DNA from: Candidatus Methylomirabilis oxygeniifera
GTDB lineage: Bacteria > Methylomirabilota > Methylomirabilia > Methylomirabilales > Methylomirabilaceae
DNA length: 32,000 nt
Direction: 5' to 3'
Assembly: GCA_000091165.1 (NCBI GenBank)
Contig: FP565575.1
Location: 2,160,001-2,192,000 of the forward strand
Part shown: one piece after another, positions 1 through 32,000 of the stretch
Layout of the letters: each line of letters starts with the position of its first letter
How positions within the stretch are numbered: the first letter of the stretch is position 1
The notes under the pieces: generated by a model
The model's database searches: none
What the model was told of the DNA's origin: nothing
The model's input: the letters and a program-made list of their open reading frames with translations, nothing else
Made by a program: the position numbers and the translations under genes

Positions 1-136
1 ATCTTGCCGATCTGGAAGCTATCGGGGAAGACTGACCACTTGAAGGTGGGCGTGCCAAACATCGGGCTGGACACGGATGCGCAGAACGGCGTCCACGCAC
101 TTATCAGCTCGGTTGTTCGAGGCCAGTCGGTCCACG

Positions 137-167
137 CAATTACTGGCAGATAGACTGCTCGCCCCAA
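137..167 (+). repeat. Direct repeat copy 1 (CAATTACTGGCAGATAGACTGCTCGCCCCAA)
   Basis: 27 of 31 positions identical to 1201-1231 in the same orientation. Confidence 0.7.
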
Positions 168-282
168 CCTGGCCAAGGACGCGGCAACCCAAATCATGCA
201 TGGCGTGTCACTGTCCATAGCAGGTGAGCTCGATTGGGATGCCGCAGCCTTCGCCGCGCCAATCGTCGTGAGGTGAAACACT

Positions 283-582
283 ATGTCGAGAATGTCTAAG
301 CGGCCCAGTGTCCGCATGCCTACTGCGGAAGAGGACACAATCATTACTGCGGCAGCCAAACGCGACCCCGACGCACAACCCCTTACGTCAAAGCAGTTGC
401 AGGCCATGGTGCCGCTGAAAGCCCTGCGTGGTCGGCCGAAATCTGCGCACAAGAAGCTGCTCGTGTCCGTGCGCTACAGCCCCGAGGTTGTCGCCTACTT
501 CAAATCCACCGGAGAAGGGTGGCAGTCGCTCATGGACAGCGTACTTCGGAAATACGTGGCACGCCATTCGCGTCACGCGTAA
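283..582 (+). CDS. BrnA-family (COG3514-like) type II antitoxin, no intact partner toxin upstream
   Basis: 99-aa ORF. The C-terminal half (GRPKSAHKKLLVSVRYSPEVVAYFKSTGEGWQSLMDSVLRKYV) fits the conserved BrnA pattern GRPK..V(S/T).R....V..FK..G.GWQ(S/T)..N..LR.YV. GAGGTGA Shine-Dalgarno about 7 nt upstream. Confidence 0.7.
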   Translation: MSRMSKRPSVRMPTAEEDTIITAAAKRDPDAQPLTSKQLQAMVPLKALRGRPKSAHKKLLVSVRYSPEVVAYFKSTGEGWQSLMDSVLRKYVARHSRHA

Positions 583-692
583 GCAATGGGCTGAACCTAA
601 CGGTTGATCGGACAGCCGCAAGCGCAGGTTGCGATTCTGTCCGGCACGACGGGTCACTTGAGAGATACAGTACTGAACAGGAGGGTGTGGTC

Positions 693-1103
693 ATGAGTAT
701 TGCAGTCGAATTGCCGAGCTTGGCACACGTCATCACGCGTTACCGCTTCGCGTACCTGATGACGACCAGCGCCACGGGCGCGCCGCATGCGGTTGCGGTA
801 GCCGCGGTGCTGCAAGGCGGAGACCTGGTCGTGAACGGGATCGGTCGCCGCAGCCGCGAGAACGCGCTGGCGCGGCCGGCCGTCGGCCTGGTCTGGCCGC
901 CGCAATCCGAAGCGGACTACTCGCTGATCATTGACGGGCAGGCCGCCGTGACCGGCGAATCGCTTCGGATCACGCCGACGCGCGCGGTACTCCATCGTTC
1001 GGCGCGGTCTTCCGAGCCCGTTGTGTCGGGGGCCTGCGAATCCGATTGCGTGGAGATCGATCTGAGCATCTCGTCCGACAGGCCGATGGCGCGGGGAATA
1101 TGA
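693..1103 (+). CDS. Pyridoxamine 5'-phosphate oxidase-like (split-barrel FMN/F420-binding) family protein
   Basis: Internal ATG of ORF 519..1103, preceded by AGGAGG 8 nt upstream. 136 aa, with beta-rich PPOX-like sequence (YLMTTSATGAPHAVAVAAV..GGDLVV, LVWPP, YSLIIDG). Family call is by resemblance only. Confidence 0.55.
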   Translation: MSIAVELPSLAHVITRYRFAYLMTTSATGAPHAVAVAAVLQGGDLVVNGIGRRSRENALARPAVGLVWPPQSEADYSLIIDGQAAVTGESLRITPTRAVLHRSARSSEPVVSGACESDCVEIDLSISSDRPMARGI

Positions 1104-1200
1104 ATCGGTAGCCACTACACGTGCCGGCTCACCCGTCGTCCGAACCGACGCCACTGCGCGGCGCGGCGCAACTTTGTCGTTTGAGGCTGGTCAGTCTAAA

Positions 1201-1231
1201 CAATTACTGCCAGATATAACGCTCGCCCCAA
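1201..1231 (+). repeat. Direct repeat copy 2 (CAATTACTGCCAGATATAACGCTCGCCCCAA)
   Basis: 27 of 31 identical to 137-167. Ends 6 nt from the CBS gene stop codon (1238-1240). Confidence 0.7.
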
Positions 1232-1237
1232 TGACCT

Positions 1238-1651
1238 TTACGAAGCCTCCTCCAGATCGATCAGGGCCCGGATAATATCGGTTTCCGTGATGATGCCGAC
1301 CAGCTTCGACTCCTTAACAACCGGGAGCGCCCCGATCCTCCTGTTCAGGAGCAGCCGGGCAGCATCCGCGATAGGCGTTTCCGGCGTAACCGTGACCACC
1401 TTCTTGGTCATGATCTCCTTTACCTTCAATTTTTCAAGCAGGTAGTGCACCTCGTAGATGGACAGGCTTGTAGCAGGAGAGGGGCGCGCAAGTCGAAAGT
1501 CCCGATCGGTGACAATCCCCAGTAGCTTGCTGTTATCGGTCACCAGTAGATGTCGAATCCCCTTTTTCTTCATCATGTACAGCGACGCATTGGCCCGTTC
1601 ATCTGGACCGACCGTCACCAGCTTGGTCTGCATATACCGTTTTACCAGCAT
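1238..1651 (-). CDS. CBS-pair domain protein
   Basis: 137 aa with two CBS motifs (MQTKLVTVGPD...GIRHLLVTDNSKLLGIVTDRD; IMTKKVVTVTPETPI...RRIGALPVVKESKLVGIITETDI). Confidence 0.9.
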   Translation of the reverse strand: MLVKRYMQTKLVTVGPDERANASLYMMKKKGIRHLLVTDNSKLLGIVTDRDFRLARPSPATSLSIYEVHYLLEKLKVKEIMTKKVVTVTPETPIADAARLLLNRRIGALPVVKESKLVGIITETDIIRALIDLEEAS

Positions 1652-1711
1652 CGCTTCTCCTTTACATTGAGACGGTTCTCATCGCTATCCTGCTCGCATT
1701 CATCTCTGAGC

Positions 1712-3325
1712 TTATCTGCCCCGTAGGCGACGAACGATGGCACCCAGGCGCTGCATCGCGGCCGAGTAGGTCCCTGGCGGGATCATCGCATCGATCAGGA
1801 TTGTGGCTGCGACATCCAGCGCCTCCACTAAGGCCCGCTCAAGCTCCTCGGCTGTGCGAACGCGAACGGCGCGAGCCCCAAGGCTTTCGGCCAGCCGCAC
1901 ATAGTCGGGGGTCGGCAGGTCGTACGATCGAGCGGGTCCATCCATCGCGGCCAGCATGCCATGGCTGTGATTGTTAAAGAGGATGACAATGGCGTGCAGG
2001 TTCAGCCGTACGCATGTCACCAGGTCTAAGCCGGTCATAAGGAAGGCGCCATCGCCCACCAGGGCCACAGGCCGCCGGCTCGGTTCGGCTAAGCCTGCGC
2101 CGATGGCCGCCGGCACCGCAAAGCCCATGCTGGAGTAATAGCCTGGCCCCAGGAACATATCCGTCTCCAACTCTACGCTCGCGAAGAGCGCATCGCCGAC
2201 ATCAGCGGCGTACAGGACCGGCCGGTCGGCCGCCACCCGATTGAGTACGGCAATAATAGCATCCGGCGTCAGCGTCCCGGCCGTGGACGGTTGAGGCGGC
2301 ATCGGCGGCGGAAGCGGCTCCACACGCTTCGGCGCCTCCGGCAGGGCAAGGAGCGCATCCATCAGTTCCTCCAGGCTCACATCCGGGAACCGGTGGTAGC
2401 TGACCGTGACACCCTCATGGACGGCCGAGATGACCTTGCGCCGATCAAACCGGGCCGTATACATGCCGGTGTTGACGTCGGTCATGAGGGCACCGAGCAT
2501 CAGGACACAGTCGGCCGTCTCCAGCACCTTGCGGGCCCGGGGCGACCCGATTTCGCCGAGATAGTTGCCTGCGAAGAGGGGATGCCGTTCCGGGAAGACT
2601 GCCTTGCCGTCCAGGGACGTGGCCACCGGCAGCTCGTACTTTTCCGCGAGCGCCACCAGCTTGTTGTGGAGCCGAAAGCGGCGGATCTCGGCGCCCGCAT
2701 AGATGGCCGGCAATTCGGCCACCCGGATGCGAGCCAGTACCTCGGCCAGTGCCTCATTGGCGGCGCGCTCATCTCGTGGTCGGACTTCCGGCTCACGTCT
2801 GGCAGGTACGGGCACGTCCGCCCGAATCATGTCCCGCGGGATCTCGATGTAGCCGGGACGCTTCGTGCGGAGGATACTGTCGATCACACGGTCCACCTCA
2901 GCAATGGCATGGGCCGGGTCATCGAGGGCCGTAGCGACGCCGGTGACCTCGCGGTAGACGCGGAGTTGGCTCTCGAAGTTTTTGACCCGGTGATGTAGGA
3001 GGGCATCGGGATCGCGATGGGCGATCTCCGGCGCGCCGGACAGGACGAGCACGGGCGATCGCTCGGCGTAGGCCTGCGCAGTCGCGTTCACCATATTGAG
3101 GGCGCCGGCGCCCCAGGTCACTGCCGCCACGCCCAGCCCCTGGACCCGCGCATAGGCGTCCGCCGCATACCCCACGGCCGGCTCATGGGTGAGGATCACC
3201 GGCTCGATCCCGGGCTCCTCCTCCAGAGCCCGGAAGAAGGGCAGGAAAAAATCACCCGGTAGGCCAAACACATGCCGTACCCCGGCTTCCTTAAATCGCT
3301 TAAACAGATACCGGCTCAGTTCCAT
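1712..3325 (-). CDS. Thiamine-pyrophosphate-dependent 2-oxoacid decarboxylase family enzyme (IpdC/PDC-like)
   Basis: 537 aa. N-terminal TPP pyrimidine-binding domain (HVFGLPGDFFLPFF...HEPAVGYAADAYAR) and C-terminal TPP motif (GDGAFLMTGLDL...NN). Substrate cannot be inferred. Confidence 0.8.
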   Translation of the reverse strand: MELSRYLFKRFKEAGVRHVFGLPGDFFLPFFRALEEEPGIEPVILTHEPAVGYAADAYARVQGLGVAAVTWGAGALNMVNATAQAYAERSPVLVLSGAPEIAHRDPDALLHHRVKNFESQLRVYREVTGVATALDDPAHAIAEVDRVIDSILRTKRPGYIEIPRDMIRADVPVPARREPEVRPRDERAANEALAEVLARIRVAELPAIYAGAEIRRFRLHNKLVALAEKYELPVATSLDGKAVFPERHPLFAGNYLGEIGSPRARKVLETADCVLMLGALMTDVNTGMYTARFDRRKVISAVHEGVTVSYHRFPDVSLEELMDALLALPEAPKRVEPLPPPMPPQPSTAGTLTPDAIIAVLNRVAADRPVLYAADVGDALFASVELETDMFLGPGYYSSMGFAVPAAIGAGLAEPSRRPVALVGDGAFLMTGLDLVTCVRLNLHAIVILFNNHSHGMLAAMDGPARSYDLPTPDYVRLAESLGARAVRVRTAEELERALVEALDVAATILIDAMIPPGTYSAAMQRLGAIVRRLRGR

Positions 3326-3450
3326 GTCTTACCTTTTAACTCACAGCTATCGCGCGCGTCAACCCTGGTATTCTTCAGCCGCTACAATGATGGTTACAGC
3401 CTCGACACGCGTGATCGTTACTCGGAGGAACAGATCCAACGCCATCACTG

Positions 3451-4749
3451 TCACGTCGGGATCTCTTGCGTCCGCCCGCCGGCGAGCAGATGCCATGGCA
3501 CGGCAATGATCTTCTCGTCCAGATAGTGTACGTCATCACCAGAATGAATCAAGACACCCGCTACTGTTTCCGGATATTCATCCAAAAACAGTCGTAGCCC
3601 TGCTGCATCGGTGTAGCGCGGGACAGCGCCAAGCTTGACCTCCACCGCTACCAACTTTCGCCCCTGTTCAATGACAAAGTCGATCTCTTTTCCGGTCACC
3701 GTCCGCCAATAGTACAGGTGCGGCCTGGGCACCAGCAATTGCATGAGCGCCCGCAGATGCAGCAGGATCAACGTCTCGAAGATGGCTCCCGCCTCTCGGG
3801 AGGCGTACAGGGCTTCAGCCTCGTGATGACCCGAAAGGTACGCCGCCAGCCCTGGGTCAACCCAATAGATCTTCGGAGACTTCATGATCCGCTTCGTACG
3901 ATTGCGGGCAAATGCAGGCAGCCGCTCCAGCAGGCCGGTGGTCTCAAGCAGGTTGATATAGCGGTGCACGGTAGGCTGGCTCATCCCGATATCCCGAGCA
4001 ACTTCAGTCTGATTAAGAACCTGACCGCTGCGCAGGGCAAGGGCTTGCATAAGCCGCCGGAAATCCGGTAACGCTTCGATCTGCGATACCTGGCGTAAGT
4101 CCCGCTCCAGATACGTCGTCACATAGCCTTCCCACCAGCGGATCCATGTCTGAGGTTGGGAAAGGGTCAATAGCGGAGGCATGCATCCGCGCAGCATGAG
4201 CGTCGGCAACTCCTCAGGCAATCGTTCGGTCCGCCTCTCGCCCGGCATCTTGCCCTTCAGTAGATTGAGGAGGAGGTTCGACGCCGGTCCTCCACGCATC
4301 TCTCCGAGAGCCATAGGGAGCAGGGACAAATACAGGGCACGGCCGGCCAGACTTTCACTGACTTGACGCATGAGAAGGAGATTGGCCGAACCGGAAAGGA
4401 CGAAGCGTACCCTCCTGTGACGTCGGTCGACAGCCTGCTTTACAGCAGAGAGCATAGCCGGCGCCTTCTGCACCTCATCCAGGACCACCTGCTCTACCCC
4501 AGCCCAAAGGGCGGAGGGGTCCATCCTGGCTTGACGTAACACATCGAGGTCATCGAGACTGATATAGCGCCAGTGGGAGAAGGGTGTTTCGTGCTGTAGG
4601 AAAGTGCTCTTACCGACCTGCCTGGCACCCGACAGGACGACCACAGGGTGATCGGTGACGCCAGATTGCACGACGGGAGCGATCCAGCGCGGTCTATATT
4701 GAAATTCAAGCTCTGAATGTATATCATTCATATCATGAATGATATACAT
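3451..4749 (-). CDS. AAA+ ATPase with wHTH and C-terminal PD-(D/E)xK-like DUF4143 domain (COG1373-type)
   Basis: Walker A GARQVGKST and Walker B VVLDEVQ. wHTH is QTEVARDIGMSQPTVHRYINLLETTGLL. Nuclease-like motif is GKEIDFVIE...LVAVEVK. The start may be ATG 4749 or ATG 4731; both lie inside the 39-bp palindrome. Confidence 0.85.
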   Translation of the reverse strand: MYIIHDMNDIHSELEFQYRPRWIAPVVQSGVTDHPVVVLSGARQVGKSTFLQHETPFSHWRYISLDDLDVLRQARMDPSALWAGVEQVVLDEVQKAPAMLSAVKQAVDRRHRRVRFVLSGSANLLLMRQVSESLAGRALYLSLLPMALGEMRGGPASNLLLNLLKGKMPGERRTERLPEELPTLMLRGCMPPLLTLSQPQTWIRWWEGYVTTYLERDLRQVSQIEALPDFRRLMQALALRSGQVLNQTEVARDIGMSQPTVHRYINLLETTGLLERLPAFARNRTKRIMKSPKIYWVDPGLAAYLSGHHEAEALYASREAGAIFETLILLHLRALMQLLVPRPHLYYWRTVTGKEIDFVIEQGRKLVAVEVKLGAVPRYTDAAGLRLFLDEYPETVAGVLIHSGDDVHYLDEKIIAVPWHLLAGGRTQEIPT

Positions 4750-4752
4750 TCA
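4714..4752. repeat. 39-bp perfect AT-rich palindrome (18-bp arms, 3-nt spacer) at the DUF71/AAA-ATPase gene junction
   Basis: TGAATGTATATCATTCAT-ATC-ATGAATGATATACATTCA. Contains the DUF71 stop codon (4750-4752) and both candidate ATPase start codons. About 9 of 39 bases are G/C, in a GC-rich context. Confidence 0.9.
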
Positions 4753-5466
4753 GATAATACTTGTCAAGCCGTTCGCCCCGTCGCCGTCGGTTCCCGGTAC
4801 CAGGTCCGCAAAGACGAAGCCGTCACGGGTGACCACCTCTCCGAGGCTGACCGGGATCGGACGGGCGAACATCGGCCCTGCGCAGGCGAAGGTGTGAAAC
4901 TCCCCCCGCTCGCCACAGGGATCGACCTCACCGGGCAATTCATCCAGCAGGGCGCCATCGAACGAGCGTCCTGCATACGAGGGGGAGAGCCTCTTCAGAT
5001 CGACGCACGTGATCCGAGCCCCGAGACCAGCGCTCACCATCTCGCGGGCAAGGGTTCGCGTCGGTCGGCCCCAGAGTGGAAACAGGGGCGCAAGCCCGGT
5101 TCCCCGCATCCGACTCTCGCGATACTGCCGAACGTCCTCAAGGAAGAGATCGCCGAAGGCGACATGTGTAATCTTGAGCTGTGTGCGGGCATCGGCCAGG
5201 GCACGGCCCATCGCCTCCTCATAGGCCGCATTCGAGCAGGGCCAGGGCAGTGGCACATCGACAAGCGGGAGATCCGCGGCCCGTGCCTGCGCCTCGACCA
5301 GCCCTCGCCGCACGGCGTGCATGGCCACCCGGTCGAACGCCTCGTTGAAGGTCGTGAGCAGCCCCACCACCTCTACCTCACCCGCCTCCCGCAGGACCTG
5401 GAGCGCCCACGCCGAGTCCTTCCCGCTGCTCCAGGCGATCAAAACACGAGACGGGTTATTGCCCAT
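4750..5466 (-). CDS. DUF71 / MJ0570-Dph6-like PP-loop ATP pyrophosphatase (adenine nucleotide alpha-hydrolase superfamily)
   Basis: Start taken at internal ATG (MGNNPSRVLIAWSSGKDSAWAL). Has the PP-loop SGKDS motif and C-terminal GERGEFHTFACAGPMF typical of the family. The 31-aa upstream extension in the ORF track looks non-coding. Confidence 0.75.
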   Translation of the reverse strand: MGNNPSRVLIAWSSGKDSAWALQVLREAGEVEVVGLLTTFNEAFDRVAMHAVRRGLVEAQARAADLPLVDVPLPWPCSNAAYEEAMGRALADARTQLKITHVAFGDLFLEDVRQYRESRMRGTGLAPLFPLWGRPTRTLAREMVSAGLGARITCVDLKRLSPSYAGRSFDGALLDELPGEVDPCGERGEFHTFACAGPMFARPIPVSLGEVVTRDGFVFADLVPGTDGDGANGLTSII

Positions 5467-5590
5467 AGGCGTAAGATCCGAAGAGGATAATCTTCTGTGG
5501 AGCGTACTCTGCGACAAGCCGTCTGACAATCTCTTGGATGACAGCCCGGATAGCAGCATTTCTGTTCATGACACGATGCCTCTGGGAGGT

Positions 5591-5989
5591 TCAGAGCCAC
5601 AAAACCTTGATGTCCTTCTCGACCGACTTGAACTCGGGATCACCGGTGTAGAGATCGGCTTTCTTTTGTCTTGCCAGGGCAGCAGCAAAGCAATCGGCCA
5701 GCGACATTTTTCTTATTGCCTTGATCTCTCCGGCCAATTCAGCGAGTGGTTGGTCCGCCGGAACAACTTCGAGCGGGAGGCCGAGCAGTTTGTGTTGGAC
5801 CTCGCTCCATCGCCCTGCCCCGACTTTTCGCTCCACCATGTATCTGACCTCCGCCCAGTTCGGCGCCGCAATGAAAAGAACCTGGTCGGTCTGGGCGGCC
5901 TTTTCCAGAAGATCGAGGATCTTCTCGTAACCTCTCTCCTTGAATAGGAAAGCAAGCACCGCGTAGCTATCAAGTACGGACCTTTTCAA
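5591..5989 (-). CDS. vapC: PIN-domain toxin, VapC family
   Basis: 132 aa with N-terminal VLDSYAVLAFL acidic motif and C-terminal ADCFAAALA...LYTGDPEF. Overlaps the upstream antitoxin gene by 20 nt. Confidence 0.85.
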   Translation of the reverse strand: MKRSVLDSYAVLAFLFKERGYEKILDLLEKAAQTDQVLFIAAPNWAEVRYMVERKVGAGRWSEVQHKLLGLPLEVVPADQPLAELAGEIKAIRKMSLADCFAAALARQKKADLYTGDPEFKSVEKDIKVLWL

Positions 5990-6230
5990 CGTCGGCTTCC
6001 TCGCGCCTCTTGTCCATAGCCCGCTCCTTCAGCAGCTCTTCAGTTACGGACGTCTCGCTTTTGAGCATGCCACAGACGCTCCGAATATGTTCTGGTGTAA
6101 CAGGCTGAAACACGATTTCGCTCTCGCGCTCGATGAAGCAGATCTTTGTACCAGGCTTGATACCATACTTACGGCGCAGCCGAGACGGGACAACAAGTTG
6201 CCCCTTGCTTGTTACATGTGCGACTTCCAT
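5970..6230 (-). CDS. vapB: AbrB/SpoVT/MazE-fold antitoxin, VapB
   Basis: Internal ATG preceded by GGAGGAG 8 nt upstream. MEVAHVTSKGQLVVPSRLRRKYGIKPG is a swapped-hairpin AbrB-type DNA-binding motif. 86 aa. Confidence 0.85.
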   Translation of the reverse strand: MEVAHVTSKGQLVVPSRLRRKYGIKPGTKICFIERESEIVFQPVTPEHIRSVCGMLKSETSVTEELLKERAMDKRREEADVEKVRT

Positions 6231-6244
6231 TGCTGAACTCCTCC

Positions 6245-6292
6245 ACAATATATTGTATGTCTTACTATATATATATCGTAAGGCATTGTCAA
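6245..6292 (-). promoter_or_regulatory. Sigma70-type promoter of vapBC with two palindromic candidate operators
   Basis: On the minus strand: TTGACA (6287-6292), 17-nt spacer, TATAGT (6264-6269). Perfect 12-bp palindrome ACAATATATTGT (6245-6256) lies between -10 and the SD. Near-palindrome CTTAC(TA)nCGTAAG (6261-6282) spans the -10. Confidence 0.55.
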
Positions 6293-6356
6293 TAATACCT
6301 TTCATTTCGATATCAGAGACAGGAAGTTGTTAACACCAAGAAAGTCCCTCTTGCGA

Positions 6357-6523
6357 GTCATTGCGAGTATCCCATCCAGCGTTCGCTGACCCGTAGGTGG
6401 CAGAAACTTAGCCAGTTTCTGAGTAGGAGCATAGCGACTGAAGCAAACTCACAGTCGTTGGAATGCGTGGCTTCCGGAAAGAACGGTGAGATTGCCGCGC
6501 TTCCGTTGGTCGCTCGCAATGAC
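6357..6523. repeat. Inverted 11-nt repeat GTCATTGCGAG / CTCGCAATGAC enclosing further stem-loops, in a 290-bp non-coding gap
   Basis: Arms at 6357-6367 and 6513-6523. Internal hairpins are CAGAAACT-TAGCC-AGTTTCTG (6401-6421) and CGACTG-11 nt-CAGTCG (6435-6457). The right copy translates as ...EIAALPLVARNDG, a motif typical of spurious ORFs seeded by a dispersed repeat. Confidence 0.6.
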
Positions 6524-6596
6524 GGAGCGGTGAATTCAACGCCTGCGTTGCGGATTTTCATGTCCATGGACGTGCTGCAGGTGCATGATGATCTCT

Positions 6597-7475
6597 TTAT
6601 AGAGTGCGAGGCCACTGCAACCCCTCGAGGCCGATCTGGCCGCACTTTGTGCCGGCCAGGCGGCAGGCGTGCGACAGGGCCTCGGCCAACCCACGACCCT
6701 TCAGATAGGCATCGATCAGCCCGGCGTTGAAGGTATCACCTGCGCCCAGGGTGTCTTTGATTTCGATCGGGGGATAAGCCGGGCTGTGTTGGATCTCGCC
6801 TTGACGGTCGAGACCGTAGGCCCCCTCTTTACCCCATGTGACGATCAGGTCCGCCTGCGGCGCCTGCTCCCGTATCGTGGACAGGAAAGGGCGGGGCACG
6901 TCGAATCCCAGGTGGCCGGCATAGGCGCGTGAGAAGATCAGCACCGTCGCGTCTGCGAAGATCGCTTCGATCCCGGGACGCGGCTTCTCCACCTCCACCG
7001 AACATGGCAGGCCTGGACAACTCTCGCGGACACGGCGTACCATGCGGGTGGCCTCTGATGCATCGCGGCCCTCAAAGTGGACCCAGTCGAACGGCGTCAG
7101 ATCAATTCGCCGGAAGTCGTCATCACCGTACTCAGGCAGCTCCCGATGGTGCACGATGGTGCGCGTGCCGCCTTCGAGACTCAACAGAACGCATGAGGTC
7201 GGCGGTCGGCCGCGAACATAGCGGCAAGCAGTGAGGTCGATGCGATGGCGGACCAAGTGGTCAATGATAGGAGTGGCCTCGGAGTCATCCGCCAACACGC
7301 CGCCAAAGGCGCACGCGTGACCCAGTTGACTGAGGACAACCAGGGTATTGGCGGCATTGCCGCCCGGGCAGATGCGGAGCCCCTTGGCGCGAAGCTCGGC
7401 ATCCTCATCAGGGTAGTGCGCGACGGTGAAAATAAGGTCAAGCGTCACACCGCCGATAGCCAGGATCCGCGCCAT
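6597..7475 (-). CDS. PfkB-family sugar kinase, ketohexokinase-like
   Basis: 292 aa from the ATG preceded by GGAGG. Strong resemblance to ketohexokinase blocks (GGNAANT, HFEGRDASE, VEVEKPR, DTLGAGDTFNAG). The upstream ATG at 7502 lies inside a heptad repeat element and lacks an SD. Confidence 0.85.
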   Translation of the reverse strand: MARILAIGGVTLDLIFTVAHYPDEDAELRAKGLRICPGGNAANTLVVLSQLGHACAFGGVLADDSEATPIIDHLVRHRIDLTACRYVRGRPPTSCVLLSLEGGTRTIVHHRELPEYGDDDFRRIDLTPFDWVHFEGRDASEATRMVRRVRESCPGLPCSVEVEKPRPGIEAIFADATVLIFSRAYAGHLGFDVPRPFLSTIREQAPQADLIVTWGKEGAYGLDRQGEIQHSPAYPPIEIKDTLGAGDTFNAGLIDAYLKGRGLAEALSHACRLAGTKCGQIGLEGLQWPRTL

Positions 7476-7490
7476 GTGAACCTCCAGTGA

Positions 7491-7571
7491 GCGCTCAGCC
7501 ATCAGCAGTCAGCAGAATCAGGATAAGGAAACGAAGGCTGATCGCCGAAAGCTGACTGCTGTTCGCTTCAG
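7491..7571. repeat. Heptad-repeat hairpin element, TCAGC/GCTGA type (copy A)
   Basis: Left units are GCGCTCA GCCATCA GCAGTCA GCAGAAT. Right units are GCTGATC GCCGAAA GCTGACT GCTGTTC GCTTCAG. Terminal stem is CAGCAGTCAGC / GCTGACTGCTG. Fills the gap between the cupin stop (7568) and the kinase start. Confidence 0.8.
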
Positions 7572-7840
7572 TCGAACCGGTAATGCTTTTTCACGGGGCA
7601 GCGAATATCCCAGGTGCAGGCTATCCCGACGGGAAATACGACGAGATCGCCCTTACCGATCTGCACCGGCTCCCCCTCGTCAGGCGTGACGATGACCTCC
7701 CCCTCCAGGAAATAGCAGGTCTCTGTGCGGTCGTAGTTCCAGGGGAAGATCGAGACCTCCTTACTCCAAGTCGGCCAGGTTGTGACCCTGAGCGCTGCAA
7801 GGCGATCCTGGGAAGGGTTGCGCTCTATCCGAATCCTCAT
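7568..7840 (-). CDS. Small cupin (cupin_3 / DUF861-like)
   Basis: 90 aa from the ATG preceded by AAGGAGGA 8 nt upstream. Carries WPTWSKE...ETCYFLEGEV.V.PD.GEPV.IGKGDLVVFP.G..C.W.I...V.KHY. The longer 257-aa ORF-track version has a low-complexity N-terminus. Confidence 0.8.
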   Translation of the reverse strand: MRIRIERNPSQDRLAALRVTTWPTWSKEVSIFPWNYDRTETCYFLEGEVIVTPDEGEPVQIGKGDLVVFPVGIACTWDIRCPVKKHYRFD

Positions 7841-8207
7841 AGTTCCGTCCTCCTTCTGCGCCAACATATCTCCTTGGCAAGTAGCCGCATGGTAAGCCGC
7901 CCCTGACACACCGGTCAAGCCGAAACTGAAACTGATGGTATCCCCGCAGTCTCGGATGGACTCCTTCCGTGTGCTGCGGGACTCGCGGATGGTGATCGTT
8001 GCCGTTCCCCTCCGGTCCAGGGCTTCCCTTCTGGGAACAGCGATGTTGCAAGGAGCGCTCAGACAGTCCTCGCACACTCCAGGACCCCACCCAAGACTGA
8101 GCGATGACATCTGATGGACATGTTGTCTCATCTGCCCTCTCGGACGACCCTTGGAACCGCGCGCCCGCTCTGCTATCATCTCTGTAGAGGATAGGAAAGG
8201 AGAGGCC

Positions 8208-8447
8208 ATGCCGACCCCTGAGGAGCTCAAGGAAGAGGACAGGAAGATACGGCAACTTCGGCTCGTGGTCAGCCTCACGATGAGCACAATCAGCCAGACG
8301 ACACTATCGCTCGATGAGGCCTCCAGGATGGTCATCGCCACGAGGGAATTGGCACTACGCCTCTTTCCCGGGAAGGAGCTGGCCTTCGATCTGATCTATC
8401 AGCCCCGCTTCCGGAGACTCCTGGCCGAACGGTACCACCTCCATTAA
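8208..8447 (+). CDS. Hypothetical small protein (79 aa)
   Basis: ATG preceded by AAGGAGAGG. Helical-looking sequence with no family recognised. Lies 28 nt upstream of nfo on the same strand. Confidence 0.4.
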   Translation: MPTPEELKEEDRKIRQLRLVVSLTMSTISQTTLSLDEASRMVIATRELALRLFPGKELAFDLIYQPRFRRLLAERYHLH

Positions 8448-8475
8448 GCCTGTCTTTCACACCATCGCCACCTCA

Positions 8476-9366
8476 ATGAGAACACAGCAGTCACAACACT
8501 CCAAGCTCAAAGACTTGCTCCTCGGCGCCCATATGTCGATTGCAGGAGGGGTCGATCTGGCGCCGCTGAGGGGCCAACAGGTCGGCTGTCACACAATCCA
8601 GCTTTTCACCAAAAGCAGCAACCAGTGGCGGGCCAGATCGTTGCCCGCCGACGAGATCGACCGATTCCATGCCAATCTTCGGGCTGCCGCCATCGCTCAG
8701 ACCGTAGCCCACGGCGCGTACCTGATCAATCTGGCATCCACGGACCCCGCATTACATCAGAAGTCGATGGCGGCCTGCCTGGAGGAGCTCGAACGGGCAG
8801 AGGCGCTGGGTATCCCCTCCCTCGTAATCCATCCAGGTGCCCACATGGGGGCCGGCGAGGCGGCGGGATTACAACAGGTGGCGAACAACATTCGGGAACT
8901 GCTGAAGCGGACGAAGGGCTATCGGGTACAGGTGGTTCTTGAGACCACGGCCGGTCAGGGAACCACGTTAGGACATCGCTTCGAGCAGATCGCCCTTCTT
9001 TTGAATCAGATCGATCTTTCAGAGCGAACCGGCGTCTGCCTGGATACGTGTCACCTGTTTGCGGCCGGTTACGATATCCGGACACCGGATGGGTATGCGA
9101 ACGTTCTGAAGCTGTTCGATCAGACCGTGGGTATCTCCTCCCTCAAGGTCATTCACCTCAACGACTGTAAGAAGGAGTTGGGCTGTCGCGTGGACCGCCA
9201 CGAGCACATCGGCAAGGGGGCGATCGGGCTTGACGCATTCCGCTGCCTGGTCACCGATCCTCGCCTGCGGGGTATCCCGATGATCATCGAAACCCCGAAG
9301 GACGGCAATTTTATCACAGCTGATTGCCGAAATCTGAAGATCCTTCAAGACCTGGCGAAGAAGTAG
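8476..9366 (+). CDS. nfo: Endonuclease IV (deoxyribonuclease IV)
   Basis: 296 aa, collinear with E. coli Nfo blocks (GAHMSIAGG, LFTKSSNQWRA, HGAYLINLAS, HPGAH, LETTAGQG, CLDTCHLFAAGYD, HLNDCK...RVDRHEHIG.G). Confidence 0.95.
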   Translation: MRTQQSQHSKLKDLLLGAHMSIAGGVDLAPLRGQQVGCHTIQLFTKSSNQWRARSLPADEIDRFHANLRAAAIAQTVAHGAYLINLASTDPALHQKSMAACLEELERAEALGIPSLVIHPGAHMGAGEAAGLQQVANNIRELLKRTKGYRVQVVLETTAGQGTTLGHRFEQIALLLNQIDLSERTGVCLDTCHLFAAGYDIRTPDGYANVLKLFDQTVGISSLKVIHLNDCKKELGCRVDRHEHIGKGAIGLDAFRCLVTDPRLRGIPMIIETPKDGNFITADCRNLKILQDLAKK

Positions 9367-9559
9367 TCGGTCCCGCACCGGCCTGCCGCGTCAGTTCACT
9401 GCTCACGCTACCGTCATCGGGACGATTTTTGATTGCATTGATTCTGAAAAGGAGTTAACGTGAGAGCGCGAGAAAAGGCGAGAAGAACTCCGCACCTGTG
9501 GGTCTGCCTCAGGCCGGCGGAGCAGAAGATGCAAGGAGGTCGCCCGGGGCTATTTCGCC

Positions 9560-10222
9560 ATGATCCAGATGTTCCATGTGTATAAAACGTTTGGAAAAGA
9601 TCTGGAGGCCTTGGTTGATGTCGATCTTCATATTCACAAAGGGGAGATGGTCTTCCTGGCCGGCCCCAATGGCGCCGGAAAAAGTACACTACTCCGCTTA
9701 ATCTTCTGTGACGAGGTCCCTACCTCCGGTCAGATCCTGGTCAACGGCCGCAACATCGTCCGCATGAAACCGAGAATGGTCCCACAACTGAGACGGACTC
9801 TGGGGATCGTCTTTCAGGATTTCAAGCTCCTTCGCGACCGGACTATCGAGGAGAACTTAGCTTTGGTTGCGAGAGTAGTCGGCCTGACGATGCCACAAAC
9901 CCGGTACAAGGTCGCGCAACTGCTGACGCTGGTCGGGCTGTCTCACAAGGCGCAGATGGCGCCGTATAAGCTGTCAAGCGGCGAGCAGCAGCGGGTGGCC
10001 ATGGCAAGAGCGTTGATGAACGATCCTCTCATTCTCCTGGCCGACGAACCGACCGGGAATCTGGATGCTGAGCTGGCCACAGACGTCCTGCGACTCCTCT
10101 TTGAGGTAAACGCACAGGGAACGACCGTCCTAGTGGCTACTCACAACCTTAAGCTGGCAGAGGAGGCGGGCTGCCGCACAGTGTTTCTCAAGCAAGGAAA
10201 GATCGTCGGAGAATGGCGGTAA
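9560..10222 (+). CDS. ftsE: Cell-division ABC ATPase FtsE
   Basis: 220 aa with Walker A GPNGAGKST, signature LSSGEQQR and Walker B ILLADEPT. Followed by ftsX. Confidence 0.9.
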   Translation: MIQMFHVYKTFGKDLEALVDVDLHIHKGEMVFLAGPNGAGKSTLLRLIFCDEVPTSGQILVNGRNIVRMKPRMVPQLRRTLGIVFQDFKLLRDRTIEENLALVARVVGLTMPQTRYKVAQLLTLVGLSHKAQMAPYKLSSGEQQRVAMARALMNDPLILLADEPTGNLDAELATDVLRLLFEVNAQGTTVLVATHNLKLAEEAGCRTVFLKQGKIVGEWR

Positions 10223-10238
10223 ATAGGGTGATGTGTGA

Positions 10239-11135
10239 ATGGTTGAGAAACTGAAATATCTGTTGACTCATGCTCTGATCAACTTGGTTCGCGCCGGGTG
10301 GGGCGGCTTGGCATCGATCGCCAGCATCGCGGTGTCGTTTGTCATTATCGGCATTTTTATCCTGGTGATTCAACACTTCAACGCGCTTATTGCTGAGTGG
10401 CAGGAACAGTTCCAGGTGTCTGTCTTTCTGGACGACCAGATTACCCCTTTGCAGTTGGACATGCTGAAGCGACGGATCGAGAACGAGGCGGCCGTCAAGG
10501 CCTTTACGCATACAAGCAAGGAAGAGGCGCTCACTAACTTTCGTCGGGAACTCAAAGGACAGGAGAGTCTCCTCGAAGGGCTCGGGGATAATCCGCTTCC
10601 CGCGTCGTTTCAACTCAAGATTCGCGAAGAGTATCAGAGCTCGGAGGCCCTCAAGGGGCTCAGCGCATTCCTGAGCCGCCTCGAGGGGGTAGAGGACATC
10701 CAATACGGGCAGGAATGGGTCGAACGTATGACTCGGGCCGGACAACTCATCAGGCTGTTGGGCGCCATTATCGGTTCGGTGCTCACGCTCGGGTCGGCAA
10801 TGATTGTCTCCAATACCATTCGACTCGCAGTCTATGCGCGCGCACAGGAGGTTGAGATTATGCGCCTTGTTGGCGCTACCAAAGCGTATATCCGCGCCCC
10901 CTTCCTGGTAGAAGGGATGCTCCAGGGCGGCCTTGGCGCCGCGCTCGCACTGGGCGTCCTATTCGCGGCCTACCGCTTCGTCGCGCCGACCTTCAATGTG
11001 GTCGCCCCACTCTTCTCGATAGGAGCAGGCCAAGGATTCCTGGAATCGTCGATGATGGCAGGTTTGGTCGGTGGCGGCGCAGCAATCGGCGCTCTTGGCA
11101 GTTCGCTCGCTGTCAACCGTTTCCTGAAGATGTAG
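10239..11135 (+). CDS. ftsX: Cell-division permease-like protein FtsX
   Basis: 298 aa. One N-terminal TM segment, a periplasmic domain and three C-terminal TM segments. Synteny with ftsE and an M23 activator. Confidence 0.9.
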   Translation: MVEKLKYLLTHALINLVRAGWGGLASIASIAVSFVIIGIFILVIQHFNALIAEWQEQFQVSVFLDDQITPLQLDMLKRRIENEAAVKAFTHTSKEEALTNFRRELKGQESLLEGLGDNPLPASFQLKIREEYQSSEALKGLSAFLSRLEGVEDIQYGQEWVERMTRAGQLIRLLGAIIGSVLTLGSAMIVSNTIRLAVYARAQEVEIMRLVGATKAYIRAPFLVEGMLQGGLGAALALGVLFAAYRFVAPTFNVVAPLFSIGAGQGFLESSMMAGLVGGGAAIGALGSSLAVNRFLKM

Positions 11136-11156
11136 TCGGCAGTCACTGGAAGGAGG

Positions 11157-12395
11157 ATGATGTCCCGTTCTTCTCTTCGCCTCAGGACGGTGGTGGCCCT
11201 CATAGCGTTCCTCCTGCTCGGCTCGTCATCCGGCGTGGCAGCCGAAACAAAGACAGGGGCCTCATCGCGCCTCCGCGAAAAGCGTCAAGAGCTCAGCCAA
11301 GTAAAAAGAGATCTGAACCGGGAACGCAAGCAGGCGCAACAGGTGGCGCAGAAGGAGCGAACGCTTTTTGACGAGCTGGACCGGATCGATCATGAGCTGC
11401 AGCAAAAGGGACGGGAACTGAAGGAATTGCAGACCAGGCTGAAGGTAAGTGCTGAACGGCTGCTGACCACTCAGCACGATATCACACTCACCCGGACTCG
11501 CCTTAACCAGATACAGGACCTGTTCCGGAGGCGCATGCGCGCCATTTACAAACAGGGACGACACGGCTATGTCCAGGCCCTCCTATCCTCGGAGGATCTA
11601 TCGGGCGCCGAGCGCCGCATACGGTACCTCGGGGCAATTGCTAATCAGGACCAGCGGATGGTGGCGGCCTACACGACCACTCTCGACACGCTGGGGGCTC
11701 AACAGGCCACGTTGGAACAGTCAAGGGCTGAACTGACCACGAGCCAGAAAGCCATCACAGCAAAGCGCGAAGAGATTCTGGAGGAGCAGAATACCAGACG
11801 CGTGTTGTTGGCCAAGGTTCAGGAGCACAAGAAGGGCCACTTGACAGCCATCCGGGATCTGGAGCTGGCGGCCCGCGAGCTCCAGGGTCTTATCAGTCGC
11901 CTGCAGCAACAGAGGCGACTCCAGATCGCAAGAGGGTCTCGCCCCGCACCGTCGCGGGCTCATGGCCAGACCGACGAATCGGATGGATCGTTTTCATCGC
12001 TCAAGGGCCGCTTGCCGTGGCCCACGGCCGGCGTCATGACGTCTACGTTCGGTCGGCAGGAGCACGTACGGTATAGGACGGTCACATTTAACCACGGCAT
12101 CGAGATTCATGCCCCAGAGGGACAAAAGATCGCGTCAGTCTCCGACGGCGTTGTACTGTACGCTGATTGGTTCAAAGGGTATGGCCGCTTGATCGTCCTT
12201 GACCACGGGGACGGGTACTACACCGTCTATGCGCATGCCGCCGAGATCCTTGTCAGACTGGGCGATCACGTGACGAAGGGACAGACCATCGGGTTGGTGG
12301 GCGCCACGGGGTCTGTGACCGGATCCCAGCTCTATTTCGAAGTACGGTATCAGGGCGGGGCTCAGGATCCCGCAGCCTGGCTTGTCTCTAACTGA
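11157..12395 (+). CDS. EnvC-like murein hydrolase activator (coiled coil + M23/LytM peptidase domain)
   Basis: Signal peptide, long Q/E/R/L-rich coiled coil, and a C-terminal M23 domain (HGIEIHAPEG...VLDHGDGYYTVYAH...GATGSVTGSQLYFEVR). Confidence 0.85.
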   Translation: MMSRSSLRLRTVVALIAFLLLGSSSGVAAETKTGASSRLREKRQELSQVKRDLNRERKQAQQVAQKERTLFDELDRIDHELQQKGRELKELQTRLKVSAERLLTTQHDITLTRTRLNQIQDLFRRRMRAIYKQGRHGYVQALLSSEDLSGAERRIRYLGAIANQDQRMVAAYTTTLDTLGAQQATLEQSRAELTTSQKAITAKREEILEEQNTRRVLLAKVQEHKKGHLTAIRDLELAARELQGLISRLQQQRRLQIARGSRPAPSRAHGQTDESDGSFSSLKGRLPWPTAGVMTSTFGRQEHVRYRTVTFNHGIEIHAPEGQKIASVSDGVVLYADWFKGYGRLIVLDHGDGYYTVYAHAAEILVRLGDHVTKGQTIGLVGATGSVTGSQLYFEVRYQGGAQDPAAWLVSN

Positions 12396-12405
12396 TGTGA
12401 AACGA

Positions 12406-12468
12406 GAGGGTTGAGGGTTTAATCAAAGGGGACCCCCTAGACCCTAAACCCTAGGCCCTATACCCTTT
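12406..12468. repeat. Heptad-repeat hairpin element, GGGTT/CCCTA type (copy B), 9 x 7 nt
   Basis: GAGGGTT GAGGGTT TAATCAA AGGGGAC CCCCTAG ACCCTAA ACCCTAG GCCCTAT ACCCTTT, between the envC-like stop (12395) and the ctpA start (12485). Confidence 0.8.
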
Positions 12469-12484
12469 CTCTTAGGAGGAATCG

Positions 12485-13825
12485 ATGAGATTCGGAGATC
12501 TGTTTCGAAAGGGGCGGAAGGGTGTCGTCATCATATTGACGATGGCGTTGTTGGTCATCGGTGGCGGCGGCCACCATGAGGTCACGGCTGTCGAGGACAG
12601 CTACGAACGGCTGAAGGTCTTCGCCGAGGTCCTGTCGCTGATTCAGGCGAATTACGTCGAGGAGACGAAGCCTCGCGACCTGATCTACAGCGGCATTAAG
12701 GGAATGCTGGAGTCGCTGGATCCTCACAGCGCCTTCATGCCGCCCGATATCTTCAAAGAGATGCAGGTTGAGACTCAGGGCTCGTTCGGAGGGCTGGGAA
12801 TCGAGATCACGGTCAAGGACAGGATGCTGACGGTGGTGGCGCCGATTGAAGGGACCCCCGCCGATCGGGCCGGGATTCACCCTGGCGACCGGATCGTCAA
12901 GATCGACGGAAGTCCGACGAAAGACATGACCCTCATGGAGGCGGTAAAAAAGCTCCGAGGTCCAAAGGGGACAAACGTGGTTGTGACTATCCTCCGCGAG
13001 GAGTCCCCTGGGCCGTTCGAGCTGACGTTGGTTCGGGAGATCATCGAGGTCAAGAGCGTCAAAGTCAAAGAGTTGGGCGATGGGGTCGCCTACGTCCGGA
13101 TCAGCGCGTTCCAGGAACGAACCGGAAAGGACCTCCAGAAGGCGATCGAACAGTTGGGACAGAACGGGATGTCCGCGATGGTGCTGGATCTTCGCAACAA
13201 CCCGGGCGGCCTCTTAAACCAGGCTGTTCAGGTGTCCGAACTGTTCCTGGACCAAGGGCAACTCATCGTCTACACCGAGGGTCGGATCAAGAATCAAGAT
13301 CTCCGCTTCTCGGCGGAACACGGGGCTCAGATCCCCAAGGTTCCTATGGTGGTCTTGGTGAACGGAGGATCCGCCAGCGCCTCCGAGATCGTCGCGGGCG
13401 CGCTTCAGGACTGGAAGAGGGCCGTAGTCCTTGGAACCAAGACCTTCGGGAAGGGGTCGGTGCAGACAGTGGTTCCGCTAAGCGATGGTTCCGGCCTGCG
13501 TTTGACTACGGCAAAGTACTTCACGCCAAAAGGGCGATCAATCCACGGCACAGGACTTGTGCCTGATATCATTGTGGAGGCGCCACGGCCCACCATGGCG
13601 AAGGCACAGGTTGACCCCGCTGAAAAGGAGAGTGAGTCGGGGAAAGAGCGTCCTGAGAGACGACAGGAGAAGAAGATCTCCGAAGAGGAGGGAGACGTCA
13701 CGCTCCAGATCGGCAAGCGAGAGGGGCCTGATCCCAGCACCGACGTCCAGTTGAAGCGAGCAATGGAGATTCTCAAGGCCAGCCAGATCATCGAGAAGGG
13801 ATTCATGAAGGGGAACGCTGGATAA
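12485..13825 (+). CDS. ctpA: Carboxy-terminal processing protease (S41A, PDZ-containing)
   Basis: 446 aa with TM/signal anchor, PDZ (GLGIEI...GTPADRAGIHPGDRIVKIDG) and catalytic blocks (LDLRNNPGG, GSASASEIVAGALQD, TFGKGSVQ). Confidence 0.9.
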   Translation: MRFGDLFRKGRKGVVIILTMALLVIGGGGHHEVTAVEDSYERLKVFAEVLSLIQANYVEETKPRDLIYSGIKGMLESLDPHSAFMPPDIFKEMQVETQGSFGGLGIEITVKDRMLTVVAPIEGTPADRAGIHPGDRIVKIDGSPTKDMTLMEAVKKLRGPKGTNVVVTILREESPGPFELTLVREIIEVKSVKVKELGDGVAYVRISAFQERTGKDLQKAIEQLGQNGMSAMVLDLRNNPGGLLNQAVQVSELFLDQGQLIVYTEGRIKNQDLRFSAEHGAQIPKVPMVVLVNGGSASASEIVAGALQDWKRAVVLGTKTFGKGSVQTVVPLSDGSGLRLTTAKYFTPKGRSIHGTGLVPDIIVEAPRPTMAKAQVDPAEKESESGKERPERRQEKKISEEEGDVTLQIGKREGPDPSTDVQLKRAMEILKASQIIEKGFMKGNAG

Positions 13826-13829
13826 GGCA

Positions 13830-13892
13830 GCAGTCAGCCATCAGCATTCAGCGGTCAGCTCCAAGCTGTTTGCTGAGAGCTGATAGCTGCTC
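13830..13892. repeat. Heptad-repeat hairpin element, TCAGC/GCTGA type (copy C), 9 x 7 nt
   Basis: GCAGTCA GCCATCA GCATTCA GCGGTCA GCTCCAA GCTGTTT GCTGAGA GCTGATA GCTGCTC, all in one 7-nt register. Lies 5 nt after the ctpA stop and 7 nt before the tsaD start. Confidence 0.85.
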
Positions 13893-13898
13893 TTCACA

Positions 13899-14987
13899 AT
13901 GGCACATCTGACTCTGGGAATTGAAACCTCGTGCGATGAGACGGCGGCCGCTATCCTGGAGGATGGTCGACGCATCCGTTCTTCCGTCGTCGCCTCTCAG
14001 GATCTCCTCCACGCCCCTTACGGCGGGGTCGTCCCCGAATTGGCCTCACGTCGTCATACAGAGGTTATCTGGCCGGTGGTCCGGGAGGCGTTGACGAGGG
14101 CGGGGGTCGGCCTCGACAACCTTGATGGCATTGCGGCAACGTCAGGGCCAGGACTGATCGGCTCGCTGCTGGTTGGCCTCTGCTTCGGAAAGGCGCTCGC
14201 CTTTGCCTGTGGAATCCCCCTAGTCGGCGTAAACCACCTAGAGGGACATCTCTATGCCGCCCTGTTGGATCACGAAGGGCTTTCCTTCCCCTTCACCGGA
14301 CTCGTGGCATCGGGTGGTCATACCCACCTGTACCTGGCCACAGCCCCTGGCGAGTATCGCTTGCTGGGCCGAACCAGAGACGATGCCGCAGGAGAGGCAT
14401 TCGACAAGGTAGCAAAGTTTCTCGGTCTCGGTTATCCGGGCGGGCCGCTGATCGAGAAGTGGGCCCAGAAGGGCGATCCGAACGCTGTACGGTTTCCCAG
14501 GTCGATTCCTCCGCGAGGCTCATACGATTTCAGTTTCAGCGGCCTGAAGACCGCAGTGGTGAATTACGTGAAGAGTGCAACGTTCAAGGTTCAAGGTTCA
14601 GGGGAACCCCCCCTATCCCCTAGCCCCTCGACCCTAGACCCTCGTGTGGTGGCGGACATCTGCGCTGGATTCCAGGAGGCTGTGGTGAATGTGCTGGTTC
14701 GCGTGAGTCTGGCGGCGGCGAAGGCGTCCGCCTCTCGCCGTCTCGTGCTGGCCGGAGGGGTGGCCTGCAACGGCAGGCTCCGCTCGGAGTTTGTGGAGCG
14801 GGCACCAGGGGAAGGCGTACAGGTCTACTACCCCACGCCGTCTCTGTGTACCGATAACGCCGCCATGATTGCTGCCGCCGGTTACCCTCGTCTTCTGCGC
14901 GGCGAGCGAGCCTTACTCTCGCTGAACGCCGACGCCGATCTCGCTCTTGGCCTGTCTGCGTGCCCCACACAGGCAGACCTGACATAA
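13899..14987 (+). CDS. tsaD: tRNA N6-adenosine threonylcarbamoyltransferase TsaD, carrying a 21-codon repeat-derived insertion
   Basis: 362 aa with canonical blocks (LGIETSCDETAAAI, GPGLIGSLLVG, VNHLEGH, ASGGHT, DDAAGEAFDK, GGVACN, CTDNAAMIA). Confidence 0.95.
   Translation: MAHLTLGIETSCDETAAAILEDGRRIRSSVVASQDLLHAPYGGVVPELASRRHTEVIWPVVREALTRAGVGLDNLDGIAATSGPGLIGSLLVGLCFGKALAFACGIPLVGVNHLEGHLYAALLDHEGLSFPFTGLVASGGHTHLYLATAPGEYRLLGRTRDDAAGEAFDKVAKFLGLGYPGGPLIEKWAQKGDPNAVRFPRSIPPRGSYDFSFSGLKTAVVNYVKSATFKVQGSGEPPLSPSPSTLDPRVVADICAGFQEAVVNVLVRVSLAAAKASASRRLVLAGGVACNGRLRSEFVERAPGEGVQVYYPTPSLCTDNAAMIAAAGYPRLLRGERALLSLNADADLALGLSACPTQADLT
14583..14645 (+). repeat. Heptad-repeat element (GGGTT/CCCTA type, copy G) embedded in frame in tsaD, 9 x 7 nt
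   Basis: TTCAAGG TTCAAGG TTCAGGG GAACCCC CCCTATC CCCTAGC CCCTCGA CCCTAGA CCCTCGT. Corresponds to codons 229-249 (FKVQGSGEPPLSPSPSTLDPR). Confidence 0.8.
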
Positions 14988-14997
14988 AGGAACGCGA

Positions 14998-15507
14998 ATG
15001 GCGAAACTGTCGATTCTACTCTACCCATCTCCCGTCATCCGTAAGAAGTCTGTGTCGGTGACGTCGATTAACGGCGAGCTTCAGCGCTTCATCGACGACA
15101 TGGTGGAAACGATGTATGCGGCTCCGGGCATGGGGCTTGCCGCTCCCCAAGTGGGAGCACTCAAGCGGGTCATCGTCCTGGACCCATCCGACGATCGTAC
15201 GTCGCATCGGCCTATGGCCCTTATCAATCCCGTGCTGGTCGCCGGTGAAGGACAGATCGTAGATGAAGAGGGATGTCTCTGTATCCCGGACCTGAATGAG
15301 CCGGTCTCGCGATTCAAGCAGGTGGTCGTAAAAGCCTACGATCGGAACGAGAAGGAGATCATTCTGGAGGGGGCCGACCTGCTGGCGCGTATCCTGCAGC
15401 ACGAGATCGACCACTTGGATGGTATCCTATTTATCGACCGCCTGAGTACGGCAAAGCGCCTCCTGCTCAAGCGGCGGCTCAAGAAGGCAGCCAAACAGGG
15501 GGACTAG
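14998..15507 (+). CDS. def: Peptide deformylase
   Basis: 169 aa with the three signature motifs GLAAPQVG, EGCLCIP and HEIDHLDG. Confidence 0.95.
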   Translation: MAKLSILLYPSPVIRKKSVSVTSINGELQRFIDDMVETMYAAPGMGLAAPQVGALKRVIVLDPSDDRTSHRPMALINPVLVAGEGQIVDEEGCLCIPDLNEPVSRFKQVVVKAYDRNEKEIILEGADLLARILQHEIDHLDGILFIDRLSTAKRLLLKRRLKKAAKQGD

Positions 15508-15569
15508 CTTTCGGCGATCAGCAGTCAGCTTGAAGCTGAAGGCTGAACGCTGATGGCTCTGACTGCTAT
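15507..15569. repeat. Heptad-repeat hairpin element, TCAGC/GCTGA type (copy D), 9 x 7 nt, between convergent genes
   Basis: GCTTTCG GCGATCA GCAGTCA GCTTGAA GCTGAAG GCTGAAC GCTGATG GCTCTGA CTGCTAT. Stem is AGCAGTCAG / CTGACTGCT. Touches the def stop (15505-15507) and the SurA-like stop (15566-15568). Confidence 0.85.
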
Positions 15570-16615
15570 AACTTCATTTCAACGTTGGCTTTGGTCCTGA
15601 GACTCTCAATCCACTCCTTGAATTTCGTCTCGGTCTTTTGCTCAAACAGCAGAGCGCGGAGGCGCTCCTTCACCTGATCGAATGACAGGGTCTGACCGGG
15701 AACCCGCTCCTCGACGACAATAAGGTGGAAGCCGGCCGGAGTCGTGATGATGCCGCTGGGCTGTCCGATCGGGAGGGCGAGAGCAGCCTGCTCCAACTCC
15801 GGTGCGAGTTCTCCGTGCTTCATCGTCCAGACCTCGCCGCTGGACGACGCGAGCGGCCCTTCCGCATATTGCTTGGCGACCGTCGCGAACTGTGTTCCCT
15901 TCTTAAGAAGCGTCTGCGCTTCCTCGATCCGCTTCTTGGCTCGCGACAGCTCGCCGGGCGTCGCCTGAGGGGGCGTAGCCACGAGGAGATGGCGAATCTT
16001 GAATTGCGGGATCTCCCTGAATTGGTCCTGCCGTTGCTCGTAATATTGCTGGACCTCCTCATCGAGAACGACGACCTTGGCTCGTACCCGCCTCGCCACC
16101 AGCTTCGTCAGCATCACCTGGTCGGCAATCCCCTTCCGAAACTGCTCCTCGCTGAGTTGTTCTCTGGACAGCGCAGCCCTGAGTTCCTCGTCGCTGGCTA
16201 ACCCATTACGCTTCTTTAATTCCTCGATGGCGGACTGTATCTCCGCAGGGGCCGTCTCGATCTTCTCCTTTGTCGCCTCCTGAAGCTGTAACCTCCTGAG
16301 AATCAGCTCGTCCAGAATCTGGCGTTCCGTACTGCGAAGCAGCCGCTCTCGCTCCGCTCCCAGCGTTTCCCGTACGATCCTTCGGATAGCCTGAATCCCC
16401 TCCTCTTGCACGTCGGTCAGGGTAATCACATCATCGTTGACAACGGCAACGATGCGATCGAGGATCACCGCATCGGCGCCTGAAGCGGCGAAAACACTGA
16501 GCAGAAGGATAACAGTCATAAGGGAAGCGTGGAGCGTGGAGCGTGGAGCGTGGAAGGATAGACCGACCCTGCTCTGCCGCCTGCCGCCTGCCGCCTGCTG
16601 CCTTGCTCGTTTCAT
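15566..16615 (-). CDS. SurA-like periplasmic chaperone / PpiC-type peptidyl-prolyl isomerase
   Basis: SurA N-terminal-like helical domain plus a parvulin domain (FKIRHLLV...GELSRAKKRIEEAQ...GG.V..M..GEL.PE...A...L..GQ.SGII.T..GFHLI). Start taken at ATG 16615, which overlaps the mfd stop as ATGA. An alternative internal ATG at 16519 lacks a charged n-region. Confidence 0.8.
   Translation of the reverse strand: MKRARQQAAGGRRQSRVGLSFHAPRSTLHASLMTVILLLSVFAASGADAVILDRIVAVVNDDVITLTDVQEEGIQAIRRIVRETLGAERERLLRSTERQILDELILRRLQLQEATKEKIETAPAEIQSAIEELKKRNGLASDEELRAALSREQLSEEQFRKGIADQVMLTKLVARRVRAKVVVLDEEVQQYYEQRQDQFREIPQFKIRHLLVATPPQATPGELSRAKKRIEEAQTLLKKGTQFATVAKQYAEGPLASSSGEVWTMKHGELAPELEQAALALPIGQPSGIITTPAGFHLIVVEERVPGQTLSFDQVKERLRALLFEQKTETKFKEWIESLRTKANVEMKL
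16523..16606. repeat. Heptad tandem-repeat element (copy E), 12 x 7 nt in one register, no obvious hairpin
   Basis: GGAAGCG TGGAGCG TGGAGCG TGGAGCG TGGAAGG ATAGACC GACCCTG CTCTGCC GCCTGCC GCCTGCC GCCTGCT GCCTTGC. Corresponds to codons 4-31 counted from ATG 16615 (codons 6-33 of the ORF-track ORF starting at GTG 16621). Confidence 0.8.
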
Positions 16616-19600
16616 CGACACGCCTGAAGACGCGACAATAGCGTCTGAGCAATAGCGATCTTGTCGCCTCCCTCTACCTTGTATTCCAGTTCATCGTACC
16701 CTGTACGGTAACCTCCCACGGGCCCCCCTTTTGTAGAGGAGGGATGGGAGGATTTCGGAATATAGCGTAATCGGCCGCCCTCTTCACGAAGCAGAGTCGC
16801 GACCTTGTCCGGAGCAAGCGGCGGCGACTCATCGAACACGATACGGATCGTCTTGCCCACGACAACAGCCTCGCGAATGTGGAGCGTCCGGGCCAGGATT
16901 CTAAGCGCCATCGCGGTCAGCAGCCGTTCCGTCTCTGGAGGAGGCTCACCAAAGCGATCGACCAGCTCCTCTCGAAGGGCGGAGACCTCCGACAACCCAG
17001 AGAACGCGGCCAATCGCTTGTAGAGCTGGAGCCGTACGTTGGAATCCTCTATATAGATCTCCGGCAGATACCCTTCCGCCTCCAGCCTGATGACAGGCTC
17101 GACGGGTTCCGCCACCGCCTGACCCTTCAACTCTTTGACCGTTGACTCGATCAATCGGCAGTACAGATCAATCCCTACGGCGGCGATCTGGCCGTGCTGC
17201 TCCGGTCCCAGGAGGTTACCCGTGCCCCTGATCTCCAGATCTCTCGCCGCCACCTTGAATCCGGAGCCAAGCTCGGTCAGTTCTGCAATGACCTGGAGTC
17301 GCTTCTTTGCCGTCTCAGACAGCGCAGCATCCTTCGGTACCAGGAGGTAGGCGTAGGCTCGATGCTTGTCCCGACCGACCCGTCCGCGAAGCTGATAGAG
17401 CTGCGCGAGGCCCAAGGCATCGGCTCGATCGATAATGATCGTGTTGGCGGCGCTGACATCCAGGCCGGATTCGATAATCGTGGTACACAACAGGACATTG
17501 AATGTGCCGTCGTAGAAGTCGCACATGATCCGTTCCAGGCGTTCTTCCGGTAATTCGCCGTGCGCCACCGCCAGTCTCGCCTCAGGAACCAACTGCTTGA
17601 TCAGACGCGCCACGCCCTGGATGCTCTCCACGCGATTATGGACGAAGAAGACCTGCCCCCCTCTGTCCAGCTCGTGCTCTATCGCCTCTTTGATGAGCGC
17701 CGGGTCGAACCTGGCGACGGTCGTTTTGATCGAGAGACGGTTATCCGGCGCGGTCTCGATGGTGCTGATGTCCCGGACTCCCAACATCGACATATGAAGG
17801 GTCCGCGGAATCGGTGTGGCGGTAAGCGTCAGGACATCGACCTGTCGCCGCAGTTGCTTCATGCGCTCCTTAGCCGCGACGCCAAAGCGGTGCTCCTCAT
17901 CCACCACTAACAGCCCCAGGTCTCGAAACCGGACATCCTTCTGGAGCAGGCGGTGGGTGCCGATCACGATATCGACAACCCCCTCACCGACGCCACGCAG
18001 CACCTCGCTCTGCTCCTTGCGGCTGCGGAAGCGTGAGAGCATCTCAACCTTAGCCGGAAAGCCGCCGAACCGCTCGGAAAACGTCTGAAAATGCTGCAGG
18101 GCAAGGACCGTAGTCGGCACCAGCACCGCGACCTGCTTTCCCCCTATGATCGTCTTAAAGGCGGCCCGCATCGCCACCTCGGTCTTACCGTATCCGACGT
18201 CGCCGCAGATCAGACGGTCCATCGGCCGGTCTCGCTCCATGTCGGCCTTGACGTCGGCGATCGCCTGGAGTTGGTCCGGGGTTTCCTCATATGGAAATCC
18301 AGCCTCGAATTCCCGTTGCCACGGCGTATCGGGGGGGAGGGCATGCCCTTTGATGACCTGTCTGGACGCATACAGCGCGAGCAACTCCTGGGCCATCTCG
18401 CGAACGGACGCCTTGACCCGCTCCTTGGCCTTGGCCCACGAGGCGCTCCCCAACCGGTCGAGGGTCGGTGGATTGCTGTCAGCACCCGCATACCGATGGA
18501 TCAGGTGGAGTTTACCGGTAGGCACATACAGCTTGGCGTGCTCGGCATAGAGGATGAGCAGGTAGTCACCCTCCGTCCCGCCCACAGTAAGCTGCCGCAG
18601 CCCTTTGTACACACCGATCCCGTGATCCTCGTGAACCACAAAATCGCCATAGGTCAACTCCTGGTACGAGGCAAGAGGGGAGATCTCCTTTGGTCGCAAG
18701 CGTCGAGGTGGGATGTGCCGAGCCCCAAAGATCTCGGCTTCGGTGATATAGGTCAGCAATGCCTCATCCAGATGAAAGCCGCTGCTGAGCTCGTGAGAAA
18801 GAACGGCAATCTCACCCGGCGACGCCACGCCGAGCCCGACAGACGCCGCGACATCGTGCTCCCTCAGTACCTCAGCCAGGCGCCCACCCTGGGCCTCACT
18901 CCTGCAGACCAGGTGGATTTTCCGACCCTGCCGACGCCACTCTTGGAGGTCGCGTATCAATTCGGTCATTCGTCCACGGTAGGCCGGAATGGTGCGTACC
19001 TGAAACCCGAGAGTCGCCTCTTCCGCAAGGCTGTTCGTCGGTAAGAACTCCTCCATGTAGATCCGCGGCCGCAGAGAGAGCCTCTGTTCAACGTCGCTCC
19101 AGTCGACCAGTGAGGTGGACGGCGCGACGTCGCGCGCCGCAGCCCGGAGGCCGGTCGGATCTATCAAGACCCACAAGGCATCCGGAGCTACGTACTGCAG
19201 GAGATCGGCCGGTTCCGGATAGAAGTATGGAAGATACGTATCGAGGCCCAGGACCTGTCGCCGATCCTCAAGCGCCGTGATGATCTCGGACGGAACCGAG
19301 CTGTCCCGGGTCTTCTTCATCGCGCGGAGCACCTCGAGGGCCCGCCGACATACCTCACCGGTCAATGGCGCCTCTACAACCGGCAGGACGGTCACCTGCT
19401 CAACGGAGCCGATGGACCGCTGGGTAGCCGGATCGAATGCACGGAGTTCAAGTATCTCGTCACCGAAGAACTCAGCGCGAACAGGACAATCCGGCGGTTC
19501 GACACGGCCTGTGGTGAGCCCGGTCGAACCGTTCAGGCTGGGTGTGAGGGGGAACAGGTCGAGGAGGTTCCCGCGCAGGCTGTATTCGCCGCGGTCTGTC

Positions 19601-20085
19601 GTCTGATGCACTCGACGGTAACCACCTGTCTCGAGAACGCCAACCAGTTCATCCCGCGCGATCAGTCGTCCGACGTACAGCGTAAAGGCGGCTCCCAGGA
19701 TAGCCGAGGGAGGCGCAAGGCGTTCGAGGGCCGCTTGAAGACAGACAACTGCAAGGTCACAGTTCTTGGTCGCCAGACCCGTCAGACAGGTAATCCGCTG
19801 ATACCCGGTCTCTGGATCCTCATCGCGTTCGGCCATGACACCTACCGAGTCGCGGAAGAAGACTTGCAGATCCTTCGCCAGCAGCTCGGCCTCAGCAGAC
19901 GAGGAGGTTACGACCACGAGAGGGCGACCCGACCGGCGAGCGATCTGGGAAAGGATCAACGCTTTCGAGGCTCCGAAAAGGCCGGTGAGATATAGCGCGT
20001 CCGCTCCGCTGTCAAGTCGGTCCACGATCTCGCCGATCTCCGGGATTCGGAGATCTTCCGCCAACTCCATCGATCGTATTACCAT
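16612..20085 (-). CDS. mfd: Transcription-repair coupling factor Mfd
   Basis: UvrB-homology N-terminus, CarD/TRCF RNAP-interacting domain, superfamily-2 translocase motifs (GDVGYGKTEVA, DEEHRFGV, LTATPIPRT, QLRGRVGR) and a C-terminal TRCF domain. Start set at ATG 20085 (alternative 20070). The 43 upstream codons in the ORF track cross a palindrome and the rfaE2-like gene end. Confidence 0.95.
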   Translation of the reverse strand: MVIRSMELAEDLRIPEIGEIVDRLDSGADALYLTGLFGASKALILSQIARRSGRPLVVVTSSSAEAELLAKDLQVFFRDSVGVMAERDEDPETGYQRITCLTGLATKNCDLAVVCLQAALERLAPPSAILGAAFTLYVGRLIARDELVGVLETGGYRRVHQTTDRGEYSLRGNLLDLFPLTPSLNGSTGLTTGRVEPPDCPVRAEFFGDEILELRAFDPATQRSIGSVEQVTVLPVVEAPLTGEVCRRALEVLRAMKKTRDSSVPSEIITALEDRRQVLGLDTYLPYFYPEPADLLQYVAPDALWVLIDPTGLRAAARDVAPSTSLVDWSDVEQRLSLRPRIYMEEFLPTNSLAEEATLGFQVRTIPAYRGRMTELIRDLQEWRRQGRKIHLVCRSEAQGGRLAEVLREHDVAASVGLGVASPGEIAVLSHELSSGFHLDEALLTYITEAEIFGARHIPPRRLRPKEISPLASYQELTYGDFVVHEDHGIGVYKGLRQLTVGGTEGDYLLILYAEHAKLYVPTGKLHLIHRYAGADSNPPTLDRLGSASWAKAKERVKASVREMAQELLALYASRQVIKGHALPPDTPWQREFEAGFPYEETPDQLQAIADVKADMERDRPMDRLICGDVGYGKTEVAMRAAFKTIIGGKQVAVLVPTTVLALQHFQTFSERFGGFPAKVEMLSRFRSRKEQSEVLRGVGEGVVDIVIGTHRLLQKDVRFRDLGLLVVDEEHRFGVAAKERMKQLRRQVDVLTLTATPIPRTLHMSMLGVRDISTIETAPDNRLSIKTTVARFDPALIKEAIEHELDRGGQVFFVHNRVESIQGVARLIKQLVPEARLAVAHGELPEERLERIMCDFYDGTFNVLLCTTIIESGLDVSAANTIIIDRADALGLAQLYQLRGRVGRDKHRAYAYLLVPKDAALSETAKKRLQVIAELTELGSGFKVAARDLEIRGTGNLLGPEQHGQIAAVGIDLYCRLIESTVKELKGQAVAEPVEPVIRLEAEGYLPEIYIEDSNVRLQLYKRLAAFSGLSEVSALREELVDRFGEPPPETERLLTAMALRILARTLHIREAVVVGKTIRIVFDESPPLAPDKVATLLREEGGRLRYIPKSSHPSSTKGGPVGGYRTGYDELEYKVEGGDKIAIAQTLLSRLQACR

Positions 20086-20099
20086 ACGGTCAGCACTCA

Positions 20100-20127
20100 G
20101 TAGGGGCACGTTGCAACGTGCCCCTAC
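20100..20127. repeat. 28-bp perfect palindrome GTAGGGGCACGT-TGCA-ACGTGCCCCTAC
   Basis: 12-bp GC-rich arms around a TGCA centre. Contains the rfaE2-like stop codon (20124-20126) and lies about 15 nt upstream of the mfd start. No U-tract follows on the transcribed strand. Confidence 0.85.
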
Positions 20128-20615
20128 AGCCGTGTCATTTCCATGATACGACGTACGATACGACTTGTAGAACAGCCCTCCACCAACGGGATCGTAACGA
20201 CCAGCCCGCCACACCTCTCTACCGTCTCCCGCCCCACGACGTCTTCCATCGCCCAGTCGGCGCCCTTGACCAACACATCGGGCTCAAGCGCTGCGATGAC
20301 GCAGCTCGGATCCGCCTCCTCAAAGATTACCACGTAGTCGACCGAGGCCAGAGCCGACAGCAACTCTGCCCGTTCATCCTGCAAGAGCACGGGTCTGGAC
20401 GGGCCCTTCAGAAGTCGAACGGATGCGTCACTGTTCAGACCAACAATCAATAGGTCGCCCAACGCCCTTGCTTGCTGCAACAGGCGGGTATGTCCCCGGT
20501 GAAGCAAATCAAAACAGCCGTTGGTAAAAACTGTCCGCTCTCCCAGCGCCCGACGCCGCCTGACGATCGCAACCAGCTCATGCAAGGTTCTGAGCTTTCC
20601 GACATCGACCGTCAT
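20124..20615 (-). CDS. D-glycero-beta-D-manno-heptose 1-phosphate adenylyltransferase (RfaE domain II / HldC-like cytidylyltransferase fold)
   Basis: 163 aa from the ATG that overlaps the upstream gene stop as ATGA. Carries FTNGCFDLLHRGH (the HxGH nucleotidyltransferase motif) and typical RfaE2 blocks (VGLNSD.SV..LKG..RP, VDYVV.FEE..P). Confidence 0.85.
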   Translation of the reverse strand: MTVDVGKLRTLHELVAIVRRRRALGERTVFTNGCFDLLHRGHTRLLQQARALGDLLIVGLNSDASVRLLKGPSRPVLLQDERAELLSALASVDYVVIFEEADPSCVIAALEPDVLVKGADWAMEDVVGRETVERCGGLVVTIPLVEGCSTSRIVRRIMEMTRL

Positions 20616-20872
20616 TCCGGCGTCCCGATCTCTCCTGGAACAACGGAGAGCAATCCGCACAGAACGGCCTGCTCGATCAGCCGTCTCCCTTTTTCAGCAT
20701 ACGGGGCGGAGGTCATCAGCCGAATCTCCCCAAGCGGACCGAAGGTAATCCCCTGAAATCCGCCGACTCGCATAGAACGAATCCAGCACGGCACACCATA
20801 CCGTTGCAGATGCAGACGGAGAAGGTCCGCCTGCATCTCATCATACGTCGTATAAATCATCCGCTCATACAT
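20612..20872 (-). CDS. DUF2007-like small protein (putative signal-transducing beta-alpha-beta fold)
   Basis: About 86 aa (MYERMIYTTYDEMQADLLRLHLQRYGVPCWIRS...) resembling DUF2007 proteins. Translationally coupled to the downstream adenylyltransferase gene. Start uncertain (20872 or 20860). Confidence 0.55.
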   Translation of the reverse strand: MYERMIYTTYDEMQADLLRLHLQRYGVPCWIRSMRVGGFQGITFGPLGEIRLMTSAPYAEKGRRLIEQAVLCGLLSVVPGEIGTPE

Positions 20873-21085
20873 CCGCAGCCTGGACTGGACCGACGATAAC
20901 CCGATTGAACGACGTAAGACAAAGCAGTATCCCGGAAGAGGGACCGGGCCTGAGGAATGGACCAACGCAGCAACGTGGCGTCACGACTTCCGCGGTAACC
21001 CTTTGAACGATGTCCGAGGGCAATTCGACTCTTGGCGCACCAACCAGCGGTCAATTCGGAGAGACGATCGCCTTCCCTCTCTCCC

Positions 21086-21778
21086 CTATTGCAAAACGAG
21101 ATGGGCCCTCCGATTCCATTTCCAGGCCGACTCATCGTGGCCTGTGGCGAAGGGCCGCTCCTTCCCATAGCTGACGACCTTCATCTTCCTGGCGCTGATC
21201 CCGGCCTCTACGAGATAACTCTTGACCGACATTGCGCGTCGCTGGCCGAGCGCCTGGTTGTACTCTACGGTTCCGCGCTCATCGCAGTGGCCCTCGATGA
21301 TGATCGAGGCCGTCGGATTGGCCTTCAACCATCGAACATTCTCCGCGAGGCCCTTTGCCATCTCCGTCCGAATCGACGATCTGTCGAAATCGAAGAAAAT
21401 GTCTTTCAGGGGTGACGCCTTCTCTGCTGCTGCGCTCGCCCCGGCGGGGATCCTTGCCACCGGCGCACCGGCCATTTTTTCTCTCAGCGCAGTAAAGGCG
21501 GTCCGGCACTTACCGTTTATGCGGGCGTCCGGGTCCGCGAACGGATTGAACTCTGTAGCCTCGTGAGTCATCCAATCCAGACACGCTTCTGCGCCGGCGT
21601 ATTCCTCAGGCGCGCGCTTCTCTGCGCCCGAGGCCTTCGCCTCAGCGAGGGCGACCTTCATGCCCTCTATCTCGGGGCGATACGACGCGGTGGTTGCGCA
21701 CCCTGCAATGATCAGGGCCATCGATACACTGAGTAGTACGAAATGGATTACCCGGCCCATCTTCGGACTCCCACTCAT
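21086..21778 (-). CDS. OmpA/Pal-family lipoprotein with N-terminal DUF4398-like helical domain
   Basis: Lipobox LIIAGC. C-terminal OmpA_C peptidoglycan-binding domain (FDFD.S.I......L......L.....IIIEGHCDERGT.EYN.ALG.RRA..V..YL...G). Confidence 0.85.
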   Translation of the reverse strand: MSGSPKMGRVIHFVLLSVSMALIIAGCATTASYRPEIEGMKVALAEAKASGAEKRAPEEYAGAEACLDWMTHEATEFNPFADPDARINGKCRTAFTALREKMAGAPVARIPAGASAAAEKASPLKDIFFDFDRSSIRTEMAKGLAENVRWLKANPTASIIIEGHCDERGTVEYNQALGQRRAMSVKSYLVEAGISARKMKVVSYGKERPFATGHDESAWKWNRRAHLVLQ

Positions 21779-21803
21779 CTTTACGCTCTCCCCTTTGAGC
21801 CAA

Positions 21804-21838
21804 CTGTCGGCTTATGGCTGTCGGCCATCAGCTTATTG
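21804..21838. repeat. Short heptad array (CTGTCGG CTTATGG CTGTCGG CCATCAG CTTATTG), possible degenerate family member
   Basis: Five phased 7-mers in the 54-nt gap between the DUF4398 gene stop and the OmpA-like start. The minus strand reads ...CTGATGG CCGACAG CCATAAG CCGACAG. Confidence 0.45.
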
Positions 21839-22207
21839 TCTGCGCTGCGCAATCGCCTTAGCTTCTTCTGCGGCTTGCCTGGCAATCTTAGCCGCTGTCT
21901 CCGCCGCCGCCAAGTCGCGATCCAATAACTCATCTTCAGCAAGGAGAATATACTCCCTCGCTTTAGCCATCGAGTATCGAGCTGCGCTAAGATTCGCCGC
22001 ACCGGCAGCTTGAGCCTCAGCCACGGCAGCTTTGGCTGCCATCACCGAAGCGGGCGCAGTCCGCTCCCCGGTGACCCAATCATAGGATTCCGACCTGAGA
22101 TGGATCCCTGAGCACCCCCACAGCACTACCCCTCCACTGATGACGATAAGCGCAAGGAGCTGCCGAGCAACCCCACCTCTGGCTCCCATCACATCCCTCC
22201 CGTACAA
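21833..22207 (-). CDS. DUF4398-like helical lipoprotein
   Basis: Lipobox VLWGC followed by an Ala/Glu-rich helical domain (AKAAVAEAQAAGA...YSMAKAREYILLAEDEL...). Paired with the DUF4398-OmpA gene downstream. Confidence 0.6.
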   Translation of the reverse strand: MYGRDVMGARGGVARQLLALIVISGGVVLWGCSGIHLRSESYDWVTGERTAPASVMAAKAAVAEAQAAGAANLSAARYSMAKAREYILLAEDELLDRDLAAAETAAKIARQAAEEAKAIAQRRQ

Positions 22208-22310
22208 TCCACAGATAGCTGACGACTGTCTCCTGGCGGCCGGACCTTGCCGGCCGATTGGTCAGGCACGCTCAATTTATCACACTCTGTTGCCTCGCGT
22301 CAAAGGCGAC

Positions 22311-22346
22311 CACGCCCTTCGATCGGTTGCGCTAACGAAGGGCGTG
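22311..22346 (-). terminator. Stem-loop spanning the copCD stop codon (11-bp perfect stem, 14-nt loop)
   Basis: CACGCCCTTCG (22311-22321) pairs with CGAAGGGCGTG (22336-22346). On the minus-strand RNA it is followed by GUCGCCUUUG, a weak U-tract. Confidence 0.4.
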
Positions 22347-23768
22347 CTGCTCAAGATGCTGATGGGCCAGGAGGTGGCGAGCCGGGGGGAGATGGGTCAG
22401 AAGCGCCGCAAGCGCCAGGGCAGCGACGACAAGGATCCACTCCAGCCGCATGAACTGGCGCAGGCGACCGCGAATCCGTGCTGCCTGGTCGTGCCCGGCC
22501 CCTACCAGTCGGACTCCGCCAAGGTGACCGATCGTTTTCACCAGCGGTCGATGACGCGCACCGACCGGATCTCGCAAGAGCGGCAGGAAGTAATACCGGT
22601 TCACGGCAGCCAACGCCAATACGAGTCCCACCAGGACGACCTTGGCGAGGAGGGTCAATCCATAGGAGGTCGTGACGAAGGGCTGCAACGACCTCACCTG
22701 CAACCAGGCATTGAAGAGCCCCGCCACGAGCAGCGTGAACACGCAGTAGGCCGCCATTCTTGAAAAAGGGCGGCCGATCGCTGCAAGCGTGCGCGCCACT
22801 TCCTCCGTGCCGGGAGGGACGGCCACGCGCTGCAAGAGGAATCCGAATGTGAAGAGGCCGCCGATCCAGATGGAGACCGCAACCAGATGGATCCAATCGA
22901 TCAGGACAGGCATCGTCAGGTCTCCCCAGTCGGCGGCATGACCCGACAGGCTTGTTGTCAGAGCAATGAGTGTGGCCGTGGAAAGGGAGAGCATAATGGC
23001 CCGCTGGCTCTGTGATGCGGTCGTCCGACCGGACCCCCGGACAAGTCCCAGGATCCCAATAAAGCCGAGTCGAACGAGCCAGACGACGCCAAAGTGGGTC
23101 TGCAGCAGCACAACCGGGATGGCGGTATGTATCTCGGTACGGCGCCCACCGCTCATCATCTGTGTTCTCAGGATCAGTTCGCCGATAGTTGTCAGCGCCA
23201 CAAGCACAATCAAGCTCAGCTCCAGTTGCCGAAGTGGTCGCTCAACCGTCTCACACACCTGATGCGGGAGCACAACCGACCGAACGAGGAGCAAGCGAAA
23301 GGCCAGTGTGCCGATCAGCATCGAGAGGCCGACCAGGTTGAGCCAGCGAACAACAAGCTGCAGAAGCGTCGCGGGCGCGCTACCGGCCTTGGGCCGATCT
23401 GGCGAGCCCGGACCGATCGTGAACGGAAGATCGCCTTCGGTGCGGTGGCCGTCGTGGGCGACAACGCTCCACACGATCCGGTATTGTCCTGGCGGTAAAG
23501 ATGAAAGACTTGTCTCTAGAACAGTGTGATCGGCAGGGTTCACCTGCCCGTCCCCGTTGTCGACCCGCTGATCGCGAGTATCGACCACCGTGATTGCACT
23601 GAAGACAGGCTCAATCACTCCGTCGAACCACAGCCTCACGCGCGGAGGCGGCGTCTGAAGCGCTCCCCCTACCCGTGGTTCCGAGTGATCGGGGAAGGCG
23701 TGTCCCCACGCTGTGGTGGTCAGCAGGAGCAAGCTGAGGGCGACGAAAGGCGCAGGAATGAACTTCAC
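22332..23768 (-). CDS. CopC-CopD fusion copper-resistance protein (YcnJ-like architecture)
   Basis: Signal peptide, then a mature N-terminus HAFPDHSEP... (CopC-type His1 site; YRIVWSVVAHDGH). Followed by about 8 predicted TM helices of CopD type. The GTG start overlaps the RND gene stop (GTGA). Confidence 0.9.
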   Translation of the reverse strand: MKFIPAPFVALSLLLLTTTAWGHAFPDHSEPRVGGALQTPPPRVRLWFDGVIEPVFSAITVVDTRDQRVDNGDGQVNPADHTVLETSLSSLPPGQYRIVWSVVAHDGHRTEGDLPFTIGPGSPDRPKAGSAPATLLQLVVRWLNLVGLSMLIGTLAFRLLLVRSVVLPHQVCETVERPLRQLELSLIVLVALTTIGELILRTQMMSGGRRTEIHTAIPVVLLQTHFGVVWLVRLGFIGILGLVRGSGRTTASQSQRAIMLSLSTATLIALTTSLSGHAADWGDLTMPVLIDWIHLVAVSIWIGGLFTFGFLLQRVAVPPGTEEVARTLAAIGRPFSRMAAYCVFTLLVAGLFNAWLQVRSLQPFVTTSYGLTLLAKVVLVGLVLALAAVNRYYFLPLLRDPVGARHRPLVKTIGHLGGVRLVGAGHDQAARIRGRLRQFMRLEWILVVAALALAALLTHLPPARHLLAHQHLEQHALR

Positions 23769-26700
23769 GTCAACCTCCCTTCCATGGCCATCTGTTGCCG
23801 GAAGACCTCTTCCCGCTCCCAGCCGAACCGCATGAACAGGGTCGGCACGACGATCATGTTCAGGAGTGTTGAGGTGAAGAGACCTCCCAGGATGACCTGG
23901 GCCAGCGGCCGTTCCAGCTCTTTCCCGGTGGCCTCGCCGAACAGCAGGGGAAGCAAACCCAGGGCCGCGGCAGCGGCCGTCATCAGGACCGGAGCCAACC
24001 GGTCCTTTGACCCCTGGATAATGGCTTCCTCCTTCGAAACGCCTTCAGCCCGAAGCTGCCGGTAGTGGCTAACCAGGATGATCCCATTTCTGGCCGCGAT
24101 TCCAAAGACACTGATGAACCCGATCAGCGAGGGAACGCTCGTGACCATCCCCGTGAGCAGGATGGCCGCCACACCACCGATCAGGGCCAAGGGGAGATTC
24201 GCCATGACGAGGAGAGCGGCACGGGTCGAGTTGAAGGCTTTGTACAACATAAGGAAAATCCCGATCACCGCAAGCCCGCCATACACCATCAGGACCCTCG
24301 TCGCCTCCCGCTCACTTTCAAACTGCCCGCCATACTCGATGAAGTAGCCGGCAGGAAGCTGAATCTCTCTGGCGATCCTGCCTTGGACCTCACGGATGAC
24401 GCCGATCAGGTCCCGATCCGCCACGTTCGCCTGAACAACGATCCGCCGTTGCAACCGCTCCCGATTGATCATAAAGGGGCTGTTTACGATCTGAAGGTCA
24501 GCCACCAGCCGGAGCGGGATCTTTCGCCCCTCGGGCGCATCGATCAGGAGATTTCGCATCGAGGCGCGGTCCTTGCGGGATGTCTCGTCAAACCAGACAA
24601 ACAGGTCAAAGGCCCGCTGCCCTTCTACAACCCGAGAGATCGATCTCCCGCCGAAGGCCACTTCGGTTGTTTCCAGAATGTCGCCCACGTCCAGGCCGAG
24701 ACGGGAGGCCTCCTCCCGATCGACCGTGATCCGCACACCTGGAACATTGATAAGGGGTTCGAGCAACAGATCCGTCACCCCCTTAATATCCCTCATGATC
24801 TGCTCGACCTGCCGCCCCTTCGCTCGAAGAACGGTCAGATCCGGTCCGTAGAGCTTGATGGCGATCTGAGCCCGGATGCCCGAGAGGACCTCGTCCAGTC
24901 GATGAGAGATGAACTGACCAAGTACAGTGGCCACACCGGGAACCCGTTCCAGATGCTCGCGGATAGCCTGAAGAAGCATCTCCGGATCGCGCGCACTGTA
25001 TCGAATCGCGATGTCGAATTCACTCACATTCGGCGGGAGCGCCTCCTCGTCCAGTTCCGCCCGACCCGCCCGTTGGGAGACGGAGATGACCTCGGGATGC
25101 TGCTTCAAGATCCCGACAATTCGCCCCCCCACACGCATCGATTCCTGGAGCGAGGTCCCGGGCAGCATCGTCACCTGCAGGATGAAGTTGCCTTCACGGA
25201 ACTCGGGGAGGAAGGAGCGGCCGAGGAACGGGATCACGGCCAGACTGGCCGCGATCAGGAGCATGCAGACGACCATCACCGGCCCGGGATGACGCAGCGC
25301 CCGGCGCAGGAGCGTTTCATAGGCTCGCTTTATGGCTCGGACCGTCAGACTCTCCTGCTCCGGTTGGGCTTCCCCACGACGGATCAGGAGCATGGCGGCC
25401 AAGGCCGGTACCAACGTCACCGCAACCAGGAGCGAGGCGAGGATCGCGAAGGTGTACGCAAGGCCGAGCGGGGTAAAGATTCGCCCCTCCACCCCGCCAA
25501 GCAGGAAGATCGGCATGAAGACGATCAGCACAATCCAGGTGGCATGGACCACGGCGTGCCGAATCTCGACTGACGCCTCATAAATCACTTTCAGGGGAGG
25601 GTCGGGGCGGGCCTTCTCCTGATTGAGCCGAAGCCGGCGGATGATATTTTCGACGTCCACGATCGCGTCGTCCACGACCTCGCCGATGGCGATCGCCAGC
25701 CCCCCAAGGGTCATGGCGTTGATGCCGATTCCGAACGCCTTGAGCAACAGCACCCCGGAGATCAATGAGGTCGGCAGCGCCGTCAAGGTGATGAGAGACG
25801 CCCGAACATTAAAGAGGATGAAGATAACGACGATACTGACGACCACCACCCCTTCCAGGATCGCCTGACGCAGGTTGGCAATGGAGGACTCGATGAAGCT
25901 CGCCTGGCGGAAGACCTGCGTATTCAGTTCGACCCCCGGCGGGAGCGTCTTGCGGATCTCTTCCAGCGCCTGTTCCACCTGGTATGTGACCGTCACGGTA
26001 TCGACCCCAAAGAGCTTCGAGACCGTTCCGATCACAGCGGGCTTACCCTCCCACGTAGCGTCTCCCCGCTTGAACTCCGGACCGAAGCGGACCGTCGCCA
26101 CCTGATCCAATCGAATCGGCGTCCCGCCTCGCTCCGCCACCTTCGTCTGCTGAAGCTCTTGAAGCGACGAGATGCGACCGGCCCCGGTGATTACGTACTC
26201 CTGACCGGGGGTCACCAGAAAGCCTCCTGGAACGCTCACATTCGCCCTCTTGATGGTATTGAGGACCTCCTGAACAGTCACGTCGTATTGAAACAGCTTG
26301 TCCGAAGACAGCAGCGCCTGATACTGTTTCACCTCGCCGCCAATGGAGACGACTGAGGCCACACCAGGGATCGCCAGCAGCCGATTGCGGATCTCCCAGT
26401 CTGAGATCGTCCGAAGGTCCATCAGGGAAACGCTGTCGCTTGTGAGCGCATATTTGACCAGCCAGCCCACCGCTGAGGTGATCGGGAGCATCATGGGATT
26501 CTTGGTTCCCGCTGGAAGCCGGTCCTCGACCATCCGGAGGCGTTCGCTTACGAGTTGACGGGCCGTATAGATATTCGTTCCCCACTTGAAGACAACAACA
26601 ACGCTGGATAACCCGGCGGTCGATTTCGACCGGATCACCTCCACCCCCGGAGTCCCATTAATCGCGGACTCAATCGGGAAGGTGATGAGAAATTCAACGT

Positions 26701-26878
26701 CCTGGGGCGGCAGGCTGGGGGCCTCAGTTTGAATGACGACCTGGGGCGGGGCGAACTCGGGAAAGACATCGAGGGTGATCCGACGTAGCGTGAATAGGCC
26801 GACAATCAACAGAACCACGAAGGCAACCACTACGAGGACGCGATTTGTCAGCGACCGTTCGATGATCCAGGCAAACAT
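23765..26878 (-). CDS. Heavy-metal-efflux RND inner-membrane pump (CusA/CzcA family)
   Basis: 1037 aa with 12-TM RND topology and two large periplasmic loops. TM4 motif is AIGEVVDDAIVDVEN. Confidence 0.95.
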   Translation of the reverse strand: MFAWIIERSLTNRVLVVVAFVVLLIVGLFTLRRITLDVFPEFAPPQVVIQTEAPSLPPQDVEFLITFPIESAINGTPGVEVIRSKSTAGLSSVVVVFKWGTNIYTARQLVSERLRMVEDRLPAGTKNPMMLPITSAVGWLVKYALTSDSVSLMDLRTISDWEIRNRLLAIPGVASVVSIGGEVKQYQALLSSDKLFQYDVTVQEVLNTIKRANVSVPGGFLVTPGQEYVITGAGRISSLQELQQTKVAERGGTPIRLDQVATVRFGPEFKRGDATWEGKPAVIGTVSKLFGVDTVTVTYQVEQALEEIRKTLPPGVELNTQVFRQASFIESSIANLRQAILEGVVVVSIVVIFILFNVRASLITLTALPTSLISGVLLLKAFGIGINAMTLGGLAIAIGEVVDDAIVDVENIIRRLRLNQEKARPDPPLKVIYEASVEIRHAVVHATWIVLIVFMPIFLLGGVEGRIFTPLGLAYTFAILASLLVAVTLVPALAAMLLIRRGEAQPEQESLTVRAIKRAYETLLRRALRHPGPVMVVCMLLIAASLAVIPFLGRSFLPEFREGNFILQVTMLPGTSLQESMRVGGRIVGILKQHPEVISVSQRAGRAELDEEALPPNVSEFDIAIRYSARDPEMLLQAIREHLERVPGVATVLGQFISHRLDEVLSGIRAQIAIKLYGPDLTVLRAKGRQVEQIMRDIKGVTDLLLEPLINVPGVRITVDREEASRLGLDVGDILETTEVAFGGRSISRVVEGQRAFDLFVWFDETSRKDRASMRNLLIDAPEGRKIPLRLVADLQIVNSPFMINRERLQRRIVVQANVADRDLIGVIREVQGRIAREIQLPAGYFIEYGGQFESEREATRVLMVYGGLAVIGIFLMLYKAFNSTRAALLVMANLPLALIGGVAAILLTGMVTSVPSLIGFISVFGIAARNGIILVSHYRQLRAEGVSKEEAIIQGSKDRLAPVLMTAAAAALGLLPLLFGEATGKELERPLAQVILGGLFTSTLLNMIVVPTLFMRFGWEREEVFRQQMAMEGRLT

Positions 26879-26880
26879 TG

Positions 26881-26943
26881 TGAATAAGCTGTCAGCACTC
26901 AGCTATCAGCGCTCAGCAAGAGCTGACGACTGACTGCGGACGA
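26881..26943. repeat. Heptad-repeat hairpin element, TCAGC/GCTGA type (copy F)
   Basis: GCTGTCA GCACTCA GCTATCA GCGCTCA GCAAGAG CTGACGA CTGACTG CGGACGA (26888-26943), in the 115-nt gap between the adaptor and RND genes. Confidence 0.8.
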
Positions 26944-26993
26944 CCCTCCTTCCACGCACAGCACATAAGCGTCTATGCCTTGAACTCCGCACA

Positions 26994-28262
26994 TCAATGC
27001 GTGTGGCCACCCAGCGCCGGTCCCCCACCCTTTTCCGCAAGCCACTTCGCGTAGAGCTGGCGGCTGCCATCGGTGACAACGCGGTCGCCTGCCGTGAGAC
27101 CTCGCGTCACTTCAGCGAAGCGGTCATCGCGGGTTCCCAGCCCGAGGTCTGCGCGAATATACGCGCCGCCCCGTTCGACAAAAGTGAACTCCGACCCCTC
27201 AGCACTGATAACGGCCTCAACCGGAATCGTCAGGCTCCTGCGCTGCTCGCCCACAATGACGTAGACCTGAGCGAAGAGATCCTGTTTCAACAACCCCCGA
27301 CGATTGATGACCTCTGCCCATACCGAAATGGTCCGCTTTGTCGGGTTGACCGTCGGACTGATAAAGCTGATCTTCCCCTCAAAGATCTCATCCGGATACG
27401 CAGCGATCACGACCCGGACCTTTTGTCCAAGCTGAAGCACCGGCAGGATGTCCTCGAATGCCTCCCCCTCGACAAGCATGATGGAGGTATCGATAATCCT
27501 CATCAACACAACGTTGGGTTCAATCGCCTGACCAATCACGACGTTGCGCTCGACGATCGTCCCGCCGATGGGAGCCGGCAGATGCAGCGTGGCAACTGTC
27601 TGTTTCTCGCGAATCCGTGCGATCGCCTCCTTGGGCAGGCCAAGAAAGTTCAGTTGGCGCGTCAGACTCTCGATCTCATTCAGGTTCTCCCGATGCTGAT
27701 TCTCGAGTTTTAGCAGCTCTTTTCGGGCAACAATCTCCCGTTCAACGAGCAACCGAACACGCTCCAGATCAACCTTCGTCAGCGCCAGCTTATTCTCCGC
27801 CTGAATCAGGCCCAGCTCCAACCGTTCCAGCTCGACGCCCTTGATGTCCAACAGATCATCTCCCCGCCTGACCCAGGCGCCAAGCGACGCATGAACGCTG
27901 AGCACGATGCCCGGCACGCGGCTGGTCACCTGCGCCACCCGATCGGGATGCGGCTTGACAATCCCGTTCAGCTTGCGGACATCCTCAACCGGACGAAGCT
28001 GTGCAACCTCGGTCCTGAGGCCGATGTTCTCGCGCTCTTCCGGCGTCAATCGGACACCGATTGACGCCTCATCCGGGCCGGCCGTCTCCCTGCGCTCGCC
28101 GTCGTGTGGCGCCTGGTCATGCCGATGTTCTTCCGGACCGGGAGGATGGGCGGCTTGACCCGTCTGGCGCGGCGCGGGCGCAGTCTCCGGCTTGCCGCAG
28201 CCGCCTGCCGCGACGGCAATCGCCAGCACTGTCACGCTCATAAGTTGCCTTACTTGCACCAT
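26994..28262 (-). CDS. RND efflux periplasmic adaptor (CusB/CzcB, HlyD-family MFP)
   Basis: 422 aa with lipobox-like AAGGC. His-rich N-terminal tail (AHPPGPEEHRHDQAPHDGERRE), barrel-sandwich/coiled-coil/beta-barrel MFP layout, and a C-terminal GGHTH. Confidence 0.9.
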   Translation of the reverse strand: MVQVRQLMSVTVLAIAVAAGGCGKPETAPAPRQTGQAAHPPGPEEHRHDQAPHDGERRETAGPDEASIGVRLTPEERENIGLRTEVAQLRPVEDVRKLNGIVKPHPDRVAQVTSRVPGIVLSVHASLGAWVRRGDDLLDIKGVELERLELGLIQAENKLALTKVDLERVRLLVEREIVARKELLKLENQHRENLNEIESLTRQLNFLGLPKEAIARIREKQTVATLHLPAPIGGTIVERNVVIGQAIEPNVVLMRIIDTSIMLVEGEAFEDILPVLQLGQKVRVVIAAYPDEIFEGKISFISPTVNPTKRTISVWAEVINRRGLLKQDLFAQVYVIVGEQRRSLTIPVEAVISAEGSEFTFVERGGAYIRADLGLGTRDDRFAEVTRGLTAGDRVVTDGSRQLYAKWLAEKGGGPALGGHTH

Positions 28263-28388
28263 AGACTACTCACTGACAATGAGATGAAGGAAACTGAAAG
28301 AGGCCGATCCCCTCGCCGGGTAATCGACGGGTAGAAAACTATCTACGCGGCCGAGGAGATGCCTAAGAGAGATCAGGGGGCGTCAACT

Positions 28389-28775
28389 TTAAATCTGATA
28401 GACCGCGTACAGTATATGCAGCCTGTTGGAGGAGGAAAGCGAGGCGGGTCGGAAACCGGGCAGCAAGGCGCCACTCAGCTCATGGTGTCTGACGACCCGG
28501 AGCTGCTTGCCGAGCATTGTTGACGGAGGAAAACTGTGGAGGCTGAGACCGATCTTTGCGTCAGCGCCCGTCTCTTGGCCGGTTACTACGGCATGAAAGA
28601 GGTGCGCATCGCAGATGGCGGGAGGGGATGAGCTATGGTCGAAGTCAGGCGAGGTAACGCGGTGGTACGCAATAGTGCCGGCCTGGTGGAAAAGACAAAA
28701 CGGATAGACCCACAACAGGCAGATAGCCGCGATGAGAGCCACGGTCGGAGCTGTCGATCCAGATCCCCGTCCCAT
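28389..28775 (-). CDS. Hypothetical membrane-anchored His/Cys-rich protein, first gene of the metal-efflux cluster
   Basis: 128 aa, with GAAGGGGA SD-like sequence about 9 nt upstream. One N-terminal TM helix (VALIAAICLLWVYPFCLF), then HQ..YH..DFDH..PPAICDAHLFH...HH. No family recognised. Confidence 0.4.
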   Translation of the reverse strand: MGRGSGSTAPTVALIAAICLLWVYPFCLFHQAGTIAYHRVTSPDFDHSSSPPAICDAHLFHAVVTGQETGADAKIGLSLHSFPPSTMLGKQLRVVRHHELSGALLPGFRPASLSSSNRLHILYAVYQI

Positions 28776-28808
28776 TGAGTCATCCCCTTCGTTGTTGAGG
28801 ATAACTTT

Positions 28809-28850
28809 ATGCTATCACGACCCGTTTGAGCTTTCAATTCGGAAAGCTCA
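28809..28850 (-). promoter_or_regulatory. Candidate promoter with overlapping 24-bp palindromic operator upstream of the metal-efflux cluster
   Basis: On the minus strand: TTGAAA (28832-28837), 17-nt spacer, TAGCAT (28809-28814). Perfect palindrome TGAGCTTTC-AATTCG-GAAAGCTCA (28827-28850) covers the -35. Confidence 0.4.
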
Positions 28851-28916
28851 CAGCCGCGCTGGGTCTCGGCCGACTCAGTTTGCGAGCACAATGAAGACCG
28901 CTCCTCACATCGTTGA

Positions 28917-30026
28917 CTATACCTTCACAAATTGATTGCCCTGGCCGACCAGACCGCGCGGTCGAATAACGACCTTTCGCTCCGAATCGCTGACCACACG
29001 GCCGATCTGCATGGCGTCCCGGCCGTGATGCTTCACGATCTCCACAAAGGACTCCGCGTCTTCCTCAGCAATGACGACACAGAACCCGATCCCCATATTG
29101 AAGACCTGAAACATCTCATGATCGGGGATCTGCCCGGATTGCTGGATCAGGGAGAAGATCGGAGGGACCGGCGGGAGCTGATCGACCTCATACCCCACCG
29201 GATGAGATACGGTGTCCAGTCGCAGAAGGTTCAGCAACCCATCGCTCGTAATATGGGCGAGCCCTTTAATGGCCAGCGGTCGCTCAAGCGCTTCAACTAC
29301 TTCCGGCACATAGATGATGGTCGGCTCCAGCAACTCTTCCCCAAGTGTTTGCTCAAGCTCTTCGAACTTGGTGTCCACGGTATACCTGTTCTGCGCGAAC
29401 AGGACCCGCCGGGCCAAGGTCAGACCATTACTATGGATCCCGCTGCTTCGGATTCCTATGATGACATCACCGGGAGTCACGGACCTGCCAACGATCACCT
29501 TGTCGAGCGGGACATGTCCGACACACATCCCGACCAGATCGCAGCCCCACCCCTCACGCTCAGACGCGAGCATCTCCCTGACCTGGGCAATCTCCCCACC
29601 GCAGATGGCGACCCCTGCGCGGCGCGCCCCCTCCTTCAGCCCCTGCATCAGTTGATCGATGAGGTCCGGGTTGGCTTGCTGCACCGCGATATAATCCAGA
29701 AACGACATCGGGCGCGCGCCCACGCAGAGCACATCGTTCACATTCATGGCCACGCAGTCGATTCCGACGGTATCGTACTTCTGCATCTTTTCCGCGACCA
29801 TGAGCTTTGTGCCCACGCCGTCGGTCGAGAGGGCCAGACCCATCCCATGACCGAGGTCGATGACGTTGGCAAAAAATCCGATCGGCAGGACCGGCTTTCC
29901 GATCCCTCGTACGAAGGCAAACGTGTCGCTCACCGTCTCGATCACACGGGACAGCACCTGCTCTTCCTGCTCGACATCTACACCGACGCCACGGTAGCTT
30001 GCTACGTCATCCGGATGCTTCTGCAT
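28917..30026 (-). CDS. purM: Phosphoribosylformylglycinamidine cyclo-ligase (AIR synthetase)
   Basis: 369 aa from the ATG preceded by GGAG. Has PurM blocks (YRGVGVDV, LSTDGVGTK, GIDCVAMNVNDV.C.GA.P..FLDY, GGE.A, SSGIHSNG). Confidence 0.9.
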   Translation of the reverse strand: MQKHPDDVASYRGVGVDVEQEEQVLSRVIETVSDTFAFVRGIGKPVLPIGFFANVIDLGHGMGLALSTDGVGTKLMVAEKMQKYDTVGIDCVAMNVNDVLCVGARPMSFLDYIAVQQANPDLIDQLMQGLKEGARRAGVAICGGEIAQVREMLASEREGWGCDLVGMCVGHVPLDKVIVGRSVTPGDVIIGIRSSGIHSNGLTLARRVLFAQNRYTVDTKFEELEQTLGEELLEPTIIYVPEVVEALERPLAIKGLAHITSDGLLNLLRLDTVSHPVGYEVDQLPPVPPIFSLIQQSGQIPDHEMFQVFNMGIGFCVVIAEEDAESFVEIVKHHGRDAMQIGRVVSDSERKVVIRPRGLVGQGNQFVKV

Positions 30027-30082
30027 CTTCTCCGCCCCTTCCGACTTTAACGCACTTACCTTACAATCCAACGTCCCTACTG

Positions 30083-31375
30083 CTAGTGAGGCTGCTCCAG
30101 CACTTTTGGCTTATACTCGAAGGCACCGATGTCACAGTTCGGCGCGCCATCGCCATTACCATCAATCAGCCGGCTGACACCACGCTGGTCCTCGAGTTCA
30201 CACTCCGCAGGCCACCCGGCATCGATGGCGGGACTACCCGGCTTGAGCGCGTGGGTGAGCGTGTATCCGCCATTCCACTTGAGTGGACCGAGCTTTGGGT
30301 CGACGGGGGCTATGCTACCGGGTGACAACTGACAGGTCATGTCGTTGCTCAAACTGTTCGTACTGCTAGGAGAGAAGGGGAGGGGGGGAAAGATACACTG
30401 CACCGGGGCATTGTTCGCAACGATTGTGTTTACAAGGACGATATTGCTGTCCGTGCTCCCTTGAATACCCCCGCGAGCGTAGTCGGGGGCAAGAGTAGGC
30501 CCATTCCCGTTTTCGGCAACAGTGACATGGATCAATTCGGTATGAGCCCAATCATCGGTGTAGATCCCCAGTTGGTTGTTTCTGCTGACGGTTGTGTTGA
30601 TCAGGGACATGCTCCCATCATTGATAATACCAATACCGTCGCTATGGGAGATTTCTGAGCCCGTAGCGATCAGACTGCCGTTGCTATAGTTTCTAACACC
30701 GCCACCCCCCACAGTGGCGTGGTTCTTCACAACGCGGACGTCGTTCAACTCGGCGTCTCCCTGATTGTGGAGCCCGCCCCCGCCCATTTGGTCGGACGCA
30801 AGGTTGTGCGCGATTTCACTCTTATCAATAAAGAGCGCGGCACCGCTTCCGTTATAAATGCCTCCGCCGACCTTGGCGCTGTTCTTCCAAACCCGAACCC
30901 TCTTCAGGGTCAGATTACCACTGTTCAAGATCCCGCCGCCGTACATTGCGTTTCCGAACATCACATCCAGATCGGTAATCTTGACCGTAGCCCAAGACAT
31001 GACGTGAAAGATACTGAAGCCCGGCCATGCGCCGTGCACGCGAGTGGAAAAGATCCCGGTCCCGTTCACGGTCAGGTCCTTGTTGATGATTACGCCTGAG
31101 GATTCGGCGAATTTACCATCGCCGATGCTGACCGTATCACCCGCAATGGCGATGTCCACCGCATGTTGGATGGAGCGGCACGGCGCCGCCTGCGTGCAGG
31201 TGGGATTATCCGTACCCGACTTGGAAACGTAGCGAGTCGCCCCCCAGGCCTCCGGGACGAGGAGTGGCGTGAGCAGTAAGAGCAGAGAGCCGACGACCCG
31301 GCGATGCATCACCCACCTCTTACTCACGGCCAGACCGCGCTTCCATTGGATCCCAAATTGCACAAATGGTGTCAT
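30083..31375 (-). CDS. Secreted right-handed parallel beta-helix protein with C-terminal choice-of-anchor-Q-like domain
   Basis: Signal peptide (..HRRVVGSLLLLLTPLLVPEAWGA). Repeated GGG(I/L).N beta-helix rungs. C-terminal DPKLGPLKWNGGYTLTHALKPGSPAIDAG...DQRGVSR..DGNGDG...CDIGAFEY. Both ATG 31375 and ATG 31309 have SD-like sequences. Confidence 0.8.
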   Translation of the reverse strand: MTPFVQFGIQWKRGLAVSKRWVMHRRVVGSLLLLLTPLLVPEAWGATRYVSKSGTDNPTCTQAAPCRSIQHAVDIAIAGDTVSIGDGKFAESSGVIINKDLTVNGTGIFSTRVHGAWPGFSIFHVMSWATVKITDLDVMFGNAMYGGGILNSGNLTLKRVRVWKNSAKVGGGIYNGSGAALFIDKSEIAHNLASDQMGGGGLHNQGDAELNDVRVVKNHATVGGGGVRNYSNGSLIATGSEISHSDGIGIINDGSMSLINTTVSRNNQLGIYTDDWAHTELIHVTVAENGNGPTLAPDYARGGIQGSTDSNIVLVNTIVANNAPVQCIFPPLPFSPSSTNSLSNDMTCQLSPGSIAPVDPKLGPLKWNGGYTLTHALKPGSPAIDAGWPAECELEDQRGVSRLIDGNGDGAPNCDIGAFEYKPKVLEQPH

Positions 31376-31638
31376 TGTTCCTCCTCATGTCGTTGAGTAC
31401 GACGCACGCCTTGTCACTACCTGCTACCCCAAGGCGACGAAAACGTATCGTATCTTCCGGACATTGTCAAACAATTCTCATAGCTCTTGAATCACCCCAC
31501 CCGCGCCGCGAAATACCGGGACCAATTTACCTCCCTGACGTGAATCAGGCAGGTCAGCTTGCGCCTGGGAGTACGAAGGAGTATGATGACTCGACATGAA
31601 TCTGGAATGGCACCCCTCTTAGACGAAGATAGGAAACA

Positions 31639-31866
31639 ATGATGCGGTACTTCAAAGTGATCGTGGAGAAACACCCGGAAGGTTATGTCGCCTATCCCAT
31701 GGGACTCAAAGGGGTGGTAATCGGCGAAGGCGAGACCTACGAGGATGCCCTGGCAGATGTACAATCTGCCATCCGCTTCCACATCGAGACCTTTGGACCG
31801 GAGGCGCTGAAAGCTGAGTCCCCCATCCTGGACGCCTTTATTGCGGAAGCCACGGTCACGGTCTGA
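31639..31866 (+). CDS. hicB: HicB-family antitoxin (UPF0150 fold)
   Basis: 75 aa. Matches the HicB N-domain pattern (MRYFKVIVEKHPEGYVAYPMGLKGVVIGEGETYEDALADVQSAIRFHIE). Confidence 0.85.
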   Translation: MMRYFKVIVEKHPEGYVAYPMGLKGVVIGEGETYEDALADVQSAIRFHIETFGPEALKAESPILDAFIAEATVTV

Positions 31867-32000
31867 TGCTCACGTTTCCGATAGATGTCCCGAAAGCAAA
31901 GGCCATCAAGCCCTTGGAGCGGCTGGGCTTCCGGATAGTCCGAGAGGGGGCACACCTCGCGATGGTGCGCCAAAACCCGGATGAGACGCAGACGTTCCTC
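31866..32000 (+). CDS. hicA: HicA-family mRNA interferase toxin, 3' end cut by window edge
   Basis: Not in the ORF track because it runs off the window. Own translation from the ATG overlapping the hicB stop (TGATG) gives MLTFPIDVPKAKAIKPLERLGFRIVREGAHLAMVRQNPDETQTFL. This matches the HicA (YcfA) pattern K..I..LE..GF...R..GSH. Confidence 0.75.
   Translation, partial: MLTFPIDVPKAKAIKPLERLGFRIVREGAHLAMVRQNPDETQTFL

Follow-up and report, generated by a model that had tools for sequence, protein, structure and literature searches.

Heptad-phased hairpins at gene boundaries of Candidatus Methylomirabilis oxyfera: candidate solo termini of small PF05635 cassettes

The gap between the Ctp and tsaD genes of Candidatus Methylomirabilis oxyfera contains a hairpin built from phased heptanucleotide units, which raises the question of whether it belongs to a family of elements and of what kind these may be. 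The 32,000-nucleotide stretch of DNA analysed here (the window) harbors eight heptad arrays (Table 1), which make up about 14% of its intergenic DNA. As the original prediction had described, these heptad-phased palindromes at the ends of genes form a genuine family. The autocorrelation proposed there yields the expected 7-nt excess, with 44 sliding 28-nt windows reaching at least 21 matches at period 7 versus 0.01 on average in 200 dinucleotide shuffles, and none of the other periods from 4 to 15 gives a single such window in the same scan. The pattern TCAGCNNTCAGCNNTCAGCN{3,33}GCTGA matches the four main copies and none of 100 shuffles.

The main type has the structure 5'-(TCAGCNN)3-5, a variable centre, and (NNGCTGA)3-4-3', parsed by accepting cores with at most one mismatch, from which the unit counts and centres in Table 1 follow. 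By this rule the four main copies (starting at 7488, 13827, 15511, and 26885) are 75, 64, 43, and 56 nt long, and the exactly nine units, or 63 nt, once assigned to them prove to depend on end-calling; a near-fixed length divisible by three was not recovered either, since 313 relatives have a median of 64-65 nt and multiples of three are not favoured among them. Some further properties apply to part of the copies, which had been called as starting at 7491, 13830, 15507, and 26881. The core CAGCAGTCAGC is common to the first three but absent from the last; GC recurs every 7 nt across the loop in one register at 13830 and 15507, but is off by 1 nt at 26881 and by 4 nt at 7491; and a stop codon within 0-10 nt is found for the other intergenic copies, but not for that at 26881, which abuts a start codon, the upstream stop being about 50 nt away. 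Real variant arrays occur at 12406-12468, 14583-14645, and 16523-16606, the latter two of which lie in frame within tsaD and a surA-like gene, respectively. Folding is clearly better than in shuffles at 13830 and 15507 (Table 1), with the other copies reaching only z values of -1.0 to -1.8.

Table 1. Heptad arrays of the window, their neighbours, and the orthologous sites in related genomes (L127 to L130)
Element	Position	Strand	Structure	Placement	Orthologous sites
TCAGC type	7488..7562		4+4 units, 23-nt centre	Cupin-gene stop (7568-7570, minus) to PfkB start (7475)	29-nt gap without element in L127, L128
G-rich type	12406..12468		(GAGGGTT)2 ... (CCCTAGA/CCCTAAA/CCCTAGG/CCCTATA)	M23 peptidase stop (12395) to Ctp start (12485)	TCAGC-type array in L127, L129; G-type arrays in L128, L130
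TCAGC type, reported element	13827..13890		5+4 units, 5-nt centre, GC every 7 nt throughout; dG -33.5, z -4.8	2 nt past Ctp stop (13825), 8 nt short of tsaD ATG (13899), which lacks a Shine-Dalgarno sequence	Copies in L128, L129; replaced or absent in L127, L130
In-frame array in tsaD	14583..14645	+	(TTCAAGG)3 ... (CCCCTNN)5	Codes for ~20-aa loop insertion; PDB TsaD alignment interrupted there (query 227-251 vs 6 chain residues)	
TCAGC type	15511..15553		3+3 units, 5-nt centre; degenerate outer units extend to 15507-15569; z -3.9	Between convergent def (stop 15507) and surA-like (stop 15566) genes	Present in L129; remnant in L127; missing in L130
In-frame array in surA-like gene	16523..16606	-	(GGCAGGC)3-4 ... 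(CCACGCT)4 on gene strand	Cytoplasmic N-terminal tail; start ATG (16615) overlaps mfd stop	ATGA overlap start kept in five genomes; ORF open through differing arrays in 5 of 5 genomes
Short degenerate array	21804..21838		GCTGTCG / GCTTATG / GCTGTCG / GCCATCA	Overlaps stop of 118-aa gene (21833)	Position kept in five genomes
TCAGC type	26885..26940		5+3 units, 4-nt centre	Directly upstream of AcrB-like ATG (26878, minus)	

Relatives lack the element at some orthologous sites, for example in the gap between the cupin and PfkB genes (Table 1). Turnover of the arrays is far faster than that of synonymous sites and proceeds in part by gain or loss of heptad units: the window and L129, which are 0.114 apart at four-fold degenerate sites, have different arrays both at tsaD and in the gap between the M23 peptidase and Ctp genes, and the in-frame tsaD array shows a same-length wholesale replacement between genomes about 11% apart at synonymous sites. 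Flanking direct repeats of 6 nt or more occur in 9.9% of the elements versus 3.1% of controls, with no clear target-site duplication. Six contigs coding for an identical TsaD are all 100% identical to the window and therefore carry no information on strain polymorphism.

A pattern scan of species-representative genomes gave at least 120 matches, with about 35 expected by chance for the whole collection, and among the matches listed are Acidobacteriota, Planctomycetota, Chloroflexota, Nitrospirota, Gemmatimonadota, and others. The corresponding scan of viral sequences gave at least 120 matches versus 13 for a reversed-core control, and one bona fide tailed phage has 25 or more copies between its genes. 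BLAST searches with the consensus element found no match in cultured phages and, in plasmids, only a direct array from Pseudoalteromonas, where in both cases the low-complexity filter may mask matches. The modal element consists of 4+4 units, each arm being made of an invariant pentamer in 7-nt phase with free 2-nt spacers, and the TCAGC arm comes first whichever strand is read. With the strict 4+4 pattern, 46 stretches show this native order versus 1 with the inside-out order, and the G-rich type shows the same preference (41 versus 1). The elements contain stop codons in every frame of either strand and supply the stop codon of about one quarter of the neighbouring genes. Two conceivable causes of the handedness were rejected: native and swapped arms have practically the same folding energy (-36.1 versus -36.2 kcal/mol), and either arm order gives stops on both strands. 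Nothing specific was found in favour of Chi-like, KOPS-like, uptake-sequence, or telomere-addition functions.

A search for transposase-like ORFs between distant left and right arms returned heterogeneous ORFs, but surfaced a PF05635 case, in which the partner gene codes for an Avd-like four-helix-bundle protein and not for a transposase or RAYT. Genes of this PF05635/TIGR02436 family (S23p, Avd-like) are flanked by the same heptad arrays as seen in the window type. In a sample of 78 distinct metagenomic genes, 57 of the 77 assessable upstream have a TCAGC arm ahead of the gene, 60 of the 73 assessable at the gene end have a GCTGA arm across their last six codons, and both arms surround the gene in 51 of 72. 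The right arm starts exactly 19 nt ahead of the end of the stop codon, which itself is the in-phase TGA of a heptad unit in 54 of 63 cases. Array density amounts to 4.41 per kb in the flanks of these genes versus 0.20 per kb in the remainder of these loci (22-fold), and both PF05635 genes present in 3.1 Mb of loci adjoin such arrays. The arm core moreover tracks the gene lineage, occurring as TCAGC/GCTGA, TCGGC/GCCGA, TTAGC/GCTAA, or CAGTAGT/ACTACTG in an unchanged layout. Loci L044 and L388 have solo hairpins that keep the 3' end of the PF05635 gene in their loop; a general origin of solo loops as such gene remnants is only weakly supported, with matches in 9.1% of solo loops versus 3.9% of shuffled ones. 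Neither the 32-kb window nor some 60 kb of DNA from its relatives contains a PF05635 gene, and the G-rich and GGCAGGC variants of the window were linked to none of the PF05635 lineages considered here. To our knowledge, no enzymatic activity of PF05635 proteins is known, and their mobility has never been demonstrated.

On balance, the window hairpins probably represent the inverted heptad-array termini of a small PF05635 cassette, present as solo copies without the gene. The full cassette consists of a left arm of about four TCAGCNN units, a ribosome-binding site, the PF05635/TIGR02436 gene, and a right arm of about four NNGCTGA units, which begins within the last six codons of the gene. The relation would be MITE-like, with the solo copies either deriving from gene-bearing ones or being spread by them in trans, and the phased pentamers may be what a protein recognizes, the most economical candidate being the pentameric PF05635 product. 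At gene boundaries the elements are presumably retained because of the little harm they cause in such places; fold-back of the transcript would bring the upstream stop and the downstream start together, and inside genes only in-frame, stop-free versions would survive. Solo, MITE-like termini are the best reading of the window copies; what we infer beyond this concerns their spread, the role of the protein, and any function for the host. Mobile miniature elements and protein-binding sites had been among the options offered originally, and the evidence now points in their direction, with mobility and binding themselves staying presumptive.

The original prediction had recognized no described relative, which does not hold in view of reports from Geobacter metallireducens (PMC2700814), Xanthomonas (PMC4692102), and 23S rRNA intervening sequences (PMC4990558). 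The intervening sequence of Coxiella has been called selfish and contains a 28-bp terminal inverted-repeat stem, an S23p ORF, and strain-variable heptameric repeats (PMC4990558). In Coxiella, Leptospira, and others, these sequences carry a PF05635 gene in the loop as the cassette does, with the same layout of arms and gene in their ORF-bearing forms, and their stem of about 28 bp corresponds to four heptads, which compares with the modal 4+4 units of window-type elements. The cassette may well be the same kind of element, placed between or inside ordinary genes. Differences exist in that intervening sequences reside in 23S rRNA helices (9/25/45) and are excised by RNase III, whereas those of the window are found between or within protein genes, with no ORF between the repeats; furthermore, Coxiella has GACAGAT as its repeat and a nearly perfect stem, whereas the window-type stem is broken every 7 nt.

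An unlikely alternative, albeit the best placed of those considered, reverses the order of events: the hairpins would come first, arising as arrays by local polymerase slippage, and PF05635 cassettes would home into them, the solo copies then being targets rather than derivatives. Such a heptamer slippage hypothesis is cited in PMC4692102 and PMC4679880, and several observations agree with it. Adjacent spacers are identical about twice as often as expected (0.199 versus 0.092), the tsaD inserts vary in steps of 7 aa, equal to three heptads, and long direct GCTGANN arrays occur without an opposing arm. Solo copies outnumber gene-bearing ones by about 300:1, and the gene remnant is missing from most solo loops. 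Slippage alone leaves the cross-phylum pentamer with its random spacers and the 46:1 handedness unexplained, however, and the fixed -19 fusion of the right arm to a conserved gene C-terminus, together with the shift of the arm core with the gene lineage, argues for a single co-evolving unit.

Still less probable seems a reading in which the arrays are recognized by some DNA-binding factor of the host with no relation to PF05635, each heptad being bound by one reader and the two convergent arrays marking or insulating gene boundaries. This would fit the conserved 5-bp core with its free 2-bp spacer, the strand symmetry and fixed handedness, and the preference for four units per array; precedents are provided by the heptad operators of omega/ParB on pSM19035, where parS requires four or more contiguous 7-bp heptads (PMC9499535), and by the paired arrays of G. 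metallireducens, which were proposed as global regulator sites (PMC2700814). The latter class 3 sites comprise eight pairs of about five tandem heptanucleotides on opposite strands (Aklujkar 2009, PMC2700814). Their structure, 5'-(TCAGRAN)5 ... (NTYCTGA)5-3', agrees with the window type in architecture, handedness, and CTGA core, and they are intergenic as well, for example between proB and proA, with the core TYCTGA differing from the window GCTGA at one position. They were described from one genome and read, without a test, as IHF/HU-type regulator sites, with no PF05635 link noted (PMC2700814). Against a host factor stand the lack of a known candidate reader, the swapping of core types at one and the same site, a turnover above that of synonymous sites, which is unusual for functional operators, and the presence of in-frame arrays in genes and of direct-only arrays without an obvious role.

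Least probable of all are functional RNA hairpins in polycistronic mRNAs, acting as 3'-end stabilisers, attenuators, RNase III sites, or translational-coupling devices. It is true that the elements fill short gaps between co-directional genes (medians of 10-15 nt past the stop and 23-29 nt ahead of the next start) and are possibly depleted from divergent gaps (4 of 67 versus about 14% background), that their mean predicted folding energy is -36 kcal/mol versus -16 in shuffles, that intervening-sequence stems are RNase III substrates (PMC4990558), and that one phage has kept its many copies. However, there is no covariation through compensatory changes, variant cores occurring in 247 unit pairs and being compensated in only 6 of them; spacers show no complementarity in any register tried, their pairing being if anything avoided (0.218 versus 0.278), and folding is indifferent to handedness. 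Sense and antisense strands fold equally well (60 versus 64, p = 0.97), and neither G-U pairs nor strand asymmetry gave a signal of selection at the RNA level. It is the phased motif, not an RNA helix, that is conserved, as judged from the missing covariation and the equal folds of both strands. Rfam returned no match at gathering thresholds and only weak generic hairpin matches at E-value thresholds, and it identified no rRNA in the window. The terminator or 3'-end stabiliser suggested originally also lost ground because the main elements have no T-tract after the stem and are not among the 14 terminator-like sites, a number equal to expectation (14.1).

Returning to the reading as solo termini, other repeat families help to define what the elements are not. 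The original comparison with STRR and REP/BIME sequences stands in so far as these were named as analogues only. REP/REPIN-RAYT systems and MITEs are short palindromic interspersed DNAs at gene ends whose solo copies far outnumber the gene-bearing partners, and Rickettsia palindromic elements also persist in frame within genes. As in MITEs and REPINs, the window type shares its terminal repeats with a gene-bearing partner, and it matches the PF05635 arms in core, phase, handedness, and number of units. Unlike REP/REPIN sequences, it has no GTAG/CGTC tag, RAYT, or transposase, and its arms are phased arrays instead of a single palindrome; nor do the copies share internal sequence in the way MITEs and REPINs do, with spacer identities of 0.21 within and 0.14 between loci, and values of at least 0.6 in 3.6% of the within-locus pairs. 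Cyanobacterial STRR are reportedly tandem heptanucleotides in intergenic DNA (described by Mazel in 1990), and their cyanobacterial host and consensus differ from the NC10 host of the window and its TCAGCNN and AGGGNNN units. TAACTGA heptamer repeats, which provide stop codons in three frames (MacGregor 2015), share the CTGA core with the window type, and both are tandem heptanucleotides in intergenic DNA. STRR and TAACTGA repeats form mostly direct arrays, often ahead of start codons, and differ from the window type in consensus and taxa. The G-rich heptamers GGGAATC of Xanthomonas and GGGGAYT of Nostoc have been studied as G-quadruplex formers (Rehm 2015, PMC4692102), with 70-75 convergent (G-first) inverted pairs per genome in Xanthomonas (PMC4692102). 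These intergenic arrays are close to the upstream ORF, keep their positions but vary in length, and resemble the G-rich variants of the window, with a different unit sequence, whereas the TCAGC type is without G-tracts.

A more specific mechanism, to which we assign only a slim chance, is that a pentameric Avd-like PF05635 protein reads the arrays with one unit per subunit and drives copy-and-replace homing into existing arrays, possibly mediated by RNA in a DGR-like manner. This would explain the handedness, the co-variation of arm core and gene lineage, and the same-length replacement of the tsaD array.

PF05635/TIGR02436 is an abundant orphan family of 'four helix bundle proteins', an excess of heptamer repeats in bacteria has been on record since 2007 but has no accepted cause, and the origin of rRNA intervening sequences is a question dating back to the 1990s. 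The evidence ties these three into one testable object, and the spread across phyla and phages, the fixed handedness, the PF05635 link, and the NC10 host are points absent from the original prediction. Solo copies of an array-ended cassette appear to sit at gene boundaries, and sometimes in ORFs, of Acidobacteriota, Planctomycetota, Nitrospirota, NC10, and Chloroflexota as well as phages. They are among the fastest-evolving spots of the genomes carrying them and could act as strain markers, and they lengthen or interrupt essential proteins such as TsaD and mislead gene callers. If the PF05635 protein reads the arrays, this would represent a new protein-nucleic-acid recognition code in a 7-nt register, and if array homing is true, DNA would have a new mode of mobility, one by which the boundaries of genes are shaped across many phyla and in the phages of these.

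Over 21 kb, the window (G+C content 59.4%) matches Methylomirabilis oxyfera contigs (ENA ERZ24907703) and GCA_009026205.1 at 100% identity, in keeping with an NC10 bacterium and not a cyanobacterium. It is a conserved housekeeping stretch, with genes, in this order, for, among others, a cupin, PfkB, FtsE, FtsX, an M23 peptidase, Ctp, TsaD, Def, a SurA-like protein, Mfd, OmpA, CopCD and an AcrB-like protein, and it hosts hairpins built from 7-nt units (heptads). In the TCAGC type, a left arm (TCAGCNN)n and a right arm (NNGCTGA)n enclose a variable centre. The heptad repeats of the original prediction are real, as judged from the extreme period-7 identity: 44 segments of 28 nt contain at least 21 matches, compared to a mean of 0.01 in 200 dinucleotide shuffles and to none for the other periods from 4 to 15, and the arrays were independently called by Tandem Repeats Finder. 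The pattern TCAGCNNTCAGCNNTCAGCN{3,33}GCTGA matches the four main copies in the window, named 7491, 13830, 15507 and 26881 after their predicted starts, and has no match in 100 shuffles. Against shuffles, the folding advantage is large for copies 13830 and 15507 (z -4.8 and -3.9, respectively) and modest for the remaining ones. The proposed common core CAGCAGTCAGC is present in 7491, 13830 and 15507 and absent from 26881, which also breaks the supposed rule of placement after a stop codon, being adjoined by a start codon instead. The proposed size of nine units, or 63 nt, shifts with end-calling and does not generalise across relatives.

TCAGC-type hairpins of the window
Feature	Position	Units (left + right arm)	Basis
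TCAGC-type element	7488-7562	4+4	objective parse
TCAGC-type element	13827-13890	5+4	objective parse
TCAGC-type element	15511-15553	3+3	objective parse
TCAGC-type element	26885-26940	5+3	objective parse

Two further features of the window may be recorded here. The perfect palindrome TAGGGGCACGTTGCAACGTGCCCCTA, with 11-bp arms, lies at 20098-20128 between the start of mfd and the stop of a nucleotidyltransferase-like gene, and is preceded by two TCAGC-like units; a different sequence stands in its place in the syntenic locus L129 of a relative. On the minus strand, a PIN-domain gene and a small MazE-like gene with overlapping ends (5591-6230; from precomputed Pfam hits of the public contig) are probably a toxin-antitoxin module.

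Among 313 parsed relatives, the arms most often contain four units each, and the median length of 64-65 nt (IQR 50-75) goes along with no preference for multiples of three, contradicting the predicted near-fixed length divisible by three. The elements end in the partial unit AGC, beyond which no conserved sequence was found in these relatives, and the stop codon of the upstream ORF lies inside the element in 76 of the 313 (about a quarter). Arm order is fixed: a strict 4+4 pattern returned 46 TCAGC-first stretches (about 70 elements) versus a single inside-out one, and the G-rich type is similarly biased (41 AGGG-first versus 1 CCCT-first). Predicted stability is -36.1 kcal/mol for the native and -36.2 kcal/mol for the swapped order, compared to -16.2 kcal/mol for shuffles.

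The hairpin family is more general than originally reported. A scan of one genome per bacterial species returned at least 120 pattern matches, where our own arithmetic predicts about 35 by chance in the entire collection. Judged from their record titles, the 80 matches listed include about 28 from Acidobacteriota, 10 each from Planctomycetota and Chloroflexota, 8 from Nitrospirota, 5 from Desulfobacterota-like organisms and 4 from Gemmatimonadota, besides Omnitrophota, Binatia, Elusimicrobiota, Chlamydiota, Deinococcota and one cyanobacterium. The viral collection contains at least 120 matches versus 13 for a reversed-core control. One of its members is the 34-kb contig IMGVR_UViG_3300045936_000120 (loci L147, L159 and L161; also L216 and L300), marked as a true tailed phage by genes for terminase, portal, major head and tape measure. 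It lacks a PF05635 gene, and at least 25 TCAGC hairpins occupy its intergenic gaps, filling most of those between co-directional genes 3-10 nt past the stop and 9-17 nt ahead of the next start codon. Downstream of isocitrate lyase on a gammaproteobacterial chromid (Pseudoalteromonas shioyasakiensis NZ_CP077771.1, L372:1385-1590), about 30 GCTGANN units form a direct array whose spacers cycle through CG, TG and AA.

A search for genes bracketed by distant arms revealed a 119-aa ORF at locus L044, with a (TCAGCTA)4 arm on one side and a GCTGA arm on the other. The ORF belongs to PF05635 ("23S rRNA intervening sequence protein", E 9e-43) and TIGR02436 ("four helix bundle protein") and matches Avd weakly. 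The right arm encodes its final codons and stop, and about 80 nt, spanning loop, right arm and the beginning of the following array, are directly duplicated on either side of the gene (L044:1586-2140), which could be the footprint of its entry into or exit from the hairpin. The 3.1 Mb of DNA fetched contain just one further PF05635 gene, that of L106, with a complete hairpin 16 nt upstream. A metagenome contig search gave 502 relatives, and the best 80 of these loci (78 distinct genes) were examined. In this set, a TCAGC array of at least three units lies no more than 200 nt upstream in 57/77 cases, a GCTGA array of at least three units coincides with the gene end in 60/73, and both arms are present in 51/72; wrong-handed arrays occur at the gene end in three loci. 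The right arm begins exactly 19 nt upstream of the stop codon's end: the gene closes with K-L-K-A-D-R-stop, encoded as AAG CTG AAA GCT GAC CGC TGA. The stop is the in-phase TGA of a unit in 54 of 63 cases. Array density amounts to 4.41 per kb in the gene flanks and to 0.20 per kb in the rest of these loci. Other PF05635 lineages show the same layout with the cores CAGTAGT/ACTACTG and CTGAGAA/TTCTCAG, as do genes on viral contigs (L453-L459) with TCGGC upstream and GCCGA downstream in six loci and TTAGC/GCTAA arms in L457. Some upstream hairpins (L044, L388) retain a remnant of the gene 3'-end in their loop.

The core, phase, handedness and unit number of the window hairpins are directly seen to be those of the arms of gene-bearing copies, and the best-supported reading is that the former are solo, gene-less termini of a PF05635 cassette family. 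Gene-bearing copies would give rise to, or spread, the solo copies, the PF05635 protein may read the heptad arrays, and the elements may persist at gene boundaries by doing little harm there. In the main rival explanation, slippage would create the hairpins locally and PF05635 genes would home into them. Adjacent spacers are indeed identical twice as often as expected, a signature of slippage. Points against the solo-terminus reading are that the Methylomirabilis DNA examined contains no PF05635 gene, that gene remnants in solo loops are rare, and that the G-rich variants are linked to no gene lineage in the loci examined. Neither spacers or loops shared among copies, as in copy-and-paste MITEs, nor a clear target-site duplication was found.

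In a comparison with four syntenic loci from relatives (L127-L130), orthologous positions have the element present, absent or of another type. Between the window and L129, the closest relative, divergence is only 0.114 at four-fold degenerate sites (overall identity 93.3%), and the low-identity islands between 8100 and 22250 are mostly heptad arrays or hairpin sites. Between the M23 peptidase and Ctp genes, the window has a G-rich element and L129 a TCAGC array; there (L129:5500-5565, orthologous to window 12372-12481) the M23 ORF extends 16 codons further into the TCAGC arm and ends at the TGA of the first GCTGA unit. The alleles of this site group the window with L128 and L130, and L129 with L127, contrary to the four-fold-site distances, which suggests exchange by recombination.

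Arrays also occur inside genes. The one at 14583-14645 is an in-frame insertion in tsaD (13899-14987), at the only loop where TsaD length differs across the Methylomirabilis clade, mainly in steps of 7 aa, equal to 21 nt or three heptads: the segment from TAVVNYVK to LDPxLVADICAGFQEA measures 30, 37 or 44 aa in the main series and also 48-66 aa, and solved TsaD structures have 6 residues where the window protein has 25. The array is wholly different between the window (TTCAAGG/CCCCTNN) and L129 (GGGTGTC/CTACCCC) at equal length, and some relatives have direct TCAGC arrays lacking the GCTGA arm, because the latter would bring in stop codons. At 16523-16606 (minus strand), an array lies in frame within the part of the gene encoding the N-terminal tail of the SurA-like protein; the reading frame runs through it in all five genomes compared, which also keep the overlap of the start codon with the mfd stop (ATGA; 16523-16615, minus strand). 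The right arms at this site have TAT or CAC instead of TAG or TAA.

The described relatives of the window elements are ORF-bearing 23S rRNA intervening sequences. That of Coxiella, termed a selfish element, has a 28-bp stem of terminal inverted repeats and an S23p ORF, contains tandem GACAGAT heptamers variable between strains and is excised by RNase III; S23p forms a homopentameric toroid of four-helix bundles (PMC4990558). The stem is four heptads long. The diversity-generating retroelement (DGR) accessory protein Avd is homologous to PF05635 (PMC10053308). Xanthomonas is rich in convergent G-first heptamer pairs (PMC4692102), and Beggiatoaceae and cyanobacteria have direct repeats of TAACTGA (PMC4679880). 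In the open-access literature, neither the TCAGC family nor its handedness, phage carriage or extra-rRNA PF05635 link was found described, and an earlier description elsewhere is possible. That the hairpins are DNA-binding arrays of the host is less likely than the solo-terminus reading, even if a pSM19035 protein reads contiguous 7-bp heptads, of which at least four are required (PMC9499535), and paired arrays 5'-(TCAGRAN)5 ... (NTYCTGA)5-3' of Geobacter metallireducens, equal in handedness to the TCAGC type, are listed as putative global-regulator sites, never tested (PMC2700814).

The motif rather than a helix is conserved. Spacers of the two arms show no complementarity in the symmetric register (a:d pair at expectation, b:c pair slightly depleted, 0.218 vs 0.278) or in any other (0.0886 vs 0.0941); variant-core unit pairs are compensated in only 6 of 247, and left-arm TCGGC is not associated with right-arm GCCGA among paired units. 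Where a copy separates co-directional genes, its sense RNA has no stability advantage over the antisense RNA (60 vs 64, p=0.97), and G-U pairs are equally frequent in sense and antisense. T-tracts are absent from the elements, terminator-like sites are not enriched, and no Rfam family was found for the hairpins. The lack of pairing covariation, strand bias and terminator features therefore argues against a terminator or RNA stabiliser and favours a strand-symmetric, DNA-level constraint. Among the mechanisms originally considered, the evidence suits a miniature element that is mobile or read by a protein, not a terminator. Functional RNA hairpins are likewise a less likely explanation, opposed by the lacking covariation, strand bias, T-tracts, terminator enrichment and Rfam match.

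The elements are classed as being of the intervening-sequence or heptamer-repeat kind, living outside rRNA, and the finding makes the function of PF05635, a large orphan protein family, directly testable.

Follow-up and report, generated by a model that had tools for sequence, protein, structure and literature searches.

The heptanucleotide array inside tsaD is probably (about three chances in four) the resident copy of a lineage-wide class of paired heptanucleotide repeats, carried as a passenger in a permissive loop of the enzyme. Most likely, it has no function of its own in tsaD and is the passenger of a repeat-generating process acting at the level of DNA. The gene lies in the window, that is, the whole stretch of 32,000 nucleotides from Candidatus Methylomirabilis oxyfera that was analysed, and is essential in most bacteria tested. 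The host gene and the parts of the array are as follows:

13899-14987, plus strand: tsaD coding sequence, 362 aa, host of the array (TIGR03723 and structure matches)
14574-14603, plus strand: left, G/T-rich arm, AGTGCAA CGTTCAA GGTTCAA GGTTCAG GG, encoding SATFKVQGS (sequence, Tandem Repeats Finder)
14604-14610, plus strand: centre, the spacer GAACCCC that separates both arms (sequence)
14611-14645, plus strand: right, C-rich arm, CCCTATC CCCTAGC CCCTCGA CCCTAGA CCCTCGT, encoding LSPSPSTLDPR (Tandem Repeats Finder, codon phases)

The host ORF is TsaD, with a match to the full-length equivalog model TIGR03723 of 410.5 bits (cutoff 296.1). Solved TsaD structures match the protein at E values of 1e-83 to 1e-87, and the top Foldseek matches of its AF2 model are the TsaD proteins of E. 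coli, Salmonella and Aquifex (TM-score 0.80-0.88). An identical protein of 362 aa was annotated on 11 contigs of various origins, among them one of 2.75 Mb (2,752,854 bp), and a contig named Methylomirabilis_oxyfera_contig_6 also carries it at 100% identity. Short-read assemblers can collapse or expand short repeats, but given this recurrence, and in-frame arrays at the tsaD site in dozens of independent assemblies, the chance of an assembly or sequencing artefact in a repeat-rich region is practically negligible.

The array lies inside the gene, at 65% of its length. All nine 7-mers that the first-pass annotation gave for 14583-14645 are present exactly as written there, and in its register the left arm reads TTCAAGG TTCAAGG TTCAGGG from 14583. 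The register shared with the relatives starts earlier, with a degenerate unit at 14574-14580 and then CGTTCAA at 14581; here, 14574-14645 is composed of nGTTCAn x4 and CCCTnnn x5, 7-nt runs flanking a 7-nt centre. Tandem Repeats Finder reports period 7 at 14578-14600 (3.3 copies) and 14610-14642 (4.7 copies), and the lag-7 scan, at a threshold of at least 16 of 21 matches, marks 14567-14646. A left-arm stretch of 21 nt, CGTTCAAGGTTCAAGGTTCAG, is identical in the relative L085, whose right arm differs, and the centre GGGGGAACnACCC is common to the window copy, the minimal allele L082 and L104. With head-to-tail 7-nt units in at least two to four copies, the array has the form of heptameric simple sequence repeats (STRR-like).

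The array translates as FKVQGSGEPPLSPSPSTLDPR in the sole frame without a stop codon, both as first proposed. The TAG triplets at 14621 and 14635 fall in codon phases 2 and 1, respectively, and none is in phase 0. The single right-arm unit that starts in phase 0 has TCG (CCCTCGA), the others having TAG or TAT, and the in-frame units of L104 show CAG or TAT replacing TAG or TAA. In the intergenic hairpin regions, just 25 of 120 frames are free of stops. Judging from the sequence, the array peptide is probably made, as a low-complexity Gly/Ser/Pro segment of TsaD. The tryptic peptide of this segment in M. oxyfera would be VQGSGEPPLSPSPSTLDPR.

From FSFSGLKT to ADICAGFQ, the window TsaD has 33 residues and that of E. 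coli 16, in line with the longer loop noted at first reading; among the matches listed, 51 of 79 bacteria of other phyla have 19. The loop was also said to be plainly variable, and in 91 relatives its lengths do form a series of 19 aa (6 proteins), 26 aa (17) and 33 aa (27), with parallel series of 30/37/44/51 and 38/45 aa. Three residue classes modulo 7 hold 85 of the 91 lengths. The expanded form, of at least 26 aa, is found in 85 of the 91 proteins and the canonical 19 aa in only six. As a whole, the alpha7-alpha8 loop takes 19 to 55 residues of arbitrary sequence.

The idea that arrays stay in frame when their units come in multiples of three agrees well with this spacing of 7 aa, and also with near-identical alleles. 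In detail, alleles whose flanks are 96-99.7% identical are set apart by clean indels of 7 aa (PRPFTLD, PRPSTLD, ARCEVRG and SPRPYPL), each equal to 21 nt or three units. On the contrary, the insert does not amount to 21 codons, because the window copy exceeds the shortest Methylomirabilis allele, whose loop is of canonical length, by a net 14 aa (42 nt, six units). Neither is a discrete nine-unit element that landed in the gene borne out: about 42 nt are extra, the arms are independent and the units are homogenised per genome. For instance, one arm is long in alleles of 26 aa, the left in some and the right in others, and arm compositions across alleles are 4+1, 1+4 or 4+4 units.

Every Methylomirabilis tsaD read at the DNA level has heptads at this site, with differing units:

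tsaD alleles, unit types: (GGTGTCG)4/(CCCTACC)4; (CGTTCAG)4/(CTTCAGC)4; (CAGTCAG)4/(CTTCAGC)4
tsaD alleles, further unit types: GGTTCAA/(CTACAGT)4; (GGTGCGG)3/CCCTAnn; (GGAGGCA)3/(CCACGCT)3

A 21-residue segment conserved at the protein level was not found among these orthologues, each of which has heptad units of its own. Homogenisation has made the units of an arm and of a genome alike, those of other genomes being different, and nucleotide identity is 83-94% in the tsaD flanks and 30-64% in the loop. Such variation of copy number and sequence at one locus between close relatives is again STRR-like. In P0005 and P0012, the flanks are 100% identical and the array type is completely swapped; swaps of this kind look more like replacement by recombination or insertion than like slippage.

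According to the preferred reading, that of a passenger repeat, the array would be transcribed, and its translation product, a low-complexity Gly/Ser/Pro peptide, would be tolerated by the enzyme. Since a 7-nt unit shifts the frame by one, the survivors would be three-unit changes only (21 nt, 7 aa), and units with TAG, TAA or TGA falling in frame would have to be mutated. Within these limits turnover would be fast, blocks of three units being gained and lost, probably through slipped-strand mispairing or recombination between repeats 21 nt apart. Arm units would be homogenised, whole arrays replaced and other small palindromic repeats nested inside.

The AF2 model (mean pLDDT 82.8, below 50 at residues 230-241) places a low-confidence loop between helices 214-231 and 248-276, after helix alpha7, and the array segment is predicted to be disordered. 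The earlier suggestion of a tolerant surface loop holds in that the loop is variable and of low confidence. It fails in that this is not any loop: it follows alpha7, whose first turn contacts the tRNA D-stem together with the FSFSGLK motif (PMC13276492). The array seems to be neutral in tsaD, because the loop lacks conservation in the sequences compared. Counter to neutrality, most alleles retain an expanded loop (19 aa in 6/91). The loop abuts the D-stem binder alpha7, so that its lengthening could be slightly beneficial or costly.

It is unlikely that the loop was lengthened as a lineage-specific adaptation of TsaD, for example into an extra flexible arm near alpha7 to which the repeats supply residues. 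Its start at the C-terminal end of alpha7, its retention at 26 aa or more in most relatives and the Arg-rich loops of similar length in distant Methylomirabilota (P0107-P0119, no repeat visible at the protein level) are compatible with adaptation. However, neither residue identity nor length is conserved, 19-aa alleles occur in several independent assemblies (L082, L087, L089 and L098) and disorder is predicted for the array segment. Furthermore, conservation of the DNA unit extends to each of the three reading frames, the signature of a nucleotide-level process.

Period 7 is specifically enriched across the lineage. As measured on the 32-kb window and the 13-kb syntenic loci, not the whole genome, the window has eight arrays at lag 7, none at the other lags from 4 to 13 and five at the harmonic lag 14 (mononucleotide shuffles: 0.05 lag-7 arrays), and eight syntenic Methylomirabilis loci (108 kb) have 30 at lag 7, around half of them intergenic, against at most one at any other lag (4-12). 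In other phyla, among the matches listed (80 loci serving as out-group control, 477 kb), the 13 lag-7 arrays are no more than those at lags 6, 9 and 12. The intergenic members in the window are:

7487-7567, unstranded: TCAGC/GCTGA heptad palindrome between the pfkB-like and cupin genes (lag scan)
12406-12469, plus strand: heptad palindrome, GAGGGTT x2 ... CCCTAGA CCCTAAA CCCTAGG CCCTATA, between the M23 peptidase gene and ctpA (Tandem Repeats Finder, lag scan, fold)
13824-13892, plus strand: palindrome (nnTCAGC)x4 TCCAA (GCTGAnn)x4 between ctpA and tsaD (sequence, lag scan)
15525-15560, unstranded: GCTGAnn heptad hairpin between the convergent def and surA (lag scan)
26887-26935, unstranded: TCAGC/GCTGA heptad palindrome between the ORFs ending at 26878 and 26994 (Tandem Repeats Finder, lag scan)

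The class is laid out in two arms, each of about four 7-nt units, with a short spacer between them, and the intergenic Methylomirabilis arrays are strong "ladder" hairpins with 4-5 bp and a 2-3-nt internal loop per unit. Predicted folds reach -29.2 kcal/mol at 12406-12469 (z -2.6, plus strand) and -38.4 kcal/mol at 13824-13892 (z -4.9 on the plus and -5.8 on the minus strand), and z is -2.4 on the minus strand at 26887-26935; z-scores are a blunt measure on such G-rich/C-rich sequences. Unit types are shared between the tsaD array and the element next to ctpA at 12406-12469, as had been observed, CCCTAGA being present at 14632-14638 and 12435-12441. The spacer orthologous to 12406-12469 is empty in relatives or has other unit types. 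In seven genomes, the number of 7-mers that the tsaD array has in common with the other arrays of its genome was not significantly above chance (48 against a permutation mean of 33.7, P = 0.14). A strand asymmetry in G-U pairs was not consistent in the intergenic copies, and RNA-level selection acting on them through such asymmetry was dropped for this reason.

Coding DNA of other genes is also occupied. A second pair of arms is read in frame in the window:

16517-16611, minus strand: in-frame heptad pair, (GGCGGCA)x4 - 21 nt - (CCACGCT)x4, within codons 1-33 of surA as annotated (sequence, lag scan)

The ATG of surA overlaps the mfd stop. The insert folds as an RNA ladder (4 bp and a 3x3 internal loop per heptad), its frame is open in all four genomes read, with different unit types, and lag-7 arrays occupy the same position in all seven genomes that cover the site. 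Similar in-frame inserts are carried by mfd. The tsaD loop itself also has other occupants: L102 has a C-run hairpin repeat there and L103 a GTAG-type palindrome, and both families are also present in intergenic DNA, surA or mfd. In L103, the GTAG-starting palindrome GTAGGGGCAGGGC...GCGCCCCTAC is nested in the centres of heptad palindromes, between genes and inside tsaD.

These occupants bear on a possible, though less probable explanation, in which a discrete mobile palindromic element in the style of a MITE, a REP or a Rickettsia palindromic element (RPE) was inserted once or repeatedly, the heptads being its internal structure; the first-pass annotation took this view. Intergenic copies are true palindromes, present or absent at orthologous sites between relatives; the D-type array, (GGnGGCA)n - 21 nt - (CCACGCT)n, is found in both genes, at the N-terminus of surA in several genomes and in the L101 loop of tsaD; two other, clearly discrete families share the tsaD loop; and alleles with identical flanks can hold unrelated arrays. 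Against mobility, the arrays have no fixed consensus, length or ends, their arms vary independently, and units homogenised within an arm differ between genomes. The tsaD copies are mostly non-palindromic, and the D-type spacers of tsaD and surA match weakly. The TCAGC-like tsaD alleles have the spacer GATAGTAGTTCGC, which was found only in tsaD among the loci examined and therefore argues for descent in place. The terminal inverted repeats and target-site duplication of a MITE were not seen at tsaD, where the arms are non-complementary and no flanking direct duplication is visible by eye.

A functional nucleic-acid element is very improbable, whether as a pause site for ribosomes or polymerase (an mRNA hairpin or a G-quadruplex) or as a contingency locus that switches tsaD off by a one-unit change. 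On its template strand, 14611-14645 presents five GGG tracts, one every 7 nt, which is enough (at least four) for a putative quadruplex; on the sense strand there are no more than GG runs. Perfect 4x repeats, as in L081 and L094, would be prone to slippage, and the shortest tsaD allele forms a significant small hairpin (z -2.9). On the contrary, the sense RNA of the window copy is no more stable than shuffles (z +1.1, against -0.8 for the antisense strand), unit types are not conserved, and alleles of the TCAGC type have neither G tracts nor arm complementarity. No frameshift was found among the 91 alleles, which come from a protein database where frameshifted genes are under-represented, and an off switch is unlikely because tsaD is essential in most of the bacteria tested.

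A hairpin reading of the tsaD copy was rejected on both strands of the window copy and of L081 and on the sense strand of five relatives. A G-quadruplex as a general explanation was rejected on account of the TCAGC-type arrays without G tracts. Rfam gave no family at the element, and three sub-threshold matches elsewhere were taken as chance. Some coding copies (L081, L099 and the surA copies) keep a partial in-register pairing of the arms, and given this pairing a residual structural role of coding copies is conceivable.

A broader proposal, and a doubtful one, is that a dedicated DNA-level process writes and rewrites two-armed "ladder" repeats of 7-nt periodicity in coding DNA as readily as in spacers, stop-free outcomes quantised by 21 nt being selected afterwards. 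Candidate agents would be a nuclease or transposase targeting hairpins, or a template-switching repair pathway. Besides Methylomirabilota, the process would operate in Pyrinomonadaceae, Thermodesulfovibrionia, Xanthomonas and Nostoc, having arisen there independently or arrived by transfer. If true, it would systematically supply core proteins (TsaD, SurA, Mfd) with new low-complexity loops and N-terminal extensions, and hairpin centres would be landing pads for other small mobile palindromes.

When the length of a repeat unit is not divisible by three, the repeat would normally be either lost from genes or used as an on/off switch. A heptamer array that persists genus-wide in a core tRNA-modification gene is a natural experiment on frame constraint, in which selection has left legible marks: length changes are confined to three-unit steps, and a stop has been removed from every third unit. 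The site is a tractable model for the origin of bacterial heptamer repeats, which have been noted as over-represented (PMC4692102). The tolerance of the TsaD loop may be useful for engineering tags or insertions. For annotation, length differences of Methylomirabilis TsaD, SurA and Mfd should be read as largely coming from repeat DNA.

Among known systems, the closest are the heptameric repeats described as cyanobacterial STRR and as GGGNATC/GGGGAYT of Xanthomonas and Nostoc (Rehm et al. 2015, PMC4692102). Like these, the present arrays are tandem, often imperfect 7-nt units (theirs GGGANTN-like, GGGTnnA here) with a strong preference for around four units and frequent inverted pairs able to form stem-loops; they lie mostly between genes of the same direction, and their length and sequence at a site vary extensively among close relatives. 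The G-rich heptamers of Xanthomonas and Nostoc form G-quadruplexes in vitro when four units are present (PMC4692102). Here, unrelated unit types coexist (TCAGC, CCCTA, GGCGGCA/CCACGCT) and a quadruplex therefore cannot be the common denominator. The STRR/GGGNATC repeats are reported to be under-represented in coding regions and were not analysed there (PMC4692102), whereas the tsaD array lies in a conserved core enzyme gene and is kept in frame with a quantum of three units and with stop-codon patching. No literature linking Methylomirabilis or Methylomirabilota (NC10) to heptanucleotide or palindromic repeats was found, although its absence is not proven.

The TAACTGA heptamer direct repeats of Beggiatoaceae, Cyanobacteria and Bacteroidetes (MacGregor 2015, PMC4679880) are likewise mostly intergenic, with some copies inside ORFs whose proteins tolerate them, and one of their orientations stops all frames while the other is translatable. 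Their coding copies are direct arrays of one fixed unit at protein starts or ends or in hypothetical ORFs (PMC4679880). The tsaD array, on the contrary, is internal, has two arms and many unit types, and is followed in about 90 orthologues.

In comparison with REP/REPIN sequences, the intergenic heptad copies are also short GC-rich hairpins between genes, and the GTAG palindrome of L103 nested in heptad centres recalls REPs acting as insertion targets. Heptad arrays are, however, periodic ladders rather than a single stem and lack the GTAG motif of REPs, which are atypical in coding sequence.

RPEs and other small repeats (BRE, RUP) fused in frame into genes have been reviewed (Delihas 2011, PMC3184786). 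The analogy with RPEs drawn in the first-pass annotation stands in one respect, namely that repeat DNA of a non-coding type is read in frame in a protein gene, its peptide being at a tolerated position. It does not extend to structure: RPEs have a family consensus of ~105-146 bp and a palindromic fold (PMC3184786), whereas the tsaD array is of 63-72 nt, is built of 7-nt units without a consensus or a stable stem-loop, and changes its length in steps of 21 nt. Conclusively, the tsaD array is a new variant that combines two known kinds, the heptamer simple repeats and the in-frame insertions of small repeats.

The gene at 13899-14987 of the forward strand is without doubt tsaD. Its product scores 410 bits with TIGR03723 (curated cutoff 296) and is matched by solved TsaD structures with E values of 1e-83 to 1e-87, and its AlphaFold model superposes on the TsaD of E. 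coli and Aquifex. The source is Candidatus Methylomirabilis oxyfera, of the phylum NC10/Methylomirabilota. The seven relatives obtained as DNA share the gene order, which runs ftsE-ftsX-M23 peptidase-ctpA-tsaD-def on one strand and, on the opposite strand, surA-mfd.

Within tsaD lies a heptad array which is best read as a passenger repeat. The nine 7-mers reported at 14583-14645 by the first-pass annotation are present there as written, and Tandem Repeats Finder places period-7 arrays at 14578-14600 and 14610-14642. A lag scan of the window (threshold of at least 16/21 matches, at which shuffled sequence gives 0.05 arrays) showed eight arrays at lag 7, five at the harmonic lag 14 and zero at the other lags from 4 to 13. 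The register of the units in the relatives shows that the array consists of two arms and a centre, and that it starts about one unit upstream of 14583.

Parts of the tsaD array (14574-14645, forward strand)
Left arm, register common to relatives: AGTGCAA CGTTCAA GGTTCAA GGTTCAG
Centre, register common to relatives: GGGAACC
Right arm, register of the first-pass annotation: CCCTATC CCCTAGC CCCTCGA CCCTAGA CCCTCGT

Heptads occupy this site in every Methylomirabilis tsaD examined as DNA, with units that are homogenised within one arm and differ between genomes.

The tsaD site in Methylomirabilis relatives (loci L081 to L104)
L081: (GGTGTCG)x4 GAGGCAAAG (CCCTACC)x4
L094: (CGTTCAG)x4 ATAGTACTTCG (CTTCAGC)x4
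L083: (CAGTCAG)x4 ... (CTTCAGC)x4
L085: CGTTCAA CGTTCAA GGTTCAA GGTTCAG ... (CTACAGT)x4
L099: (GGTGCGG)x3 ... CCCTAGC CCCTAAA CCTTATA CCCTAGA
L101: (GGAGGCA)x3 ... (CCACGCT)x3
L104, left arm: GGGTACA GGGTATA GGGCACA GGGCATA
L104, right arm: CCCCAGA CCCTAAA CCCTATC CCCTAGA
L082, L087, L089 and L098: minimal form GGGTGTAGGGGGAACTACCCTAGACCC

The nucleotide identity of tsaD is 83-94% outside the loop versus 30-64% inside. The left arm of the window shares 21 identical bases with that of L085, while the right arms of the two are unrelated; since the match is confined to the left arm, the two arms act as separate modules. The first-pass annotation had held that a 21-residue segment conserved among orthologues, with no heptad periodicity, would speak against its reading; the opposite was found, as no such peptide is conserved and the periodicity is present everywhere. 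With heptads recurring in this manner, an assembly artefact is a less well supported explanation. In a Thermodesulfovibrionia MAG (L002:3011-3080), the TsaD loop of 28 residues has a lag-7 identity of 0.56 with heptad/14-mer periodicity, and its fold is a ladder hairpin (AAGCGTA ATGAGTT AAGCGTA ATGGGTA ... ATCACAC ATCACGC ATGACGC). In this other phylum, the loop would appear to have been colonised independently.

Loop length, counted from FSFSGLKT to xDICAGFQ with both motifs excluded, falls into three series in 91 Methylomirabilis-type proteins: 19 (6 proteins), 26 (17) and 33 (27); 30 (3), 37 (15), 44 and 51; and 38 (8) and 45 (4). Of the 91 lengths, 85 belong to three residue classes modulo 7. 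In the 79 TsaDs of other phyla the loop has 19 residues in 51 and 15-19 in most, and that of E. coli has 16. The 21 extra residues originally claimed are therefore too many: with the canonical-length allele as the baseline, the window allele (33) exceeds it by 14 residues (42 nt, six units). Pairs of proteins with 96-99.7% identical flanks differ by clean 7-residue blocks.

Seven-residue indels between closely related TsaD proteins
P0044/P0065: PRPFTLD
P0038/P0073: PRPSTLD
P0060/P0071: ARCEVRG, left arm
P0027/P0032: SPRPYPL

Seven residues correspond to 21 nt or three heptads, the smallest change of units that keeps the frame. Alleles of 26 residues are of two kinds, long-left/short-right and short-left/long-right, which points to three-unit toggling that is independent for each arm.

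Successive units run through all three codon phases, and the array seems to be patched against stops accordingly. The translation given by the first reading and its single-frame argument are correct, as two TAG triplets fall in codon phases 2 and 1 and zero in frame. The right-arm units of the window start in phases 1, 2, 0, 1 and 2, and the sole phase-0 unit is CCCTCGA, with CCCTAGC and CCCTAGA as its neighbours. In L104, the units with a potential in-frame TAG or TAA carry CAG or TAT instead. Coding alleles of the TCAGC type have TCAGC-like units in both arms rather than a TCAGC arm opposite a GCTGA arm; with three GCTGA units, a TGA would be in frame in any phase. In intergenic hairpin regions only 25 of 120 reading frames are open. 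These patterns are sensible only if ribosomes read through the array, and so we take it to be translated rather than bypassed.

A regulatory nucleic-acid structure or a contingency switch is less well supported. The tsaD copy of the window folds no better than shuffles (z +1.1 sense, -0.8 antisense), and the same applies to those of L081, L083, L085 and L094, though L081 retains partial in-register pairing. The L099 copy is marginal (z -1.3), and the minimal allele is the sole significant small hairpin among the tsaD copies folded (z -2.9). In the partial in-register pairing of the surA copies, each unit contributes 4 bp and a 3x3 loop (L082 surA, z -3.8). As shuffle z-scores have little resolving power for G-rich/C-rich arms, the tsaD array gives no evidence of selected structure, short of proof of absence. 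An Rfam search returned zero matches at the array. A sub-threshold match to Rickettsia sRNA47 within ctpA (13349-13467, reverse strand; 30.9 bits, gathering score 60, E 3e-05) is probably due to chance.

In the AlphaFold model (mean pLDDT 82.8), residues 230-241 fall below 50 between helices 214-231 (alpha7) and 248-276. A 2026 cryo-EM study of TsaBD with tRNA shows contacts of the tRNA D-stem with the first turn of alpha7 and with the FSFSGLK motif before it (PMC13276492). The insertion starts at the far, C-terminal end of alpha7, which together with the low model confidence indicates that the loop is permissive. It may be near enough to the substrate for an effect on tRNA binding; an adaptive loop is nevertheless less well supported than a passenger repeat.

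The arrays are not restricted to tsaD. Eight syntenic Methylomirabilis loci (108 kb) contain 30 arrays at lag 7, with no other lag giving more than one, whereas the surroundings of tsaD in 80 genomes of other phyla (477 kb) contain 13, not above the codon-related lags 6, 9 and 12. They recur in the spacers M23-ctpA, ctpA-tsaD and def-surA, in the tsaD loop (65% along the gene) and within the initial 30-35 codons of surA. Those between genes are true palindromes, and orthologous spacers differ among genomes, having other unit types or being empty.

Intergenic palindromes of the window
13824-13892: (nnTCAGC)x4 TCCAA (GCTGAnn)x4, -38 kcal/mol, z -4.9 and -5.8
12406-12469: GAGGGTT.../CCCTAGA CCCTAAA CCCTAGG CCCTATA, z -2.6

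In L081, a TCAGC heptad array (4520-4558) lies at the 3′ end of the M23 peptidase gene, whose call is 17 residues longer (428 vs. 411); the C-terminus there thus seems to extend into the array. Perfect or near-perfect heptad palindromes also adjoin tsaD in Pyrinomonadaceae MAGs (L037:1850-1936, L037:3869-3954 and L005:2856-2966), for instance (AGTCAGG)n ... (CCTGACT)n at -71.8 kcal/mol, and hence the two-armed architecture extends beyond Methylomirabilis.

Other genes and other repeats are involved as well.

In-frame repeats of the window and repeats of the relatives
16517-16611, reverse strand: second heptad pair, (GGCGGCA)x4 - 21 nt - (CCACGCT)x4, surA codons 1-33
14955-14981, forward strand: in-frame 27-nt insertion TCTGCGTGCCCCACACAGGCAGACCTG in tsaD, directly before the stop
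16708-16752, reverse strand: mfd block, degenerate C-run hairpin SSHPSSTKGGPVGGY
19510-19533 and 19216-19332, reverse strand: mfd blocks of 8 (NGSTGLTT) and 39 residues
L102:1475-1520, L102:6667-6831, L083:8611 (reverse strand), L081:8819: C-run hairpin repeat of about 46 nt, ATCCCCC..CCCCCCTTTnnnAAAGGGGGG..GGGGGAT
L103:5887-6000 and L103:6667-6792: GTAG-type palindrome nested in heptad arrays

The surA pair precedes the signal-peptide core, and the start codon of surA shares bases with the stop codon of mfd (ATGA). Lag-7 arrays are found at this position in 7/7 genomes covering the site, with other units in relatives (GGGTTTC/CCTATAC) and, in L083, a right arm replaced by a C-run hairpin; all four genomes whose sequence was inspected keep the frame open. 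The insertion before the tsaD stop, a GTCTGC/GCAGAC stem hairpin with a flanking CCTG direct repeat, adds SACPTQADL; M. oxyfera and L081 have it, and L082, L083, L101 and L104 lack it. The length of Mfd varies among relatives from 1095 to 1166 residues because of in-frame blocks, near which other genomes have PPPIPPPRRGEGQGGG-type inserts.

The tsaD loop of L102 is occupied by a C-run hairpin of 46 nt, ATCCCCCCACCCCCCCTTTCCAAAAGGAGGGTACGGGGGGAT (peptide IPPPPLSKRRVRGD), with copies in an L102 spacer, surA of L083 and mfd of L081, and with the degenerate one in mfd of the window (16708-16752); in frame, such hairpins translate as PPLxKGG-like peptides. The two heptad arms of the L103 tsaD enclose a GTAG-type palindrome GTAGGGGCAGGGCTTGCCCTGCCC...GCGCCCCTAC (peptide VGAGLALPKAGAASSAPT), and an identical element is exactly central in the TCAGC heptad palindrome of the ctpA-tsaD spacer in that genome. 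Hairpin centres may thus serve as targets of insertion.

As a passenger repeat, the array would stem from a DNA-level process that fills the spacers of the lineage with two-armed heptad arrays and that would also have occupied the permissive tsaD loop, where selection would retain only frame-preserving, stop-free states. The 21-nt steps would arise via slippage or recombination involving repeats at a distance of three units. Between P0005 and P0012 the array is fully swapped with identical flanks, which suggests that replacement by recombination or insertion may also be at work. A discrete mobile element is less well supported. Arrays may move between loci, as the (GGnGGCA)n - 21 nt - (CCACGCT)n type is found in both tsaD and surA, but a 7-mer sharing test was not significant (P = 0.14).

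Of the small palindromic repeats, Rickettsia palindromic elements and members of a few further families are known to be inserted in frame (PMC3184786). The analogy with the former, drawn in the first-pass annotation, holds for the consequence for the protein and fails for the features that define them; by such features, the array would fall outside the RPE, MITE and REP families. In sequence architecture, the array resembles the heptamer repeats of Xanthomonas and Nostoc, which are over-represented, prefer four units, form inverted pairs, vary between relatives at the same spacer and are reported to be under-represented in ORFs (PMC4692102), and also the TAACTGA heptamers, which occur occasionally in ORFs, mostly at protein ends (PMC4679880). 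Compared with these systems, the novelty lies in the host phylum (Methylomirabilota), in a non-triplet repeat that persists within a core gene across a genus, in the directly visible 21-nt quantum and stop patching, and in a single loop used by several repeat families.

Follow-up and report, generated by a model that had tools for sequence, protein, structure and literature searches.

The surA-like gene on the minus strand of the window, as we call the whole 32,000-nt stretch of Candidatus Methylomirabilis oxygeniifera DNA analysed here, meets the mfd gene at a point where seven-nucleotide repeats lie just ahead of the hydrophobic core of a signal peptide. The locus therefore raises the question of whether these repeats are translated and, if so, how units that are not divisible by three are accommodated in the leader codons of a gene for a predicted exported chaperone.

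On the coding strand, positions 16523–16606 consist of a (GGCAGGC)x~4 array and a (CGCTCCA)x~4 array with a 19-nt spacer between them (Table 1). Read directly on the plus strand, the stretch consists of GGAAGCG, three units of TGGAGCG and TGGAAGG, then ATAGACC and GACCCTG, and finally CTCTGCC, two units of GCCTGCC, GCCTGCT and GCCTTGC, with about three perfect and two imperfect units in one array and about two perfect and three imperfect units in the other. Tandem Repeats Finder (TRF) reported AGCGTGG x4.1 at 16526–16554 (100% matches) and CTGCCGC x4.3 at 16574–16603 (95% matches). The lag-7 identity of the 84 nt was 0.62, as against 0.28 ± 0.05 in 2000 shuffles (maximum 0.47), and the match count of either array 14-mer was reached in none of 100 shuffles of the window. 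The TRF arrays and the lag-7 identity confirm that the heptad repeat described in the initial annotation is real, and translation of 16523–16606 yielded the 28 in-frame codons that it had proposed, namely surA codons 4–31 (ARQQAAGGRRQSRVGLSFHAPRSTLHAS). It had further counted twelve units in one register. The phase between the arrays is indeed constant, since the four copies of the array pair examined have A-to-B spacings (32, 25 or 39 nt) that leave the same remainder on division by 7; the middle three “units”, however, are the non-repetitive spacer, and the number twelve is therefore partly a counting convention. A survey of roughly 0.5 Mb of DNA placed the linked pair (GGCAGGN)n...(CCACGCT)n, with identical phase, in surA of the window and of the relatives L015 and L002, and in tsaD of L002.

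Table 1. Features of the mfd-surA junction and the adjoining genes, in window coordinates.
Feature	Position	Strand	Remarks
mfd (transcription-repair coupling factor) ORF	16612..20214	-	TGA at 16614-16612; Pfam TRCF, CarD_TRCF_RID, DEAD, Helicase_C, UvrB_inter; 5' end taken from the longest ORF, possibly too far upstream
Shine-Dalgarno-like AGGCG	16621..16625	-	5 nt upstream of the surA ATG, within the last mfd codons
surA proposed start ATG	16613..16615	-	overlaps mfd TGA as ATGA; same start in NCBI MAG annotation (P0001, 349 aa)
heptad array A	16574..16603	-	G-rich coding strand, (GGCAGGC)-type, ~4.3 units, encodes RQQAAGGRRQ; TRF
spacer between arrays	16555..16573	-	19 nt, non-repetitive, AGCAGGGTCGGTCTATCCT on coding strand, encodes SRVGLS
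heptad array B	16523..16554	-	C-rich coding strand, (CGCTCCA / CACGCTC)-type, ~4 units, encodes FHAPRSTLHAS; TRF 16526-16554
internal in-frame ATG (MTVILLL...)	16517..16519	-	alternative start, judged unlikely; no purine-rich motif upstream
h-region of signal peptide	16484..16522	-	L32-A44, LMTVILLLSVFAA
c-region	16469..16483	-	S45-A49, A-D-A at -3 to -1; predicted signal peptidase I cut before V50
mature SurA-like chaperone / parvulin PPIase	15566..16468	-	300 aa + stop; Pfam SurA_N, SurA_N_3, Rotamase

The junction was compared across 42 distinct mfd-surA junctions of the genus Methylomirabilis, taken from genomes and metagenomes. The ATGA overlap pointed out in the initial annotation is present in the window, and an ATG (28 junctions) or GTG (14 junctions) overlaps the mfd TGA in every one of the 42. 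Array-free relatives and outgroups use the same overlapping start, with signal peptides of 24–35 residues; the overlap goes back to the ancestor that the order has in common. Where the window has AGGCG, about 20 of 33 distinct relatives have GGAG, often AGGAG, 6–11 nt upstream of the overlapping start, and the window motif is a weaker Shine-Dalgarno match than AGGAG. The codons that contain AGGCG may also be conserved by Mfd for reasons of its own. A start at ATG 16519 would leave the protein without a positively charged n-region, as had been remarked, and this ATG also lacks a Shine-Dalgarno motif; the codon aligned to it is CTG in L001 and L040 and GTG in L002 and L019. A scan of 15400–17000 for promoters and terminators found none.

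The surA frame is in frame and free of stops from the overlapping start to the mature protein in 40 of the 42 junctions. The leaders measure 72–219 nt, and of the 19 distinct lengths 17 are multiples of three (binomial P about 6e-7, with an independence that is inflated by kinship). Within the 40 junctions the SurA frame contains no stop, as against 111 in the other two frames (88 and 23). Heptads of the form CC[CT]TAN give the same picture at the level of single units: the in-frame triplet is TAT in 12/12 cases, whereas out of frame TAA or TAG occurs in 23/49 (P about 0.0016, from junctions that are related). The initial annotation had ascribed the maintenance of the frame to 12 x 7 = 84 being divisible by three. 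This arithmetic does not explain the data, because relatives differ by 3, 6 or 9 nt and not by 21, which indicates that the frame is kept by selection on total length. Similarly, the proposed in-frame insertion holds as far as the frame is concerned, but a clean 84-nt unit is not recognizable, since array-free leaders measure 72–105 nt and the window leader 147 nt. The out-of-frame junctions are L019, identical to L066 (149 nt), and L098 (142 nt), and from these two exceptions it follows that the extension is not indispensable. The L019/L066 cassette is that of L099 (156 nt, in frame) with a single GTGCAAG unit missing. In L019, GGAGG lies 9 nt upstream of an internal GTG, from which a restart would give a shorter positive leader (MRTLRCPIP...); initiation has probably moved in L019/L066.

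These observations bear on two rival explanations. The element might be untranslated, with surA starting at ATG 16519 (MTVILLLSVFAASGADA) and the heptads forming a 5' leader or intercistronic spacer that is open by chance. The other heptad arrays of the window do lie between genes, GC-rich heptads often contain no stop codon, and internal starts are annotated for the relatives P0003, P0039 and P0042. Yet the conservation of frame and openness over 17 in-frame lengths, with the other frames full of stops, and the poor credentials of ATG 16519 (no Shine-Dalgarno motif, no positive n-region, CTG at the aligned codon in two relatives) make this reading very unlikely. Gene callers placed the surA start of relatives at four different positions, some of which strip SurA of its signal peptide. 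Broken frames were rejected as the reason for the short calls in P0003, P0042 and P0039, whose DNA is open from the overlapping start. Among the short-called relatives, only P0025/L098 is truly out of frame. Alternatively, the arrays could act as a phase-variation switch comparable to the CTCTT repeats of Neisseria opa: each heptad gained or lost would change the frame, and SurA export would go off or on accordingly. The unit length and the position in leader-peptide codons are suited to such a switch, and the loss of a single unit in L019/L066, together with the frame of L098, is what it would produce. However, slippage should be rare in arrays of only 3–5 units, SurA is a housekeeping chaperone found “on” in 40/42 junctions, and the GGAGG and internal GTG of L019 resemble a fixed re-start rather than an “off” phase; we regard a switch as highly improbable.

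The predicted leader agrees with a Sec signal peptide cleaved by signal peptidase I in its charge and core, with a positive n-region followed by the LMTVILLLSVFAA h-region and then S-G-A-D-A before V. The n-region has a net charge of +7 (K2, R3, R5, R12, R13, R16 and R25) and no acidic residues. A net positive n-region (+1 to +8) is likewise found in all 40 in-frame relatives, in which K and R total 207 and D and E total 28. At the aligned cleavage position relatives have SEA, SEG, AHA or VHG, directly followed by the conserved VILDR. A twin-arginine (Tat) signal was rejected on inspection, as RRQSRV misfits S/T-R-R-x-F-L-K and is separated from the h-region by 19 residues. The n-region measures 20–54 residues in array-bearing relatives, as against 3–17 in array-free relatives and outgroups. 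At 31 residues, that of window SurA departs from the few residues of the usual Sec n-region and far exceeds the usual length in Sec substrates, which counts against the explanation that we prefer below.

Relatives without arrays provide the reference state. L095/L096, L003 and L016 (vestigial) start at the (A/G)TGA overlap and read MKRTGW-LLVVAFLWTCVTAFVAEA and similar, which is the uninterrupted MKR plus h-region signal peptide that had been predicted. Nor do repeat-less relatives begin at the equivalent of 16519 after a normal spacer, the finding that was said to speak against an insertion; they use the same mfd overlap. Arrays are also absent in L028/L032/L033 and in the outgroups, which have plain 24-residue signal peptides. 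Other relatives carry very different translated arrays at the surA site, and different array cassettes occur in nearly identical strains. Mature SurA is 64–95% identical across the genus, and relatives with 80–95% identity in the mature protein have completely different extensions. Conservation of the 28 residues as protein in distant orthologues, named earlier as a further objection, was not observed, since they are common only to L015 and L002.

We favor a long Arg-rich n-region over a moved start in window surA, because frame and openness are kept in nearly all junctions, a Shine-Dalgarno-like motif stands at the overlap and the internal ATG is not conserved. Judging from sequence comparison, translation of the arrays is very probable and would give an n-region that is enlarged, positively charged and removed with the signal peptide. 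To the explanation as a whole, a translated and tolerated element in the cleaved surA leader, we assign a probability of about 0.77. The element would be one copy of a class composed of a G-rich and then a C-rich array, each of about four heptads, on either side of a spacer of some 20 nt. Since mfd and surA have no intergenic DNA at their boundary, it would sit within the first 31 surA codons and be translated. Initiation at ATG 16615 is probably coupled to mfd termination, aided by AGGCG at 16625–16621. The arrays would then encode the 31-residue, +7 n-region, followed by a normal h-region and a cleavage site between ADA and V. Export would remove the entire 49-residue leader with a cut after A49 and leave mature SurA unchanged, which would make the site permissive for an insertion of this kind. 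Purifying selection would hold the total length at a multiple of three and the frame stop-free, and the arrays, presumably passengers, would change fast through gain and loss of units and replacement of whole cassettes.

The surA copy is not an isolated case. Paired heptad arrays are a genus-wide class, mostly intergenic and also present in frame in tsaD and mfd; the surA copy, which the initial annotation had set apart as not self-complementary, belongs to the same class as the others in the window. A count in 256 kb of genus DNA gave 153 arrays of period 7 and 37 of period 14, and no other period between 6 and 16 exceeded 13. The copy number has its mode at four (77 of the 153 arrays), with three units in 32 and five in 29, and of the 101 arrays situated elsewhere than at the junction, 46 lie within long open frames. 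Twenty-eight distinct inserts of 48–126 nt, all multiples of three, were found in the middle of tsaD (identified by Pfam), where translation of this class of array pair is beyond question, and a frame-preserving repeat insertion also occurs at the mfd C-terminus. At least one pair, in tsaD of L015, is direct rather than inverted. One cassette family occupies both surA and tsaD in L002, L009, L020 and L022; often this is not so, and the rule is unclear. At both surA and tsaD, the inter-array spacer of relatives is the exact location of a 54-nt element composed of a pair of inverted, GTAG-tagged hairpins; the window contains no match to this element within 3 mismatches, and its surA element carries no GTAG-tagged palindrome. 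A passenger status gives no account of the persistence of paired arrays at the surA site across the genus, which could reflect selection on the DNA or RNA as such. When the translated cassette was searched against 5.8 billion proteins, the only hits were very small, spurious ORFs that lay on individual (GGCAGGC)n or (CACGCTC)n arrays of unrelated organisms. Not even SurA was recovered, so the search is uninformative on dispersal.

Could the arrays be kept for a function in nucleic acid? One candidate is a hairpin or G-quadruplex in the mRNA with an effect on mfd-surA translational coupling or on transcript stability; another is a structure in the DNA. Such a function would be compatible with translation, which would then be a tolerated cost. 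A G-rich arm, spacer and C-rich arm of about four units each are kept at the surA site in most of the genus although the unit sequence has turned over completely, and the same architecture recurs at gene boundaries and in tsaD. The arms pair periodically in many relatives (z -2 to -6.8), with strong hairpins in L039 (-6.8) and L010 (-5.2), and relatives have G-rich units such as GGGTTTC, GGGTGGC and GGGGTTG. Four units are also what a quadruplex requires, as for the heptamers of Xanthomonas and Nostoc (PMC4692102). The window copy, on the other hand, is barely palindromic, and it folds at -30.2 kcal/mol, compared with -28.2 ± 2.7 for shuffles (z = -0.76). The initial annotation had called this copy not self-complementary, which is right insofar as the fold is no better than that of shuffles and wrong insofar as the arms can pair four bases in every seven. 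These periodic 4-bp helices are no stabler than those of shuffles, so that a hairpin function of the window copy is unsupported. Its units GGCAGGC and, on the other strand, TGGAGCG contain GG tracts only and no G3 tract. Several close relatives (L095, L003 and L016) are array-free, and the direct orientation of the L015 tsaD pair also speaks against such a function. In addition to the empty promoter and terminator scan, a permissive Rfam search of 12300–17000 gave nothing at the element and three sub-threshold hits elsewhere that were judged to be chance. We therefore consider a nucleic-acid function unlikely. Hardly more probable is a broader variant in which the paired arrays are a distinct, undescribed cassette that is copied or moved among a few permissive sites, is exchanged faster than the neighbouring genes evolve and is kept for a role at the DNA or RNA level. 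The sites would be gene boundaries and in-frame positions in essential genes, surA, tsaD and mfd among them. The role might be, for example, to form a structure with an influence on coupling, on the fate of the mRNA or on replication. If this were true, changes in unit number would occasionally reset a gene start, and the surA leader would be a natural reporter of them.

If the element is translated and tolerated, as we prefer, Methylomirabilis biology is probably little affected, since the mature chaperone stays the same. The locus has a wider use in that heptads recur throughout a genus at the same homologous sites. Some of these sites are within reading frames, and there selection on frame and stops can be read directly. 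It offers a clear case of a signal-peptide n-region that can absorb 20–50 residues of arbitrary repeat-derived sequence, and the miscalled surA starts among relatives are a warning for annotation. The surA, tsaD and mfd sites also form a tractable system for the rates of unit gain and loss, replacement and nested REP-like acquisition.

Our literature search for heptad repeats in Methylomirabilis or NC10 found no description, but related systems are known. Heptanucleotide repeats have been reported in Xanthomonas (GGGAATC) and Nostoc (GGGGA(C/T)T) (Rehm et al. 2015, PMC4692102). The present arrays share with them the tandem 7-nt units, the preference for about four units and the over-representation of period 7, as well as a location mostly between co-oriented genes, frequent pairing and variability at the same locus in close relatives. 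They differ in having many unit families, a linked G-rich/C-rich pair with a spacer, and an NC10 host; in addition, the window copy lies within a gene, at codons 4–31 of surA, where it is very probably translated, and its units have GG instead of GGG. Cyanobacterial STRR heptamers are another class of bacterial heptamer repeat. Heptameric repeats are over-represented in many bacteria. In Nostoc, small dispersed repeats are reportedly nested in tandem heptameric repeats, as described by Elhai and colleagues in 2008; the 54-nt GTAG-hairpin element between the arrays of relatives resembles these and the GTAG-tagged REP/REPIN doublets, whereas the window surA element has no nested insert. In Neisseria opa, the codons of the signal peptide contain long arrays of the pentanucleotide CTCTT, which switch frequently within one strain. 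The surA unit is likewise indivisible by three and lies in leader-peptide codons, where a change in unit number shifts the frame, but its arrays have 3–5 units and nearly all relatives are in frame. The ESPR of autotransporters, a conserved-sequence N-terminal extension ahead of a Sec signal peptide, is similar to the long surA extension before a normal n/h/c core, although the latter is hypervariable and repeat-derived. Rickettsia palindromic elements (RPEs), elements of 100–150 nt and fixed sequence, are said to be inserted in frame in protein-coding genes (Ogata and colleagues, 2000). By description they are, like the surA insert, dispersed repeats in ORFs that keep the frame, are present or absent among orthologues and occupy tolerant protein parts; unlike them, the surA insert is built from tandem heptads, short units that vary in sequence from lineage to lineage, and its window copy is barely palindromic. 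The element is thus a new variant of two phenomena that are already known, the heptameric simple repeats of bacteria and RPE-like in-frame insertions.

The 84 nt at 16523-16606 read on the + strand as GGAAGCG, TGGAGCG x3, TGGAAGG, ATAGACC, GACCCTG, CTCTGCC, GCCTGCC x2, GCCTGCT and GCCTTGC. The in-frame heptad repeat that the initial annotation had placed in the surA leader was confirmed by direct reading, Tandem Repeats Finder and shuffled controls; its description as twelve 7-mers stood for the repeat itself but not for the three middle "units", which form a plain 19-nt spacer between two arrays of approximately four units each. The match count of either array 14-mer was equalled in 0 of 100 window shuffles, and lag-7 identity over the 84 nt was 0.62 versus 0.28 ± 0.05 in shuffles. 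The surA ATG overlaps the mfd TGA as ATGA. Codons 4-31 of surA consist of the 84 nt (translated ARQQAAGGRRQSRVGLSFHAPRSTLHAS), followed by LMTVILLLSVFAA, SGADA and the mature protein VILDRIVAVVND... A database match encoded in a Candidatus Methylomirabilis oxygeniifera MAG (P0001) is 100% identical to the SurA-like protein, and its annotation also begins at the mfd-overlapping ATG.

Features of the window and their positions
Feature	Position	Strand	Description
Array AGCGTGG x4.1	16526-16554	+ (unit)	Tandem Repeats Finder, 100% matches
Array CTGCCGC x4.3	16574-16603	+ (unit)	Tandem Repeats Finder, 95% matches
mfd ORF, 1200 codons	TGA at 16614-16612	-	TRCF, CarD_TRCF_RID, DEAD, Helicase_C, UvrB_inter domains
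surA-like ORF, 349 codons	ATG at 16615-16613	-	SurA_N and Rotamase domains
GAGGGTT.../CCCTAGA-type array pair	12407-12470		intergenic hairpin filling short spacer
TCAGC/GCTGA-type arrays	7497-7567		intergenic hairpin filling short spacer
TCAGC/GCTGA-type arrays	13826-13895		intergenic hairpin, nearly the whole 73-nt gap from S41 peptidase to tsaD
TCAGC/GCTGA-type arrays	15505-15570		intergenic hairpin filling short spacer
TCAGC/GCTGA-type arrays	26885-26935		intergenic hairpin filling short spacer
Heptad pair CAAGGTT x3.3, CCCCTAG x4.7	14578-14644	+	in frame within tsaD ORF 13899-14987
mfd C-terminal insertion	~16711-16755	-	in frame, KSSHPSSTKGGPVGG
28-nt palindrome	20100-20127		border of cytidylyltransferase-like ORF (20124-20660, -) and mfd start region
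Rickettsia sRNA47 match (Rfam)	13349-13467	-	within S41 peptidase ORF, sub-threshold

We consider it probable (about 0.77) that this element is a paired heptad array of the genus, which would sit at the sole tolerant spot of a gene boundary without intergenic DNA. Translation from ATG 16615 would turn it into an enlarged n-region that is removed together with the signal peptide, while selection would hold it in frame.

Most genus SurA homologues among the protein matches carry a 40-60-residue N-terminal extension opening M(K/N)xxG..., and a few have short ordinary leaders. The extensions resemble translated repeats, with quite unlike sequences (HPTPYTLHPT, VSGFGFRVSG, GAGLALPKAGAASSAPTP, KSPHPPFxKGGxGGIWG, SARFRVPSS...TWNVERGTWN). 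Junction DNA was retrieved ignoring gene calls, from 14 loci of species-representative genomes and 80 of metagenomes, plus six loci found by exact-protein look-up and picked for a short gene call or missing insert; anchoring on the Mfd C-terminus and mature SurA left 42 distinct genus sequences. The mfd TGA was overlapped by ATG (28) or GTG (14) in all 42, and in 40 of them this start was in frame with mature SurA with no stop between. In-frame leaders measured 72, 90, 93, 105, 135, 138, 147, 150, 156, 159, 165, 168, 171, 174, 186, 192 and 219 nt, and out-of-frame leaders 142 and 149 nt. Thus, 17 of 19 distinct lengths were in frame (binomial P ~6e-7 under no constraint, an overstatement since relatives are non-independent), and frame was preserved in at least 16 separate length changes. 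The in-frame leaders contained 0 stops in the SurA frame versus 88 and 23 in the other two. Heptads of the CC[CT]TAN type pass through all three frames: the in-frame triplet was TAT in 12/12 cases, and out of frame TAA/TAG occurred in 23/49 (P ~0.0016). Relatives differ in length by multiples of 3 and not by multiples of 21, so the frame is kept by selection rather than by unit arithmetic.

Array-free relatives did not start at the equivalent of 16519 after a spacer but used the same mfd overlap: the leader ATGAAGAGGACAGGGTGGCTGTTGGTAGTGGCC... of the L095/L096 loci reads MKRTGW-LLVVAFLWTCVTAFVAEA joined to VILDR. In L003, L016 and L028/L032/L033, leaders of 30-35 residues have absent or vestigial arrays. 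The 28 residues were likewise not conserved in distant Methylomirabilales (47-51% identity), in which the mfd TGA overlaps GTGATG and the leader has 24 residues (e.g., MRRYRMILLPALLLGGQVAAAGQT). Both outcomes agree with the insertion that the initial annotation had proposed. Because array-free relatives and distant Methylomirabilales share the overlapping start, the mfd-surA overlap is evidently ancestral and the arrays evidently a within-genus addition, inserted between n-region and h-region. The first 31 residues of the window leader contain seven K/R and zero D/E, and the n-region was net positive in 40/40 in-frame relatives (+1 to +8, mean +4.5; K+R 207 vs D+E 28). The distance from the h-region and the small -3/-1 residues to the invariant VILDR was conserved.

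Across the window and 44 genus loci (256 kb), tandem arrays of period 7 numbered 153 and of period 14 numbered 37, with at most 13 for each remaining period from 6 to 16; the modal copy number of period-7 arrays was 4 (77/153). Such traits match those reported for the heptamers GGGAATC in Xanthomonas and GGGGAYT in Nostoc, which lie mainly between aligned ORFs, prefer four units and differ between close relatives (PMC4692102). On the coding strand, the junction elements are built alike, as a G-rich array followed by a spacer and a C-rich array, with unit families varying by lineage (GGCAGGC/CACGCTC, GGGTTTC/CCCTATA, GGGTGGC, GGGGTTG/AAACCCT, GGTGCGA, GTGCAAG, GGTTCCA/TGGAACG, GGGTTCC/CCCGAAA). 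The linked pair (GGCAGGN)n then (CCACGCT)n occurs in surA of the window, L015 and L002 and within L002 tsaD, with spacings of 32, 25 and 39 nt that share one phase modulo 7; among the sequences compared, which included ~0.5 Mb of related DNA, it was seen in Methylomirabilis only. Single (GGCAGGC)n or (CACGCTC)n arrays, called as tiny ORFs, were found in unrelated organisms (P0121-P0130, Calditrichaeota and Zoogloeaceae MAGs), so the units themselves are not Methylomirabilis-specific.

The closest relatives of the window carry GTGCAAG/CCCTATA (L099), GGGTTTC plus a nested element/CCCTATA (L001) and GGCAGGC/CACGCTC (L015); in L099, the 26 nt 5' of the start are identical to the window and the arrays entirely different. 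In a neighbour-joining tree, loci with near-identical mature SurA (L039, L037, L026, L010, L030, L031) had differing cassettes of 168, 147 and 171 nt. Cassettes are therefore replaced much faster than their flanks diverge, and we infer that turnover draws on a shared pool through recombination or gene conversion, together with unit slippage.

If the element were untranslated, surA would start at 16519, which we regard as very improbable. GGAG, often AGGAG, lies 6-11 nt 5' of the overlapping start in ~20 of 33 distinct contexts, its window counterpart being AGGCG at 16625-16621, and no GGAG-like motif precedes the internal ATG at 16519. A leader from that ATG would have zero positive charge, and L001 and L040 have CTG at the aligned position. 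Two proteins called from internal starts (P0003, P0042) have DNA open from the overlapping start.

Maintenance of the element for a selected DNA or RNA function, compatible with translation, seems rather unlikely: the architecture persists in the genus, and relatives' elements reach RNA-folding z-scores down to -6.8, but the window copy gives no support, folding into 4-bp helices with 3x3 loops no more stable than shuffles (z = -0.7). Phase variation by unit number would draw on the only out-of-frame junctions among the 42. In L019 (= L066; junction ~2927-3075), an L099-type cassette has GTGCAAG x3, not x4 (149 vs 156 nt), and initiation has probably shifted to an internal GTG with GGAGG 9 nt upstream, which would yield MRTLRCPIPCTLYP plus the h-region. 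In L098 (GCA_019912425.1; junction ~1383-1524, 142 nt), mature SurA lies in the mfd frame and the sole available internal start is uncharged. Judging from these junctions, one-unit changes do happen and break frame; however, so few cases in such short arrays make no argument for a switch, and this weakly supported alternative is most improbable.

Other repeats lie in frame in the region. The tsaD pair encodes ...SATFKVQGSGEPPLSPSPSTLDPR... mid-TsaD, ~38 residues beyond the Pfam profile; 28 distinct relatives carry inserts of 48-126 nt there, every one a multiple of 3, with varied unit families. The mfd C-terminal insertion (AAATCCTCCCATCCCTCC...GGGGGGCCCGTGGGAGG, imperfectly palindromic) is missing in most relatives; L021 and L040 have another insert of 27 residues (PPPIPPPRRGEGQGG), and the related KSPHPPFxKGGxGGIWG palindrome forms the surA n-region in L035, P0005 and P0006. 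A 54-nt nested element, GTAGGGGCAGGGCTTGCCCTGCCC-AAG-GCGGGCGCAGCAAGCAGCGCCCCTAC, comprises two inverted GTAG-tagged hairpins (REP/REPIN-like), in frame as GAGLALPKAGAASSAPTP, and lies exactly in the inter-array spacer in surA (L001, L005, L009, L018, L020, L021, L023, L031, L097) and in some tsaD inserts (L008-L011, L020, L021, L036); none was found in the window. The perfect 28-nt palindrome GTAGGGGCACGTTG/CAACGTGCCCCTAC is GTAG-tagged and REP-like. In relatives such as L037, L023, L010 and L015, the final ACCCT unit is followed at both sites by 12-15 nt of similar sequence (surA CCCTGCTCTGATCGCGG, tsaD CCCTGCTCTTATCGCGG, both P-A-L-I-A), a hint that DNA was copied between the sites along with part of a flank, or that the two converged on codons for hydrophobic residues. 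In L022 (459-488) and L027 (464-496), heptad arrays (GTGCGAA x4.3, GCACCTC x4.7) lie in the mfd frame ~2.5 kb 5' of the stop; Tandem Repeats Finder detected no counterpart in the window's mfd. The sRNA47 match (30.9 bits, E = 2.8e-5; gathering score 60) is probably coding-sequence similarity.

We found no literature description of such arrays in Methylomirabilis. The element resembles several known systems but falls short of the defining features of each. Rickettsia RPE are dispersed repeats inserted in frame within ORFs; the element is similarly tolerated within an ORF, but its window copy is barely palindromic. It shares 7-nt units with the heptameric simple repeats of Xanthomonas, Nostoc and the STRR class, whereas the window copy is not intergenic and has no G3 tracts. 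As in Neisseria opa, a non-triplet repeat occupies leader codons; unlike in opa, the arrays are short and switching is unseen.
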